Below, in pieces: positions 1 through 64,000 of a stretch of 64,000 bases of DNA. The notes beneath the pieces are model-generated. The model saw only the letters and a list, made by a program, of their open reading frames with translations, was not told the origin of the DNA and ran no database searches. Both the position numbers and the translations under genes were made by a program. Position 1 is the first letter of the stretch, and the number at the start of each line of letters is the position of its first letter. Origin of the DNA: Chloroflexota bacterium (GTDB taxonomy: Bacteria; Chloroflexota; Dormibacteria; CF-121); NCBI GenBank assembly GCA_034666565.1, contig JAXDLN010000119.1, positions 204,162-268,161 of the forward strand, written 5' to 3'.

Positions 1-798
1 GGGTCCGCCCTGGCTCCCCGGGAAGACGCTCTTGTCGATGTCCGCGGCGTACTTGGCCTTACACAGGATCATTGCGCCCCACGGCCCACGCATGGTTTTG
101 TGGGTGGTGAAGCTGACGAAGTCCGCATAGGGGACCGGGCTCGGATGCGCGCCGCCCGCGACCAGTCCGGCGAAGTGCGCCATGTCGACGAAGAAGTAGG
201 CGTCGACCGCCCGGGCAATCGCGGCCATCCGCTCGAAGTCCAGCAGGCGCGGGTAGGCGCTGTAGCCGGCGAGCAGCATCTTCGGCCGGACCTCTTTCGC
301 CTGCCGTTCGAGCGCGTCGTAGTCGATGCGCTCGGTGGTGGGATCGACGCCGTAGGGAACGAAGTGATAGAGCTTGCCGGAAAAGTTCACCGGGCTGCCG
401 TGGCTCAGGTGCCCGCCCTGGCTGAGGTCCATGCCCATCACGGTGTCGCCGACGCTGAGCACGGCCGCGTAGACCGCGTAGTTGGCGGTCGTGCCGCAAT
501 GGGATTGCACGTTGGCGTGCTCCGCCCCGAAGAGCGCTTTGGCGCGTTCGATGGCGAGCGTCTCGATGCGGTCGACGTTCTCGCAGCCACCGTAGTACCT
601 CTTGCCCGGATAGCCCTCCGCATATTTGTTGTTGAGCAGCGAGCCGAGCGCCTGTAAGACCGCCGGGCTGGCGATGTTCTCGGAGGGGATCAGCTCCAGC
701 GTGTACTGCTGGCGTTCGAATTCATCGCGGATCGCGGCACCGACCTCGGGATCGACCAGGTCGATCCGGCTGGTCAGATCGGTACGGGCCTGCAGCAC
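1..798 (-). CDS. glyA: serine hydroxymethyltransferase, N-terminal ~266 aa (C-terminus runs off the window start)
   Basis: Frame absent from the ORF track. My translation of the minus strand gives [44 protein letters not shown] ... [40 protein letters not shown], i.e. the SHMT N-terminus and PLP-lysine motif. Start is a GTG near 798. Confidence 0.88.
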
Positions 799-825
799 CG
801 GCTCATTATGGCGAAACCAGGCGCC

Positions 826-866
826 GCTACCCTACCCTCCCCCAGAGGGGGAGGGGGAGATTAGCT
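826..866 (-). repeat. copy A of a ~40-nt C-tract/G-tract hairpin/G4 repeat (CCCTCCCCC-AGA-GGGGGAGGG core), overlapping the tsaC 3' end
   Basis: Near-identical to the copies at 21966-22005 and 54266-54305. In tsaC frame it reads ...ISPSPSGGG-stop. Confidence 0.7.
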
Positions 867-1440
867 CGGACGCCGGAATCGCGCCCTGACGCAGGATCCG
901 CGGTGTCGCGCCGCTCAGGTCGAGGATGGTCGAGGGCTGACCGATGCGACAGGGTCCCCCGTCGAGCACGACATCGACGCGGTCGCCCAGGCCGGCGACG
1001 ACCTGGTCGGCATCGACCGGCGGCGGCGCACCCGCCAGGTTGGCACTACTGCTCGCGATCGGCTCATCAAGCGAGGTCAGCAGCGCGAGCGCAACCTGGT
1101 GGTTCGGGGCGCGCACGGCAATCGTTGCTCCGTCCGTTGGGATGCGGGCCGGCAGGACGAGCGTCAGTGGGCCCGGCCAGAAGCGCGCCATCAGCGCGGC
1201 GGCCGGGGCAGACACGACGGCGAAGGGTTCGACCTGGGCCTTATCGAGGACCAGCAATACCATGGGCTGCGCGGACGGGCGGTGCTTTACCTCGTAGAGG
1301 CGAGCGACGGCGACCGGGTCCGCGGCGCGCGCCGCGACCGCGTACAGCGTGTCGGTTGGGAAGGCGATCACGGCACCGGCGCGCAGCTGCTCGGCGGCCT
1401 GGGCGATGTGCGATGGATCCGCCGGCCACCGCACTGTCAC
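832..1440 (-). CDS. tsaC: L-threonylcarbamoyladenylate synthase (YrdC/TsaC family)
   Basis: AFPTDTLYAV motif matches YrdC (YPTEAVFGVG). Start set at the GTG at 1440 that overlaps the prmC stop (GTGA), giving ~202 aa. The track ORF carries an implausible 39-aa N-terminal extension. Confidence 0.8.
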   Translation of the reverse strand: MTVRWPADPSHIAQAAEQLRAGAVIAFPTDTLYAVAARAADPVAVARLYEVKHRPSAQPMVLLVLDKAQVEPFAVVSAPAAALMARFWPGPLTLVLPARIPTDGATIAVRAPNHQVALALLTSLDEPIASSSANLAGAPPPVDADQVVAGLGDRVDVVLDGGPCRIGQPSTILDLSGATPRILRQGAIPASELISPSPSGGG

Positions 1441-2300
1441 GTCTGGATGCGCACCACCCGGTTGAGTCCGGCCAGATCTTTGTGCACACTGATGTCGGCC
1501 GCGGGCCAGTGGCCCTGGGCGAGGCGCATGATGCGGCGCGTTTGCGCCGGGTCGCACTCGAACAGCAGCAGCCCGCCGGGTTTCACCGCTGCCGGGGCTT
1601 GCGCCAGCGCGGTGCGAATCAGGTCCAGCCCATCCGTGCCGCCGTCGAGGGCGAGCGCCGGCTCATACTCGAGTTCCTTCGGCCGGATCCGTCGAAGCGC
1701 CTCGGGAATGTAGGGCAGGTTGGCGAGGATCGCGTCGGCGGGGGCAGCCCCGCGCAGCAAGTTGGCCTTGACGGTCGTGATCCGCCGCCGGAGCCGGTAG
1801 TGAGCAATATTCTCGTCCGCCACTCGCAGCGCGCGGCGACTGACGTCGCGGGCCTCGATGCGAACCTGCGGGACGGCCTTGGCCACCGAGATGGCCACCG
1901 CCCCGCTGCCGGTGCCGAGGTCGATGACCCGGCGCGCGTTGGGATGCGTCTTGAACCAATCGATCGCCAGCTCGACCAGGAGCTCACTCGACGGCCGTGG
2001 AATCAACACCGCCGGGGTCACCAAGAACATGTGGCCGAAGAATTCGCGCTCTCCGACCAGGTAGGGCACCGGAACCCGGGCGGCTCGACGGCTGGTCAAC
2101 CGGCGCAGCCGTGCGCGCTGCGCGACCGTCAACTGCCGGTCGGGGTGACTGTGGAGCCGCTCGCGCGAACTCTTGAGGATGTGCGCCACCAGGATCTCGG
2201 CATCGAGCCATGGTAATGGGATCCCTGCCGTCGTAAGGGTCGCCCGTGTCTTCGCGAGCTGCGCCTTGACCCGGCCGGCGTTAGTTGCGGGCGGCGCCAT
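1437..2300 (-). CDS. prmC: release factor glutamine N5-methyltransferase (HemK/PrmC)
   Basis: VIDLGTGSGAVAIS SAM motif and NLPYIP (NPPY-type) motif. Lies downstream of prfA as in the classic prfA-hemK operon. Confidence 0.85.
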   Translation of the reverse strand: MAPPATNAGRVKAQLAKTRATLTTAGIPLPWLDAEILVAHILKSSRERLHSHPDRQLTVAQRARLRRLTSRRAARVPVPYLVGEREFFGHMFLVTPAVLIPRPSSELLVELAIDWFKTHPNARRVIDLGTGSGAVAISVAKAVPQVRIEARDVSRRALRVADENIAHYRLRRRITTVKANLLRGAAPADAILANLPYIPEALRRIRPKELEYEPALALDGGTDGLDLIRTALAQAPAAVKPGGLLLFECDPAQTRRIMRLAQGHWPAADISVHKDLAGLNRVVRIQT

Positions 2301-3381
2301 TTGGCGGCTCGCTCAGGCGGTTGCTCTGGTCCCAGGCAATCAACCGATCGATCACCGGGTCGAGATCGCCCGCCTCGACGAACTGGGGGAGCTTGTAGTA
2401 CTTGAAGTCGATCCGGTGGTCGGTGATCCGTCCCTCAGGATAGTTATAGGTACGAACCTTTTCGCTGCGGTCGCCGGAGCCGACGGCTGAGCGGCGAACC
2501 TCGGTCAGCGCCTCCTGCTGCTGTGCCATCTGGCGGTCGAGCAGCCGGGCCATCAGCACCTTTTCCGCCTTGGCCTTGTTCTTGAGCTGCGAGCGCTCGT
2601 CCTGGCAGGTGACCACGATCGGTGCACCTCCGTCCTCAGGCGTGTAGGTGAGGCGGACCGCCGAGTCCGTGGTGTTGACGCTCTGCCCACCGTGCCCACC
2701 CGAACGGTAGACATCGACCTTGAGCCGCTCGGGATTGATGACGACGTCGACGTCCTCGGCCTCGGGCATCACCACCACCGTGGCCGTCGAAGTGTGAATG
2801 CGTCCCTGCGCCTCGGTCTCTGGCACCCGCTGCACGCGGTGCACCCCATTCTCGAATTTCAGCCGCGAGTAGGCGCCGCGGCCGCGAATCTCGAAGACCA
2901 CCTCTTTGAAGCCGCCACGCTCAGTGGGGCTCTCGGAAAGCAGGTCGACCTTCCACCGCCGCGACTCCGCATACCGGCTGTACATCTTGAAGAGGTCGGC
3001 CGCAAACAATCCCGCCTCATCCCCACCGGTCCCCTGGCGAATCTCGACGATGACGTCTTTGTCGTCGGTTGGATCTTTCGGCACCAGCGCGATCTTGAGT
3101 TCGCCGTCGAGGCGATCGCGCTCCGCCTGTTGCTTGTCGAATTCCTGCCGGGCATAGGCCTGCATCTCGGGATCTCGCTCCTGCTCCGCCAGTTCACGGG
3201 CCTCGGTCATCCCGCGCTCGGCGCGACGATAGGCCTCATAGAGTTGGACCAGGTCGCGAAGTTGAGCCTGCTCTTTGCTGAGTCGCTGGAGCTCTTTGAG
3301 GTCGGCGTGAACTGCAGGATCGGCCAGCCGCTCGGTGATGGCGTTGTACCGGGCCCGAACGGCTTCGAGCTGTTCGAACAT
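2281..3381 (-). CDS. prfA: peptide chain release factor 1
   Basis: GGQ motif (SGGHGGQSVNTTDSAVRLT), RQGTGGDEAGLFAADL and QDERSQLKNKAKA are RF1-type. No RF2-like frameshift. Confidence 0.93.
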   Translation of the reverse strand: MFEQLEAVRARYNAITERLADPAVHADLKELQRLSKEQAQLRDLVQLYEAYRRAERGMTEARELAEQERDPEMQAYARQEFDKQQAERDRLDGELKIALVPKDPTDDKDVIVEIRQGTGGDEAGLFAADLFKMYSRYAESRRWKVDLLSESPTERGGFKEVVFEIRGRGAYSRLKFENGVHRVQRVPETEAQGRIHTSTATVVVMPEAEDVDVVINPERLKVDVYRSGGHGGQSVNTTDSAVRLTYTPEDGGAPIVVTCQDERSQLKNKAKAEKVLMARLLDRQMAQQQEALTEVRRSAVGSGDRSEKVRTYNYPEGRITDHRIDFKYYKLPQFVEAGDLDPVIDRLIAWDQSNRLSEPPNGAARN

Positions 3382-4274
3382 CAGGCCGCGGCCTCTTTCT
3401 CCTCCTGACGGGCTCCGTTGAAGGCCGCCAGCGCCACCTCGATCTGCCGGTCGTCCGGCTCGCGAGTCGTCAGCTTCTGCGTCAGCAAGAACGGAAGGAT
3501 GAGCACCTTGATGACCGGATTGTTCCGGTGCCGGCCGGCAAACCGAATGAACTCGTAGGCCAGCATGGCGATCACCGGGATCAGCACGATCCGCGAGAGG
3601 AGTAACAGCGGCAGGGCCGGACGACCCACCAGGCCAAAGACGAAAGCGCTCACGACCATGACCGCCAGCAAGAACCCGGTGCCGCAGCGCGGGTGCAGCG
3701 TGCTCTGGGTCCGCACGTTCGGCACGTCGAGCGCTAAGCCGGCCTCGTAAGCATTGATCGTCTTGTGCTCCGCCCCGTGGTAGGCGAAGAGGCGAGCGAT
3801 CTCGGACTTGAAGGAGATCGCATAGAGGTAGAGCAGCAGCAGGGCGATCCGCACCACACCGTCCACGATCCCGAAGAAAAGGTTGCTGTGGCCCCGACTC
3901 AGGAATCCGGCGGCGAGCAGCGGCACGCCCAGGAAAAAGAGCAACGCGCCCACGATCGCAATCCCCATCGTGACGCGGATGGCGTTAGCGCTCAGCTCCA
4001 CCTGTTCGGCGGCAGCCTGGATGTTCGCCGACCACATCAACGCCTTCATGCCCAGGTGGAGCTGTTCCCAGAGTCCGGCGAGGCCGCGCAGCAGCGGCAG
4101 CTTCCAGATCGGGTGGGTGTAGATGATGGAGAGCAAGCGCTCGCGCAGGACCTGGATCTCGCCGTCCGGCTTACGGACGGCCACCGCATAGGTGGTGCGG
4201 CCGCGCATCATGACGCCTTCGAGCACGGCCTGGCCGCCGTAGAAGAACTTGTCCTGGCTCACCGCCGCGCTCAT
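3381..4274 (-). CDS. DUF1385 (YqhQ-like) membrane protein
   Basis: YGGQAVLEGVMMRG and HGAEHK motifs with multiple TM segments. Conserved neighbour of rpmE-prfA. Confidence 0.7.
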   Translation of the reverse strand: MSAAVSQDKFFYGGQAVLEGVMMRGRTTYAVAVRKPDGEIQVLRERLLSIIYTHPIWKLPLLRGLAGLWEQLHLGMKALMWSANIQAAAEQVELSANAIRVTMGIAIVGALLFFLGVPLLAAGFLSRGHSNLFFGIVDGVVRIALLLLYLYAISFKSEIARLFAYHGAEHKTINAYEAGLALDVPNVRTQSTLHPRCGTGFLLAVMVVSAFVFGLVGRPALPLLLLSRIVLIPVIAMLAYEFIRFAGRHRNNPVIKVLILPFLLTQKLTTREPDDRQIEVALAAFNGARQEEKEAAA

Positions 4275-4326
4275 CCTAGTCCCTGCGCGATTCCCTGGGC
4301 CACACAGGGCCCAACGACAACGCGGC

Positions 4327-4533
4327 TTATCTCTTCCGCTGCTGGCGCTGCTGGAACCGGTCGACGCGGCCCTGGGTATCGACGATCCGCTGCTGGCCGG
4401 AAAAGAAGGGGTGGCATACCGAGCAGACCTCGGTCTTGAGCTCTTTCTGCGTCGAGCCGGTCGTGAACTTGTTGCCGCAGAGGCAGGTCACAACCGCGTC
4501 GTGGTAGTAGGTTGGATGGATGGTGGCTTTCAT
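4327..4533 (-). CDS. rpmE: 50S ribosomal protein L31
   Basis: [10 protein letters not shown]...[21 protein letters not shown]. Coordinates verified against the sequence. Confidence 0.95.
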
Positions 4534-4546
4534 GGGGCTCCCTATT

Positions 4547-5443
4547 CTATCTCAAGCTCAAGATCGCCGAGGTCTGGAGCATCCCCAGTCCCAGGGCGAA
4601 CAGTAACGCCAGGTAAAGCGATCCAACGATGACCTTGGTCTCAGGGGCAACCGCGTAATACGCCGGGTTCAGGACAGTCGACCGAAACCGCTGCCAGGTG
4701 GCGAAGGCCCCGAAGATGAGGACCAGGAAGAGTACCGGGCTCACCGACGTCCCGGACTGCATCTCGAAAAGCAGCAGGCCAGCCGCGATCAAAAGCCCTG
4801 CCACGTTGAACCATTTCGAAAGCAACGACGTTACCCGGCCGCCGTCCAGCGGCGTCAGCGGGATCAGGTTGAACAGGTTGATCAGAAAACCGAAGTACGC
4901 GAGCGCCCGGAGCAGCTGACCGGTGCTCGAGTCCGGCGTGGACAGGTAGCCGAGGTAGCACAGGCCGGCGGCGATCGACCCAAGGACCGGACCGCCGATC
5001 GCCATGATCGACTCCTGGGCGACGCTGCGCGGCTGTTGCTTCATGCTGACGAAGGCGCCGAGGAAGGGGATCATGACCGGAAGGGTGACGGGCAACCCCA
5101 TGATGCGGGCCACCACGACGTGACCGCTTTCATGGACCAGGATGAGGAGGACGATCCCGACGCCGAAGGCCCAACCGAAGAGCTGCGCGTAGATCAAGGC
5201 GGTCACGCCGGTCGAGATGACGGTGACCAGAAGGCCCTTGAACTTGAGGGCGAACAGCCCGATGTAGGACAGCTTGCTCAGGACCAGCCCGAGAAAGGCG
5301 AGGAAGCCCGCCGCCACGCCGTTGCGGCGACCGCGGTTGCTGCCGGGCTGTGCCGGGATGTCGGCCTGCACCGGCCGATCGGTGCCGTGGCCGTAGTCCG
5401 CGGTCCCCATGTGGGGGTCGTTCGGCGAATAGAGATCAGCCAC
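4547..5443 (-). CDS. M50-family site-2 protease (zinc metalloprotease, SpoIVFB/RseP-like, no PDZ)
   Basis: HESGH (HExxH) and [12 protein letters not shown] (LDG) motifs, polytopic membrane protein. Confidence 0.85.
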
Positions 5444-6827
5444 CAGCTAAAGCATGCCCAGCGGACGCCGCTTTTAATCGGCCCCCAGCCTCACGAACCG
5501 GCCACGGCCGGGTGAAATTCCCGAGCGCCAACCCTGGGCAGCGCGCCGTGAGTTCACGGACAAAGGCGCGCATGCCAATGCCCCGTGTCGGATCCGGGAT
5601 CTGCGCTAACAGCCAGTGCGGATCGACATTCAGGCTCCGCAGCTGCACCTGGTGCACACCGTGCTCCTTGACGAAGGCGACCAGCGCCGCGAGCTCTGAC
5701 GGCGCGTCGCTGATCCCGGGGAAGGTCAGCAGATTGATCGTGACCTGGCCGCCGGCCGCGGCCACCAGCTCCGCGCACTGCGCAACCTGCTCGAGTCCGT
5801 ACCCGACCGGCCGGTAGTAGGCGCGGAATCGTTTGTCGTCGAGGCTGAAGATGCTGATCCGGACTGAGTTCAATCCAGCATCGACCAGGCGGCGGAGCAC
5901 AGCAGGACGCGACCCATTGGTATTGATATGGATGGTGGCCTGCGGCCAGGCCGACCGGATGCGGCGGGTCGCGTCGACCAGGGCGGCGCCGCGGGTCAAG
6001 GGCTCACCTTCGCATCCCTGGCCGAAGCTGACGAAGTTCGCGTGACTGGCGCTCAGATGCCAGGCGGCGAGTTCGGCGATTTCGGTAGCGGCGGGCGCGA
6101 AGCCGAGGCGCGTCTGCGGTGAAGCCACGTCGCCCCACTGCTCGGAGATGCAGCCCAGGCAGGCCGCGTTGCACGCGGGCGAGACCGGGATCGCCCCTTC
6201 ACCACGACGCAGGAACACGTTCTGCGCGGTCAGGCACCGATAGTCGGTGGCGCAGGTCTCGAGGTGGCGGAGCAACCGGCTGTCAGGGAGGGCCCGCTGT
6301 CCCTCGCGGATCCCCCGGTCGACGTGCTGCCGGTCCTGAGCTTGCGGGTCCCATGCGATCCAGCGATCGGTCCGCATGGCAGCGACGTGTGGCTCGCCAT
6401 CGACGGCGGCAACCGCCGCGTAACCGAAGAGGGGCAGCACCGGGGGCCGGCCATCGTCCCCGTAGGCAGGCAGCCAGGTCCGCAGGTATCCGGGCGGCAG
6501 GACCGCGGCAACCGCCACCGCATCCTCCTCGTCGACACGCACCGTCGACCCGGCGGCCGTTCGTCCCAGGGCGAACCGACCAGGCAAGTGCATCAGCGTG
6601 GTCCCGGCCGGCATCGGAATCAGCCGATCGGCTACAGCGATCTCCCAACCGGTGCGGGCGACCGGCTCGAGGGAGCGATGCACGCGTAACCGGCCGGTGG
6701 CGGACGCATAGAGGAGCCGCTGCACGCCGTCTACCTTATCGACATACGCGCTATGGAAGGAGGTCGATCGGGTTTTGCGGGACGCCCTGGTAGCGAATTT
6801 CGAAGTGGAGGTGCGGGCCGCTGGCAC
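5436..6827 (-). CDS. radical SAM domain protein with uncharacterised N-terminal region (true start probably downstream of 6827)
   Basis: CNAACLGC (CX3CX2C) followed by a glycine-rich FGQGCEGEPL SAM site. Overlaps the M50 start by 8 nt and the M23 end by 77 nt. Confidence 0.7.
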   Translation of the reverse strand: MPAARTSTSKFATRASRKTRSTSFHSAYVDKVDGVQRLLYASATGRLRVHRSLEPVARTGWEIAVADRLIPMPAGTTLMHLPGRFALGRTAAGSTVRVDEEDAVAVAAVLPPGYLRTWLPAYGDDGRPPVLPLFGYAAVAAVDGEPHVAAMRTDRWIAWDPQAQDRQHVDRGIREGQRALPDSRLLRHLETCATDYRCLTAQNVFLRRGEGAIPVSPACNAACLGCISEQWGDVASPQTRLGFAPAATEIAELAAWHLSASHANFVSFGQGCEGEPLTRGAALVDATRRIRSAWPQATIHINTNGSRPAVLRRLVDAGLNSVRISIFSLDDKRFRAYYRPVGYGLEQVAQCAELVAAAGGQVTINLLTFPGISDAPSELAALVAFVKEHGVHQVQLRSLNVDPHWLLAQIPDPTRGIGMRAFVRELTARCPGLALGNFTRPWPVREAGGRLKAASAGHALAGG

Positions 6828-7419
6828 GTCCGGTCGCGCCCATCAATCCGATGCGCTGGCCCTGCGCCACCGCATCGCCGGTCTTGACCAACACCGCTGA
6901 CATGTGACCGTAGATCGAATGGAAACCGTTGCCGTGGTCGATCTCAACGTAGATTCCGTATGAGCCCCAGCCGGCGAAGACCACCTGCCCCCCGGCGGTC
7001 GCGACCTCCTGGGTGCCGACATCGTTGGCGATATCGATGCCCGGGTGGTATTGCCAGAAGGACTGGGTGATGACGCCGTGGGTCGGCCAGACGAACCGGA
7101 TGACCTGCTGACGGCTGCCGCCGGGATCCGAGGCGCTCGCCGGCTGCGTGAGGGGATCGACGTTGATGTCTGCGGCCAGGCCATCCGTGGTCCCGCCCTG
7201 GTGATGGCCCACGGGCAGAACCGCACTCGCCTGCGCGGCGGTCGCGGGGTGGCGAAGCGCCGACTCGCCCTGCCAGTTCATCACGACCGGCGCGCTGCCA
7301 GCCGTGGCCTGGGCCTCGGCGATCGGATGCTTGAACGCAAGCGGTGCCAGCAGAAGCACAAGACACGCCAGCGCGAGCGCCCAGCCGTGGGCCGCTAGTC
7401 TTGGGATTCCCCTTGCCAA
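6751..7419 (-). CDS. secreted M23 (LytM-domain) peptidase
   Basis: Signal peptide plus HxxxD...HLHFE zinc-site motifs (GIDIANDVG...GPHLHFE). Confidence 0.85.
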   Translation of the reverse strand: MARGIPRLAAHGWALALACLVLLLAPLAFKHPIAEAQATAGSAPVVMNWQGESALRHPATAAQASAVLPVGHHQGGTTDGLAADINVDPLTQPASASDPGGSRQQVIRFVWPTHGVITQSFWQYHPGIDIANDVGTQEVATAGGQVVFAGWGSYGIYVEIDHGNGFHSIYGHMSAVLVKTGDAVAQGQRIGLMGATGRASGPHLHFEIRYQGVPQNPIDLLP

Positions 7420-7495
7420 AACTCGGGCAGTCTAGCCGACTTTTGGTCTGGGCGTCAACCCAAACACCACCATTTGCACACTTCCTCCCAAACCC

Positions 7496-10197
<2,702 letters not shown>

Positions 10198-10306
10198 CTA
10201 CGCTGGAGCGGCGCGTTGCGCGAGCCAGTTTTTAACGCTACCCTTCGTTGGTTTGATTAGACACCGGACGTTTGACTCGTTGGCTCTAAGCTCATAAGGT
10301 CAAGCA

Positions 10307-12148
10307 GTGTATCCCTACGGACTGATCGGTAATTGTGAAACCGCCGCCCTGGTCTCGACCAGCGGCGCCATCGACTGGTTCTGCTACCCGCGTTTCGACT
10401 CGCCCTCCATCTTCGCGGCGATCCTCGACCGGCAGCGCGGCGGCAGCTTCCGCATTGCCCCGGTCAACCCCGTACCGACCGGCGAGCAGGCCTACATCCG
10501 CGACACCAACATCCTGACCACCACCTTCCATCGCGCCGAAGGGACGTTGGTCGTGACCGATTTCATGCCCTGCTTCAACGAAGGCGAGCGCTTCCTCTCG
10601 CTGAAGCGAATCTGCCGCGGCCTCGAGGCCCGCGGCGGACCGGTGGAGGTCGAATGCATCCTCGACCCGGCGCCGGCGTACGGTCGCGCACGCACCAGCT
10701 TCGCCGAGCGCGAGGGTATCGTGATCGCCTCTGGTGGGTCGCAGGAGGTGATCCTCTCCTCCACCATGCCACTGCACGGCAACGTGGAGGTCATCGACGG
10801 TCGACCGCGCTATGTCTTCCGCTTCACCCTCGAGCCCGGCCCGCAAGTGTGGCTGACGCTGGGGTTCGGCGAGCGCTACTTCGCCCTCGGCCGGAAATTC
10901 CCCAGCAGCAGCGACGCCACCGAGCTCGCCGAGCGCACCCGCGCCTTCTGGGTCGGATGGCTCGAGCAATGTCTCTACCAGGGACCATTTCAAGACGCCG
11001 TGCGGCGCTCAGCGCTCGTGATCAAGTTGTTGACCTACGCCCCAACCGGTGCGTTGTGCGCCGCGCCGACGACCTCCATTCCGGAAGATCCGGGTGGCGA
11101 TCGCAACTGGGATTACCGCTATTGCTGGCTTCGTGATGCGTCCTATGGCATCGCCGCACTCTTCCGCACCGGCTTCGAGCAGGAGGCGGTCGACTTCATC
11201 AACTGGATCCGCGACCGTGCCTACGACCATGACTTTGCGATGCAGATTCTTTATCGCGTAGATGGCGACCCGCATCTGCCCGAGCAATACCTCGAGCACC
11301 TGGCAGGCTTCGACGGCGCCCGGCCGGTTCGCATCGGCAACCGCGCCGCCGGCCAGCGGCAGCTCGACGTCTTTGGCGCCGTGATCGACTGCATGGCGGT
11401 CTATCAGCGCAAGGGCGGCTTCATTTCCACCAAGCTCTGGCACGTGATCGAGCGCCTGGCGGACGGCGTCTGGGATTTAAGCCGGGAGCCGGACAATGGG
11501 ATCTGGGAATTCCAGGGCGAGCGCAAGCATCACACTCATAGCAAGCTGTGGTGCTGGGTGGCCCTCGACCGGGCGATTACCCTGGCCAAGGGCACCGGCA
11601 ACACGGAGCACCTGGCGGTCTGGGAGCAGCAGGCCGGGGATCTGCGCAACGAGATTGAAGTGCGTGCCTGGAATCCGAAGATCGGCGCCTTCACGCAGGC
11701 CTACGACGATGAATGCCTGGACGCCGCCGTGCTGCAGATGCCGGTGCTCGGGTTCTTGCCGGCGACCGACCCCCGTATGCGCGCCACCATCGAAACCCTG
11801 AGCCAGCGGCTGCTGAACGGCCCCTATGTTCGCCGCTACGACTGCAAGGATGATCAGGGCTACCTGAGCGCCGCCTTCCTGCTCTGCAGCTTCTGGTACG
11901 TGGATGGGCTGATCGGCTTGAACCACCTGGACGCCGCGGAGCGCCAGCTGAGTGAGTTGATCGCGCTTTCATCACCGCTGGGCTTGCTGGCCGAGGGCAA
12001 CGACCCGGCGTCGGGCGCACCCCGCGGCAACTTCCCGCAGGCGTACAGCCACCTCGGCCTGATCGACAGCGCGGTCCGCCTGGAGCGCGCCCGCGCCGCG
12101 CAACAGTCCGACGCGCAGGCTCGCCAGCCGCAGGAAGCCGCCGGCTAG
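10307..12148 (+). CDS. glycoside hydrolase family 15 (glucoamylase/trehalase-like)
   Basis: YPYGLIGNCETAALVS and YDYRYCWLRDASY are GH15 signatures. Divergent from pyrG. Confidence 0.8.
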   Translation: MYPYGLIGNCETAALVSTSGAIDWFCYPRFDSPSIFAAILDRQRGGSFRIAPVNPVPTGEQAYIRDTNILTTTFHRAEGTLVVTDFMPCFNEGERFLSLKRICRGLEARGGPVEVECILDPAPAYGRARTSFAEREGIVIASGGSQEVILSSTMPLHGNVEVIDGRPRYVFRFTLEPGPQVWLTLGFGERYFALGRKFPSSSDATELAERTRAFWVGWLEQCLYQGPFQDAVRRSALVIKLLTYAPTGALCAAPTTSIPEDPGGDRNWDYRYCWLRDASYGIAALFRTGFEQEAVDFINWIRDRAYDHDFAMQILYRVDGDPHLPEQYLEHLAGFDGARPVRIGNRAAGQRQLDVFGAVIDCMAVYQRKGGFISTKLWHVIERLADGVWDLSREPDNGIWEFQGERKHHTHSKLWCWVALDRAITLAKGTGNTEHLAVWEQQAGDLRNEIEVRAWNPKIGAFTQAYDDECLDAAVLQMPVLGFLPATDPRMRATIETLSQRLLNGPYVRRYDCKDDQGYLSAAFLLCSFWYVDGLIGLNHLDAAERQLSELIALSSPLGLLAEGNDPASGAPRGNFPQAYSHLGLIDSAVRLERARAAQQSDAQARQPQEAAG

Positions 12149-12823
12149 CTAATCGACCGTGGCGTTCGCCGTGGCGCCGCGCGGCTCGAGGATGACGAGC
12201 TTGGTCTCTTCGACCGACGGCGTCGTTGAGATTTGGAGCTTGGGCTGCGGCGTGAGGTCGGTCGCGCCCATCTCTTTCGCGAACTTGTCGAGGCCTTCGA
12301 GGTTTTGCGCGAGCAGCGTAAGGCCAGGCAGTTTGTAAGAGATCGGGATCACCAGTTTCGGCTCGATCTGGTTGACGATCTCCGTGGCTTGCGCGGAGTT
12401 GATGTGACTGCCGCCGCCAATCGGCACGAACAGCACATCGATCTTGCTGCCGATCCCTTCCAACTGGTCCTCGCTGAGCGCATGCCCGAGGTGACCGAGA
12501 TGACAGATCCGAAGGTCATCGACCTCGACGGTGTAGGCGAAATTCTTTCCCCGCTCCGCCCCCTTCTTGGCGTCATGGTAGGTCTGGGTGCCGGTCATCG
12601 CGACCCCCTTGATCTCGAACTCGCCGGCACCGGTCACGACGTGCGGCTCGCCGGACAGTCCCTGGAGGCTGAAGTGGGTCGGATCGTCGTGGGTGAAGAT
12701 CACGATTTGCACGTTCAGCCGGACCGGCGAGAGGCCGAGCTTGGGCTCGTAGGGGTCGATCATCACGGTGGCCTCGCGGCCGCGAAGGCGCACGGCGTTC
12801 AGGCCGAAATAGGTGATTTCCAT
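12149..12823 (-). CDS. MBL-fold metal-dependent hydrolase (UPF0173-like)
   Basis: FTHDDPTHF and HLGHLGH motifs. Confidence 0.7.
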   Translation of the reverse strand: MEITYFGLNAVRLRGREATVMIDPYEPKLGLSPVRLNVQIVIFTHDDPTHFSLQGLSGEPHVVTGAGEFEIKGVAMTGTQTYHDAKKGAERGKNFAYTVEVDDLRICHLGHLGHALSEDQLEGIGSKIDVLFVPIGGGSHINSAQATEIVNQIEPKLVIPISYKLPGLTLLAQNLEGLDKFAKEMGATDLTPQPKLQISTTPSVEETKLVILEPRGATANATVD

Positions 12824-12834
12824 CGGCCCGTAGT

Positions 12835-14448
12835 CTACATGCGGTCGGGTGCCGAAACGCCCATCAGCCCAAGCGCGTTGGCGATCGTGACGCGCGCCGC
12901 GCGCGATAGCAGCAACCGGGCGGCGGTGAGCGGCGCATCGTCGGTTACCACTCGGCAGTTCTTGTAGAAGCGGTGGATCGCGGCCGCCAGGTCATCCGTG
13001 AAGAAGGCCAGGCGATGCGGCTCGAGCGCCTCCGCCGACTCGTGCACCACATCCGGCCAGCGCATCATGACCCGCATCAGCTCCAGCTCCCACTCCGAGC
13101 TCAATCGCTCCAGCGCGGTCGGGCCCACGACGTCGCCGCCCAGCTTGAGCACGTTGGCTAGCCGGGCATGGGCGTACTGCGCGTAATAGACGGGGTTTTC
13201 ACTCGACTGCCGACGCGCAAGCTCGACGTCGAATTCCATCTGGGCGTCGGCCGAGCGCAGGAGAAAGAAGTAGCGCACCGCATCGGGGCCGACCTCGTCC
13301 AGCATTTCCTTCAGGGAGATGCCGACGCCAGCGCGGCGCGACATCCGCACCGTTTCCTCGCCGCGCTTCACCGAGACGAGCTGGACGAGCAAGACGGACA
13401 ACCGCGCTGGATCGATCCCGAGCACGGCGAGGGCCTCCTTGACCCGTCCGACCTGACCCTGATGGTCGGCGCCCCAGACATCAACCACGCGGTCGTAGCC
13501 CCGCTTCTCAAACTTGTCGCGGTGGTAGAGGATGTCGGACCAGAAGTAGGTTGGATAGCCGTCGCGCTTGATCAGGACCTCGTTTTTCTCGCCGTCGGTC
13601 TTGAACCAAATCGCGCCGTCCTTCTCCTCGATGCGTCCCAGCTCACGGAGCTTGCCCATGGTGTCCTGGTCCCAACCGTTGTAGAGGCTGCTCTCCGAGA
13701 AGAAGTTGTCATGACGGATGGACAGTCGCGAAAGGTCATCGGTGATGCGCTGTTGAACCCATTTCATGCCGAATTCGGCAAGCGCTGTTGGTTCCGCTGT
13801 CAGCCCGTTGCTGGCGGCCTCGCGGCCAATCTCGTCGATGTAGCTGCCGCTATATCCGCCCTCGGGCACGGGCAGGTCCTGCATGCGGGCGGCAATCGAT
13901 TCCCCAAACAGACGAACCTGCCGACCCTTGTCATTGACGTAGTACTCGCGCTGGACGCGAAAGCCCGCCGCATCCACCACCCTGGCCACGACATCGCCGA
14001 CGACTGCGCCGCGCGCGTGACTGAACAGCATCGGCCCGGTCGGATTGGAGCTCACGAACTCAACCTGCACGCGCTTCCCTTGCCCGACCTCACTCCTCCC
14101 CCAGTGTTCGCCCGCGTCGGCAATAGGCGCCAGTTGCATCTGCAGCCAGGCCGGCTCCAGGGTGATATTGATGAACCCCGGTGCGGCCAGCGCGACGCGG
14201 CCGAGTGAGGGCGGCAGGGCCATCGCGGTTGACAGCTCGGTCGCGATCGCCATCGGCGACCGGTGGAGCGTCCGGGCAAGCTTCAGCGGTAGCGTGACCG
14301 AGTAATCGCCATGGGCCGGGTTCTGCGCTCGCTCAACCAGCACCGCCGGCAGGGTGGTCGAGGCCGGCCAGCCACTGATCGACGTAACCGCCTGGCGAAC
14401 CGCCTGATCGATGATCGACGAGGGAGACCTGGGCGGTGACGCGATCAG
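12835..14448 (-). CDS. argS: arginine--tRNA ligase
   Basis: HGDYSV (FGDYQ-type) and HVGH-class catalytic core. The frame stays open upstream of the track start (14343). Collinearity with E. coli places the N-terminus ~14-25 codons upstream, and the only candidate initiator is a CTG overlapping the htrA stop (cTGA). Confidence 0.85.
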   Translation of the reverse strand: MIASPPRSPSSIIDQAVRQAVTSISGWPASTTLPAVLVERAQNPAHGDYSVTLPLKLARTLHRSPMAIATELSTAMALPPSLGRVALAAPGFINITLEPAWLQMQLAPIADAGEHWGRSEVGQGKRVQVEFVSSNPTGPMLFSHARGAVVGDVVARVVDAAGFRVQREYYVNDKGRQVRLFGESIAARMQDLPVPEGGYSGSYIDEIGREAASNGLTAEPTALAEFGMKWVQQRITDDLSRLSIRHDNFFSESSLYNGWDQDTMGKLRELGRIEEKDGAIWFKTDGEKNEVLIKRDGYPTYFWSDILYHRDKFEKRGYDRVVDVWGADHQGQVGRVKEALAVLGIDPARLSVLLVQLVSVKRGEETVRMSRRAGVGISLKEMLDEVGPDAVRYFFLLRSADAQMEFDVELARRQSSENPVYYAQYAHARLANVLKLGGDVVGPTALERLSSEWELELMRVMMRWPDVVHESAEALEPHRLAFFTDDLAAAIHRFYKNCRVVTDDAPLTAARLLLSRAARVTIANALGLMGVSAPDRM

Positions 14449-15626
14449 GGGTGCGTTCCGAGCGTAACCTGGAGCGTCTGGGTCTTCCCGCCGCGGTAGA
14501 CCGCCACGGTGATCTTGGTGCCCGGTGCGTACTGGCGCAGGACGTCCTTCAGTGGATGTTGATCGTCGATCGTTTGGTCGTTCACCTTGGTGATGACATC
14601 GTTGACCTTGATCCCCGCGTGGTCCGCCGGCGATCCGGCCGTGATCGCCGTGACGACGGCGCCGACGACCAGCCCATTCGCGGCGGCAGCGGTCTCGTCG
14701 AGCTGGTTGTAGGTCACCCCGAGGAACGGCCGGTTGACGTGTCCGGTCTGGACCAGCTGGTTGGCGATATCCCGGGCAGCGTTGCCGTCGAGGGCGAAGC
14801 CGAGGCCGGGGCCGGCCTGCGCCTGCTCGATCGCAAAGTTCACGCCAACCACCTGGCCCGCCGAGTTCAACAGGGGACCGCCGCTGTTTCCCGGGTTGAT
14901 CTGGGCGTCGGTCTGGATGGCGTTCAGGATGTTTTCCACCTGGCCGGTGGACGCATTCGGTATCGAGATGAAGCGGTGGAGGGCGCTAATAACTCCCTTG
15001 GTTACGCTGTTCTGCTGGCCGAGCGGGCTCCCGATGGCGATCGCGAGCTGCCCCACCTTGAGTGCGCTCGAGTCGCCCCAGCTCAGGGCGGGCAAGTCCT
15101 GCGCATCGATCTTGAGGACGGCGACGTCATCTTCGGGACTGGTGCCGACGACACGCGCGTCGTACGTCTTTGCCTGGTCGCGCAGGATGACCTGCAGCTG
15201 GCGGGCATTTTCGACCACGTGATTGTTGGTGACGATGTATCCATCCGAGCGAACGATGAATCCGGACCCGATGCCATGCTGCTCTTGCTGAAGAAACATG
15301 TCGGGCGAGGTAATCGTCGTCTTGATCTCGACGACGGCTTTTCCAGCCTGCGCCGCGACACTGATCACGGCCGATTCCTCGGTCAGGTTATTGGTAATCG
15401 GTGCCAGCGGGGCTACGACGGCCGTCCCCGAGGGCGTCACCTTGATCAGCCGCGTGGCCAGCAGGATGGTCGCCGCCGAGCCCACCAGGCCACCGATGAT
15501 CGCACTGACCAGGACGACGGCGATAAAACCGGTCCGGCGGCGCGGCCGCGCAGGCTTCTCGACCGGCACCGGTGTCAGGGGTGCCGGTTCGGGCGGAGGT
15601 GGGAAAAATTGAGGTTCGCTGGCCAT
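14445..15626 (-). CDS. htrA: HtrA/DegP-family serine protease with one PDZ domain
   Basis: GSGFIVRSDGYIVTNNHVV and GNSGGPLLNS catalytic motifs with a C-terminal PDZ. Start taken at the MASEPQ ATG; the track ORF extends to 15911 through a Pro-rich region. Confidence 0.85.
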   Translation of the reverse strand: MASEPQFFPPPPEPAPLTPVPVEKPARPRRRTGFIAVVLVSAIIGGLVGSAATILLATRLIKVTPSGTAVVAPLAPITNNLTEESAVISVAAQAGKAVVEIKTTITSPDMFLQQEQHGIGSGFIVRSDGYIVTNNHVVENARQLQVILRDQAKTYDARVVGTSPEDDVAVLKIDAQDLPALSWGDSSALKVGQLAIAIGSPLGQQNSVTKGVISALHRFISIPNASTGQVENILNAIQTDAQINPGNSGGPLLNSAGQVVGVNFAIEQAQAGPGLGFALDGNAARDIANQLVQTGHVNRPFLGVTYNQLDETAAAANGLVVGAVVTAITAGSPADHAGIKVNDVITKVNDQTIDDQHPLKDVLRQYAPGTKITVAVYRGGKTQTLQVTLGTHP

Positions 15627-15657
15627 CGAACTCAGCCCAATTCTACGCTCGAATCTT

Positions 15658-16062
15658 TTAGCGACCGGGCAGCGGAAGCCACGTAAGGACCAACTGCTCG
15701 GTCCGTCGGAATCCTGCCTCCTCGTAGAGGCGCACCGCCTTGGGATTGTTCTCCCGAGTCCAGACGGCAGCAAAGGTGACGTTTCGCTCACGAAATAGTT
15801 GCACCGCGTGGCGAAGGAGGCGTCCGCCAATCCCCTGGGATCGGAAGGCGGCGTCGACGTAAACCTCGGCGACCTCGGCCTCGAGGCCGGTACCCGGGTT
15901 GAAGAGCACACACCAGCACAGACCCACGACCTTTCCCGCCGCCCGGGCCGCGAGGATGATGTTCTCGCCGGCGAACCGCGGGCCGGGTGCGGTCGCGATG
16001 TCGTGCTCGATCTCCTCCTCGCTCAGCTGCGGATGGTCGTAGTGCCGTTGTTCGTCGAGCAT
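15658..16062 (-). CDS. GNAT family N-acetyltransferase
   Basis: C-terminal 135 aa of the track ORF: VYVDAAFRSQGIGGRLL acetyl-CoA motif. Upstream part of the track ORF overlaps the SPFH gene out of frame. Start uncertain (16062-16140). Confidence 0.65.
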   Translation of the reverse strand: MLDEQRHYDHPQLSEEEIEHDIATAPGPRFAGENIILAARAAGKVVGLCWCVLFNPGTGLEAEVAEVYVDAAFRSQGIGGRLLRHAVQLFRERNVTFAAVWTRENNPKAVRLYEEAGFRRTEQLVLTWLPLPGR

Positions 16063-16145
16063 GAGCTCGCGTAGCAGCGGGCGGACGAGGTCATGCTCGG
16101 CCGGATCGAGAACGCCGATGGAGATATCGGTCGCAGCCGGCCGGT

Positions 16146-17069
16146 CTATGTCTTCCCGCCCGCGGGCGCGGCATCGAGCACGCCGCGGATCGCCTGGACG
16201 GCGCCCAGCAGGGCCGCGGTCTCCACGGGTACGACAATCTTGGTGTTCTCGCTGGCCGCGAACTTGGACAGCGTGTCGAGTTGCAGGATGGAAACGAGCG
16301 TGGGATCCGGGGCGGCGGACTTGATCGCCTGGTAGACGTTGGCGATCGCCTGCGCCCGGCCCTCCGCCTCGAGGATGGTCGCCTGGCGCAGACCCTCGGC
16401 CCGCAGGATGGCCGACTGCTTGTCGCCTTCGGCCGTCTTGATCTGCGCCTGCTTCTGGCCGTCCGCAATATTGATTTGCGACTGCTGCTGCCCTTCCGAT
16501 TTCAGGATGAAGGCACGCTTCTCCTGGTCGGCGGTCTTCTGCAGGGCCAGGGCGTTGAGGATCATCTGCGGCGGCGTGATGTCGACGATCTCGATCCGAT
16601 TGATCCGGATGCCCCATTTATCGGTCACCGACTCCATCTGGGCCTGCAGCTGCGCATTGATCCGTTCCCGCTGACTGAGCGCATCGTCCAGGCTCATCCC
16701 GCCGAAGATCGCGCGCAAGGTCGTGCGCGACAGCTGGTCGATGGCCACGAAATAGTTGCTGACGCTGAAGAGCGCCAGCCTGGGGTCCACCACCTGGCTG
16801 AAGATCGTCGCATTCACGCTGACGGTGACGTTGTCGCGCGTGATCACGTCCTGCTTATCACCCGTGCGCGGGGTCTCTCGAATGTCAACCGTAGACATCG
16901 AGTCGACCAGAGGGACGAGGAACGTCACGCCAGGCTGCCGCACGGAGTGGAATTCGCCAAGGCGCTTGACGATCCCGACGTAACCCTGCTGGATGATGTT
17001 GACGGTGCGGGCAATGATGACGAAGACGAGCAGGACGACAACGGCGACGACAATTAGCGGTGCTGACAT
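16146..17069 (-). CDS. SPFH/band-7 (stomatin-prohibitin-like) protein
   Basis: N-terminal TM, band-7 core, and a Q/A/E-rich coiled-coil tail. Confidence 0.85.
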   Translation of the reverse strand: MSAPLIVVAVVVLLVFVIIARTVNIIQQGYVGIVKRLGEFHSVRQPGVTFLVPLVDSMSTVDIRETPRTGDKQDVITRDNVTVSVNATIFSQVVDPRLALFSVSNYFVAIDQLSRTTLRAIFGGMSLDDALSQRERINAQLQAQMESVTDKWGIRINRIEIVDITPPQMILNALALQKTADQEKRAFILKSEGQQQSQINIADGQKQAQIKTAEGDKQSAILRAEGLRQATILEAEGRAQAIANVYQAIKSAAPDPTLVSILQLDTLSKFAASENTKIVVPVETAALLGAVQAIRGVLDAAPAGGKT

Positions 17070-17083
17070 CTCTCCACCTCTCC

Positions 17084-17557
17084 TCAGACGGACGGCATTG
17101 ACGGGGACGACGCGGGCGGCAGCGACGCCGCGCGGACAACGAGGACGGTGCTGCGCAGATCGGTGACGATGACCGGGGTGGCGACCGGCAATGGGCTGCC
17201 GTCTTCGGTGATGGCGGGCCAGAGCTCCCCGGCGATCTTGACGTGACCCGGTTGGCCGGACGCAAGGATCGGATCGGTCAGCACCGCCCGCTGGCCGACC
17301 ATGTTCTGCGCCCCGGACTCGAGTCGCCGGCGGCCGATGTGCAGGCGCTCGACCAGGAAGGGGCGGGCAGCGAAGATGCCGACGACCCCGATCACCCCCA
17401 GCACGATGGCCTGCACCAGGAGACCGAATCCGAGCAGGCTGACGACCGCGGCCGCGAGCGCCCCGACACTAAGAAAGACGGCGAAGAAAGCGACCGTCAT
17501 GACTTCGGCGATCGCAAAGGCAACGGCGACGATGATCCAGAACCAGAACGCCGTCAT
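17084..17557 (-). CDS. NfeD-family membrane protein (partner of the SPFH protein)
   Basis: Three TM helices plus a C-terminal OB-fold-like soluble domain. Canonical position upstream of an SPFH gene. Confidence 0.75.
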   Translation of the reverse strand: MTAFWFWIIVAVAFAIAEVMTVAFFAVFLSVGALAAAVVSLLGFGLLVQAIVLGVIGVVGIFAARPFLVERLHIGRRRLESGAQNMVGQRAVLTDPILASGQPGHVKIAGELWPAITEDGSPLPVATPVIVTDLRSTVLVVRAASLPPASSPSMPSV

Positions 17558-17591
17558 CCGCGGCCATTCTAGGCCTACGGAGCGTGCCTCT

Positions 17592-17840
17592 TCAGGCGGC
17601 TTCGGCCTGGAAACGCCCGCGCGCGCGGCGTTCGACGGCCACCGGCATGATGCCGGCGCCCTGGATGACCTCGAGGACGCGGGTCAGGCCGACTTCTTTG
17701 CGGCCCGCCGGGAAATCGATCCCGATCACAGACATCGCCGCATCGCAGTCGGGGCAGCTCGTGGCGCTGACGGCGTCGGTTGGATCCCAGATCCGCTGCG
17801 CGCACGCACCACAGCCCCGACAGATGAGATCGAAGACCAT
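17592..17840 (-). CDS. FmdB-type zinc-ribbon protein
   Basis: MVFDLICRGCGA....SCPDCD two CxxC knuckles. Start assumed at an internal Met. Confidence 0.45.
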   Translation of the reverse strand: MVFDLICRGCGACAQRIWDPTDAVSATSCPDCDAAMSVIGIDFPAGRKEVGLTRVLEVIQGAGIMPVAVERRARGRFQAEAA

Positions 17841-17925
17841 CCCCTTCCCCACCGCCACAGGCGTGCGGTCCCCACCTCGCTCCACGTACGTACAACCCGG
17901 AATCTCCCTCCGCCTTGCGGCGCCG

Positions 17926-19155
17926 TCAGGCGCTCAACGTCCGCCGCCAGCGTGACGGTATGCGGTCGTAATCGATCGCACTCGCGCCGACGAACGCACC
18001 GAGCTGGGCAATGGCATCTTTAATGGATCGCGCGATGCTGGCATCCTCGCACCCCGGCTCGATGCTGATGGCACGAATCGACAGCCGCTTCGACTTGCGG
18101 TCGAAGGCGGGGTCCACGCGCGCCACGATTCGATCCTCGTGCAACACTGGCATCACGTAGTAGCCATATTGCCGCTCGACCACCGGGACGTAGATCTCCA
18201 TTTTGAAATCGAATCCGAACATCAGCCGCGTCCTGGCTCGATCGCGGATCAGGTTGTCGAATGGGGACAGCAGAGTGGTCCGCGGGCTCCAATCGCCCGC
18301 CTCGATGCGGTCCAGCACCGCGAGATCCTCGGCGTGCACGTACCAGGTTGACGGCCACAATCGATGAGCGCCCGTGACCTTGAGCGACACGATACGCCCC
18401 TGCTTCTCGAGCTTTAGCAAGGCCGACGCGAGGTTCGGATAATGCGACGAAATGAAGTGGTGGCTGATATCCACGGCGCGTCCCACGCCCAGACCGCGCA
18501 ACGAGATTTCCGCTGCCCAACGGACGATGGCCGCCTCCGACAGCGCCGTCATTGGCGTCCATGGAGGAAGGCACCGCTCTGGGAAATCCCATAGCTTCTG
18601 CCCTCCCTGACGTCCTGCCACCATCAACTTTCCGGATCGCCAGAGGATGGCCAGCATCATGCCAACGTTGCGATTGCCGGTCCATCCGCTCGACTGCCAG
18701 CCAACGCTCGAGGCGTCCTCGAACGCGCGCGACGGCAGCGGTCCATGTTCGCGTACCTGACGGACGATTCTTCGGCGGAGCGCATCGTTAGCCTTCACCC
18801 ACCCCAGCGCTCGCGGCGTCCAGCTCCATTTGCCCGACGCGTAGCGGCGAGTGATCCAGCGGTGAATCGGGTAATGCTCGGTGAGCACGATCGAGGCGGC
18901 ATGCGCCCAGGCTTCAAACAGGCGTCGTTCTTCCCAGAGCAACGTGTCGAGGTGTTTTTGTTGGTAAGGTCCAACCCGGCTGAAGACAACGAGTTGGTGG
19001 CTGGGCGCCACCACGCTGGTGGGGTCGAGTTGCAGGCAGCCGAGATCCCTGACGACATCGAGGATCCCCTCGACATTAGGTTTGCTCCTTGGTCCCGCCA
19101 ACCGCTGGCGCGTGATCGCCAGCCGTCGCGCGGTCTGGGCCGAGATGGTGCGCAC
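17926..19155 (-). CDS. YcaQ/AlkZ-family winged-helix DNA glycosylase (DUF1006)
   Basis: LQLDPTSVVAPSHQLVVFSRVGPY and ERQYGYYVMPVLHEDRIVARVD match E. coli YcaQ blocks. Confidence 0.75.
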   Translation of the reverse strand: MRTISAQTARRLAITRQRLAGPRSKPNVEGILDVVRDLGCLQLDPTSVVAPSHQLVVFSRVGPYQQKHLDTLLWEERRLFEAWAHAASIVLTEHYPIHRWITRRYASGKWSWTPRALGWVKANDALRRRIVRQVREHGPLPSRAFEDASSVGWQSSGWTGNRNVGMMLAILWRSGKLMVAGRQGGQKLWDFPERCLPPWTPMTALSEAAIVRWAAEISLRGLGVGRAVDISHHFISSHYPNLASALLKLEKQGRIVSLKVTGAHRLWPSTWYVHAEDLAVLDRIEAGDWSPRTTLLSPFDNLIRDRARTRLMFGFDFKMEIYVPVVERQYGYYVMPVLHEDRIVARVDPAFDRKSKRLSIRAISIEPGCEDASIARSIKDAIAQLGAFVGASAIDYDRIPSRWRRTLSA

Positions 19156-19182
19156 CGACGAAGCTTAGTGAAGGTTAGAGAA

Positions 19183-19254
19183 AGCCGCCTCGGGGATTCG
19201 AACCCCGGACCGATGGTTTACGAAACCATTGCTCTACCGCTGAGCTAAGGCGGC
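19183..19254 (-). tRNA. tRNA-Thr (anticodon CGU)
   Basis: Hand-folded cloverleaf: GCCGCCU-UA-GCUC-AGCGGU-AGAGC-A-AUGGU-UUCGUAA-ACCAU-CGGUC-CGGGG-UUCGAAU-CCCCG-AGGCGGC-U. CCA not encoded. Confidence 0.85.
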
Positions 19255-19273
19255 TCGCCAGCGCTCGGCTATT

Positions 19274-21910
19274 TTACGGTTCCGAGCCGTCCGACGAACC
19301 CGCGGCGACGACGGCAGGCTCCCGCGCACCCGCTTTGCGCAGGATCAGTGCACCGTCCACGGCATCGACCAGGACGGTGTCGCCCTCGCGGAACTTGCCG
19401 TCGAGCACCGCCATGGCGAGTGGGTCCTGTATACGGCGCTGGATGACTCGCTTGAGGGGGCGGGCGCCGAAGGTCGGGTCGTAGCCTTCGTTGGCGATGA
19501 CCTCGATGGCGGCGGGCGTTAACTGCAACGTGATCCGCCGATCGCCGAGGCGTTTGCGCAGCCGCTCGAGCTGGATATCGACGATGTGCTTGATCTGGTC
19601 CCTCGTCAGCGGCTTGAAGATGATGATCTCGTCGACGCGGTTGAGGAACTCGGGCCGGAAGTTGTGCCGCACCGCTTCGAGGACCGCCTTCTGCTTGTCA
19701 TCGTCGCTCAGGCTCGGATCCTGCAGGATGTGGCTGCCGAGGTTCGACGTCATGATGATGACGGTATTCCGGAAGTCGACGGTGCGGCCCTGGCCGTCGG
19801 TCAGGCGCCCGTCCTCGAGGATCTGCAGCAGGATGTTGAACACATCCGGGTGCGCCTTCTCGATTTCGTCGAACAGGATGACGCTGTAGGGTCGGCGGCG
19901 GACCGCCTCGGTGAGCTGACCGCCCTCTTCGTAGCCGACGTAGCCAGGGGGCGCGCCGACGAGCCGCGCGACGGTGTGCTTCTCCATGTATTCGGACATG
20001 TCGATGCGGACCATCGCCTGCTCGTTGTCGAACAGGAATTCAGCAAGGGCGCGGGCCAGCTCGGTCTTCCCCACGCCGGTCGGTCCGAGGAAGATGAACG
20101 ACCCGATCGGTCGATTGGGATCGCTCAGTCCGGCACGGCCGCGGCGAACCGCGTTGGCGACCGCCGTGACGGCCTCATCCTGGCCGACCACGCGCGCATG
20201 CAGCCGCTCCTCCATCTTGATCAGCTTCTGGACTTCGCCTTCGAGCATCTTCTGCACCGGGATGCCGGTCCAGCGGGACACGATCTTGGCGATGTCCTCT
20301 TCGTCGACCTCTTCCTTGAGAAGGCGATGCTCCTTCTGAAGGGCGACGAGCTCGGTGTTCTTCGCCTCGAGGTCCTTTACGACCTTGGGCACCTCGCCGT
20401 ACTTCAGGCGAGCGGCCGCTTCGAAATCCGCCATTCGCTCGGCGCGCTCGGCGTCGAGGCGCAACTGCTCGAGTCGCGCCTTGAGCTCCCGGATCGATTG
20501 GATGAGCGCCTTCTCCTGCTGCCACTGCGACCGCATGACTTTGCTCTGTTCCTGCAGGTTGGCGAGCTCCTTCTCGATCGCGGTGAGCCGATCCTTCGAG
20601 GCACGGTCCTGCTCTTTCTTGAGCGCCTGCCGCTCGATCTCGAGCTGTCGAATCTGGCGCTCGATCTCGTCGAGCTCCTGGGGCAGGCTGTCGATCTCCA
20701 TGCGCAGGCTGGAGGCGGCCTCGTCGATCAGGTCGATCGCCTTATCCGGCAGGAAACGGTCGGTGATGTAGCGGTGTGAGAGCACCGCGGCGGACACGAT
20801 GGCGGAGTCCGTGATCCGCACGCCGTGATGGACCTCGTACTTTTCCTTGAGACCGCGAAGGATTGAGATGGTGTCTTCGACCGATGGCTCGCCGACGAAG
20901 ATCGGCTGGAAGCGCCGTTCGAGCGCCGCATCCTTTTCGATGTACTTTCGATACTCGTCGAGCGTCGTGGCGCCGACGCAACGGAGCTGGCCACGAGCCA
21001 ACGCCGGCTTCAGCAGGTTGGAGGCGTCCATCGCACCCTCGGCGGCCCCGGCACCCACGAGCGTGTGGAGCTCGTCGATGAAGAGGATGACCTTGCCGTT
21101 CGATGACTCGATCTCTTTCAGGACGGCCTTCAGCCGGTCTTCGAATTCGCCGCGGTACTTGGTACCGGCAATCAGCGAACCGAGGTCGAGCGAGTGGACG
21201 CGCTTGTCTTTGAGCGACTCGGGCACATCACCCTGCGCGATCCGCTGGGCAAGTCCCTCGACGATGGCCGTCTTGCCAACGCCGGCCTCGCCGATCAACA
21301 CCGGGTTGTTCTTGGTACGGCGCGAGAGGACCTGGATGACGCGACGGATCTCCTGCTCGCGGCCGATGACCGGATCGAGCTTGCCTTCGCGGGCGAGCGC
21401 GGTCAGGTCGCGGGTGTACTTTTCGAGCACCTGGAACTTGGATTCGGGCGATGCATCGGTGACCCTGGTCGAGCCGCGCACCTTGGTGAGCGCTTCGAGC
21501 ACCTTCTCGCGGGTGACGCCGGCCCGTTGCAAAATCTTGGCGCCCTCGCTGTTCGTCTCATCGATGATCGCGAGCAGCAGATGCTCGGTGGAGAGGTACT
21601 CATCCTTGAGCCGCTCCATTTCGTTCGAGGCCGAATCCAACAGGCGGCGGAGCCGGGAACCCAGGTAGGTCTCGGCGCCGTAGACCTTAGGTAGTCGGTC
21701 GAGCTGGGCTTTCAGCTCGCCTTCGACTCGCGATGGTTCCACGCCGATCTGCTGCAGGATGGGGCGAACCGTGCCGTCCTGCTGCTGCAGCAAGGCGTAC
21801 AAGAGGTGCTCGGGCGTGATCTCCTGGTGCTGGGCTTCCTGCGCAAGCGACTGCGCTTGCTGGATTGCCTCCTGGGTCTTTTCGGTTAATCGGTCAGGGC
21901 GAAACGGCAT
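19274..21910 (-). CDS. clpB: ATP-dependent chaperone ClpB
   Basis: 878 aa with two AAA+ modules and a middle coiled-coil domain, N-terminal Clp_N. Confidence 0.95.
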
Positions 21911-21965
21911 AGTGTGGGTCTACCCGACTCAGAATATCCCTTAAACGAGCCAGCCGCCAAACGGT

Positions 21966-22005
21966 CCGCCCCCACCCCGCCCTCCCCCAGAGGGGGAGGG
22001 GAAAA
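21966..22005 (-). repeat. copy B of the C-tract/G-tract hairpin/G4 repeat, in the dnaK-clpB spacer
   Basis: ccccaccccgccctcccccagagggggagggg. Minus-strand sense: CCCCUCCCCC-UCU-GGGGGAGGG-CGGGGUGGGGGC. Confidence 0.7.
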
Positions 22006-22013
22006 AATCCTGG

Positions 22014-23918
<1,905 letters not shown>

Positions 23919-24040
23919 CTCGTAGTACTCCTTAAAGGATATGGGGCCCCGGCGCACTCGCGCCCCGGGCAAGCTGGGCGGTATATACCCTCGCCAATTC
24001 GGCGCTAAACGATACGAACCCTAGAATAGTTTCAGGTTAT

Positions 24041-24439
24041 ATGCGTACGGTGATCGTGGGCTGCGGACGGGTCGGCTCCAGCCTGGCCCGGCAGCTCAGC
24101 CAGGAGGGGGACGACGTGGCCGTGGTCGATTCCAGTGAAGCCGCCTTCAACCGCCTGGGCGAAGACTTCGCCGGCGAGATGGTCTTCGGCTCGGCGGTCG
24201 ATGAGGACATCCTCCGCCGCGCCGGGACGGACCGGGCCGAGGCCTTCGTGGCGGTGACCAACGCCGATACCACCAACATCATGGCGGCCCAGCTGGCCCA
24301 GCATGAGTTCGGCGTCAAGAAGGTCATCTGCCGGATCTACGACCCGGCCCGGGCCGATCTCTACGCCGACCTGGGCATCGAGACCATCTGTCCAACGACT
24401 ATCGGCGCTGAGAAGGTCGCGCGCTTCTTCGAGAAGTAA
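24041..24439 (+). CDS. TrkA-N (KTN, NAD-binding) domain protein, 132 aa
   Basis: IVGCGRVGSSLARQL Rossmann motif. Confidence 0.75.
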   Translation: MRTVIVGCGRVGSSLARQLSQEGDDVAVVDSSEAAFNRLGEDFAGEMVFGSAVDEDILRRAGTDRAEAFVAVTNADTTNIMAAQLAQHEFGVKKVICRIYDPARADLYADLGIETICPTTIGAEKVARFFEK

Positions 24440-24445
24440 GCCGGC

Positions 24446-24619
24446 ATGACGCCCTACCGCTACACCCGAATCGTCGGCTTCGCGTCGCTGCTGCTGGGCA
24501 TCCTGGTCCTGCTGCGCGACCTGATCGAGGTACATACCGTGCCCTATGCCGTTGCCGGCGTCGGCCTGTTGGCCTTCGGCGCCTGGCGGCTCCAAGCGGC
24601 GGCGCGGCATCCGCATTGA
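24446..24619 (+). CDS. 57-aa single-TM small protein (not in the ORF track)
   Basis: ATG 7 nt after the trkA-N stop, reading MTPYRYTRIVGFASLLLGILVLLRDLIE..., and its stop overlaps the usp TTG start. Confidence 0.4.
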   Translation: MTPYRYTRIVGFASLLLGILVLLRDLIEVHTVPYAVAGVGLLAFGAWRLQAAARHPH

Positions 24620-25200
24620 GCCTCACGCTCAGTCCCCTCGGTATCACGCTGGCGGTCGCCTTCACGGTCGGCCTGGCCGGCACCCTCGGCTGGATGCTGC
24701 GGGTTCCGCCGCCGGCGCCGCGCGGCGCCACCAGCACGGTGCGGTCGGTGGAGTCGATCCGCAAGGTGCTGGTCCCCATCCTCGACCTCGGTGCGTCGGT
24801 CCGGGCCGTGGAGCTGGCGGCTCGCCTGAACCAGGGCCACAAAGCCGAAATGTTGATCGTCTACGTGCACGAGATCCCGCTCCAGGCGCCGCTCGCCATG
24901 CCCGAGAAAGACCCGAGGATCCAGCGGGCGCTCAATGCGGCCGCGTTCATCGCCACGCAACACGCGATCCAGCCCCGCACCAAGGTCAACGTCGCGCGCC
25001 AGGCTGGCCACCGCATCGTCGAGATCGCGCGTGAGGAGAACGTCGATCTGATCGTGATGGGGATCAGCCACCAGAACCGGCCAAATGAGAGCCCGCTGGG
25101 CCGGGTGGCCGAGCACGTGGTTCGGAATGCGCATTGCGAGGTGGTCGTCGATCGCGTGCCGCGCCAGAAGATGGCCCTGATCCCGACCGAGATGGACTAG
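24616..25200 (+). CDS. universal stress protein (UspA family) with N-terminal TM segment
   Basis: C-terminal IVMGISHQ...GRVAEHVVRNAHCEVVVV Usp ATP-binding region. Confidence 0.7.
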   Translation: MSLTLSPLGITLAVAFTVGLAGTLGWMLRVPPPAPRGATSTVRSVESIRKVLVPILDLGASVRAVELAARLNQGHKAEMLIVYVHEIPLQAPLAMPEKDPRIQRALNAAAFIATQHAIQPRTKVNVARQAGHRIVEIAREENVDLIVMGISHQNRPNESPLGRVAEHVVRNAHCEVVVDRVPRQKMALIPTEMD

Positions 25201-25931
25201 CGCGACAGCAGAGCGAAGACGGTCACCGTCCCGACGGCGTTGTTGAGGCCGTGCAGCAAAACGGTGTTGGTCAGCGAGCCGGTCCACGCGTAGACCGCAG
25301 CGAGCACAATGCCCATGTAGGTGAAGACCGGCAACAGCGCGACGCTGACGCTGGGACTTGCATGGGCCAGGCCAAACGCCATCGCGCTCAGCAGCACTGC
25401 TGCCCAGAGCGGGAGTCGGCGCCGGAGCAAGCGGAAGAGCATGCCGCGAAAGAACGTCTCCTCACAGAGGGGCGCCGCGACGGCGGTCACCAGCAGGGCG
25501 AGCAGCAGAATGCCGAGGCCGTGCGGATGCTGAATGAAGAGCTGGCGGGTGTTGCCCGGAACCAGGCGGCCGCCATTCAGAACGGCGGATGAGAGCGCGG
25601 TCACAACCGCGATGCCGATGTACCAGGGGACGACCAGTGCCAGGGTCAGGCCGAGGTCGCGCGGCGTGGGCCAGCGCAACCCGAGGAACGCCAGCGGGGA
25701 GCGCAATCGTCGCAGCGCGACGGCGATCCCGGCGCCGAAGGCCAGGTAGATGACGAGGGTTGCGCTCAGGACGATCGTCTCGATGTTGGCCCGGGTAAAG
25801 GAGCGGTCGAGGCGCGCCAGCGCTGCAAGCCCGGCGAACACCAGGATGACACCCATGATGATGAAGACGAGCACCGGGAGAAGGTCGAGCCAGCGCAGCT
25901 GCGGCTCCGGCTGCGGCGGCGCGACTTCCAT
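25197..25931 (-). CDS. CPBP (CAAX/Abi) family intramembrane metalloprotease
   Basis: EETFFRG, FGLAHA and HGLNNA motifs. Confidence 0.8.
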   Translation of the reverse strand: MEVAPPQPEPQLRWLDLLPVLVFIIMGVILVFAGLAALARLDRSFTRANIETIVLSATLVIYLAFGAGIAVALRRLRSPLAFLGLRWPTPRDLGLTLALVVPWYIGIAVVTALSSAVLNGGRLVPGNTRQLFIQHPHGLGILLLALLVTAVAAPLCEETFFRGMLFRLLRRRLPLWAAVLLSAMAFGLAHASPSVSVALLPVFTYMGIVLAAVYAWTGSLTNTVLLHGLNNAVGTVTVFALLSR

Positions 25932-25959
25932 TCGATGAATTATCCGCAGGCCGTGGTGA

Positions 25960-26433
25960 TCAGCTAGCGGTTCGCTGGCTGAGCCGCTCGCCGTAGGGCA
26001 GGCCCAGCGTCGCGCGGATCTCGAGGCTGAGACGCGTCAGGACTACCTTTGACTTCAGGAAGTATCGCTGGACGTTGGGAGCCGCGTGCCACCACAGGTT
26101 GTCCTCGGGCATGGTGTTGCTCAGGATCCAGATCGGGATCGCACCGGAGACGGGATCGCCAGCCCAGCGCTCGACCAGTTCCCGGCCGTCGACGTCAGGC
26201 AGCTTGAGGTCGACGAGGATCAGCGCCGGCACCCGGTCGCGGACGAAGGCATCCGCCTCCGCCCCGGTGCGGGCGTGCTCGAGAGGAATTCCGTCGCGGC
26301 GAAGCTGCAGCAGGTAGAGGGCCGCAACGTCCGCATCGTCCTCGATCAAGAGGACCCGCCGCTCCCTCGCCACACCAGCGACAGTAAGAGAGCAAGCTTG
26401 CGAGAGGCATTGCGTCAGCTTGGGACGGGTCAA
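25960..26433 (-). CDS. stand-alone response-regulator receiver (REC) domain protein
   Basis: VLLIEDD...ILVDLKLPDVDG phospho-acceptor region, no output domain. Confidence 0.7.
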   Translation of the reverse strand: MTRPKLTQCLSQACSLTVAGVARERRVLLIEDDADVAALYLLQLRRDGIPLEHARTGAEADAFVRDRVPALILVDLKLPDVDGRELVERWAGDPVSGAIPIWILSNTMPEDNLWWHAAPNVQRYFLKSKVVLTRLSLEIRATLGLPYGERLSQRTAS

Positions 26434-26837
26434 CCGGCGGCGGCTTGATCAGGCGGCGGTCGCATGCGATGTCGCGCCGTACGGTACGCGTCGTACGCGC
26501 AGAAGGCCCACAATCCCAGGCCGCCCAGGTCGAGCGGAATCCCGAGCGCGGCTCCGATTCCCGTCAGATCGAGCTCGGTGCCGATCACGAGCGGCCCCAG
26601 AATCGCGGTGAAGAACACCAGGCCTTTGAGCGGTGCGCCCGCATACCAGTGTCCCAGGCCGGGGACGATCGATAGGCGGGCGGCGCGACCGGGGCTGATC
26701 GCCTTCTGCTTCGCAAAGCGCCCGGTGCCGTCGATGATCTCGCCCTGCACCGGCTGCACCTTGAGCTGGGCGCCGCATTGCGCGCAGAAGAGCGCCTCGG
26801 GCGCCACCGGGTGCTCACATCGCGGACACGTTTGCAT
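26430..26837 (-). CDS. zinc-ribbon plus TM2-like membrane domain protein
   Basis: CPRCEHPV...CAQCGA ribbon, then GLGHWYAG...LWAFCAYDAY two-helix TM2-like motif. Confidence 0.5.
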   Translation of the reverse strand: MQTCPRCEHPVAPEALFCAQCGAQLKVQPVQGEIIDGTGRFAKQKAISPGRAARLSIVPGLGHWYAGAPLKGLVFFTAILGPLVIGTELDLTGIGAALGIPLDLGGLGLWAFCAYDAYRTARHRMRPPPDQAAAG

Positions 26838-26879
26838 GGAGCAAGCGTACTAGCATTACCGACGGTGCCGGCACCCGAA

Positions 26880-27644
26880 ATGTCTTCGGTTTCGATCACG
26901 GTCCGGATCCAGGATGGGATCGCTCGGATCACGCTGAATCGACCACCATTGAACGTGTTCGACATCGAGATGCTGCGACGGCTCAATGACGCGCTGCGCG
27001 AATGCGGCGCAACCTCGATACGGGTCGTGGTGATCAGCAGCGCCCTCTCCGGGGCGTTTTCGGCCGGCGTCGAGGTGCGGGATCACCTGGCCGGCCGGCT
27101 GGACGCAATGCTGTCGGAAGTCCGGGAGAATACGCGACTGCTCCTGAATCTGAAGCCGGTGACGATCGCCGCTATTCATGGGTCGACGCTCGGTGGCGGG
27201 GCCGAGCTCGCCTTGCTCTGTGACGTCGTGCTGGCGGGCGACGACACCATGTTCGGCTTCCCGGAAATCAAGCTCGGTGCGTTCCCACCGGTGGCGGCCG
27301 CCTGCTTGCCGGAGATGTGCGGTGCCCCACGAGCCATGCGGCTGTTGCTCGGCGAATCGATCACGGCGGCCGCCGCCGCGGCAGCCGGACTGGTGACCCA
27401 GGTCGTGCCGGCGGCGCAGCTCGCGGAGACGGTCGATCGGGTCGCAACCGACCTGGCCGCTCGCAGCGGGGTCGCGCTTGGCGCTCTCACCACCGCCACC
27501 CGCGGACAGCGAGCGCCGGCGCTGCTGCAACGGCTGGATGCCGCGGTCGCGACCTACCGGGCGACGGTCGGGCCCTCGCGCGACGCCGAGGAAGGGATCC
27601 GCGCGTTCCTGGAAAAACGGGCGCCCGCCTGGAGCCACCGCTGA
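26880..27644 (+). CDS. enoyl-CoA hydratase/isomerase (crotonase) family protein
   Basis: Start at MSSVSITVRIQDGIARITLNRP, oxyanion-hole region SGAFSAGVEV...GSTLGGGAELAL. Confidence 0.8.
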   Translation: MSSVSITVRIQDGIARITLNRPPLNVFDIEMLRRLNDALRECGATSIRVVVISSALSGAFSAGVEVRDHLAGRLDAMLSEVRENTRLLLNLKPVTIAAIHGSTLGGGAELALLCDVVLAGDDTMFGFPEIKLGAFPPVAAACLPEMCGAPRAMRLLLGESITAAAAAAAGLVTQVVPAAQLAETVDRVATDLAARSGVALGALTTATRGQRAPALLQRLDAAVATYRATVGPSRDAEEGIRAFLEKRAPAWSHR

Positions 27645-28558
27645 CCACCAAGCGTCGCTCACTGGCGGAGGCGATCGCCGAACACGTCCATGACGGCGAG
27701 GCGGTTGCGCTCGGGCTGGCGCTCGAATCCGGCATTCCGTTCGCCGCCGTGCACGAGATCATCCGCCAGCGACGAAGGGACCTGACGCTGATCGGGCCCA
27801 TCTCCGATATGGCCTTCGACCAGCTGATCGCGGCCGGCACGGTGGCGAAGGTGATCGCCGCCTGGGTGGGCAACGTCGCCGGCGGATCGGGCTACGGCTT
27901 TCGGCGCGCCTACGAGCAGGGCCAGCCCCGACGCATCGTGATGGAAGACCATTCGAACTTCAGCGTCGGGCTGGCGCTCAAGGCAGCGGCGATGGGCCTT
28001 CCCTACCTACCGACGTTCACCGGGCTCGGTGGCGATATCGTGCGCGGCCATCCTCGGATTCGGCCGATCGAGGACCCCTTCGGTGGACCGGGTCTGCTGG
28101 CGGTCGGTGCCATCAAACCCGACGTAGCCATCATCCACGTCCAGCGCGCGGATGCGTCCGGCAATGCACATCTGTGGGGCAACCTCGGCCTCACGGTCGA
28201 GGCCGCCTATGCAGCGCGGCGCACCATTGTCGTCTGCGAGGAGATCGTTCCGGATGACGTGATCCGCAGCGATCCCAATCGCACGATGATCCCCGGCTTC
28301 CTCGTCACCGCCGTCGTCGAGGAACCCGGTGGCGCGCTGCCCTCCTCCGTGCAAGGCTACTGGCACCGCGACTTCGAAACCTTTCTCCGCTATCACGGGC
28401 TGTCAAAAACCCTCGGCGGATATCAGTCCTGGCTCAAGGAGTGGGTGCTCGATCTCCCCGATCGGCGCGCCTACCTCCGGCACATGGGAGACGCCGCGGT
28501 GGAGCGCCTGCAGGTGCGCGAGCGCCGGCTCGCCGCCGCCGCCAATTTCGCGCCATGA
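27641..28558 (+). CDS. CoA-transferase family I subunit A (glutaconate CoA-transferase GctA-like)
   Basis: Collinear with Acidaminococcus GctA (LAEAIAEHVHDGEAVALG, DVAIIHVQRADASGNAHLWG). Homology puts the N-terminus at the CTG overlapping the hydratase stop (cTGA); no ATG/GTG/TTG is available. Confidence 0.8.
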   Translation: MTTKRRSLAEAIAEHVHDGEAVALGLALESGIPFAAVHEIIRQRRRDLTLIGPISDMAFDQLIAAGTVAKVIAAWVGNVAGGSGYGFRRAYEQGQPRRIVMEDHSNFSVGLALKAAAMGLPYLPTFTGLGGDIVRGHPRIRPIEDPFGGPGLLAVGAIKPDVAIIHVQRADASGNAHLWGNLGLTVEAAYAARRTIVVCEEIVPDDVIRSDPNRTMIPGFLVTAVVEEPGGALPSSVQGYWHRDFETFLRYHGLSKTLGGYQSWLKEWVLDLPDRRAYLRHMGDAAVERLQVRERRLAAAANFAP

Positions 28559-29304
28559 TCGCGACCTATACCCGCAGGGAGTTGATGGTGGTGGCGGCCG
28601 CCCGCGAGATCCGTGACGGCGAGGTCGTGTTCGTTGGGATGCGCCTCCCGCTTCTCGGCTTCGGCCTGGCTAAGGCCACCCACGCTCCGACCGCGGTCGG
28701 CCTCTTCGAGAACGGCGTCATCCGCGATCGGCCCGCCGAGGCCTTCATCTACACCATGGGCGATCCGCCCAATATCGTCGGGGCGATCGCCTGCCTTGGA
28801 CTCATCGACGTGATGAGCCTGCTGCAGCAGGGGCGAGTCGACGTCGGCTTCATCGGCGGCGCGGAACTCGACCCGCACGGCAACCTCAACACCACCCGAA
28901 CGAGCGGCAGCGGCTCGCTGGTCCGCCTGCCGGGGAGCGGCGGGGGCGGCGATATCGCCTCGCTCGCGGGACGAACCGTCTTGATCATGGAGCACGAGCC
29001 GCGCCGTTTTCGCGAGCGCGTCGACTACATCACATCCCCTGGGCATTTCCCCGGGCGGCGCCGCGGTGGTCCTGCCACCCTGATCACGACGCTTGGCGTT
29101 TTCGATCTTTCGAGCGGGCAGGTCCGAGCGGTCAGCTTGCATCCTGGCGTTACCCCGGCGCAGGTGCGTGACGCGACCGGCTTCACGATTGCGATCGACG
29201 ACGCGGTTGCGGCCACAACCCCGCCTTCCACGGATGAGCTCGCTTACATCCGGCGCGCCGATCCGGAGGGCTTTTGGACCGGGGACAGGACGAAAGGCGA
29301 GTGA
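28555..29304 (+). CDS. CoA-transferase subunit B (GctB-like)
   Basis: MIATYTRRELMVVAAAREIRDGEVVFVGMRLP and LPGSGGGGDIA match GctB. ATGA overlap with subunit A. Confidence 0.85.
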   Translation: MIATYTRRELMVVAAAREIRDGEVVFVGMRLPLLGFGLAKATHAPTAVGLFENGVIRDRPAEAFIYTMGDPPNIVGAIACLGLIDVMSLLQQGRVDVGFIGGAELDPHGNLNTTRTSGSGSLVRLPGSGGGGDIASLAGRTVLIMEHEPRRFRERVDYITSPGHFPGRRRGGPATLITTLGVFDLSSGQVRAVSLHPGVTPAQVRDATGFTIAIDDAVAATTPPSTDELAYIRRADPEGFWTGDRTKGE

Positions 29305-31271
29305 CAGTGGCGGCTCCGGTTTGGTCTCCGACGGAACAGCAGGCACGCCAGAGCCGGCTGTGGCGCTTCATGCACGAGCTCGGCTGCACCAGCTACCCGG
29401 AGCTCTGTCAGAAGGCCGCGCAGAACCCAGGCTGGTTCTGGGATGCGCTGGTCAAGGATCTCGGCATCGTGTGGTCGACGCCCTATGGCGAGGTCATGGA
29501 CACATCACCAGGCATTCCCCTGACCCGGTGGTTCCCCGGCGGACGGTTGAACGCCTATGAGTCGGCGGTGGTCCGCTACCGCCGGTTGGATCCAGACCGC
29601 CTCGCCATCATCGGCGAGACCGAGGCGGGGACCTCAAGGCAGCTGACCTATGCGCAACTCGATGAGACAGTGGAACGGGTCGCAAGCGGGCTGCGCGAGA
29701 TCGGCGTCGAGCGCGGGGTTGCGGTCGGGCTCTACCTGCCGCTCGTCATCGAGAATGCCGTCGCGCTGTTGGCCTGTACCAAGCTAGGGGCGGTCGCGGT
29801 GCCGCTCTTCTCGGGCTTCGGCGCGGAGGCCATCCGTCAGCGGTTGTCCGATGCGCAGGCACGTGTGCTGATCACGGCGGACGCCGCCGTGCGGCGCGGC
29901 CGGCCGGTCTTGATGAAGCCGATCGCCGTGGAAGCCGCCGCCGGACTGCCAGACCTGGACCGGCTCGTCGTGGTGCGGTGCGCGGGTGTCGACACGGCGA
30001 AGGACGGTGGCCGCGAGGTCGCGTGGGAGGATCTGGACCTGCCGCGTCCTCCGGTGGCCACGGAAGCAATGCGGCCGGATGAACCGTTGTTGCTCCTCTA
30101 CACCTCGGGCACGACCGGCCGCCCCAAGGGGACGGTGCATGGACACGCGGGTCTCCCGATCAAGGCCGCGCAGGATTGGGCGCTCGGGATGGACGTCCGG
30201 CCGGGTGAGCGCGTGATGTGGGTGACCGACATGGGCTGGGTGATGGGGCCGTTGCTCGTGTACGGCAGCCTGATGCTGGGCGGCACCGCGGTCTTCTACG
30301 ACGGCGCTCCCGATTATCCAGAGCCACGGCGTGTGTGGGACGTGGCGGACCATCAGGGCGTCACGCACCTCGGCATCTCCCCCACCCTCACCCGAGTCTT
30401 GATGGCATCGGGCGATCGGGCCGCCCCGCAGCGACCCGTCTCCCGGCTGCGCGTGCTGGCGTCGACCGGCGAGCCCTGGACCCCCGAAGCGTGGACCTGG
30501 CTGTTCGAGACGGTCGGCCGCGAGCAGGTCCCGATCATGAATTACTCCGGTGGGACCGAGTGCGGAGGCGGCCTGCTGTCGGGAAACTTCCTCACCCCCT
30601 CGAAGCCGGGCAGTTTCGCGGGCCCGATCCCCGGCATCGATGCCGCCGTTTTCAACGACCGCGGTCAGCCGGTCACGGGCGAGGTGGGCGAGCTGGTCAT
30701 CCGCCAGCCGTACCTGGGGATGACGCTCGGATTCTGGAAAGACCCGCAGCGCTACCTCGAGACCTACTGGTCGCGCTGGCCCGACATCTGGGTGCACGGC
30801 GATTGGGCGATGGTCGACAAGGATGGGCTCTGGTACATCCTCGGGCGATCCGACGACACCATCAAGGTCGCGGGCAAACGGGTGGGACCGGCCGAGGTCG
30901 AAGCCGCGGCCCTCGATGGCACGGCCGCGGCGGAGGCGGCCGCCGTCGGAGTCCCCGACCCGATCAAGGGTCAATCGGTGGTGGTCTTCACCGTCGCTCG
31001 GCCCGGCGCGGATCCCGCCGCGATCCCGGGGGCGGTGTCTCGCAGCATCGAACGGTTACTGGGCAAGCCCTTCAAGCCGGCGGCGGTGCACGTCATCCCG
31101 CGCCTGCCCAAGACGCGCAACGGCAAGATCCTGCGGCGCGTGATCCGCAACGTCTTCCTCGGCGACCCGCCCGGCGATCTGTCATCGATCGACGACCTCG
31201 CCTCACTCGAACCGATCCGCCAGCTCGGCAGTTCTCCCTCCGCCTCTGGCGACGGGCAGGGTGGGGGCTAG
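29301..31271 (+). CDS. AMP-forming acyl-CoA synthetase (acetyl/propionyl/acetoacetyl-CoA synthetase family)
   Basis: Acs-type N-domain and YTSGTTGRPKG AMP motif. GTGA overlap start at 29301 (alternative ATG at 29274). Confidence 0.8.
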   Translation: MTVAAPVWSPTEQQARQSRLWRFMHELGCTSYPELCQKAAQNPGWFWDALVKDLGIVWSTPYGEVMDTSPGIPLTRWFPGGRLNAYESAVVRYRRLDPDRLAIIGETEAGTSRQLTYAQLDETVERVASGLREIGVERGVAVGLYLPLVIENAVALLACTKLGAVAVPLFSGFGAEAIRQRLSDAQARVLITADAAVRRGRPVLMKPIAVEAAAGLPDLDRLVVVRCAGVDTAKDGGREVAWEDLDLPRPPVATEAMRPDEPLLLLYTSGTTGRPKGTVHGHAGLPIKAAQDWALGMDVRPGERVMWVTDMGWVMGPLLVYGSLMLGGTAVFYDGAPDYPEPRRVWDVADHQGVTHLGISPTLTRVLMASGDRAAPQRPVSRLRVLASTGEPWTPEAWTWLFETVGREQVPIMNYSGGTECGGGLLSGNFLTPSKPGSFAGPIPGIDAAVFNDRGQPVTGEVGELVIRQPYLGMTLGFWKDPQRYLETYWSRWPDIWVHGDWAMVDKDGLWYILGRSDDTIKVAGKRVGPAEVEAAALDGTAAAEAAAVGVPDPIKGQSVVVFTVARPGADPAAIPGAVSRSIERLLGKPFKPAAVHVIPRLPKTRNGKILRRVIRNVFLGDPPGDLSSIDDLASLEPIRQLGSSPSASGDGQGGG

Positions 31272-32365
31272 TTGCGGAAGTACTCGCGCAGGGGAAGATT
31301 GCTCGCCCATCCAGCGGCCCCGAGGTGGCTGAGGTGGAAGCCGTCTTCGACGGTGCGCAGCAGCCCGTAGTGATTCTCGGCAACGGCCGAGCGAAAGCCG
31401 CCGATCGCGTTCGGGGCGATGACGAGGGTGGCGACGTGTCCGCCCCAGCTGCCACTGCAGCAGCCGGCGTTGCTCGAGCCCTCGTCCCAGGTGATGAACA
31501 GCACTCCACCGTTTCGGAAGGCGGCTGAGCCGGTGATCGTCGGCACGACGGTCCGCAGCCAGGCATCGCCGGTGCCGACCGGACAGTCGTGCGTGTCGTT
31601 GCACATGTTGGGCGTGATCCACACGAAGTCGGGCACGTGGCCGCTGCTCATGTCGACCCAAAACTGTGTGAAGGGCGCGACGTGGGCCGCGCACCGTGCT
31701 GAGTTGTTGCGGATGCCGTTGTAGTACATGAACGGGTTGTGCTTCATGGCATAGTTGCCGGACGAAGCTCCCATGTAGCAGGGCACCGGCATGTCTTCCA
31801 TGTACGCCTTCCATGATCGACCGCTGCCTTCCACCTGGTCTGCGATATTGGTCGCGCTGACGAAGCAGGTGGTGCAGTCGCTGGCGATCCCGAAGGTGCT
31901 GCCGGCGGTGAGGGCGAGGTAGTTGGGCAGGCTCGGATGGGATGCCCCGTAATAGTTGGTTGCCAGGCCATAGCTGTTGACGAGGCCGTTGGTATAGGGG
32001 GCGGCTGGATTACCGACCACGCTGTTGTATTCGTGATTTTCCATGACGATCACAAAGACATGGGAGAAGGACGGAACAGCGGCGGGGGCTGGCGGTGGCG
32101 GTGCGGCTGCCGGTCCGTGGACCGGTGCGGCCGCGGTCGGCGTCGGCGCCAAGGTCGCGGTCGGTGTTGCCCTAGCGAGTGCGATCCGCGTGGCACGCTG
32201 CGCCTGGAGGTCGGCATCGTCGCTGGCGGACTGGGCGGGATAGCTGGTGGCGGGCGCGATCGACGCCGTCGGGTTGCTCCGCAGCACCATCAGTGTGGGG
32301 ACGGCCATCACCACGCCGGCGCCGACGATGATGATCGCGGCTTTCAGTCCCAACCCTCGCATGCC
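31268..32365 (-). CDS. secreted phosphoesterase-family protein (AcpA/non-haemolytic phospholipase C-like)
   Basis: HVFVIVMENHEYN, SLPNYLALTAG and THDCP motifs. Start taken at MRGLGLKAAIIIVGAG (TM/signal). The track ORF extends to 32593. Confidence 0.7.
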   Translation of the reverse strand, partial: GMRGLGLKAAIIIVGAGVVMAVPTLMVLRSNPTASIAPATSYPAQSASDDADLQAQRATRIALARATPTATLAPTPTAAAPVHGPAAAPPPPAPAAVPSFSHVFVIVMENHEYNSVVGNPAAPYTNGLVNSYGLATNYYGASHPSLPNYLALTAGSTFGIASDCTTCFVSATNIADQVEGSGRSWKAYMEDMPVPCYMGASSGNYAMKHNPFMYYNGIRNNSARCAAHVAPFTQFWVDMSSGHVPDFVWITPNMCNDTHDCPVGTGDAWLRTVVPTITGSAAFRNGGVLFITWDEGSSNAGCCSGSWGGHVATLVIAPNAIGGFRSAVAENHYGLLRTVEDGFHLSHLGAAGWASNLPLREYFRN

Positions 32366-32410
32366 ACGATTGACGCGATCGCCCAGCGCCTCTTGCGATT
32401 TGCACGTAGC

Positions 32411-32430
32411 GTGACACAACGTGACGTGAA
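32411..32430. promoter_or_regulatory. GTGAC direct repeats at 10-nt periodicity (Pho-box-like) in the divergent promoter region
   Basis: gtgacacaacgtgacgtgaa, ~45-65 nt upstream of the phosphoesterase start. Confidence 0.3.
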
Positions 32431-32474
32431 TCCTTCTGCCGGGTTGGAACGTTGTAGGGAGTAGGAGAAATCTG

Positions 32475-32666
32475 ATGAAGCCCCTGAACGCCGAGCTCGC
32501 CGCCCGCGCCTGGGAATTCGCCCAGAGTCTCGACCTGGACGAGTACCGCCGGCTGCAGTCGGAAGTCCGTTCGGCCTGGCCCGCCACCACCAAGCTGGAA
32601 GGCCTCGACTTCGACCGGGCCTTCCTGGCCTTTATCGCCGAACGCTGGGTCGATAAAGCCGCCTAG
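32475..32666 (+). CDS. 63-aa hypothetical protein
   Basis: Strong SD (GGGAGTAGGAG, 6 nt from the ATG). Confidence 0.5.
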   Translation: MKPLNAELAARAWEFAQSLDLDEYRRLQSEVRSAWPATTKLEGLDFDRAFLAFIAERWVDKAA

Positions 32667-32733
32667 CCCACCACGCTGCCCCTGGTCCGCAAGCACGCTT
32701 GAACTCAGGCGTTACTCGGGCTAGGCACCGGAC

Positions 32734-39144: not shown

Positions 39145-41181
39145 TTACATCGGGTCGACGTCGAGGCTCCAGCCCCGGCCGCGCGGTAAGCCGTCTGCCG
39201 CACGGTGCAGATCGTCCCCTTTGAGGGTCACCTCGAAACGGAACTCGTCCTTGAGGCGATACACGAACGCGGGAGAGGGTCCGAGGACCTCGATGTCGCC
39301 CAAATTGAGCAGGGCGATTGTAGCACGCAGATGTTCGGCGGCCGTCTTCGCCTCGAGCTCGGCGCGGGCCTCGTCGCGATGCCCGTAGGTCGCCACGATC
39401 AGCTCGCCGAAGGGCGGGAATCGATAGGCGCGCCGGACCTCGAGCTCCTCGCGGTAGAAGCCCCGATAGTCGTGGTACCTGGCGTGCCGAATGGCGGGAT
39501 GCTCGGGCGTGTAGGTCTGGATGAACACCTGCGACGCGCCCGTCCCTCGCCCGGCCCGACCGGCGACCTGGGTCAGCAGGCTGAAGGTGCGCTCGGAGGA
39601 GCGGTAATCCGGGAAGTGCAGGCCGGTGTCAGCATTGATCACGCCAACGGTTGTGACGCGCGGAAGGTCGAGGCCTTTCGCCACCACCTGGGTGCCGACG
39701 AGGATGTCGGCGTCACCCGAAACCATGCGGTCAAAGACCAGGTCCGCCGCATCCGCGGTTTTCATCACATCACGGTCGAGCCGCAGCACCCGGGCTGCCG
39801 GAAACAACGTCTTGACCTCGTGCTCGACGCGTTCGGTGCCGATGCCGAAGCTCTTGATATAGCGGCTGCCGCACGCGGGGCAGCGCCGCGGCATCGGCTC
39901 GCTGCTGCCGCAATAGTGACACTGCAGCCGGTTCAGGCTGGCGTGGTAGACCAGGGCCACGCTGCAGTGCGGACACTCGCGCACCGCCCCACAATCGCGG
40001 CATAAGACGAAGGTCGCCAGGCCTCGCCGGTTGAGAAAGAGAATCGACTGCTCCTGGCGGGCCAGCGAGCCGCCGATCGCCGCCTGCAGTTCGCGGCTCA
40101 GCGGGCTGAACTGTTGCGCGGCGAGCTCGGTGCGCATGTCGACCACGCTGACCGGCGGCAAGGGACGTCCCTGCGCGCGGTGCGGGAGCTCGAGCAAGTG
40201 CTCCCGGCCCGAGAGCGCGGCGTAGTAAGTCGCCACGCTCGGCGTGGCGCTCCCGAGCACCAGCACCGACCGGGTCCGGCGCGCCAGCCAGCGCGCAACC
40301 GTCGGCGCGTGGTAGCGGGGCATCCGTTCCTGTTTGAAGGCCGACGATTCTTCCTCATCGATCAGGATCAAGCGCAGGCGCGGCAGCGGCGCAAACACCG
40401 CCGCGCGTGGCCCGATGACGATGTCGGCTTCGCCGCGGCGGATCCGCCACCACTCCGCCGCCCGTTCCGCTTCGGTCAAGCCGCTGTGCAGCACCGCAAG
40501 CCGACCCGGGAATCGCGCGGCGAAGCGCCCGACGGTCTGCGGCGTGAGCGCGATCTCGGGCACCAGCACCAGCGCCTGCCCTTCGGCGGCCAGCACTTCC
40601 TCGAGCAGCGCCAGGTAGACCTCGGTCTTGCCGCTCCCGGTGACGCCGTGCAACAGGAAGACCTCCGACTCCTGGCGGGCGATCGCGACGCTGATCCGTT
40701 CGCGCGCGGCCAGCTGCGCCGGCTCGAGCTGGATGGGGGCCGACACCGTCACTTCGTTTGCCTTCTGGAGGATTCGGCTCTGCCGGCGCCTCTTGACCGT
40801 CCGGCGGATGACGGCACGGACCCGGGGCGGGACGATGGCACGAATCACCTCGTCGAGAGGCACAAGGTAATACGCCGCGACGAAGCCGCCCAGCTCCACG
40901 AGGACCGCTGGCAACACCGGCTCGGCGTCGATCATCGCCTCGATCGGTTTCAGCTCCAGCACCGCCGGCGCCTGGTCCAGGGCATAGACGAACCCGGTTA
41001 CGGACCGCTTCCCGAAGGGCACCCGGACCCGGTGGCCGACCTCGATCAGCCCGATCAGCTCGGCCGGGACGGCGTAGTCGAAGAGGCCGCTGTGGCTGCC
41101 GACGCGCGCATCGACGGCGACCTGGGCGACCTGGCGAACCGCGGTGTCAGGCGCGGCGGTTGCGACAGGCATCAATGGCAT
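39145..41181 (-). CDS. priA: primosomal protein N' (PriA helicase)
   Basis: Helicase motifs (LHGVTGSGKTEVY, DEEES) and a cysteine-rich zinc-binding insert (CRDCG...CPHC...CHYCG). Confidence 0.9.
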   Translation of the reverse strand: MPLMPVATAAPDTAVRQVAQVAVDARVGSHSGLFDYAVPAELIGLIEVGHRVRVPFGKRSVTGFVYALDQAPAVLELKPIEAMIDAEPVLPAVLVELGGFVAAYYLVPLDEVIRAIVPPRVRAVIRRTVKRRRQSRILQKANEVTVSAPIQLEPAQLAARERISVAIARQESEVFLLHGVTGSGKTEVYLALLEEVLAAEGQALVLVPEIALTPQTVGRFAARFPGRLAVLHSGLTEAERAAEWWRIRRGEADIVIGPRAAVFAPLPRLRLILIDEEESSAFKQERMPRYHAPTVARWLARRTRSVLVLGSATPSVATYYAALSGREHLLELPHRAQGRPLPPVSVVDMRTELAAQQFSPLSRELQAAIGGSLARQEQSILFLNRRGLATFVLCRDCGAVRECPHCSVALVYHASLNRLQCHYCGSSEPMPRRCPACGSRYIKSFGIGTERVEHEVKTLFPAARVLRLDRDVMKTADAADLVFDRMVSGDADILVGTQVVAKGLDLPRVTTVGVINADTGLHFPDYRSSERTFSLLTQVAGRAGRGTGASQVFIQTYTPEHPAIRHARYHDYRGFYREELEVRRAYRFPPFGELIVATYGHRDEARAELEAKTAAEHLRATIALLNLGDIEVLGPSPAFVYRLKDEFRFEVTLKGDDLHRAADGLPRGRGWSLDVDPM

Positions 41182-42349
41182 CCCAGATCCGTCCGGCTAC
41201 CTCCCGCTTGGGCAGCCGCGGGACCTCAGCCACGACACCCGATGGCGCCACGATCGTCACGGCGTTGAAGTCACTGGCGAGGCCCTGGCCGTCGACGCCC
41301 ACCATGTTGGCGACGACCATGTCCAGGTCCTTGGCGTTCAACTTCTGTTGCGCCTGGGAGCGCAGATCTTCCGTCTCCGCCGCGAAGCCCACCCGGAACA
41401 ATCCGGGGCGGCGCCCAAGCGATTTCAGGATGTCGACGTTCGGCCGCAGGTGAAGGTCTATCGGCGTGTCGGTTCGCCGGAGCTTCGAAGCCGCAACCGT
41501 GTCCGGCGCGTAGTCGGCCACGGCCGCCGCCATCACCAGGACGTCCGCCCCATTCGTGGCCTGCTCGAGCGCCGCCAGCATCTCCCTCGCGCTGCCGACC
41601 GCGACCTCGTCGATGCCCTCGGGGCTGGTGGCCACGGTCGTGACCAGGGTGACCGCCGCGCCGCGGGCGGCCGCCACTTCGGCCAGAGCGCGCCCCATCT
41701 TGCCGCTGGAAAAGTTTCCGACGTAGCGCACCGGGTCGACCGCCTCGCGGGTCCCGCCGGCGCTGACCACGACGCGGAGCCCATCGAGGGTGCGGCGGTT
41801 CGTGAGCACCGCCTCGAGGACGGCGACGATGCGCTCAGCTGAAGCTAACCGACCCACGCCAAACTTCCCCGACGCCAACCGGCCGCTCACCGGCTCGACG
41901 ATCACGGCATGCCGCGACTGCAGCGCCGCCAGGTGATCCTGCGTCTGCGGGTGCGTGAACATCAGGTCGTTCATCGCCGGGGCGATCACGAGCGGCGCGC
42001 GGCTCGCGAGCACTGTCCCCGACACGATCTCATCGGCGATGCCGAGGGCCAGCTTGGCGATCGTGTTGGCGGTGGCCGGCACGACGGCGATGACCTCCGC
42101 CCACTCCGCCAGCTTGATATGCGTTTCCCCACCGCCGGTCGCGGCGAGCCAATCGGCGGCGACCGGATGGCCCGACAGCGCCTCAAAGGTGAGGGGCGTC
42201 ACGAAGCGCGTCGCCTCCGGCGTCATCAGGACCCGCACCTCGGCGTCGGCTTCAGTCAATAGACGGATGGACTCGATCGCCTTGTAGGCCGCGATTCCGC
42301 CGCTGACCGCGACACCGACCCGGCGGCCACTCATCCGGACGGCGCTCAT
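41147..42349 (-). CDS. coaBC: bifunctional phosphopantothenoylcysteine decarboxylase / phosphopantothenate--cysteine ligase
   Basis: N-terminal flavoprotein (GVAVSGGIAAYKA) and C-terminal CoaB domain. Confidence 0.9.
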   Translation of the reverse strand: MSAVRMSGRRVGVAVSGGIAAYKAIESIRLLTEADAEVRVLMTPEATRFVTPLTFEALSGHPVAADWLAATGGGETHIKLAEWAEVIAVVPATANTIAKLALGIADEIVSGTVLASRAPLVIAPAMNDLMFTHPQTQDHLAALQSRHAVIVEPVSGRLASGKFGVGRLASAERIVAVLEAVLTNRRTLDGLRVVVSAGGTREAVDPVRYVGNFSSGKMGRALAEVAAARGAAVTLVTTVATSPEGIDEVAVGSAREMLAALEQATNGADVLVMAAAVADYAPDTVAASKLRRTDTPIDLHLRPNVDILKSLGRRPGLFRVGFAAETEDLRSQAQQKLNAKDLDMVVANMVGVDGQGLASDFNAVTIVAPSGVVAEVPRLPKREVAGRIWDAIDACRNRRA

Positions 42350-42936
42350 ACCGGCGTTTGCCGGCGGGCGTGCTCGGCGGCGATCATGGCCAGGATCTCG
42401 CGCGCCGTTTCGTCAATATCACGATTGCACACCACGTGCTCGTAGTCTTTCGCCAGGCCGAGCTCGATCAGCGCCTCTCGCTGCCGGATCGCGAGCGCCT
42501 GGGGTGATTCGGTATTGCGGCCGGTCAGGCGGCTCAGCAGCTCGTCGGTCGACGGCGGCGTGATGAAGATGAACAGCCCATCAGGTTTGCGCTTGCGGAC
42601 GAAGGTCGCACCGTGGACATCGATCTTGAGAATGATGTCCTCGCCCCGGTTGAGCGCCTCCTCGACGCGGCGGCGGGACGTGCCGTAGTACTCGTCGTAG
42701 ACCTTGGCCCACTCCAGAAACTCTTTCTGTTCGATCAGCCGAAGGAATTCCGGCTGAGACACGAAGGTGTAGCTGTGGCCATCGACCTCACCCGGGCGCG
42801 GCGCCCGCGTCGTGTACGACACCGAGTACTTGAGGTGGGGCGCCAGCTCGAACAGGCACCGCAAAACGGTATCCTTCCCCACTCCGCTTGGACCGGAGAT
42901 CACGATCAAGAGCCCCTGCTTGGGCTGGGTCATCTG
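42346..42936 (-). CDS. gmk: guanylate kinase
   Basis: Start at MTQPKQGLLIVISGPSGVGKDTV (P-loop). The track ORF adds 33 spurious codons. Confidence 0.9.
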   Translation of the reverse strand, partial: QMTQPKQGLLIVISGPSGVGKDTVLRCLFELAPHLKYSVSYTTRAPRPGEVDGHSYTFVSQPEFLRLIEQKEFLEWAKVYDEYYGTSRRRVEEALNRGEDIILKIDVHGATFVRKRKPDGLFIFITPPSTDELLSRLTGRNTESPQALAIRQREALIELGLAKDYEHVVCNRDIDETAREILAMIAAEHARRQTPV

Positions 42937-43124
42937 ATCACCGCATTTTAGGCTGAGCCTGCCGGCCGGACGCCGCAGCTTGGGATGTGGCGTGAGATGA
43001 GCCCAAGGCGGCGACGAGCACCGCAGCGAGCGCACCCGTTGGTGCGTGAGCGAGGCGCGGAGGAGCCAACGCAGGGATCACTCGCGCCACGCCCAAGATG
43101 CAAGTCCGGTTCGGCAGGTTCAGC

Positions 43125-44027
43125 CTAATGTTGGGCCAGCGAATTCCATGCCAATTCGAAATCTTCCGGCGGTGGGGCCTCCCAGGTCATCGATATCCCG
43201 GTTCGTGGGTGGCGGAGGGTGAGGGCCTCGGCATGGAGCGCCGGTCGGGCAATCAACGCCGAACGGCGGCCGTAGACAGGATCGCCCAGCACCGGGTGAT
43301 GGATATAGGCAAGGTGAACGCGGATCTGGTGGGTGCGGCCGGTGCCAAGGGTTACCGCGAGCAGCGAGTGACCGTCCGCCACCTCGAGTCGCCGGAACTC
43401 GGTGATGGCCTCGCGGCCGCCGGGAACCACCGCCATCCGCTGCCGGTTCTTCGGGTCGCGGGCGATGGCAGCCTCGATCCGGGCCGCCTCATCCGCCACT
43501 TCGCCGACCACGATCGCGCGGTAGCGGCGCGTCATGATGCGCTCCTGCAACTGGCGAGCCAGCTCACGGTGCGCCTGGTCGTGGCGTGCGACCACCATCA
43601 GGCCGGAGGTGTCGCGGTCGAGCCGGTGCACGATGCCCGGTCGCTCCACACCGCCAATCGTCGACCAGCCGGGAGCGCGGCCGAGCAACCCGTGCACCAG
43701 CGTGCCGGTCGAATGGCCAGGGCCGGGATGGACCACCAGCCCCGCCGGCTTGTCGATCACGAGCAGGTCCTCGTCCTCGTAGACCACGCGGAGATCCATC
43801 GGCTCGGCTACGAGCTGGGTCCGCACCGTGGCCGGCACCTCCCAGCTGAGGCGATCACCGGCGTGCAGCTTGCTCGCCGCCCGCGCCGGCCCGTCGTTGA
43901 GGCGAACGTGCCCGTCGACGATCAATCGATGCACCTGGCTGCGGCTCTGTCCCGAGAGAAGCCCGGCCAGGTATTGATCGAGTCGAGGGGCGTCGGCCGA
44001 GACGGTGTGCTGGGCCGCCTCGCTCAA
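43125..44027 (-). CDS. rluD: RluA/RluD-family 23S rRNA pseudouridine synthase
   Basis: N-terminal S4 domain and catalytic HRLDRDTSGLMVVA. Confidence 0.85.
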   Translation of the reverse strand: MSEAAQHTVSADAPRLDQYLAGLLSGQSRSQVHRLIVDGHVRLNDGPARAASKLHAGDRLSWEVPATVRTQLVAEPMDLRVVYEDEDLLVIDKPAGLVVHPGPGHSTGTLVHGLLGRAPGWSTIGGVERPGIVHRLDRDTSGLMVVARHDQAHRELARQLQERIMTRRYRAIVVGEVADEAARIEAAIARDPKNRQRMAVVPGGREAITEFRRLEVADGHSLLAVTLGTGRTHQIRVHLAYIHHPVLGDPVYGRRSALIARPALHAEALTLRHPRTGISMTWEAPPPEDFELAWNSLAQH

Positions 44028-44464
44028 GCGCGCCGCGACCGGCCGCTCCGCCAGACGGTGCCGATCAGGAGCACGGCGACCCCGACGGTGATCGCCGAGT
44101 CGGCCACGTTGAAGATCGGCCAGTGCGGCACCTGGATGAAATCGACGACGGAACCCTTGACGCCCCGATCGTAGGCGTTCGCGATGGCGCCTCCGAAGAC
44201 GAGCGCCAGGCCCAAGCGGGCGGGCCAGTCGCCCGTGGGCAATCGCCCGTAATAGAAAAGGATGGCGATCATGACCAGCACCGAGATCAGAACGAAGCCG
44301 AGGGTGAAGTTCTGAAAGAGGCCGAAGGCCGCGCCGGCGTTGCGGGTCACCGTGAGGTACAGCACGTGGTCGACGACCTGCCGTGGTCCATAGGGAACGC
44401 CGAAGTGACGCTCCACGTAGATCTTCGTGATGCGGTCCACGATGACAACGACGGCGGCGATCAC
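44024..44464 (-). CDS. lspA: lipoprotein signal peptidase II
   Basis: NAGAAFG and FNVADSAI motifs, four TM segments. Confidence 0.9.
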   Translation of the reverse strand: MIAAVVVIVDRITKIYVERHFGVPYGPRQVVDHVLYLTVTRNAGAAFGLFQNFTLGFVLISVLVMIAILFYYGRLPTGDWPARLGLALVFGGAIANAYDRGVKGSVVDFIQVPHWPIFNVADSAITVGVAVLLIGTVWRSGRSRRA

Positions 44465-44493
44465 CGCCAGCAGCCAGTAGCTACGGAGCCGGG

Positions 44494-47379
44494 TCAGCGC
44501 GCCGCCACCCGGACGACGCTCACCTTGAGGTCGTGCCCTTCGATCTGCAGCAGTTCGGTGGAGGCGTCGTCGGGGGCCTGGCCACGCGCCACCGCCACCG
44601 CCAGCGTTTCCGTGGCGATGTAGTCGCGCCAGCGCTCGAGCGCCTCGGCGAGGATCCCGTCCCCGTTGTAGAACAGACGGATCCGGTCCTCGACCGAGAA
44701 GCCGGACTGCTTGCGCAACTCCTGGATCTTGCGCACCAGGTCACGGGCCAGGCCCTCCAGCTTGAGCTCGGGACTGATCTCGGTGTCGAGCGTGAGGCCG
44801 CCGCCTTCGCCCTGGTAGCGGGCCGCCTTGATGTTGAGCTCTTCCAGCAGAATGCTTTCCAGTTCCGGCTTGAGCGGCTTCTCGGCGATCGTGACCGCCC
44901 TCAGCGGCTGGCGCACCTTGATGCCGGCAGCGTTCCGCGCCGCGAGGCCAGTGACGACAAGACGCCGCACGGCCGACATCTGTCGCCGCAACTCGTCGTC
45001 GGCCCACTCGGACGGGACGGTTGGCCAATCCGTCAGATGCACGCTCTCTGCCCGCCCGTTTTTGCCGGCGGCCAGGTTCTGGTAGATCGTTTCCGAGATG
45101 AATGGCATGAAAGGCGCGAGCATCTGGCTCAGCGCGACCATGACCTGGTACAGCGTCTGGTAGGCGCTGCGCTTGTCGGCATCGGATTCTGATTTCCAGA
45201 AGCGGCGGCGGGACCGTCGCACGTACCAGGTGGACAGGTCGAGGACGAACGCCTCCAGCCGCCGCGCCGAACCGTTCGGATCGTAAGCGTCGAGGGCGCC
45301 TTCGACCTCTTTGGTAACGGCGGCGAGCTCGGCCAACAGCCAGCGGTCCAGCATGGCCCGTTCCGCGAGTGGCATGGGCTCCCCGCCGGGTTCGAAACCG
45401 TCAAGGCGGGCGTAATTGGCGAAGAACGCGTACGTGTTCCACAAGATGAGCAGGAAGCGGCGCACGACATCCTGGACGCCGCCGATGTCGAAGCGGTATT
45501 CGTTACCGACCGCGACCGAGGCGTAGAAATACCAGCGGGTCGCGTCGGCGCCGAATTTCGACATGATCTCGATCGGGTCGACCGTGTTCTTGAGCGACTT
45601 GCTCATCTTCCGGCCCTGCTTGTCGAGCACCAGGTTGGTACAGATCACATTCTTGTAGGCCGACTGATCGAAGAGCATGGTGCCCTCCGCCAGCAAGCTG
45701 AAAAACCAGCCGCGCGTCTGGTCGAGGCCCTCGGCGATGAAGTCGGCGGGGAAACGCGCTTTGAACACGTCCTGATTCTCGAAGGGATAGTGGAACTGCG
45801 CCATCGGCATGGCGCCGGAATCGAACCAGACGTCGATCAGGTCGGGCACGCGACGCATCACCCCGCCGCATTTCTGGCAGGGCAGCGTCACCCGGTCGAT
45901 GTAGGGACGGTGCAAATCGGCCTCGAGCGTCAGGCCCAGCTCGGCGACCGATCCGACGCAGCGCCGCTCATCGCATTTCTCGCACTTCCACACCGGCAAC
46001 GGGGTTCCCCAATACCGCCATCGGGACAGTGACCAGTCAACCAGCGATTCGAGCCAGTTGCCCATGCGGCCCGTCTTGATGTACGCGGGCACCCAGTTGA
46101 TCGCGTTGTTGTTGCGGATCATCTGGTCCTTCACCGCTGTGGTCTTGATGAACCATGACGTGACCGCGTAGTACAGCAGTGGCGATCCGCAGCGCCAGCA
46201 GAACGGATAGGTGTGGCGGATGGTCTCCGCGCGATACATCAGGCCCCGCGAGGTAAGGTCCTCGATGATCTTGGGATCAGCCTTTTTCACGAACAGCCCG
46301 GCGAACGGCGTGACTTCGGGCAGGAATCGACCCTGCAGGTCGACGACATGCCGGACCGGGATCCCTTTCCTCAGGGCGAGGTCGAGGTCGTCGACGCCGT
46401 ACGCCGCCGCCGTGTGGACGATGCCGGTGCCATCTTGGGTCGACACAAAGTCCGCGTCGACGACGAAGAAAGCGGGTTTGTCGGGCAGCAGGTACTCGTA
46501 AAGCGGCTTATAGCGCTTGCCCAGGAGGCTCCTGGCATCGACGTCGGCCTCGACCTCATAGTCGCCCTGGAGGACAGAGAGCCGGGCCTTGGCCAGGATG
46601 TAGCGCTGCTTGCCCTGGCGCACCCGAACATAGGGGATGTCGAGCCCCACGGCGAGCGCTACATTACCGGGGAGCGTCCAGGGGGTCGTCGTCCAGGCGA
46701 GGAAGTAGGTGTTCGCTTCGTCTTCGAGCTCGAACTTCACGTAGACGGACGGGTCCTCGACGTCATCCTTGTAGCCGCCCGGCAATCCGAGCTCGTGGCT
46801 TGACAGCGGCGTCATGTCGTGCGGGCAGTAGGGGACGACCTTGAAGCCCTCATAGAGCAGCTCCTTGTCCCATAGCTGTTTGAGGACCCACCACACGGTC
46901 TCCATGTAGGAGGTGTCGTAGGTCCGGTAGGCGTGCTCGAGATCGACCCAGAAGCCCATCTGCTCGGTCATCTCGGCCCATTCGTTGATGTACTTGAAGA
47001 CACTCTCCCGGCAGAGCTTGTTGAACGCCTCGACCCCGTAGCGCTCGATGTCCTGTTTGCCGTTCAGTTTCAGTTGCTTCTCGACCTCAATTTCCACCGG
47101 CAGACCGTGCGTGTCCCAGCCGCCTTTGCGCTCCGAGTAGAAGCCGCGCATGGTCTTGTAGCGTGGAAACAGGTCCTTCATCGCGCGCGCAAGCACGTGA
47201 TGAATGCCGGGAAGGCCGTTCGCGGTGGGCGGACCTTCGTAGAAGACGAAGGGCGGCTTGCCCTCGCGCTGCTTGACGCTACGGGCGAAGATGTCCCGGT
47301 CCTTCCAGAAGCGGCGCACCTCGGCTTCCATATCGGGGAAGCTGGCGCGCGTCGAGACTTCGGCAAACATAGTCGCCAA
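44494..47379 (-). CDS. ileS: isoleucine--tRNA ligase
   Basis: PTANGLPGIHH (HIGH) and GRKMSKSLKN (KMSKS) motifs, 961 aa. Confidence 0.95.
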   Translation of the reverse strand: MATMFAEVSTRASFPDMEAEVRRFWKDRDIFARSVKQREGKPPFVFYEGPPTANGLPGIHHVLARAMKDLFPRYKTMRGFYSERKGGWDTHGLPVEIEVEKQLKLNGKQDIERYGVEAFNKLCRESVFKYINEWAEMTEQMGFWVDLEHAYRTYDTSYMETVWWVLKQLWDKELLYEGFKVVPYCPHDMTPLSSHELGLPGGYKDDVEDPSVYVKFELEDEANTYFLAWTTTPWTLPGNVALAVGLDIPYVRVRQGKQRYILAKARLSVLQGDYEVEADVDARSLLGKRYKPLYEYLLPDKPAFFVVDADFVSTQDGTGIVHTAAAYGVDDLDLALRKGIPVRHVVDLQGRFLPEVTPFAGLFVKKADPKIIEDLTSRGLMYRAETIRHTYPFCWRCGSPLLYYAVTSWFIKTTAVKDQMIRNNNAINWVPAYIKTGRMGNWLESLVDWSLSRWRYWGTPLPVWKCEKCDERRCVGSVAELGLTLEADLHRPYIDRVTLPCQKCGGVMRRVPDLIDVWFDSGAMPMAQFHYPFENQDVFKARFPADFIAEGLDQTRGWFFSLLAEGTMLFDQSAYKNVICTNLVLDKQGRKMSKSLKNTVDPIEIMSKFGADATRWYFYASVAVGNEYRFDIGGVQDVVRRFLLILWNTYAFFANYARLDGFEPGGEPMPLAERAMLDRWLLAELAAVTKEVEGALDAYDPNGSARRLEAFVLDLSTWYVRRSRRRFWKSESDADKRSAYQTLYQVMVALSQMLAPFMPFISETIYQNLAAGKNGRAESVHLTDWPTVPSEWADDELRRQMSAVRRLVVTGLAARNAAGIKVRQPLRAVTIAEKPLKPELESILLEELNIKAARYQGEGGGLTLDTEISPELKLEGLARDLVRKIQELRKQSGFSVEDRIRLFYNGDGILAEALERWRDYIATETLAVAVARGQAPDDASTELLQIEGHDLKVSVVRVAAR

Positions 47380-47394
47380 ATTCTAGTGGCTCGA

Positions 47395-47649
47395 TCAGCC
47401 GAGGAACTGGCCGAGCACGTAGAGCACCGCGATCGCAATCATGGGCGAAAAGTCGACGCCGAGGCCGGTGGGAACCACCCGGCGGACTGGACCCAGGATC
47501 GGTTCGGTGACATCCACCAGGAATCCCATCACCGTGCCGTGGTAATCGCGGATGAACCACGACGCTGCCGCGCGCACAAAGATGGCAAAGATGAACAGGT
47601 AAATCAAGACCTGCGCGAAGGTGTGGAGGTAATTGATGGCGGTATGCAA
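47395..47649 (-). CDS. yggT: YggT-family membrane protein
   Basis: 84 aa, two TM segments. Conserved position after yggS in Gram-positive dcw-distal clusters. Confidence 0.75.
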   Translation of the reverse strand: MHTAINYLHTFAQVLIYLFIFAIFVRAAASWFIRDYHGTVMGFLVDVTEPILGPVRRVVPTGLGVDFSPMIAIAVLYVLGQFLG

Positions 47650-47656
47650 GAGAAGT

Positions 47657-48334
47657 TCAGCGCGGTCCGAAGAGCGCGCGGCCCAATCGTAGCATCGTGG
47701 CGCCCTCCTCTATGGCGATCGGGAAATCGTCCGTCATCCCCATCGAGAGGACCGGGAGTGGCGCGCCCAGTTGCTGACTCGTGGCGTCGCGCAGCGACCG
47801 CAGTGCCCGGAAAACTGGCCGTACCTGCTCGCGATCGTTCACGATGGGCGCCACCGTCATCAATCCCCGGAGCCGCAAATGCTGCGCCGCATTGACGGTG
47901 CGGGCCACCGCCGGCAGGTCCCCCGGCAACGCTCCGGTCTTCTGTGGTTCTTCCGCCACGTTGACCTCGATCAGGACATCGAGGGGCGACTCGAGGCGGT
48001 GGTCGAGCGCCTCAGCCAGGCCGACGCTGTCGACCGACTGCACCATCCGAAAGCGGCCTTCGATGAACTTGACCTTATTCGTCTGGAGGTGGCCGATCAG
48101 GTGCCAGTCGAGATCGGCAGGACCGATCTCCTCGATCTTAGGCAGTGCCTCCTGCACCCGGTTTTCGCCAAATTGCCTGAGCCCGAACCCGATCGCCTCA
48201 CGAATCCGTTCGACCGGCAATGTCTTGGTGACCGCGACCAGCACGATCTCTGCGGGATCGCGCCCGGCGCGCTCGGCACTTTGGGTGATGGCCTGGCGGA
48301 CGCCTCGGAGAGCTGCCTCCAGGGAGTCAGGCAT
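47657..48334 (-). CDS. yggS: YggS/PLPBP family pyridoxal-phosphate homeostasis protein
   Basis: VLVAVTKTLPVERIREAIGFGLRQFGENRVQE matches the YggS lysine region. Confidence 0.85.
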   Translation of the reverse strand: MPDSLEAALRGVRQAITQSAERAGRDPAEIVLVAVTKTLPVERIREAIGFGLRQFGENRVQEALPKIEEIGPADLDWHLIGHLQTNKVKFIEGRFRMVQSVDSVGLAEALDHRLESPLDVLIEVNVAEEPQKTGALPGDLPAVARTVNAAQHLRLRGLMTVAPIVNDREQVRPVFRALRSLRDATSQQLGAPLPVLSMGMTDDFPIAIEEGATMLRLGRALFGPR

Positions 48335-48337
48335 CGA

Positions 48338-49069
48338 TCACGGTGCGACCACCACCGAGAGGAAGCGGCCCACCCGACCGCCGCGGTGGGAAAACCACCG
48401 GTCCTGTTCGCGGCTGCACCAACCGGCCGCTCGGATTCGCGCAGGAGCCACGCCGGCGTCTTCGAGCTGTAGCCGCAGCACGGCCTCCAGGTCCAGGCGG
48501 ACCTCCCCGCGGTCCGACGCGAGGTACCGATCCTCTCGGCCGTAGCGCGCCGAAAACTGCTGCGCGAGCTCGTCGCCAACCTGGTAGCAGCGTCCACAAA
48601 TCCCGGGCCCGATCAAGACATCGATCTGGCCAGACCAGGAGCCGTAGGCGGCCTGAAGCGTCTGCACGGTTTTGGTGGCGACCCCCGCGAGCGCTCCGCG
48701 CCAGCCGGCATGTGCGCCGGCGACCACCGCGCGACCGGTGTCCACAAAGAGCAGTGGGAAACAGTCGGCGTGGTAGGTCACGATGGCCTGGCCTGGAACG
48801 TCGGTCGCCAGGGCATCCGTCGAGAAGACGCACTGGCCCCCCTCAGGTTGCCGGCGGTGAAAGGTGGCGACGTTCGCGCCGTGCTCCTGCACCGTCATCA
48901 GCGCCCGGTCGAGGTCGAATCCCACGTGTTCAGCGAGTTGCTGCCGACGTTGGACGACAGCCTCGGGATCAGCCGCGCCGGTAAGTCCCATCGAGCCGAG
49001 CGCCACGGTGCTGAAGCCGTGTCGCGCCGGAAAGCCAGCGACGCTGAGGACGGTGTCGAGCCCCACCAC
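48338..49069 (-). CDS. pgeF: YfiH/PgeF family (DUF152) purine nucleoside phosphorylase / peptidoglycan editing factor
   Basis: HADCFPLLF, AGWRG and CGRCYQVG motifs. Confidence 0.8.
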   Translation of the reverse strand: MVGLDTVLSVAGFPARHGFSTVALGSMGLTGAADPEAVVQRRQQLAEHVGFDLDRALMTVQEHGANVATFHRRQPEGGQCVFSTDALATDVPGQAIVTYHADCFPLLFVDTGRAVVAGAHAGWRGALAGVATKTVQTLQAAYGSWSGQIDVLIGPGICGRCYQVGDELAQQFSARYGREDRYLASDRGEVRLDLEAVLRLQLEDAGVAPARIRAAGWCSREQDRWFSHRGGRVGRFLSVVVAP

Positions 49070-49078
49070 CGAGTCGGG

Positions 49079-49543
49079 TCAGCCTCGCTTTTCGCGGCTG
49101 AGCAGCTGGTCGATCTCGTGCTTGACCTCCTGGAGGTCCATGAACGAGCGGTAGACGGAGGCAAAGCGGATGTAGGCCACTTCGTCGAGGCCACGGAGCT
49201 TATCCATCACCAGCTCGCCGACTTCGCGGGACGGAATGTCAACCTTGCCCCGGGTTCGCAGCTCGGCCTCGATCTCGTCCACCACCCGTTCGATGGTGCC
49301 GTGCGAGATCTCGCGCTTGGTGGTGGCCTTCATCAGCCCGCTGAAGAGCTTCTGGCGATCGAAGTCCTCTCGCCGGCCGTCCTTCTTCATCACGTAGAGC
49401 GGCACCGTCTCGATCCGCTCGTAGGTGGTGAAGCGCTTGGTGCACTGCAGGCACTCCCGGCGGCGGCGGATCGACTCGCCGGTATCCGAGTCCCTGGAGT
49501 CGACCACCTTCAGGTCGATGTGACCACAATATGGGCACTTCAT
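49079..49543 (-). CDS. nrdR: transcriptional repressor NrdR
   Basis: MKCPYCGH...CLQCTKRFTTYE zinc ribbon plus ATP-cone. Confidence 0.92.
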   Translation of the reverse strand: MKCPYCGHIDLKVVDSRDSDTGESIRRRRECLQCTKRFTTYERIETVPLYVMKKDGRREDFDRQKLFSGLMKATTKREISHGTIERVVDEIEAELRTRGKVDIPSREVGELVMDKLRGLDEVAYIRFASVYRSFMDLQEVKHEIDQLLSREKRG

Positions 49544-49677
49544 CTCAGGCCAGTATCCCAGATCTTGTGGTCATCACCGGGCGTCGCCCGACGCGAGTGG
49601 CGCGGGACGTGCCAGACGAGCGTTTGAGACGTTTGGACGAGGGCGAGGAGCGGGAAGGGGGCGCTCCTCGCCAGAGG

Positions 49678-50898
49678 TTATCGGCGACCCCGCAGAAACG
49701 CGGGAATATCGAGGTTCGAGGGATCGAAGCCACGGTAGGCCGGAACTTCCTCCACCGGCGCCGGGCGACTGTACTGCTCGTCGATCTCGCGGCTGGTTTC
49801 GGCCCCGGTGACGAAGCCGGTGGCGACCACGGTGATCTTGATCTCGCCAGACATCTTCTCGTCGATGACGGTTCCGAAGATGATGTTGGCGTCCTTGTCG
49901 GCGGCGGCCCGCACGATCTCGGCGGCCTCGTTGACCTCGTGCAGCGTGAGGTCTGTTCCGCCTGTGATGTTGAAGAGGATGCCGCGGGCGCCGTCGATCG
50001 AGGTCTCCAGCAGCGGGCTGGCGACGGCATCGCGGGCGGCATCGGAGGCACGCTGGTCGCCGCTGCCGAAGCCGATCCCCATGAGGGCCGCGCCCTGTCC
50101 CGACATGACGGCCTTGACGTCGGCGAAGTCCAGGTTGATCAGGCCCGGCTGGACGATCAGATCGGAGATGCCCTGCACGCCCTGGCGCAGGACGTCGTCG
50201 GCGATCTTCAGCGCCTCCGTGAATGGCACCTTCTTGTCGGTCACGTCCAGCAGCCGCTGGTTCGGAATGATGATCAAGGTATCGACCTTCTCGCGGAGCG
50301 TGGTCGAGGCCTCTTCCGCGATGGCCCGGCGCCGCGTCCCTTCGAAAGTGAAGGGCTTGGTAACAACGCCGATCGTCAGCGCACCGTTGTTGCGGGCGAT
50401 CTCTGCGACGACCGGTGCGGCGCCGGATCCGGTCCCACCGCCCATACCGGCGGTCAGGAACACCATGTCGGCGCCTTGCAAGAGTTCCGAGAGTTCTTGC
50501 TGGCTCTCTTCGGCTGCTTCGCGACCGATGGTCGGGTTGCCACCGGCACCGAGGCCGCGGGTCAGCTTCTTGCCGATGTTCATCTTGGTCTGCGCTTCGG
50601 AGTGCGCCAGCGCCTGCAGGTCGGTGTTGATGGCGATGAACTCGACGCCGCGCAGCTTGGAGCGGATCATCCGGTTCACCGCATTGCTCCCACCGCCGCC
50701 AATCCCGACGACCTTGATCCGTGCATTTCCTTCCAGGGTCCGGTCGACGTCGCGCATTGCTTCCTCCTTATCGCGCTCCAGGCGCGCCCTTACGAACCGT
50801 TCTGCAGAGACGCGCGGGCCCTGGCCCCCGCCGTAGTCGCCGGGGATGACGGGCCGTGAGGCGAGGCCCTTCATTCGAAGCTGATCGTCCATATTCAT
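49678..50898 (-). CDS. ftsZ: cell division protein FtsZ
   Basis: [16 protein letters not shown] tubulin signature, [17 protein letters not shown]. Confidence 0.95.
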
Positions 50899-50913
50899 AT
50901 CGGCCTCCTTCCT

Positions 50914-52143
50914 CTAGAAGAAATCCTTGATCCAACGAACGGTCCGTGCGTACGCCGCCGAAGCGCCCGCGCCAACGGGTTGGTGCCCGTTGCCGTGGTG
51001 CCGAAGTTTTGTTCCCCATCGCAGCAGCCCGACCGCCGTGGCATAAGCGGGACCGCTGACCTGGTCACTCATGCCGATGGTTTGACCTGGCGAGCCGATG
51101 CGGACGGGCAGCTCGAGCAAACCCTGCGCCGCTTCCGTGAAGCCGAGGAGGCGGCAGCCACCGCCGGTGAAGACCACACCGCCCGGAAGGAAGCCATCGT
51201 GGCCGCCGCGGCGCATCTCGAGCTTCACCATCTCGAGGATCTCTCGGGCCCGGGGGGCGATGATCTCGGCCAGGTGACGTCGGGGCACCGCCTGCATGCG
51301 GTCCTGGCCAATCTGGTGCACCTCCACCATCTCCTCGCGTGGGATGCACGCGGGGATCGCATGGCCGTAATTGATCTTCAGCATCTCGGCCTCGGTCAGC
51401 GTGGTGCGCAACCCGATGGCGACGTCGTTGGTCACGTGCGTGGCTCCCACGGGCAGGACCGCCGTGTGTACGACGCTGCCTTCATTGAAGAGCGCCACAT
51501 CGGTGGTGCCGCCGCCGACGTCGACCAGTGCCACACCAAGGTCGAGCTCGTTGTCGTTGAGGACGGCCTCCGCCGAAGCCAGCACCTGCACCACCAGGTC
51601 TTCGACGCTCATGCCCGCCTGGTGCACGCACTTCACCACGTTCTGCACCGCGGTCAAGGAACCCGTGATGATGTGCGTCTCGACCTCGAGCCGGGAGCCC
51701 GACATGCCGACCGCGTCTTTGACGCCCTCCTGTCCATCGACCACGTAGCCACGAGGGACGACATGGATGATCTCGCGGTCGTTGGGCACGGAGACCGCGC
51801 GCGCTGCGTCGATGACGCGGGTCACGTCTTCCTGTCCGATCTCGCGGTCCTGGCGCGCGACCGCGATCACGCCACGGCTGTTCTGACTGAGGACATGCGT
51901 GCCGGCCATCCCGACAAAGCAGGACTCCAGCTTGTGACCGCACATGCGCTGCGCCGCATCGACGGCATGCGTGATGCCGCGCACGGTCTTCTCCATGTTG
52001 ACGACCACGCCGCGACGCAGACCCTCCGAAGGCGCCTCACCGACGCCGACGATGTTCAGTCCGCGCTCCGTCGGCTCGCCGACGACGCAGCAGATCTTGG
52101 TTGTGCCGATATCGAGTGCTGTGATGTATTTAGATCGAGGCAA
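50914..52143 (-). CDS. ftsA: cell division protein FtsA
   Basis: ALDIGTTKICCVVGE actin-like fold start. Directly upstream of ftsZ. Confidence 0.93.
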   Translation of the reverse strand: MPRSKYITALDIGTTKICCVVGEPTERGLNIVGVGEAPSEGLRRGVVVNMEKTVRGITHAVDAAQRMCGHKLESCFVGMAGTHVLSQNSRGVIAVARQDREIGQEDVTRVIDAARAVSVPNDREIIHVVPRGYVVDGQEGVKDAVGMSGSRLEVETHIITGSLTAVQNVVKCVHQAGMSVEDLVVQVLASAEAVLNDNELDLGVALVDVGGGTTDVALFNEGSVVHTAVLPVGATHVTNDVAIGLRTTLTEAEMLKINYGHAIPACIPREEMVEVHQIGQDRMQAVPRRHLAEIIAPRAREILEMVKLEMRRGGHDGFLPGGVVFTGGGCRLLGFTEAAQGLLELPVRIGSPGQTIGMSDQVSGPAYATAVGLLRWGTKLRHHGNGHQPVGAGASAAYARTVRWIKDFF

Positions 52144-52249
52144 AAACCTTTCCTGGAACGTTGGCTGGAACCGGCGAGCCCATTATAGAGGGGTTCGGGC
52201 GGAACGACAACACAAGCTGGCCAGTTTTCCACAGGCCAGTTCCGTGCCC

Positions 52250-52615
52250 CTAGAGCAGGTGCCTCCGAATGACGGCCAGGTTGTCGAAGATGCGAACGCC
52301 GAAGGCGACGATGGCGGCAAAGTAGAGTTCCACGCCGAGCTTGTCGCCCAGGTACGTCAGCGCGCCGGCGGCGAGTGAGTTGACCAGCAGCCCTGAGATG
52401 AATACCTTGTTTTCGAAGTTTCCGTTCAGCCAGGCCTTGACCGCACCCAGAACGGAGTCGAGTGCCGCCAGGATCATCACCGCGGTGTAGCGCGAGTAGC
52501 CTGGCGGGATCTGCACCGGCGCATTGAGGCCGATGACGATGCCAAGGATGCCGAAGACGATGACGGCGGCGACCAGCCAGAGGGCTTCGCGCGAACCGGC
52601 GGCCGGCAGCCTCAT
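52250..52615 (-). CDS. sbp: small basic membrane protein (DUF1290, Sbp/YlxX-like)
   Basis: Start taken at MRLPAAGSREALWLVAAVIVFGILG. Conserved position between ftsQ and ftsA in Gram-positive-type dcw clusters. Confidence 0.6.
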   Translation of the reverse strand: MRLPAAGSREALWLVAAVIVFGILGIVIGLNAPVQIPPGYSRYTAVMILAALDSVLGAVKAWLNGNFENKVFISGLLVNSLAAGALTYLGDKLGVELYFAAIVAFGVRIFDNLAVIRRHLL

Positions 52616-53418
52616 TTCCGCCCTCGCATCTGCACCGCCGGCGCGCCCGGGTTCTCGAGGTTGATGTACTGGATCTGCGCGGAGGTGAAATCGATCCGGC
52701 TGCTGAGCGCCCGCAGGGCCGCCAACTTCGGCTCCAGGGTGGCGCGGTCGTCGCTGGTGACCATCTGGCCGAAGATGATGGTCCATCCGCGGTCGGTTTG
52801 CGCACTCAGCACCTGGCGGCGGTCGAGCTGAAAGGACATCAGCGAGATTTTGAACGCCGGAGCAAAGCCGGCCTTCAACTGCAGCAGCATGGGCAGCAGG
52901 TCGCGGTCGACCGCATGCTGGCCGAAGGCTACCGGGCCGAAGTCGGGCCGGTTGATCACCGTCAGTCCGCCGGCCTCCGCGGCCGGGTCGAGGACCTGAC
53001 CGAGATCATTCATGGCGTAGGTCGCCTCCCCCACCTGAAGGACGGCCGATGGCTTCCACTCGGTGATCCTTGCCGTGACCCGGTCGGGCAGGGCCAGGCT
53101 GACAGTCGCCGACCGGACCCAGGGCATCGCCATCAGGCGCTGCTCGAGCTCGCCGTGGTTGAGAAAGAAGATGTTGCGGTCTGCCGGGAGCGCAAGCGCC
53201 GTAGTGATTTGCGCCGGCGTGAGATGGGTCGTGCCGATTACCTCGACCTGCCGCGGCCGGAAGGCCGGCTGTGCCAGGAGGAAAAGCGCGGCGAAGACTT
53301 CGGCACCGAGGATCGCGATCTGTGCCACCGCCCAGATCCAGCCACGCGAGGATGCGCGAGACTTGGCCGGCGCCGGGGCGGTTCGCCGCCGTCGCTTGGA
53401 GATGGTGCCGACCGTCAT
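52612..53418 (-). CDS. ftsQ: cell division protein FtsQ/DivIB
   Basis: N-terminal TM, POTRA domain and FtsQ beta domain. Located between ddl and ftsA. Confidence 0.8.
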   Translation of the reverse strand: MTVGTISKRRRRTAPAPAKSRASSRGWIWAVAQIAILGAEVFAALFLLAQPAFRPRQVEVIGTTHLTPAQITTALALPADRNIFFLNHGELEQRLMAMPWVRSATVSLALPDRVTARITEWKPSAVLQVGEATYAMNDLGQVLDPAAEAGGLTVINRPDFGPVAFGQHAVDRDLLPMLLQLKAGFAPAFKISLMSFQLDRRQVLSAQTDRGWTIIFGQMVTSDDRATLEPKLAALRALSSRIDFTSAQIQYINLENPGAPAVQMRGRK

Positions 53419-54563
53419 TCGGCGGCCTCGGGCGGAAGCAGGCGGCTGTCGATCGCCGTCTGCGAGCGCTGCCGGTCGTTGAATCGCTCGATGGCGAGTT
53501 CGACCAGGCGCTCGATCAGCGTTGGGTAGGGCAGACCCGAGGCTTCCCAGAGCTTGGGATACATGCTGATGCGCGTAAACCCCGGGATAGTGTTGAGCTC
53601 GTTGAGGAGGAGCCGGCCGGAGGCGCGCTCCATGAAGAAGTCCACCCGGGCCATGCCGGCGGCGTCCACCGCCTGGAAGGCGCGCACCGCCATGCCCTGA
53701 GCCTCTTGCGCGACGGCGTCGTCGACCGGGGCCGGGATCAGCAGCCGAGAGCCCTCGTCGAGATATTTCGCGTCGTAGTCATAGAACTCGTGCGCCGGCA
53801 CCACCTCGCCCACGACCGAGGCCTCGGGCTCGTCATTGCCGAGGACGCTGATCTCGAGTTCGCGGGCATCGACGGCGCGTTCCACCAGCAGCTTGCGATC
53901 AAACGTACTGGCGAGGCGAAGCCCCTCGACCAGCTCGTCGCGGTTGTGGGCCTTGGTGGTGCCGACGCTGGAGCCGGAGTTCGCGAACTTCGTGAAGCAC
54001 GGGTATCCGATCCGCTCTTCGACCAGGGCGACAAACGCATCGGGGTCGCGCTCGTACTGGCGGCGCGTCGTCGGCAGGTAGTCGACCACCGGCAGACCTG
54101 CGGCGGCAAACGCGCGCTTCATGTAGATCTTGTCGAGGCCGAGCGCCGACCCAAGCACCCCGGCGCCGACGTAGGGAAGGTTGGCCAGCTCGAGCACCCC
54201 CTGGATGGTGCCGTCCTCACCGTTGAGGCCGTGAAAGACGGGGAAGACGACATCAAGTGGGAGAAGGCCCCCACCCTGCCCTCCCCCGGGGGGCGAGGGA
54301 GATTCCCGACCGTCCTGGGCCGGAACAAGTGAGTGTTGGGTTGGGTCCGGGGGCAGATAGACGTAGGTGCGGGCCGCGGCGTTGCTCACGAGCCGCTGAA
54401 GGGAATCACCGGTTAGCCAGCGACCCTCCTTGTCGATGTAGAGTGGCACCGCCTCGAAGCGTTGTGGATCCATGGCGGCGATGATCGACTGGGCTGAAAG
54501 GATGGAGACCTCGTGCTCGGTCGACCGCCCGCCGAATAGGACCCCGACCCGCAGCCGCTTCAC
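53415..54563 (-). CDS. ddl: D-alanine--D-alanine ligase (carries an in-frame repeat-derived ~12-aa insertion)
   Basis: MKRLRVGVLFGGRSTEHEVS, DVVFPVFHGLNGEDGTIQG and ATP-grasp motifs. The SPSPPGGGQGGG insert is encoded by repeat copy C. Confidence 0.92.
   Translation of the reverse strand: MKRLRVGVLFGGRSTEHEVSILSAQSIIAAMDPQRFEAVPLYIDKEGRWLTGDSLQRLVSNAAARTYVYLPPDPTQHSLVPAQDGRESPSPPGGGQGGGLLPLDVVFPVFHGLNGEDGTIQGVLELANLPYVGAGVLGSALGLDKIYMKRAFAAAGLPVVDYLPTTRRQYERDPDAFVALVEERIGYPCFTKFANSGSSVGTTKAHNRDELVEGLRLASTFDRKLLVERAVDARELEISVLGNDEPEASVVGEVVPAHEFYDYDAKYLDEGSRLLIPAPVDDAVAQEAQGMAVRAFQAVDAAGMARVDFFMERASGRLLLNELNTIPGFTRISMYPKLWEASGLPYPTLIERLVELAIERFNDRQRSQTAIDSRLLPPEAAE
54266..54305 (-). repeat. 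copy C of the C-tract/G-tract hairpin/G4 repeat, in-frame inside ddl
   Basis: ggcccccaccctgccctcccccggggggcgagggagatt. Minus-sense: AAUCUCCCUCGCCCCCCGGGGGAGGGCAGGGUGGGGGCC. Confidence 0.7.
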
Positions 54564-55540
54564 GCTTGCTTAGCCCGGCCGATGACGCGGATCTCCGGTT
54601 CCAGCTCGATGCCGAACCGTTCTTGGACGCGATCCCGCATCTCGGCCATTAAGGCTAGCACGTCATCGGCGGACGCCCCGCCCAGGTTGACGATGAAATT
54701 TGCGTGTTTCGGTGAGACCTGGGCGCCGCCGATTCGCAGGCCTTTGAGGCCGCACACATCGATCAGGCGGCCGGCGGAATCGCCCGGTGGGTTCTTGAAA
54801 GTGCTGCCCAGGCTTCGCTGCTCGATTGGCTGAGTCGCGCGACGATGCTTCTGCACCTCCAGGAGACGCGCGCGCACCGTCGCCGGCGGCTCGCTGGTTG
54901 TCGCGAAGGTCGCCGACGTGATCACCCATCGATCGCGCGAGCGTTTGAAGGCCGAATCGCGATAGGCGAAGCCGCACTCGGCCGCCGTCATGAGCTGGCG
55001 CTTGCCCTCTGGGTCGACGACCTCTGCGCGCTGGAGGCGATCCTTGACCTCGCCGCCAAACGCACCCGCGTTGCCGAACACCGAACCGCCAACGGTGCCC
55101 GGGACACCCGCGGCAAACTCCAGCCCGCCTCGGCCTGCCTTGGCCATCTCCGATGCGAGCTTCGGCATCAGGGCCCCCGCGGAAACCGACACGCCATCCT
55201 CGTCGACGGAAATTCGAGCGGTGCTCAGCTTGATCGTGAGCCCCGGCAGTTCGTCGCTGGCGAACAGCGTGTTGGTGGCGGCCCCGATGACGAGGTACGG
55301 GACCTGGTCGCGATGCAGCCGTCCGACCAGGTCTGGCAACACCGCATCGTCGGCGACCTCGAGGAAATATCGGGCGCGGCCGCCGATGCCATACCAGCTA
55401 TGCGGCTGCAGCGGCTCATGCTCCCGGACGCCGGGATAGGAAGCAAGCCACGCGTCAGGCAACCGGCGAGCGCTCCAGCACCTCAGCCGTCTTGCCGACG
55501 GCATCGTCGAAGCCGCGCACCGACATGAAAACGATGACAT
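54560..55540 (-). CDS. murB: UDP-N-acetylenolpyruvoylglucosamine reductase
   Basis: FAD-binding region WYGIGGRARYF...VPYLVIGAATNTLF. The start may be downstream of 55540, because the track ORF overlaps murC by 86 nt. Confidence 0.85.
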   Translation of the reverse strand: MSSFSCRCAASTMPSARRLRCWSARRLPDAWLASYPGVREHEPLQPHSWYGIGGRARYFLEVADDAVLPDLVGRLHRDQVPYLVIGAATNTLFASDELPGLTIKLSTARISVDEDGVSVSAGALMPKLASEMAKAGRGGLEFAAGVPGTVGGSVFGNAGAFGGEVKDRLQRAEVVDPEGKRQLMTAAECGFAYRDSAFKRSRDRWVITSATFATTSEPPATVRARLLEVQKHRRATQPIEQRSLGSTFKNPPGDSAGRLIDVCGLKGLRIGGAQVSPKHANFIVNLGGASADDVLALMAEMRDRVQERFGIELEPEIRVIGRAKQA

Positions 55541-56858
55541 CGCCGGGTCGGGCGGCCGACGCCAGCTTGTAAGCCGCAGAACGCGCCGAGTCTACGGTGA
55601 CGACCTCATCGACACCTGTGATGCGCCTCGCCAGGTCCTGTGAGGTGACGGTGTCGGCGAGGTGGCGCTCGCGGGCAGGCTCGATCGGACCGATGACGAC
55701 CAGCGCGCAGCCCGCAAAGGCATCGGCGTAGCCGTCGATCAAGGCCAGCGTCCGCGAGTAGGTGTGGGGCACGAAACAGGCCAGCACCCGGCCCGGATGA
55801 AAGCGCTCCTGCGCCGCCTGCAGGGTGGCGCGAACCTTCGCCGGGTGGTGTGCGTAATCGTCGACCAGGGTGACGCCGCGCACCTGGCCACGGATCTCGA
55901 ACCGGCGCGAGACGCCCTGGAAGCGTCCGATGGCATCCACGGCCACCGGCACCGGCACCCCGAGCCGCACGCTGGCGGCCAGTGCCGCGAGCGCGTTGGT
56001 CGCATTGTGCTCTCCCGGAAGTCGGGTGCTGACGACGGCGAGCACCTTGCCCTCGTGCCACGCGGTGAACCGCATGCCCTCTCCATCGATCTGGACGTCG
56101 CGTCCCTGCCAGTCGGCGCCGCCGCGCAGCCCGTAGGTCTCGACATTGGCGCGGGTCCGATTCAGCAGCCGCCGCACCGTCGCATCATCGGCGTTGGCGA
56201 TCAGGCGGTCTTCCTGCCCGAGGTCCTCGAGGAACTGACGGAACACCGCCTCGTAGGCGGCCGGGTCGGGAAAGACGTCGGGATGGTCCCAGTCGATGTT
56301 GGTCAGCACCGCCAGCTGCGGCGAGAAATGCAGGAACTTGGGCCGGGGATCGAAGACGGCCGACGTGTACTCATCGCCTTCGAAGACGAATTCCCGGCCG
56401 CTGCCCCAGGCAGCCGCCGAGCCCAGATCCTTGACGGCCATCCCGAGGCGAAACCCTGGGTTGCGGCCGGCCGATCGAAGAATCCAGGCGATCAAGCTGG
56501 CCGTCGTTGTCTTGCCCGCCGAGCCGGCGACCACGACGCGATATCGATCGGCGGTCAGCTCGCCCCAGTATTCCGCCTCGCTCACCAGCCGGATGTGAAG
56601 CCGGCGCGCCGCCTCGGTTTCGGGGTTGCCCTCCCGCACCTGGTTGCCCTGCACGACTAGGTCGGGCTTCCCCCAGCGCGTGAGGTTGGCCGCGGCGTGG
56701 CCGTCGACCCACTTGATGCCGGCCTTCGTGAGCAGGTCCGTCGTGGGCGGGTATGCGTCCTCATCAGAGCCGGTCACCTCGTTCCCCAACTGCTTGGCGA
56801 CCAGCGCCAGTCCCGACACCGCGTAGCCGCAGATGCCGATGAAATAGATGCGCATCAA
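55455..56858 (-). CDS. murC: UDP-N-acetylmuramate--L-alanine ligase (MurC), Mpl-like sequence type
   Basis: MRIYFIGICGYAVSGLA...EVTGSDEDAYPP and EGDEYTSAVFDPRPKFLHF resemble Mpl more than E. coli MurC. The murC call rests on dcw context. Confidence 0.75.
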   Translation of the reverse strand: MMRIYFIGICGYAVSGLALVAKQLGNEVTGSDEDAYPPTTDLLTKAGIKWVDGHAAANLTRWGKPDLVVQGNQVREGNPETEAARRLHIRLVSEAEYWGELTADRYRVVVAGSAGKTTTASLIAWILRSAGRNPGFRLGMAVKDLGSAAAWGSGREFVFEGDEYTSAVFDPRPKFLHFSPQLAVLTNIDWDHPDVFPDPAAYEAVFRQFLEDLGQEDRLIANADDATVRRLLNRTRANVETYGLRGGADWQGRDVQIDGEGMRFTAWHEGKVLAVVSTRLPGEHNATNALAALAASVRLGVPVPVAVDAIGRFQGVSRRFEIRGQVRGVTLVDDYAHHPAKVRATLQAAQERFHPGRVLACFVPHTYSRTLALIDGYADAFAGCALVVIGPIEPARERHLADTVTSQDLARRITGVDEVVTVDSARSAAYKLASAARPGDVIVFMSVRGFDDAVGKTAEVLERSPVA

Positions 56859-57916
56859 GCGTTGACGGCGGCTTGGAGCAAGCCCGCCACCTCCTCGGCG
56901 GCCCGCGGTCGACCCAACCCGCGCATGGCGCTCACCATCTTGCTATACCCGGCCGGGTCGTCGGCAATGGCCGCGATTTCCCGGATGAGGCGGGGACCGT
57001 CAAAGTCCTCATTGGCGATCACTCGCGCCGCCCCCGCCCGTTCGAACGGCTCCGCGTTGAGGCGTTGATGACCGCCGGCAAAGGGACCGGGGATGAGCAG
57101 CATTGGAATCCCCGCTGCACTGACCTCGCTGATGCTTCCGGCGCCGGCGCGGCTCACGACGAGGTCAGCGGCGTACACCTTCGCGGCCAGGTCATCGGCG
57201 AACGCAAACGGATGGTAGCCTCCGCTCGGCGATCCGAGGCTCTCCAACCAGCGAGCGTCGCGCTCGCCGGTTTGATGCCAGACGTCCAAGCCGAGCCGGC
57301 CGGTGAGGTCCGGCACGGCGGTTGCCACCGCCTGGTTGATACGGTGGGCGCCCTGGCTGCCGCCCAGGATCAGGAGTCGCCGCGGGCGCACAGGAAAATC
57401 GTCGCGGGGCTTCCAGAATTCGGCCCGGACCGGTGTCCCGGTAACGACCGCCCTCGCATGCAGATGGCGGGCCGACTCCGGGTACGCAGTCGCCACCACC
57501 CTGGCGACGCGAGAGAGGAGGCGCGTCGCTCGGCCCGGCATCGCGTTCTGTTCCTGGAGTACCACCGGCACCCGCACCGCGGCGGCGGCGAGCACGACCG
57601 GCGCGCTGACGTAGCCGCCGGTTCCGAGCACGACGTCGGGACGAAAGCGGCGCACAATGCCCGCTGCCTGCAGGAGCGCTCGGGGGGCAACGAAGGGAAA
57701 CGACCAGTTGCGCCAGATCCTCTCCCTGTCGAGCTTGGCGGCAACGATGGTCCGCATCGGTATGGCGTAGCGAGGCACGACCTGCTCCTCCATGCCACCA
57801 CGCCGTCCGACATAGAGAAGTTGCGTATCAGGTGCGTTCCGCAACAGCGCCTGCGCGACGGCGATCGCCGGGAACAAGTGTCCGCCCGTTCCGCCGCCCG
57901 AGATCAATACTCGCAT
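56855..57916 (-). CDS. murG: undecaprenyldiphospho-muramoylpentapeptide beta-N-acetylglucosaminyltransferase
   Basis: MRVLISGGGTGGHLFPAIAVAQAL. Confidence 0.93.
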   Translation of the reverse strand: MRVLISGGGTGGHLFPAIAVAQALLRNAPDTQLLYVGRRGGMEEQVVPRYAIPMRTIVAAKLDRERIWRNWSFPFVAPRALLQAAGIVRRFRPDVVLGTGGYVSAPVVLAAAAVRVPVVLQEQNAMPGRATRLLSRVARVVATAYPESARHLHARAVVTGTPVRAEFWKPRDDFPVRPRRLLILGGSQGAHRINQAVATAVPDLTGRLGLDVWHQTGERDARWLESLGSPSGGYHPFAFADDLAAKVYAADLVVSRAGAGSISEVSAAGIPMLLIPGPFAGGHQRLNAEPFERAGAARVIANEDFDGPRLIREIAAIADDPAGYSKMVSAMRGLGRPRAAEEVAGLLQAAVNA

Positions 57917-59081
57917 GCCGGATCCATCCCACCTTCTCGCTCTGGGTCGAAACGTTCATCAGTATGCCGACCGCCAGCAGCGCGATCGCCAGCGATGAGC
58001 CACCATAGCTGATGAAGGGCAACGGGATGCCGGTGGTGGGCAGGGTCACGGTGACGGCGGCGATATTGATCAGGGCCTGCAAGGCGATCCAGGTGGTCAC
58101 GCCGCAGGCGAGCAGGGACCCGAAGGCGTCCGGAGCCTTGAGCGCAACCCGGTAGCCGCGATAGGCAAAGAGGCCAAACAGGGCGAGCACCGCGCTGGTG
58201 CCAAGCAGCCCGGTTTCCTCGCCGACGATGGCGAAGATGAAGTCGGTATGGGCAAAGGGCAGCCACTGGTACTTCTGAATGCTGTGACCCAGGCCAACGC
58301 CGGCGAAGCCGCCCGACCCGAGCGCCACCACCGACTGGATTGCCTGGAAGCCGGTGTTGAGCGGATCCGACCAGGGATCGACGAAGGCCAGGATGCGATG
58401 CAATCGGTAGGGCTCCATCTGAATGAAGAGGTAGACACAGAGCGCCATGATCAGCGCCAGCAGCAGAACATGGCGCTTGCGCCCGCCGGCCACCAGGAAC
58501 TGAGCGAGCAGGATGCCGGCGAGGATCAGGGTGGTTCCCAGGTCGCGCTCCAGGATGACCAGCAGGATCGTGAATCCGAGTAGCGCGAGAAAGGGCACGA
58601 CGCCGTTTTCCAGCGAGGAGAGCCGGTCGCGGTGACGCTCCAACCAGAGGGCCATGAAGATGATGGCGGCAATCTTGGCCAGCTCGGCGGGCTGCATCTG
58701 CAGCGGTCCGAGGCGCAGCCAGCGGCGGGCGCCGTTGACCTCGACGCCGAAATGCGGCAGCAGCACCAACACCATGAGAACGACGGTCGCGACGGCCAGC
58801 GGCCAGGCGAGCGGCCGAAGGCGGTGATAGTCGAGGTTGGCTCCAGCGAAGAGCAGGACGACGCCCAGCGCCAGCCACATCAGTTGGTGCTCGAAGTAGT
58901 AGGCGGGATTGTGGAACCACAACCAGCCCTGCACCTCCGAAGCGGAGAAGACCATCACCAGGCCGAAGGCGGTCAGCGCCGCGACCGCCAGCAGCAGGGC
59001 GCGGTCGCCGCGACGCCACAGCCGAATCGATGCCAGCGTGCGCGGCGCGGCCGGAAGCTCGAGCGCGGCCCGCGCCCTCAT
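57828..59081 (-). CDS. ftsW: SEDS-family peptidoglycan glycosyltransferase FtsW
   Basis: ~10 TM helices. ATGA overlap with the murD stop, and the C-terminus overlaps the murG start by 89 nt. Confidence 0.88.
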   Translation of the reverse strand: MRARAALELPAAPRTLASIRLWRRGDRALLLAVAALTAFGLVMVFSASEVQGWLWFHNPAYYFEHQLMWLALGVVLLFAGANLDYHRLRPLAWPLAVATVVLMVLVLLPHFGVEVNGARRWLRLGPLQMQPAELAKIAAIIFMALWLERHRDRLSSLENGVVPFLALLGFTILLVILERDLGTTLILAGILLAQFLVAGGRKRHVLLLALIMALCVYLFIQMEPYRLHRILAFVDPWSDPLNTGFQAIQSVVALGSGGFAGVGLGHSIQKYQWLPFAHTDFIFAIVGEETGLLGTSAVLALFGLFAYRGYRVALKAPDAFGSLLACGVTTWIALQALINIAAVTVTLPTTGIPLPFISYGGSSLAIALLAVGILMNVSTQSEKVGWIRHASIDLGRRNGRTLVPGDRRRAGAVAERT

Positions 59082-60433
59082 CGATGCAGCTCCGCGAGCA
59101 CGGTCGCCTTGAAGCGTCGCCCCCGGTCCTCGTAGTCGCGGAACATGTCGTAGCTGGTGAAGGCGGGCGAGAGCAGCACCACCGAGCCCGGTGGCGCCAG
59201 CGCCGCCGCCTTGCGCACCGCATCCTGAAGGTCCGCGGCGCGTTCGACACGCGTCAGCCCGGCATCGCGGGTGCGACGGGCCAGCTCCTCGCCGGTCTCC
59301 CCCATCGCCACCAGCGCCACCACCCGATGCGCGATGGCCTGCGCGAGTGGCTCGATGTCGATCCCCTTGTTACGGCCGCCGGCGATCAAGACGATCGGCT
59401 CGTTGAACGCCGCCAGGGCTTTATAGGTGGAATCGGGGTTGGTCGCTTTCGAGTCGTTGTACCAGCGAACCCCGTTGAAGGTACCGATCGGCTCGAGACG
59501 GTGCTCGACCGCCTTGAATTGCCGGACCGCGTCGGCCATCCGTTCGACGTCGACGCCGGCGGCATGGCCGGCGCCGATGGCGGCCATCACGTTACTGAGG
59601 TTGTGTTCGCCCGGGAGCGGCACGTCGGCGATGGGCATCACGCGCCGGCGGCCGCCCGCGTCCGCGATCGTGACCCACTCGTCGCTGACCGTGATGCCTC
59701 GATCGACCGGCTGTCTGATCCCAAAACCGATGACGTTGCCCTGGGTCTGTGACCGCATGGCGGCGCAGGTGGGGTCGTCGAGATTCAGCACCGCGTGGTC
59801 GCCCTGCTGCATGAAGCTCACCGCCCGCGCCTTGATGTCCCGATAACGCTCAAACGACTTGTGTCGATCGAGATGGTCGGGGGTCACGTTGAGCACCACA
59901 CCGATATGAAGCCGCGGTCGCATAATCGATTCCAGCTGAAAGCTGGACAATTCCAGCACCACCCAGTCGTCCGGCTGCAGCTGATCGATGCGATCGAGCA
60001 CGGGCTCGCCGATGTTGCCGCCGCGCATCACGCGCAGGCCGCCGGCCCGCAGCACCTCGGCGGTGAGTGCCGTGGTTGTTGTCTTGCCATTGGTCCCGGT
60101 GATGCCGGCGATCCGGCTGCGACAGGCCCTGAAAAACAAATCGATCTCGCTCGTCACCTCGATGCCACGCCGGCGCGCGGTCTCGAGCAGCGGCTCGTCC
60201 CAGGCCACCCCGGGGCTGACGACGAGGAGGTCGGTGGCATTCAGGTCGTCGGCGCCGTAGCCGCCGAGTCGCGCCGGGATCCCGGCCCTGGCCAGCTCCG
60301 CGCGCAGCTCCGGCGTGTCGGCGCGGTCCACGACGCGCACCGATCCGCCGCGTTGCGCGATGAAGGACGCCGCCGCGCGGCCACTGCGCCCGTAGCCAAC
60401 GACGAGCGCGTGCCGGCCACGCGTTTCGATCAC
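59078..60433 (-). CDS. murD: UDP-N-acetylmuramoylalanine--D-glutamate ligase
   Basis: HALVVGYGRSGRAAASFI Rossmann start and Mur ligase central/C domains. Start placed near the mraY stop; the track ORF extends to 60526. Confidence 0.88.
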   Translation of the reverse strand: MIETRGRHALVVGYGRSGRAAASFIAQRGGSVRVVDRADTPELRAELARAGIPARLGGYGADDLNATDLLVVSPGVAWDEPLLETARRRGIEVTSEIDLFFRACRSRIAGITGTNGKTTTTALTAEVLRAGGLRVMRGGNIGEPVLDRIDQLQPDDWVVLELSSFQLESIMRPRLHIGVVLNVTPDHLDRHKSFERYRDIKARAVSFMQQGDHAVLNLDDPTCAAMRSQTQGNVIGFGIRQPVDRGITVSDEWVTIADAGGRRRVMPIADVPLPGEHNLSNVMAAIGAGHAAGVDVERMADAVRQFKAVEHRLEPIGTFNGVRWYNDSKATNPDSTYKALAAFNEPIVLIAGGRNKGIDIEPLAQAIAHRVVALVAMGETGEELARRTRDAGLTRVERAADLQDAVRKAAALAPPGSVVLLSPAFTSYDMFRDYEDRGRRFKATVLAELHR

Positions 60434-61383
60434 GCCGCGGGTCCCGGCCGTGCCAGCGCCAGCGCCAGCGCCGCGGCAACCAGCGACCCGGCCCAGAAAT
60501 AGAGCGCGATCGGCATCTCGCGCCATCCCGAGACGATGAAATGGTTGTGGAGCGGCGACATGCGGATGATCCGCTTGCCGGTCATCTTGAAGCTCGCCAC
60601 CTGGGCGATCACCGAGACCGTCTCGACGACGAAGACCAGTGCCAGCAGCGGGAGATACCAGAGAAAGCCGGTGGTGATGGCGGCTGCCACCATCGCCGTC
60701 CCCAGGGCGAGGCTGCCGGTGTCACCCATGAAGATGCGCGCCGGAAAGAGGTTGTAGAAGAGGAAGCCGACGAGGCAGCCTGCCAGGATCGCCGGCATCA
60801 GCCCCACGCTCGGGTGATGCTGCAGCACTGCGACCAGGGCGAGGGCGCCGAAGCTGATGGCCCCGGCCCCGGCGGCCAGGCCGTCGCTGCCGTCCGTCAG
60901 GTTGAAGGCATTGGATCCGGCGGCGACCGCCAGTGCGGTGGCCAGGATTATCCAGCCACCCAGCGCGTGCCGGCCGTCGAAGGGAACCAGTTGCGAGGTC
61001 AGGCCCCATCGCAGCGCCAGGATGCCGAGCAGGGCGCCGGTCACGAGCTGGATGACGATCTTGTAGCGCGCTTTGAGCCCCAGGTTGCGCCCGCCACGGA
61101 TGGCGGCGAAGTCGTCGACGAAGCCCAGCGCGCCGCCCAGGCCGAGCGCGATCAGCACAAAGCCGCCCGCGGGCGAGCGGTCGGCGACCAGGTAGAGCAC
61201 AAAGGCCACGACCAGGAACACGATCCCGCCCGCGGTCGGCGTCCCCGCCTTGGCGTGGTGCGCGGCCGGACCTTCCTCGCGGATCTGCTGACCCATCCGG
61301 GCGCGCGCCAGCCGGCCGATGGCGGCCGGGATCACGAGGGCGCTGACGGCGAGGGCCGCGACAAAAACGATGAGGGGCGTCAC
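60430..61383 (-). CDS. mraY: phospho-N-acetylmuramoyl-pentapeptide transferase
   Basis: 10 TM helices, conserved DD...NxxNxxDGxDGL-type motifs (NLTDGSDGLAAG). Confidence 0.93.
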   Translation of the reverse strand: MTPLIVFVAALAVSALVIPAAIGRLARARMGQQIREEGPAAHHAKAGTPTAGGIVFLVVAFVLYLVADRSPAGGFVLIALGLGGALGFVDDFAAIRGGRNLGLKARYKIVIQLVTGALLGILALRWGLTSQLVPFDGRHALGGWIILATALAVAAGSNAFNLTDGSDGLAAGAGAISFGALALVAVLQHHPSVGLMPAILAGCLVGFLFYNLFPARIFMGDTGSLALGTAMVAAAITTGFLWYLPLLALVFVVETVSVIAQVASFKMTGKRIIRMSPLHNHFIVSGWREMPIALYFWAGSLVAAALALALARPGPAA

Positions 61384-62753
61384 GACCCCTCGCGAATCTG
61401 CTCGACAACCCGTTCCAGCCGCATGCCGCGTGAGCCTTTGACCAGCACCTGGGTCTGCGGGGTGAGCAGTGGACCGAGCGCCGCCACCACCTGGTCGGCC
61501 CCCTCGACGACGTACGCTCGCTCCTTGTCCAGGCCCGCACGTCGGGCGGACTCCACCACCCGCGGGGCGTACTCCCCTACCGCGATCACGATGTCCGCCG
61601 TCTTGCCGGCCAGCGATCCGATTTCCTCGTGCGCCCGCGCGGCATGGTCACCGAGCTCCAGCATGTCGCCCAGTACCGCCACCTTGAGCGAGCCCTTGGG
61701 CGCCAGCTCGAGAACGCGGAGCGCGGCCTGCATCGATCCGGGACTGGCGTTGTAGGAATCGTCGATCACCGTAGAGCCGTTGCGACCGGTCACGATATTC
61801 ATCCGCCTGGCGGGTGGAGTGAAGCCATGGAGCGCGGTGGCGACCGCTGGACCATCGAACTCAAACTCGAGCGCGACAGCGGCGGCGGCCAGTGCATTCG
61901 AGATGCTGTGCTGGCCCGGGAGGCGCAGATAGACCTCCGCCTTGCCGCGCGGCGTGACCAGCGTGAAGTTGCTGCCTTCGATGCCGTGCAGCCGGATCCG
62001 CTCGGCGCGCACCACGGCCTCGCTCGCCAGGCCATAGAGCGTGAAGCGTCGCGCCACCGCCGACATCGCCCGTACCCGCGGGTCGTCGCCGTTCAGCACC
62101 GCCAACCCGCCGGGGGTCAGTCCCTCGACCAGCTCACGCTTGGCGGCGGCCACCGCGTCGATCGATCCCAGGAAGCCAACGTGGGCCAGGCCGACGTTGA
62201 GCACGACCCCGATCGTAGGCGGCGCCACCCGCGCCAGTTCGCGGATTTCCCCCGCCCGCGACATCGCGTACTCGACGACCAGCGCTCGATCGCGGGGGTC
62301 CATCTGGAAGACCGTCATCGGGATGCCGGTGTAGGTATTCAGGTTGCCTTCGCTCTTGTGCACGCGCAGCCGGCGTCCGAGCACATGAGCGATCAGGTCC
62401 TTAGTCGTGGTTTTTCCGGCGCTGCCGGTGATCGCGACAATCGGCAGCGCCTGGCGGTGCAAGCGATCGGTGGTGATGTCGAACAGGGCTTGCCGGGTGT
62501 CGCTGACCACGATCACGGCCGCGTGGTCGACCGCCTGCGGCGGCCGCTCGCAGAGGATGCCGGCGGCGCCGCGCTCGATCGCCTGGGGAATGAAGCCATG
62601 GCCGTCTTGCTGCTCCCCGCGCAAGGCCACGAAGAGGCCGCCGGGCTTGACCTCACGCGAATCGGTGAACAGCGCGCTCAACGAAACGTCCTGCGAACCG
62701 CTGAGCAGGCGTCCACCCGTCGCGTCCACGACCTCCCTTACCGACATCGACAC
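61380..62753 (-). CDS. murF: UDP-N-acetylmuramoyl-tripeptide--D-alanyl-D-alanine ligase
   Basis: DSREVKPGGLFVAL, GSAGKTTTK, GNLNTYTGIPMT and DDSYNASP (MurF-specific rather than MurE DYAHTP). Confidence 0.88.
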   Translation of the reverse strand: MSMSVREVVDATGGRLLSGSQDVSLSALFTDSREVKPGGLFVALRGEQQDGHGFIPQAIERGAAGILCERPPQAVDHAAVIVVSDTRQALFDITTDRLHRQALPIVAITGSAGKTTTKDLIAHVLGRRLRVHKSEGNLNTYTGIPMTVFQMDPRDRALVVEYAMSRAGEIRELARVAPPTIGVVLNVGLAHVGFLGSIDAVAAAKRELVEGLTPGGLAVLNGDDPRVRAMSAVARRFTLYGLASEAVVRAERIRLHGIEGSNFTLVTPRGKAEVYLRLPGQHSISNALAAAAVALEFEFDGPAVATALHGFTPPARRMNIVTGRNGSTVIDDSYNASPGSMQAALRVLELAPKGSLKVAVLGDMLELGDHAARAHEEIGSLAGKTADIVIAVGEYAPRVVESARRAGLDKERAYVVEGADQVVAALGPLLTPQTQVLVKGSRGMRLERVVEQIREGS

Positions 62754-62778
62754 AGCACCCCTATTGTCGCTGGCGGTA

Positions 62779-64000
62779 TCACGGCGCGATCTGCCACTGG
62801 GTGATCAGTGCGCTGGCGACCGTCTTCCAGATCGGGGCCGCGACATAGGCGCCTTCGAAGAGCACCTTCGGCTTACGCGTGATCACGAGCATGATGAACT
62901 GCGGATGATCGGCGGGCACGAAGCCGACGAAGGAGCCGATCGTCTGGTCCTTCGCATAACTCCCGTTTTCGGGGATGCTGGCGGTCCCGGTCTTGCCCGC
63001 GATCCGGTTTTTGAAGCCATCGATCCGCGCGGCAAAGCCGGAGCCATGTTCAACCACACCGATCATCATCTGCTGCATCTGCTGCGCCGCTTTCGGACTG
63101 ATCACCTGCCGGACGACCCGTGGCTGCACCGGATGACGGGTGCCGTTGCTGTCGATCACCTGGTCGACGACGTGCGGCCAGACCAGGTTGCCGCCGGTGG
63201 CCACCACATTGACGGCGGCCAGCATCTCGATCGCGGTTGTGTCCACCCCCTGGCCGAAGGAGGCGGTGGCCAGTTCGACCGGTTTCCACTTGGCGAGGTC
63301 GCGCAGCGGCTCCGCCGTTTCGGCCGCGACGTCGATCCCGGTTGGCGCGCCGATGCCGAACTTTTGCAGGTACTGATAGAAGGGGGCCGCGCCCTCCATC
63401 TGCTGCGCCTTGATGGCGCCGACGTTGAGCGAGTTCTCCAGCACCTGGGTCATGGTGACGTTCCCATGCGCCCGGTTGTCCCAGTTGCGGATGGCCACTC
63501 CACCGACCACGGCGACGCCAGTCTCGTTGAAGCGCGTGTCGGGCGTGATGGCATGGTCGTCGAGCGCGCCGCCCAGGGTCACGACCTTCATCACCGAGCC
63601 GGGCTCGTAGAGGTTGGAGACGATTGGATCGATGAACTGTGAGGTCGGTGTCGTCGCAAACTGGTTGGCGTTATAGCTGGGCACATCGGCCCAGGCGACG
63701 ATCCGGCCGGTGGTCGGTTCCATGATGATCACCGAGCCGCTCTCCGCCTGGTACTTTTGCACACCGTCGGCGAGGGCGCGCTCGGCGACCACCTGGATGG
63801 TGCCGTCCAGAGAGAGTTGCAGCGAGGCGCCGTTCACCGGATCACGCCGTTGACGGTCGCTGAGCACGATCGGTCGGTTTGCCAGATCCTTGACGGTCGC
63901 CTCGAAGCCATCCTGGCCGTGCAGGACTTTGTCGTAGTAGCCCTCGACCCCGTAGTTGCCGACGCCCGCATCGTTGGCGAAGCCAAGGAGATTGGCGGCC
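62779..64000 (-). CDS. ftsI: penicillin-binding protein transpeptidase (FtsI-like), C-terminal ~400 aa (N-terminus beyond window end)
   Basis: Frame is open to the window edge (...LLGFANDAGVGNYGVEGYYDKVLHGQDGFEATV...). SVMK (SxxK) active site and KTGTA motif are present. Confidence 0.88.
   Translation of the reverse strand, partial: AANLLGFANDAGVGNYGVEGYYDKVLHGQDGFEATVKDLANRPIVLSDRQRRDPVNGASLQLSLDGTIQVVAERALADGVQKYQAESGSVIIMEPTTGRIVAWADVPSYNANQFATTPTSQFIDPIVSNLYEPGSVMKVVTLGGALDDHAITPDTRFNETGVAVVGGVAIRNWDNRAHGNVTMTQVLENSLNVGAIKAQQMEGAAPFYQYLQKFGIGAPTGIDVAAETAEPLRDLAKWKPVELATASFGQGVDTTAIEMLAAVNVVATGGNLVWPHVVDQVIDSNGTRHPVQPRVVRQVISPKAAQQMQQMMIGVVEHGSGFAARIDGFKNRIAGKTGTASIPENGSYAKDQTIGSFVGFVPADHPQFIMLVITRKPKVLFEGAYVAAPIWKTVASALITQWQIAP

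Follow-up and report, generated by a model that had tools for sequence, protein, structure and literature searches.

The repeat that recurs in the 64,000-nt stretch of DNA analysed here (hereafter the window) is, judged by its sequence, a member of the published BoxC/PIT/TM family, i.e., a predicted class II purine-motif intrastrand triplex. What is new is the subtype with an asymmetric arm, found in a new phylum and partly within genes. As an explanation of the whole we favour, with a probability of about 0.7, a GC-rich class II intrastrand triplex repeat that would stall polymerases and cause local instability rather than regulate genes, with its copies being tolerated where they lie. The ‘G4 before a heat-shock gene’ is thereby reassigned to a repeat family described since the 1990s, and an over-interpretation is headed off.

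Altogether, we have identified four copies of the repeat (A to D) by scanning the window with the 33-nt consensus CCCTCCCCCTCTGGGGGAGGGCAGGGTGGGGGC and a limit of seven mismatches. Copy B deviates from it at one position (21968-22000, minus strand), copies A (823-855, minus) and C (54267-54299, minus) at three positions each and copy D (31236-31268, plus) at four. The arms, loops and register are common to all of them: a C-rich arm Y (CCCTCCCCC), a 3-nt loop, a purine arm R (GGGGGAGGG), a 2-nt loop (CG, CA or TA) and a third arm (GGGTGGGGG), in this particular order.

21969..22000, minus strand: copy B, intact; Y CCCTCCCCC at 21992-22000, loop TCT at 21989-21991, R GGGGGAGGG at 21980-21988, loop CG at 21978-21979, third (reverse-Hoogsteen) arm GGGTGGGGG at 21969-21977; 9/9 triplets matched
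54268..54299, minus strand: copy C; Y CCCTCGCCC at 54291-54299, loop CCC, R GGGGGAGGG at 54279-54287, second loop CA, third arm GGGTGGGGG at 54268-54276; 8/9 triplets matched
824..855, minus strand: copy A; Y CCCTCCCCC at 847-855, loop TCT, R GGGGGAGGG at 835-843, second loop TA, third arm decayed to GGGTAGCGG at 824-832; 7/9 triplets matched
31236..31267, plus strand: copy D, degenerate; Y CCCTCCGCC at 31236-31244, loop TCT, R GGCGACGGG at 31248-31256, second loop CA, third arm GGGTGGGGG at 31259-31267; about 5-6/9 triplets matched, the arms being read by eye

Across the first loop, Y and R are Watson-Crick complementary (9/9 pairs in A and B, 8/9 in C and 7/9 in D, the last including one inverted G-C). 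The third arm repeats R in mirror order: when the two are aligned antiparallel, each of its G residues is opposite a G, and its only T is opposite the only A in R. Copy B has TTTTTT just before it. The preliminary description had placed A, B and C correctly on the minus strand, had recognised the pairing between the C-tract and the initial G-block (which spans 9 bp in A and B) and had reported the damage to the last arm of copy A, all of which we could reproduce. The repeat family that it proposed is genuine, whereas its ‘three copies, one orientation’ has to be amended to four copies, with D on the plus strand.

As the window has a G+C content of about 66%, shuffled versions of it are the relevant control. 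Zero matches with six or fewer mismatches to the consensus were found in 300 dinucleotide-preserving shuffles; a strict finder of three-arm motifs, set to 8-nt arms with no more than one bad triplet, detected copies B and C in the window and nothing in 300 shuffles. The copy number (four consensus matches and two strict motifs) is thus above the expectation from composition, and a chance or low-complexity origin of the repeat is ruled out by these shuffles.

The genes that surround or contain the four copies are as follows.

22014..23972, minus strand: dnaK (HSP70) ORF, upstream of copy B
19274..21910, minus strand: clpB ORF, downstream of copy B
53415..54563, minus strand: ddl (D-alanine--D-alanine ligase) ORF, contains copy C
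832..1557, minus strand: tsaC/sua5-type L-threonylcarbamoyladenylate synthase ORF, ends in copy A
29274..31271, plus strand: acyl-CoA synthetase ORF, ends in copy D

Copy B is the sole intergenic copy and lies, as first described, in the spacer that separates the stop codon of dnaK (22014) from the start of clpB (21910). The earlier statement that it lacks a U-tract and is no canonical terminator also stands: no T-run follows it, and a scan of 21700-22300 for terminators and promoters was empty. Searches with Rfam 15 at gathering scores returned only tmRNA and tRNA in the whole window, and around copy B, at E-values up to 10, only chance-level matches.

The remaining copies are translated at least in part. 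Copy C lies in frame within the ddl coding sequence and is read as ...ESPSPPGGGQGGGLLP... (..RESPSPPGGGQGGGLLPLDVVFPV..); in an alignment to solved DdlA-type structures, the element-coded stretch falls into a segment with gaps and little conservation that precedes the DVVFPV strand. An AlphaFold2 model of Ddl, computed with 26 close relatives, reached a pLDDT of 35 and was discarded. Copy A constitutes the final codons of tsaC (..ELISPSPSGGG*), the stop codon TAG being composed of loop 2 and the first G of the third arm (832-834), and is followed by the start of glyA at 806 on the same strand. Homologues of TsaC are 196-207 aa long, so the true start of the gene is probably later than that of the ORF in the window. 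Copy D forms the C-terminus of the acyl-CoA synthetase (..SSPSASGDGQGGG*), with the stop codon TAG (31269-31271) directly after it. The three coding copies share one frame of the element, which on the sense strand gives the Ser/Pro/Gly-rich peptide SPSPSGGGQGGG.

All four copies are sense to the local gene, in agreement with the earlier remark that the G-tracts lie on the sense strand. In a broad sample of related elements there is no orientation bias, with flanking genes on the same strand in 76 cases vs 68 on the opposite strand and, within ORFs, 23 vs 16, a coarse and unbiased count made with a noisy home-made GC3-based gene caller, which miscalled several known genes of the window; the four sense copies are therefore probably a matter of chance.

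Intrastrand triplex motifs were surveyed in 5246 prokaryotic genomes and plasmids by Holder 2015 (PMC4666352), where the GC-rich class II motif is given as 5'-CCCTCNCCC-N3-6-GGGNGAGGG-N3-GGGNGAGGG-3'. The motif was named BoxC first, PIT element later (Hoyne & Maher 2000, 2002) and TM_ECO (PMC4666352). The ITxF definition comprises three arms of 6-15 nt, loops of 1-6 nt and at most one mismatched triplet; with the third, antiparallel G-rich arm taken into account, copies B and C fall within it, and the decayed copies A and D exceed the one-mismatch limit. The element of the window resembles TM_ECO in having the same arm order on one strand, arm patterns CCCTCNCCC and GGGNGAGGG, 9-nt arms and a first loop of 3-6 nt; copies A and B read CCCTCCCCC-TCT-GGGGGAGGG, in accordance with the TM_ECO pattern of first arm, first loop and second arm. 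It is likewise dispersed, low in copy number, variable among close relatives and preceded by a T-rich or CT 5' flank.

The two differ in that loop 2 has 2 nt and not 3, the third arm is GGGTGGGGG and not GGGNGAGGG, and the arm is asymmetric (N = G). The triplet is preserved, since the A-to-G difference in the third arm is matched by this N = G on the purine side. Further, the host belongs to Dormibacterota and not to Proteobacteria, and no inverted pairs occur within the window. Copies in E. coli K-12 are always intergenic and show no strand bias (PMC4666352), whereas three of the four copies here overlap coding sequence, C within ddl and A and D at the ends of the respective genes.

A query made from the TM_ECO consensus matched 5409 of 5426 complete E. 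coli genomes, at a median of 18 places per genome; no annotated features were found under these sites among the matches listed. For DNA oligonucleotides of the E. coli element, CD and NMR indicate a triplex rather than a G4, with a Tm of 70-82 °C, and the 18 imino signals in the NMR spectra were interpreted as those of a triplex, not of a G4 (PMC4666352). A polymerase stop was observed at the E. coli element, the DMS footprint in vivo was negative for a triplex, and motif-bearing loci were more variable between E. coli strains than control loci (PMC4666352). The same class trait, variation between close relatives, is seen here at tsaC, dnaK-clpB and ddl.

In E. coli the purine arm reads GGGAGAGGG, a mirror-symmetric sequence, so that mirror and direct order of a third arm are indistinguishable there. 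The arm of the window, GGGGGAGGG, is asymmetric, and the two orders can be told apart. We selected hairpins in public viral contigs solely on their stem and loop, with the following sequence left unconstrained. Among 97 non-redundant CCCTCCCCC-N3-GGGGGAGGG hairpins, the mirror tail GGGWGGGGG followed within 4 nt in 16 and the direct tail GGGGGWGGG in none. For the subset of 93 with 50-nt flanks, a mirror tail was found 15-30 nt away in a further 25 and a direct one in six; these distant mirror tails often lie behind a second small hairpin. The reciprocal hairpins, CCCCCTCCC-N3-6-GGGAGGGGG (n = 132), were followed by the mirror tail, in this case GGGGGWGGG, in 30 instances and by the direct tail GGGWGGGGG in one. 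The total of 46 mirror vs 1 direct (two-by-two Fisher's exact test, p = 1e-11) counts copies, not independent events, from two hairpin subtypes in one collection, that of viral contigs.

When the A is shifted in the purine arm, the T or A is shifted in the third arm, in the antiparallel register. The tail base opposite the A was A or T in 45/45 cases and never C. Triplets of either kind, T*A-T and A*A-T, are permitted. In a G4 the residues in question would be loop bases, so that their position and identity should be indifferent. A mirror register and a facing base restricted to A or T are predicted by a triplex, unlike a G4, and at the level of sequence this supports the former. The hairpin-first covariation, in which the third arm changes in step with the purine arm and in antiparallel register, goes slightly beyond the cited literature. 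A third arm in direct register, GGGGGTGGG, would keep the G4 potential and abolish the triplex.

The reading proposed in the preliminary description was a hairpin/G-quadruplex switch, in the spacer copy a potential structural or thermo-sensitive regulator of clpB. Such a switch would have an intramolecular G4, formed in mRNA or in non-template DNA, compete with the C-arm hairpin, and the spacer copy would thereby tune clpB according to temperature or K+. The G-tracts that it reported in B and C are there: each has four G-runs of at least three, with loops of 1-2 nt, within about 25 nt, and G4Hunter scores of 2.4-3.0 on the G-part. For the RNA of these two copies, ViennaRNA run with coarse G4 energies assigns the G-part about -29 to -32 kcal/mol and the hairpin about -24 kcal/mol, so that a G4 is competitive in the RNA model, and even preferred by it, a part of the earlier reading that we retain. 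The mirror register of the last arm was missed in it. Neither the 46:1 excess of mirror tails nor the 45/45 facing bases follow from a G4, i.e., the features that a G4 requires are not the ones conserved in the family, and copies A and D belong to the family without having four G-tracts.

The published data on related elements are mixed. CD of the E. coli element, which can fold as a G4 in K+, differs between K+ and Li+/Mg2+, and the HPG1/HPG2 motifs of E. coli were described from CD in different ions as a "G-quadruplex-hairpin-duplex switch" (Kaplan 2016, PMC5100583). We take HPG1/HPG2 to be the E. coli BoxC/TM element seen as four G-tracts with a C-rich arm about 3 nt upstream; this reading, the same as that of the preliminary description, relies on CD only and ignores the register of the third strand, and the covariation among public sequences favours the triplex register over it as the conserved feature. 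NMR of the E. coli DNA oligonucleotides was read as triplex, as described above (PMC4666352). An archaeal analogue is described from Methanomicrobiaceae, in which a C-tract adjoins a recurrent PQS (Front Microbiol 2021); in Li+ or K+ this analogue adopts a triplex fold, which gives way to a G4 once it has been annealed in K+ (PMC8044849). It shares with our element a G-rich block with a complementary C3TC3 tract, an equilibrium of hairpin, antiparallel triplex and G4 in vitro, and a position as intergenic repeats near gene ends. It differs in its archaeal hosts and in its arm order, which is reversed, the C-tract following the G-block on the 3' side.

The gene context speaks against the regulatory part of the proposal. 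The dnaK-clpB copy is present in relatives whose ClpB is 96% and 95% identical, but a relative with 91% identical ClpB has a spacer of about 20 nt, with no element and no conserved block upstream of clpB, and three of the four copies in the window lie in coding sequence. The sense orientation of all four copies, which would suit an mRNA switch, contrasts with the lack of orientation bias in the broad sample. Elements of E. coli showed no promoter or terminator activity, according to Hoyne & Maher 2002 as cited in PMC4666352. We thus regard a hairpin/G-quadruplex switch as an unlikely explanation of the repeat; the role of copy B as a thermosensor or regulator of clpB, as originally put forward, finds no support in these observations, and a dedicated role in clpB control is likewise unsupported.

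Beyond this genome, the exact three-arm motif (27 specified bases) occurs in at least 120 stretches of a species-representative genome collection, several of them being inverted pairs. Among the matches listed, the hosts include Bacteroidota, Alpha-, Beta-, Gamma- and Deltaproteobacteria, Planctomycetota, Nitrospirota, Chloroflexota, CPR and Firmicutes. Comparison of 134 non-redundant copies among the matches listed gives a length of 3-6 nt for loop 1 (CTTGA, CTTGC, GCTTGC, TCT and others) and of 2-3 nt for loop 2. At the centre of the third arm, 95 copies have T and 39 have A, and the dinucleotide directly 5' of the first arm is in most cases YT.

By its Ddl, ClpB and TsaC homologues the window is assigned to Candidatus Dormibacterota, some records being labelled Chloroflexota, and comparison with these relatives revealed turnover of the element. 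In Ddl, a Ser/Pro/Gly-rich stretch is present at the site in 114 of 120 close homologues (83-96% identity); a metagenome scan with Ddl yielded at least five close relatives. At the DNA level, 12 orthologues of ddl comprise two with 9/9 triplets, three with 8/9 and three with 6/9; two have lost exactly the Y-loop-R part and kept the third arm, and two more distant ones show no trace of the element. Loop 1 varies in length and sequence (CCC, TTG, TTGT, CTTGC, GCTCGC), and the G-arms are read in two frames through compensating 1-nt shifts (SGGGQGGG vs AGEGRGGG), with the arms remaining matched.

The tsaC gene ends without the element (..ELIRG*) in 73 of 115 homologues and with it in the other 42, the stop being located in loop 2 (..SPSPSGGG*) or all three arms being read through (..SPSPSGGGQGGGx*). 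In the filled site, 48 nt (the element plus 13 nt) replace 5 nt of the empty site, just before the overlapping stop/start ATAATG. The acyl-CoA synthetase orthologue in one relative ends in a similarly decayed copy. Fitch parsimony on a UPGMA tree of TsaC required 26 steps vs a minimum of 27 with permuted labels, a tree too weak for this comparison; on the UPGMA tree of Ddl the six short alleles are scattered, and neither result on gains and losses enters our argument. In this compact genome of Dormibacterota, elements that lie in frame within genes, including an essential one, that are long-lived and that are lost by hairpin-precise deletions again extend slightly beyond the cited literature.

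Polymorphism of presence and absence at three of the four sites, and near-identical three-arm units in very distant phyla among the matches listed, would suit a miniature mobile element, the folded DNA of which is recognised by an enzyme acting in trans (REP/RAYT-like or other), with the structure serving mobility only. The loop-1 versions CTTGC and GCTCGC of ddl (cf. GCTTGC), which are among the commonest loops in other phyla, would fit replacement or conversion. Against this reading, no target-site duplication or terminal inverted repeats distinguish the filled from the empty tsaC site, and at dnaK-clpB the difference between relatives is a 90-nt spacer and no clean insertion. TM elements show no association with transposons, phages or plasmids (Holder 2015, PMC4666352). 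The density is low as well, with four copies in 64 kb; no extra non-orthologous copies were found in about 140 kb from relatives, nor in 685 kb of distant ddl loci. REP/BIME elements are similar in that they are short, GC-rich and hairpin-forming and recur between the genes of an operon, but they are distinguished by the absence of a third arm, by RAYT transposases, by a role as RNA stabilisers and by binding sites for gyrase and IHF; we saw no conserved GTAG-type flank as in REP, the family flank being YT 5' of the first arm. Mobility by such a route therefore appears quite improbable.

We consider it equally improbable that the arms of the triplex are kept by selection on nucleic-acid structure, and not on the peptide, even in the essential gene ddl. 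If the structure were selected, it would represent a DNA-level signal embedded in coding sequence, for which a programmed pause of replication or transcription, or a signal for repair or recombination, would be candidates; before clpB, it could act as an ion- or temperature-sensitive switch between hairpin, triplex and G4. With its in-frame persistence and hairpin-precise loss, ddl in this clade offers a natural test bed for distinguishing selected from tolerated structure.

Least probable is an RNA-level hairpin that acts, REP-like, as a 3'-end protector, processing barrier or terminator without a U-tract, the third arm being incidental. In its favour, the hairpin is very stable in RNA (about -23 to -25 kcal/mol) and is flanked by two genes that belong to a heat-shock cluster; RNA is, moreover, reported not to support purine-motif triplexes (PMC4666352), so that a hairpin or G4 is what remains there. 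But this would leave the conserved, register-specific third arm unexplained, neither a T/U-run nor a terminator call nor an Rfam family (E-value up to 10) accompanies copy B, termination at copy C, midway in an essential gene, would be harmful, and the terminator activity sought in E. coli elements was not found (Hoyne & Maher 2002, as cited in PMC4666352). As alternative folds the RNA hairpin and the G4 may still form, but neither accounts for what the family as a whole has conserved.

For the intrastrand triplex that we prefer, the following course of events may be envisaged, partly by analogy with the E. coli element. The fold would be triggered when the G-rich strand becomes single-stranded, during replication or repair or, in transcription, as the non-template strand of the open bubble. 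A 9-bp hairpin would then arise from the C-rich arm and its first G-rich partner; the second G-rich arm would fold back after the 2-nt loop and settle in the major groove, antiparallel to the purine arm, where nine triplets would result, eight of them G*G-C and one T*A-T. Such a very stable, compact fold would impede polymerases and provoke slippage or repair, which may account both for the local variability in E. coli and for the deletions seen here; local instability would then be the main consequence of the repeat. Copies would persist where they are tolerated, in an intergenic spacer or in coding sequence where they give rise to the harmless peptide SPSPSGGGQGGG, either in a variable stretch, as in Ddl, or as a C-terminal tail.

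Two further systems invite comparison. Rickettsia palindromic elements (RPE) are short structured repeats that lie in frame within protein genes and are tolerated as extra peptide; unlike the element of the window they are 100-150 bp long and AT-rich, and they have neither triplex symmetry nor sequence similarity to it. The mirror repeats of H-DNA share the mirror symmetry of a purine tract and the reverse-Hoogsteen G*G-C and T*A-T triplets. H-DNA arises from duplex DNA under supercoiling, whereas in our element the pyrimidine partner lies on the same strand, so that one strand would fold alone.

One more observation concerns the ddl site. Five of the eight element-bearing ddl orthologues keep, at the DNA level, 8-9/9 triplets despite changes of loop and frame; matched arms around a changing loop 1 may reflect selection for some function or repeated conversion between copies, and not neutral persistence.

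The ddl genes of two relatives are short alleles (L416:10001-11119 and L417:2246-3367) from which exactly the first arm, the loop and the second arm of the element are missing. The third arm is retained in both, as GGGGTGTGGGG and GGGTGGGGGCC. Because the deletion boundaries differ between them, the two alleles look like separate, independent excisions of the hairpin.

The tsaC-glyA junction was compared between an empty locus (L418:10545-10660) and two filled ones (window 760-900 and L419:9290-9430). When empty, it is a stop/start overlap, cggggATAATG; both filled loci have the element together with 13 nt of extension (GCCTGGTTTCGCC or GACTGATTTCGCC), and no target-site duplication is seen between the two states. 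In the decayed copy D, the hairpin (window 31236-31256, plus strand) contains one inverted base pair, first-arm C7 being replaced by G and second-arm G3 by C, a change that keeps the hairpin pairing but does not permit contact by a purine third strand.

Other arrangements occur elsewhere. About one quarter of the hairpins sampled in viral contigs belong to a composite variant, in which loop 2 is itself a small hairpin (e.g., GGGGGAGGG-t-GGTCGCGCAGCGACC-GGGTGGGGG) and the mirror third arm lies 15-30 nt away; examples are L046:2696, L006:5396, L019:5437 and L050:4117. Inverted pairs, two elements on opposite strands spaced by 30-90 nt, were found at seven genome loci (L099, L102, L113, L118, L137, L143 and L157) and resemble those described for E. 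coli BoxC/TM; none is present in the 64-kb window. On another viral contig (L387:1197-5628), a different repeat occurs seven times at intervals; it is centred on CCCCCTCCCGAAGGGAGGGGG, a hairpin between conserved flanking sequences (gaacagaa ... aagttctact), and lacks a third arm.

Three further features of the window, two of them next to clpB, are as follows.

21911-21950, minus strand: upstream block TCGTTTAAGGGATATTCTGAGTCGGGTAGACCCACACT, ~38 nt, adjoining the clpB ATG on its 5' side
19182-19255, minus strand: tRNA-Thr(CGU), close on the 3' side of clpB
36856-37222, minus strand: tmRNA gene (Rfam, 155 bits), encoding the tag ANRQLAYAA

Two relatives, L294 and L295, have the upstream block in almost unchanged form, while a third (L296) lacks it together with the entire dnaK-clpB spacer. 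The block includes a weak inverted repeat, TCTGAGT-N7-ACCCACA, and may act as promoter or operator of clpB. A second ARAGORN call, 'tmRNA*' at 36178-36950, looks spurious.

Follow-up and report, generated by a model that had tools for sequence, protein, structure and literature searches.

The ddl gene of a Dormibacterota-like soil bacterium carries within its coding sequence a 36-nt segment which, as judged from its sequence, is a copy of the G/C-rich class II intrastrand triplex motif (BoxC/PIT/TMECO-like). The initial annotation of the 64-kb stretch of DNA analysed here (the window) had placed an in-frame repeat inside an uninterrupted 382-residue ddl reading frame, and this is borne out by the ORF at 53415-54563, the copy at 54267-54302 and the four related copies matched by nhmmer across the window. 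In our view, a copy of the motif probably entered ddl in an ancestor of the clade, was tolerated as a loop and was later partly deleted, with the remaining copies homogenised and the peptide neutral. The ddl case adds an example to a type of event that is already known and does not amount to a new system.

The repeat copy in ddl and its protein context

The ddl gene (53415-54563, minus strand) is situated between murB and ftsQ in the dcw cluster and appears in the ORF list as an intact frame for a 382-residue D-alanine--D-alanine ligase of the DdlA type. Its product matches D-Ala-D-Ala ligases in the PDB (best E = 6e-96), and a database protein with 100% identity to it carries the name D-alanine-D-alanine ligase. 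In an alignment of 124 Ddl sequences all 26 of the 26 invariant columns are preserved in this enzyme and the catalytic residues are intact. The frame continues without interruption through the repeat as ...QDGRE-SPSPPGGGQGGG-LLPLDVVFPVFHG.

The whole repeat copy occupies 54267-54302 on the minus strand, a length of 36 nt and hence a multiple of three, and its predicted translation is SPSPPGGGQGGG (residues 88-99). In the coding orientation it reads TCT CCCTCGCCC CCC GGGGGAGGG CA GGGTGGGGG C. The leading TCT (54300-54302) is followed by a pyrimidine block, CCCTCGCCC (54291-54299), which has one mismatch to the purine block and for which the family consensus is CCCTCCCCC. Loop 1 is CCC (54288-54290), where the A consensus has TCT and the B consensus CTTGC. 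The purine block, GGGGGAGGG (54279-54287), is the hairpin partner of the pyrimidine block and is separated by loop 2, CA (54277-54278), from a third, reverse-Hoogsteen-type block, GGGTGGGGG (54268-54276), which mirrors the purine block, T facing A, and is the sole part of the repeat kept in short ddl alleles. Compared with the A-subfamily consensus, which was recovered from metagenomes independently of the ddl copy, 33 of the 36 positions match and three differ, synonymous positions included. The perfect A consensus is found in the ddl genes of two other lineages (L247 and L248) and in 36 metagenome copies.

The repeat unit is either 36 or 39 nt long and lacks stop codons in all six frames, and its runs of C and G can be coded only as Pro/Ser and Gly. 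It would therefore be read through as a flexible loop before the DVVFP strand, leaving the enzyme intact; the Ser/Pro/Gly loop of about 12 residues previously assigned to this position is indeed 12 residues long. An AlphaFold2 model of the ligase has a mean pLDDT of 93.4, and its sole weak internal stretch is residues 81-100 (block means of 68 and 59). Mapping the insert onto a Ddl structure, as had been suggested, places it in a predicted coil at residues 82-104 of this model, at low confidence. We note that ESPSPPGGGQGGGLLPLDVVFPVFHG is a stretch of the predicted Ddl translation at the insert.

The insert site is a hypervariable segment of the N-terminal domain, and both its length and its sequence vary in all DdlA-type ligases. 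These enzymes (349-394 residues) all have a long, length-variable segment here, such that the earlier statement that other Ddl proteins have a much shorter linker holds for DdlB-type enzymes only. Relative to short ddl alleles, the full insert represents a net gain of 9-11 residues.

Three further copies are present in the window, each with the three blocks in the same order as in ddl. One, at about 824-860 on the minus strand, supplies the C-terminal tail (...ISPSPSGGG*) of an ORF of the Sua5/YciO/YrdC family (832-1557), the Pfam domain of which stops at residue 225 of 241; the TAG stop codon (832-834) consists of loop 2 together with the opening base of the third block, which is degenerate in this copy. 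Another (21968-22003, minus strand) is intergenic, between dnaK (22014-23972) and clpB (19274-21910), and the sense strand of both genes is the G-rich strand. The last, a decayed copy at 31233-31268 on the plus strand, likewise encodes the C-terminal residues (...SSPSASGDGQGGG*) of an ORF resembling acyl/acetyl-CoA synthetases (29274-31271), and the orthologous site in L208 has a perfect consensus. The two ORF tails read the repeat in the same frame. The initial annotation had the same element lying in intergenic DNA, which is true of the dnaK/clpB spacer, but the other two copies are ORF tails. Within the 64-kb window the four copies, including that in ddl, have nhmmer E values of 2e-6 to 4e-5. 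The 18-mer GGAGGGCAGGGTGGGGGC, allowing up to three mismatches, has four matches against 0.24 expected, and four were reached in none of 100 shuffles of the window. For all four copies the G-rich strand is the sense strand.

Relationship to triplex motifs and other short repeats

The ITxF criteria for intrastrand triplexes specify stems of 6-15 nt (at least 8 nt being meaningful) with no more than one mismatch and loops of 1-6 nt (Holder 2015, PMC4666352). The ddl copy has the ITxF block order, CCCTCGCCC / GGGGGAGGG / GGGTGGGGG, from 54299 to 54268 on the minus strand, with stems of 9 nt and loops of 3 and 2 nt. There is one stem mismatch in the window allele (G6 of the pyrimidine block) and none in L247 and L248. 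All nine of its nine triads are of the kinds allowed in the antiparallel arrangement, that is, C-G.G, T-A.T or T-A.A only.

The mirror rule was examined using a template confusion matrix over pairs of arms and third blocks. The arm GGGGGAGGG is paired with the third block GGGTGGGGG in 141 of 155 cases, GGGGGAAGG with GGATGGGGG in eight of ten, with other templates not fitting, and GGGAGAGGG with GGGTGAGGG or GGGAGAGGG in 21 of 24. In a set of 255 hairpins, the places at which the third block has A or T follow, in mirror register, those at which the purine arm has A. This mirror covariation specifically supports a putative hairpin-plus-third-strand (triplex) architecture. The sequence can form a G-quadruplex, as had been pointed out for ddl, but it is the triplex arrangement to which the covariation is specific. 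An anti-Shine-Dalgarno mimic, a Rho rut site and a pure G-quadruplex were each considered as the main logic of the repeat and were rejected, as each leaves the tracking of purine-arm A by third-block T/A unexplained.

For the E. coli sequence the triplex has been shown in vitro only, in single-stranded DNA, and DMS footprinting in vivo was negative (PMC4666352); according to the literature the triplex of this motif forms in DNA and not in RNA. In published tests, members of the family acted neither as promoters nor as terminators and showed no association with what the neighbouring genes do, and mobile elements show no link to the motif (Holder et al., 2015, PMC4666352). ViennaRNA folds ddl segments of 63-66 nt into predicted RNA hairpins of -29 to -40 kcal/mol, with a G-quadruplex as an alternative.

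One of the closest known systems is TMECO (PMC4666352). As in the ddl repeat, a loop separates its pyrimidine block from its purine block and a second, short loop leads to a G/T mirror block, each block being 9 nt long; the C-G.G and T-A.T/A triads and the total length of about 36-39 nt are shared as well. TMECO is likewise dispersed, highly uniform and taxonomically widespread, has two loop subtypes and is associated with small local deletions. The ddl copy departs from the strict TMECO pattern, 5'-CCCTCNCCC N3-6 GGGNGAGGG N3 GGGNGAGGG-3'. Its first two blocks match, but its A-type loop 2 is 2 nt long and its third block is GGGTGGGGG, in which position 6 is G and not the A of TMECO; the mirror rule demands G when N is G. 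We have therefore filed the ddl repeat as a TMECO-like variant and not as TMECO. TMECO has been reported only from Proteobacteria, where it is 'always intergenic' in E. coli MG1655 (PMC4666352), whereas the host here is Dormibacterota-like and copies lie inside an essential-type gene and inside the 3' ends of two ORFs. The E. coli version of the motif is present in 5409 of 5426 E. coli genomes. Motifs combining PQS and C-tracts from Methanomicrobiaceae and Deinococcus show an in vitro equilibrium of hairpin, antiparallel triplex and G-quadruplex (PMC8044849). Like the ddl repeat, they set a tract of four G-runs beside a complementary C3TC3-type tract, and in Deinococcus they frequently lie where a coding region ends; the archaeal motif, unlike the ddl repeat, has its C-tract on the 3' side and has been reported from intergenic DNA only.

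The GTAG/CGTC REPs are G/C-rich palindromes of 20-40 nt which are mostly extragenic (Di Nocera 2013, PMC3733652). In size and dispersal the ddl repeat resembles them, with a 9-bp hairpin, four copies in 64 kb and a mostly intergenic distribution. Some REPs supply the stop codon of an upstream ORF (PMC3733652), as the copy in the Sua5/YciO/YrdC-family gene does here. Intragenic REPs occur in many species, some of them wholly within ORFs such as uvrA, recB and tRNA synthetases (PMC3733652). REPs lack the third mirror block that is present in the ddl repeat, and no GTAG or CGTC tag was found at either end of the copies in the window, the metagenomes or the ddl alleles, the ends being T(C/T)T-CCCTCCCCC ... 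GGGTGGGGGC. The repeat motif is absent from two REP papers (PMC3733652 and PMC12306157). MITEs have terminal inverted repeats around 50-500 bp and a target-site duplication; such duplications were absent from the four window copies and the ddl junctions, and the element is only 36-39 nt long.

The insertion in ddl had previously been likened to Rickettsia palindromic elements (RPEs), of which families RPE-1 to RPE-8 are distinguished in Rickettsiales. RPEs are selfish palindromic repeats which lie in frame in functional genes, typically at surface-exposed or permissive sites. They are about 100-150 bp in length, are A/T-richer, are known from Rickettsia and its relatives only and encode 30-50 residues. 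The comparison does not hold, since the ddl repeat, at 36-39 nt, G/C-rich and in a Dormibacterota-like genome, resembles RPEs in neither sequence nor architecture. The accompanying claim that in-frame insertions of this kind are rare outside a few lineages is contradicted by the many species with intragenic repeats in PMC3733652 and by the occurrence of the present family in GlnE, PrmC, SoxA and other proteins.

Outside the window the repeat is widespread. A pattern describing only the hairpin retrieved more than 120 metagenome loci, most of which have the tail CAGGGTGGGGGC that was absent from the search pattern; conversely, a pattern containing the tail retrieved genome loci from many phyla, again more than 120, and the CCCTCCCCC arm that the pattern lacked is present in almost every one. 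Exact hairpin matches exceeded 120 in each collection scanned, and the repeat also occurs in finished Azospirillum and Variovorax replicons. Two subfamilies, A (loop TCT, spacer CA) and B (loop CTTGC, spacer TC+G), are found together on the same contigs. About 70% of classifiable copies are intergenic according to a crude GC3-frame heuristic. The initial annotation had proposed looking for further in-frame coding copies; besides the two ORF tails in the window, in-frame copies were found in other phyla in GlnE, PrmC, a P-type ATPase, SoxA, a UvrA-like protein and others, and selected host proteins were confirmed using Pfam. A stop-to-stop ORF classification, which gave 55 'internal' candidates, was discarded as too noisy in high-GC DNA. 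Literature searches with raw repeat strings returned eukaryotic noise only. At the Rfam gathering score, tmRNA and one tRNA pass in the 64-kb window, and the repeat has only sub-threshold chance hairpin matches.

Alleles of the ddl insert

Orthologues were taken as the best 120 of 8000 proteins scored (84-100% identity), from JGI, ENA and NCBI assemblies. A full-length segment is present in 114 of the 120, nearly all being a recognisable variant of the element, and the other six have deletion remnants. Ddl homologues of 55% identity or less have no insert and carry unrelated sequence of variable length at the site. The suggested alignment of orthologues thus gives a divided answer, in that the insertion in ddl is confined to one lineage but the element itself is not lineage-private.

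Twelve ddl alleles were read as DNA, and seven insert-bearing ones were compared. In a neighbour-joining tree (Kimura distances, without support values), the B insert is found on every basal branch, and the short alleles occupy dispersed, nested positions. The 120 orthologues are shown in this way to share an insert-bearing ancestor, the polarity being that of the neighbour-joining tree. Since the nearest outgroups are at most 55% identical and no truly empty allele, with the third block also gone, was found within the clade's listed orthologues, the timing and polarity of insertion rest on this tree; 'insertion' is used here in the sense of presence and absence and not of target-site duplications or an enzyme. 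In each of the six short alleles 24-33 nt are gone in frame and the third block is kept as CGG GGT GKG GG. L251 (P0089) has lost exactly 24 nt, so that GAG GGT CGG is left from the purine block and the spacer, and L001 has a 33-nt deletion between CGG repeats. In one lineage the segment has been swapped for unrelated DNA and many other alleles are decayed, with ddl otherwise intact.

Diverged ddl lineages carry consensus copies of the two subfamilies at the same nucleotide position. L247 and L248 both match their consensus at 36 of 36 positions and are identical over the insert (36/36), compared with 63% identity at flanking third codon positions. L006 and L249 each match at 38 of 39 positions and share 37 of 39 with each other, compared with 66% at flanking third codon positions. 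The A and B alleles differ by compensating 2-nt and 1-nt indels, with the middle being read in different frames, and allele differences fall mostly in loops and spacers and less in stems. The occupation of one site by two subfamilies and the conservation of the insert far above that of flanking synonymous sites were both unexpected, and they suggest gene conversion or re-insertion.

Origin and persistence of the insert

The history that we favour begins with the arrival of a copy of the class II triplex motif in ddl, at the variable segment of the N-terminal domain, in an organism ancestral to a Dormibacterota-like clade. As the comparison of alleles shows, several lineages then lost the hairpin half when 24-33 nt lying between short direct repeats (CGG/GGT) dropped out in frame; the deletions and the replacement fit replication slippage and the local instability reported for the motif family. 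The remaining copies appear to have been held at, or reset to, the A or B consensus, the likely route being non-allelic gene conversion or template switching in which copies elsewhere in the genome serve as the source. The insert peptide is most likely a neutral passenger.

A different order of events, which we consider unlikely, is recurrent site-specific insertion, in which a mobile hairpin half of about 24-33 nt targets a pre-existing GGGTGGGGG-like tract. The short alleles would then represent sites that are empty or from which the unit was excised, and the perfect A and B copies would have arrived recently and independently at one hot spot. Such a scheme would account for the retention of exactly the third block in short alleles and for perfect copies of two subfamilies at one nucleotide position in diverged lineages, and a target-site requirement would also give nearly every hairpin a tail. 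However, the GAG GGT CGG retained in P0089/L251 marks it as a deletion product and not an empty site, the deep branches all have the insert and the short alleles are few (6/120) and nested. Moreover, where the purine arm differs between subfamilies the third block differs with it, as expected of one unit but odd for an independent target. Less probable again is that the insert was kept for a function, whether as a hairpin or G-quadruplex in the dcw mRNA, as a non-template-strand triplex tuning ddl/ftsQ expression or as a loop of the Ddl protein. Its conservation well above that of flanking synonymous sites, the concentration of changes in loops and spacers rather than stems, the strong predicted RNA hairpins with their G-quadruplex alternative and the G-rich sense strand in all four window copies would agree with such a role. 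Against this, the hairpin has been deleted independently in several lineages, replaced in one and decayed in many with ddl intact, the peptide is predicted by AlphaFold2 to be disordered and the published tests of the family were negative as described above; nor would structural selection account for a change from one exact subfamily consensus to the other.

We give almost no credence to the idea that the segment is a plain low-complexity linker with a chance likeness to the repeat, or that it stems from an assembly error. The composition is simple and G/C-rich, and chance pattern matches in 596 Gb of genomes were estimated to be non-negligible, but the agreement with consensus extends to synonymous positions (33/36 in the window, 36/36 in L247 and L248, 38/39 in L006 and L249), the count in the window far exceeds that in its shuffles and more than 100 independently assembled orthologues have the insert.

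The family has been known for about 30 years (since the 1990s) and is described as intergenic in the literature consulted; the copy in the gene of a core cell-wall enzyme shows that the motif can enter coding DNA harmlessly. The ddl alleles constitute a natural experiment on the instability attributed to the motif, comprising perfect copies of two subfamilies, others that have decayed, deletions of 24 and 33 nt and a single replacement. More tentatively, and with rather more doubt than confidence, we raise the idea that BoxC/PIT/TM motifs are actively copied or converted and are not static relics, the ddl slot having switched subfamily consensus and elsewhere collapsed by slippage deletions. 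If so, intragenic copies would offer a built-in clock and a frame constraint for measuring the mechanism of spread or homogenisation, and in-frame triplex-motif loops would have given rise repeatedly, and across phyla, to Pro/Gly linkers in proteins (GlnE, PrmC, SoxA, UvrA-like, P-type ATPase and Ddl). For annotation, repeats can be the source of Ser/Pro/Gly-rich loops and of C-terminal tails in high-GC genomes, and such stretches should not be taken as functional linkers or placed naively in alignments and phylogenies. We also observe that the ddl slot lies near consensus despite a divergence of about 35-40% at flanking synonymous sites.

The element within ddl

The D-alanine--D-alanine ligase gene ddl (53415..54563, minus strand) is a 382-residue ORF with no interruption, reading ...VPAQDGRE-SPSPPGGGQGGG-LLPLDVVFPVFHG..., and is surrounded by a dcw cluster (murC, murB, ddl, ftsQ). 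Its product is of the DdlA type, with full-length PDB matches down to E = 6e-96, and is 100% identical to a database protein named D-alanine--D-alanine ligase from a 'Chloroflexota'/Candidatus Dormibacteraeota-type MAG. The protein retains 26/26 invariant columns in an alignment of 124 Ddl sequences. The 36-nt copy of the element occupies 54267-54302 (minus strand) and reads TCT CCCTCGCCC CCC GGGGGAGGG CA GGGTGGGGG C in the coding orientation. The initial annotation described a repeat copy in frame within an uninterrupted ddl; this observation is real, and the core interpretation of the insert holds.

The insert slot is hypervariable by nature and lies between the strand ending in HSLV and the DVVFP strand. 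Units of the two subfamilies, A (36 nt) and B (39 nt), are free of stop codons (TAA, TAG, TGA) in all six frames, and their C-runs and G-runs encode Pro/Ser and Gly only. In the AlphaFold2 model of this Ddl, computed with the 124-sequence alignment (mean pLDDT 93.4, pTM 0.91), residues 81–100 form the sole weak internal stretch (block means 68 and 59), and coil extends from 82 to 104. The translated loop that had been placed just before the DVVFP strand is modelled as low-confidence coil.

The G-rich strand of the element is the sense (non-template) strand in the window genome. According to the literature, RNA does not form purine-motif triplexes. For 63–66-nt segments of the ddl mRNA, ViennaRNA predicts strong hairpins (−29 to −40 kcal/mol), with a G-quadruplex alternative that is more favourable still for A-type sequences, in line with the G4-capable motif annotated in this mRNA.

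We note that the third block of the ddl copy, GGGTGGGGG, can be paired with the codons just 3' of it (CTN CCN CCN, Leu-Pro-Pro) in a second predicted hairpin (within 54252-54276). This hairpin occurs at the same place in the fetched loci L001 and L249 and also in short alleles; it may be a coincidence of Gly codons beside Pro codons or what is left of a second, inverted element. As listed, the murB ORF (54560-55540, minus strand) encodes 326 residues in the window and in L006, compared with 299–310 in other orthologous loci (L001, L248 and L249), and MurD and MurG vary by 10–30 residues between loci. No element copy accounts for these length differences, which are therefore likely to reflect different start-codon calls.

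Identity and distribution of the element

A scan of one genome per species with the pattern GGGGGAGGG-N1-3-GGGTGGGGG gave at least 120 loci, and the matches listed include Alpha-, Beta-, Gamma- and Deltaproteobacteria, Bacteroidota, Dehalococcoidia, Anaerolineae, Planctomycetota, Nitrospirota and one Peribacteria MAG. In nearly all listed matches the arm CCCTCCCCC and a 3–7-nt loop lie directly upstream, although neither was part of the search pattern. When metagenomes were scanned with only the hairpin (CCCTCCCCCTCTGGGGGAGGG), at least 120 loci were likewise found, and most of those listed carry CAGGGTGGGGGC or C(A/T)GGGGTGGGGGC on the 3' side, again absent from the pattern. Finished Azospirillum and Variovorax replicons contain the element unannotated, and Rfam holds no family corresponding to it.

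The third block mirrors the purine arm, with T facing A. When each perfect 9-bp pyrimidine/purine hairpin among all fetched loci was examined, the arm GGGGGAGGG was followed by GGGTGGGGG in 141 of 155 cases and the arm GGGAGAGGG by GGGTGAGGG or GGGAGAGGG in 21 of 24, while GGGGGAAGG was followed by GGATGGGGG in eight of ten and by any other template in none. Antiparallel G opposite G-C and T/A opposite A-T is, at the level of sequence, the signature of a single-strand purine-motif triple helix. The literature confirms that the element belongs to a known family, which went by the name BoxC in the 1990s; Hoyne and Maher termed its members 'potential intrastrand triplex' (PIT) elements, and Holder et al. 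(2015; PMC4666352), who describe a G/C-rich class II motif with 3610 occurrences in 262 proteobacterial genomes, use TM/TMECO. The E. coli version is carried by 5409 of the 5426 complete genomes of that species, at a median of 17 places per genome. The published family forms a stable triplex in vitro as single-stranded DNA, was not detected as such in vivo, has neither promoter nor terminator activity, comprises two subtypes distinguished by loop 2 and shows an excess of small deletions at its loci (PMC4666352). TMECO is 'always intergenic' in MG1655 (PMC4666352), whereas the window element is also translated inside ddl. Nor does the window element fit the strict TMECO pattern, because its third block is GGGTGGGGG and its loop 2 is 2 nt long in the A type; judged by its sequence, it is a TMECO-like variant. 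Related hairpin/triplex/G4 repeats are reported from Methanomicrobiaceae and Deinococcus (PMC8044849).

The repeat type and in-frame insertion of palindromic repeats are already known. In our view, what is new is modest: a translated triplex-motif copy within ddl, a Dormibacterota subfamily of the motif, and a ddl allele series recording intragenic motif decay and apparent homogenisation.

Tandem or inverted clusters of elements, spaced by ~50–300 nt, occur in Variovorax and other genomes (L039 7360-7842, L222 1200-1400, L221 2500-2650, L024 7060-7350), and recall both BIME-like arrays and the pairing of type A with type B BoxC elements reported in E. coli.

History of the ddl copy

Among the best 120 of 8000 scored proteins (84–100% identity, 372–393 residues), 114 carry the full-length segment, nearly always as a recognisable element variant, and six are short (372–375 residues). 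Three main forms occur, SPSPLAGEGRGGG (B), SPSPSGGGQGGG (A) and a shorter one, SPSGGxQGGG (C), together with decayed versions. Ddl representatives of at most 55% identity (349–394 residues) have unrelated and very length-variable sequence in the slot, in agreement with a lineage-specific insert. In a neighbour-joining Ddl tree with the insert region masked, B is found on every basal branch and the short alleles are dispersed among insert-bearing relatives. At the DNA level, L247 and L248 contain the perfect A consensus TCTCCCTCCCCCTCTGGGGGAGGGCAGGGTGGGGGC, L006 and L249 contain the B consensus TCTCCCTCCCCCCTTGCGGGGGAGGGTCGGGGTGGGGGC with one terminal difference each, and L250 contains a near-consensus copy (36/39 to L249). 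L251 (P0089) is B minus exactly 24 nt, with GAG GGT CGG retained; L001 has lost 33 nt between CGG...CGG repeats, so that the third block is all that remains. From the tree and these alleles we conclude that ddl probably underwent a single ancestral insertion and, later, decay and recurrent in-frame deletions by slippage, the same kind of instability as Holder et al. (PMC4666352) report for intergenic copies. In L252 (P0099; 3001-4152) 45 unrelated nt (IGQSQRAAGSSSSSA) lie exactly in the element slot, which suggests replacement through illegitimate recombination or templated repair at an unstable site. The reverse complement of these 45 nt resembles a fragment of another coding sequence.

The subfamilies are set apart by two indels, one of 2 nt in loop 1 and one of 1 nt at loop 2, as a result of which the purine block encodes GGG in A and GEG in B; either indel without the other would frameshift ddl. 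The ddl A and B alleles are each the exact consensus of their own subfamily, and both subfamilies coexist on the same contigs. The insert is much more conserved than its surroundings: it is identical at 36/36 positions between L247 and L248, compared with 63% of flanking third codon positions (87% of all flank positions), and at 37/39 between L006 and L249, compared with 66% of flanking third codon positions. The few differences among alleles fall mostly in the loops, spacer and ends. The simplest reading of this conservation is that the insert may have been repeatedly reset by non-allelic gene conversion or template switching, for which other copies would be the source. Alternatives are repeated re-insertion at one hot spot in ddl and selection on the nucleic-acid structure of the insert.

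Copies elsewhere in the window and in other genes

With a four-copy seed, nhmmer finds exactly four copies in the window, the ddl copy and three others, at E-values between 2e-6 and 4e-5. Allowing up to three mismatches, the 18-mer GGAGGGCAGGGTGGGGGC matches four times (0.24 expected; four reached in 0/100 shuffles) and the hairpin pattern three times (0.15 expected), so that the copies exceed chance on all three measures. The initial annotation spoke of the same element in intergenic DNA. This applies to the copy at 21968-22003 (minus strand), between dnaK and clpB, but not to the other two, which are translated as C-terminal tails, in the frame used by the ddl copy. The copy at about 824-860 (minus strand) encodes the tail ...ISPSPSGGG* of a Sua5/YciO/YrdC-family ORF (832..1557), beyond a Sua5_yciO_yrdC Pfam domain whose last residue is 225 of the 241 in the protein; loop 2 and the base that opens a degenerate third block together supply the TAG stop (832-834). 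The decayed copy at 31233-31268 (plus strand) encodes the tail ...SSPSASGDGQGGG* (31233-31271) of an acyl/acetyl-CoA synthetase-like ORF (29274..31271), after its Pfam AMP-binding_C domain, and has one compensatory stem change (C7 to G, partner G to C). The orthologous site in L208 (7063), a locus with ~88.5% identity to the window over most of 11.5 kb, has the perfect consensus (SSPSPSGGGQGGG*). The three translated copies read S-P-S-P-x-G-G-G..., and in 4/4 copies the local genes have the G-rich strand as their sense strand; with n = 4 this common strand and frame could be chance. The only Rfam gathering-score matches in the window are a tmRNA gene (36856-37222, minus strand; 155 bits) and one tRNA gene (19183-19254, minus strand).

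Fetched copies were classed as coding or intergenic by a rough GC3-frame heuristic. By this measure the cross-phylum sample has about five distinct internal in-frame copies versus 91 intergenic or other, and the A-type metagenome sample (108 classifiable) has ten in frame, 20 in which the 3' end of a gene runs into the element and 78 intergenic. In hosts confirmed by Pfam the inserts lie between or within domains; these are GlnE (L029), PrmC (L119), a P-type ATPase (L042) whose DKxxxV and GDGxNDxP motifs flank two inverted copies, a molybdenum hydroxylase (L071) and SoxA with two copies or sites (L181, L239). A sensor kinase (L132) and, putatively, UvrA-like 2100-residue proteins with several copies or sites (L138, L171) are further hosts. 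The organisms include Planctomycetota, Dehalococcoidia and a Burkholderiaceae MAG, besides metagenome contigs. Intragenic REPs of other families and stop-codon-donating REPs are already catalogued (Di Nocera et al., 2013; PMC3733652). Given this catalogue and in-frame copies in several phyla, the view that such insertions are rare outside a few lineages is not upheld.

The GC3-frame heuristic also puts many metagenome copies beside gene starts. In several of them (3' flanks among L127-L246) an ATG lies 0–5 nt past ...GGGTGGGGGC, for example gggggcgtcATG and gggggctcATG; the G-rich tail might act as a ribosome-binding site or share bases with one, or the starts might be mis-called.
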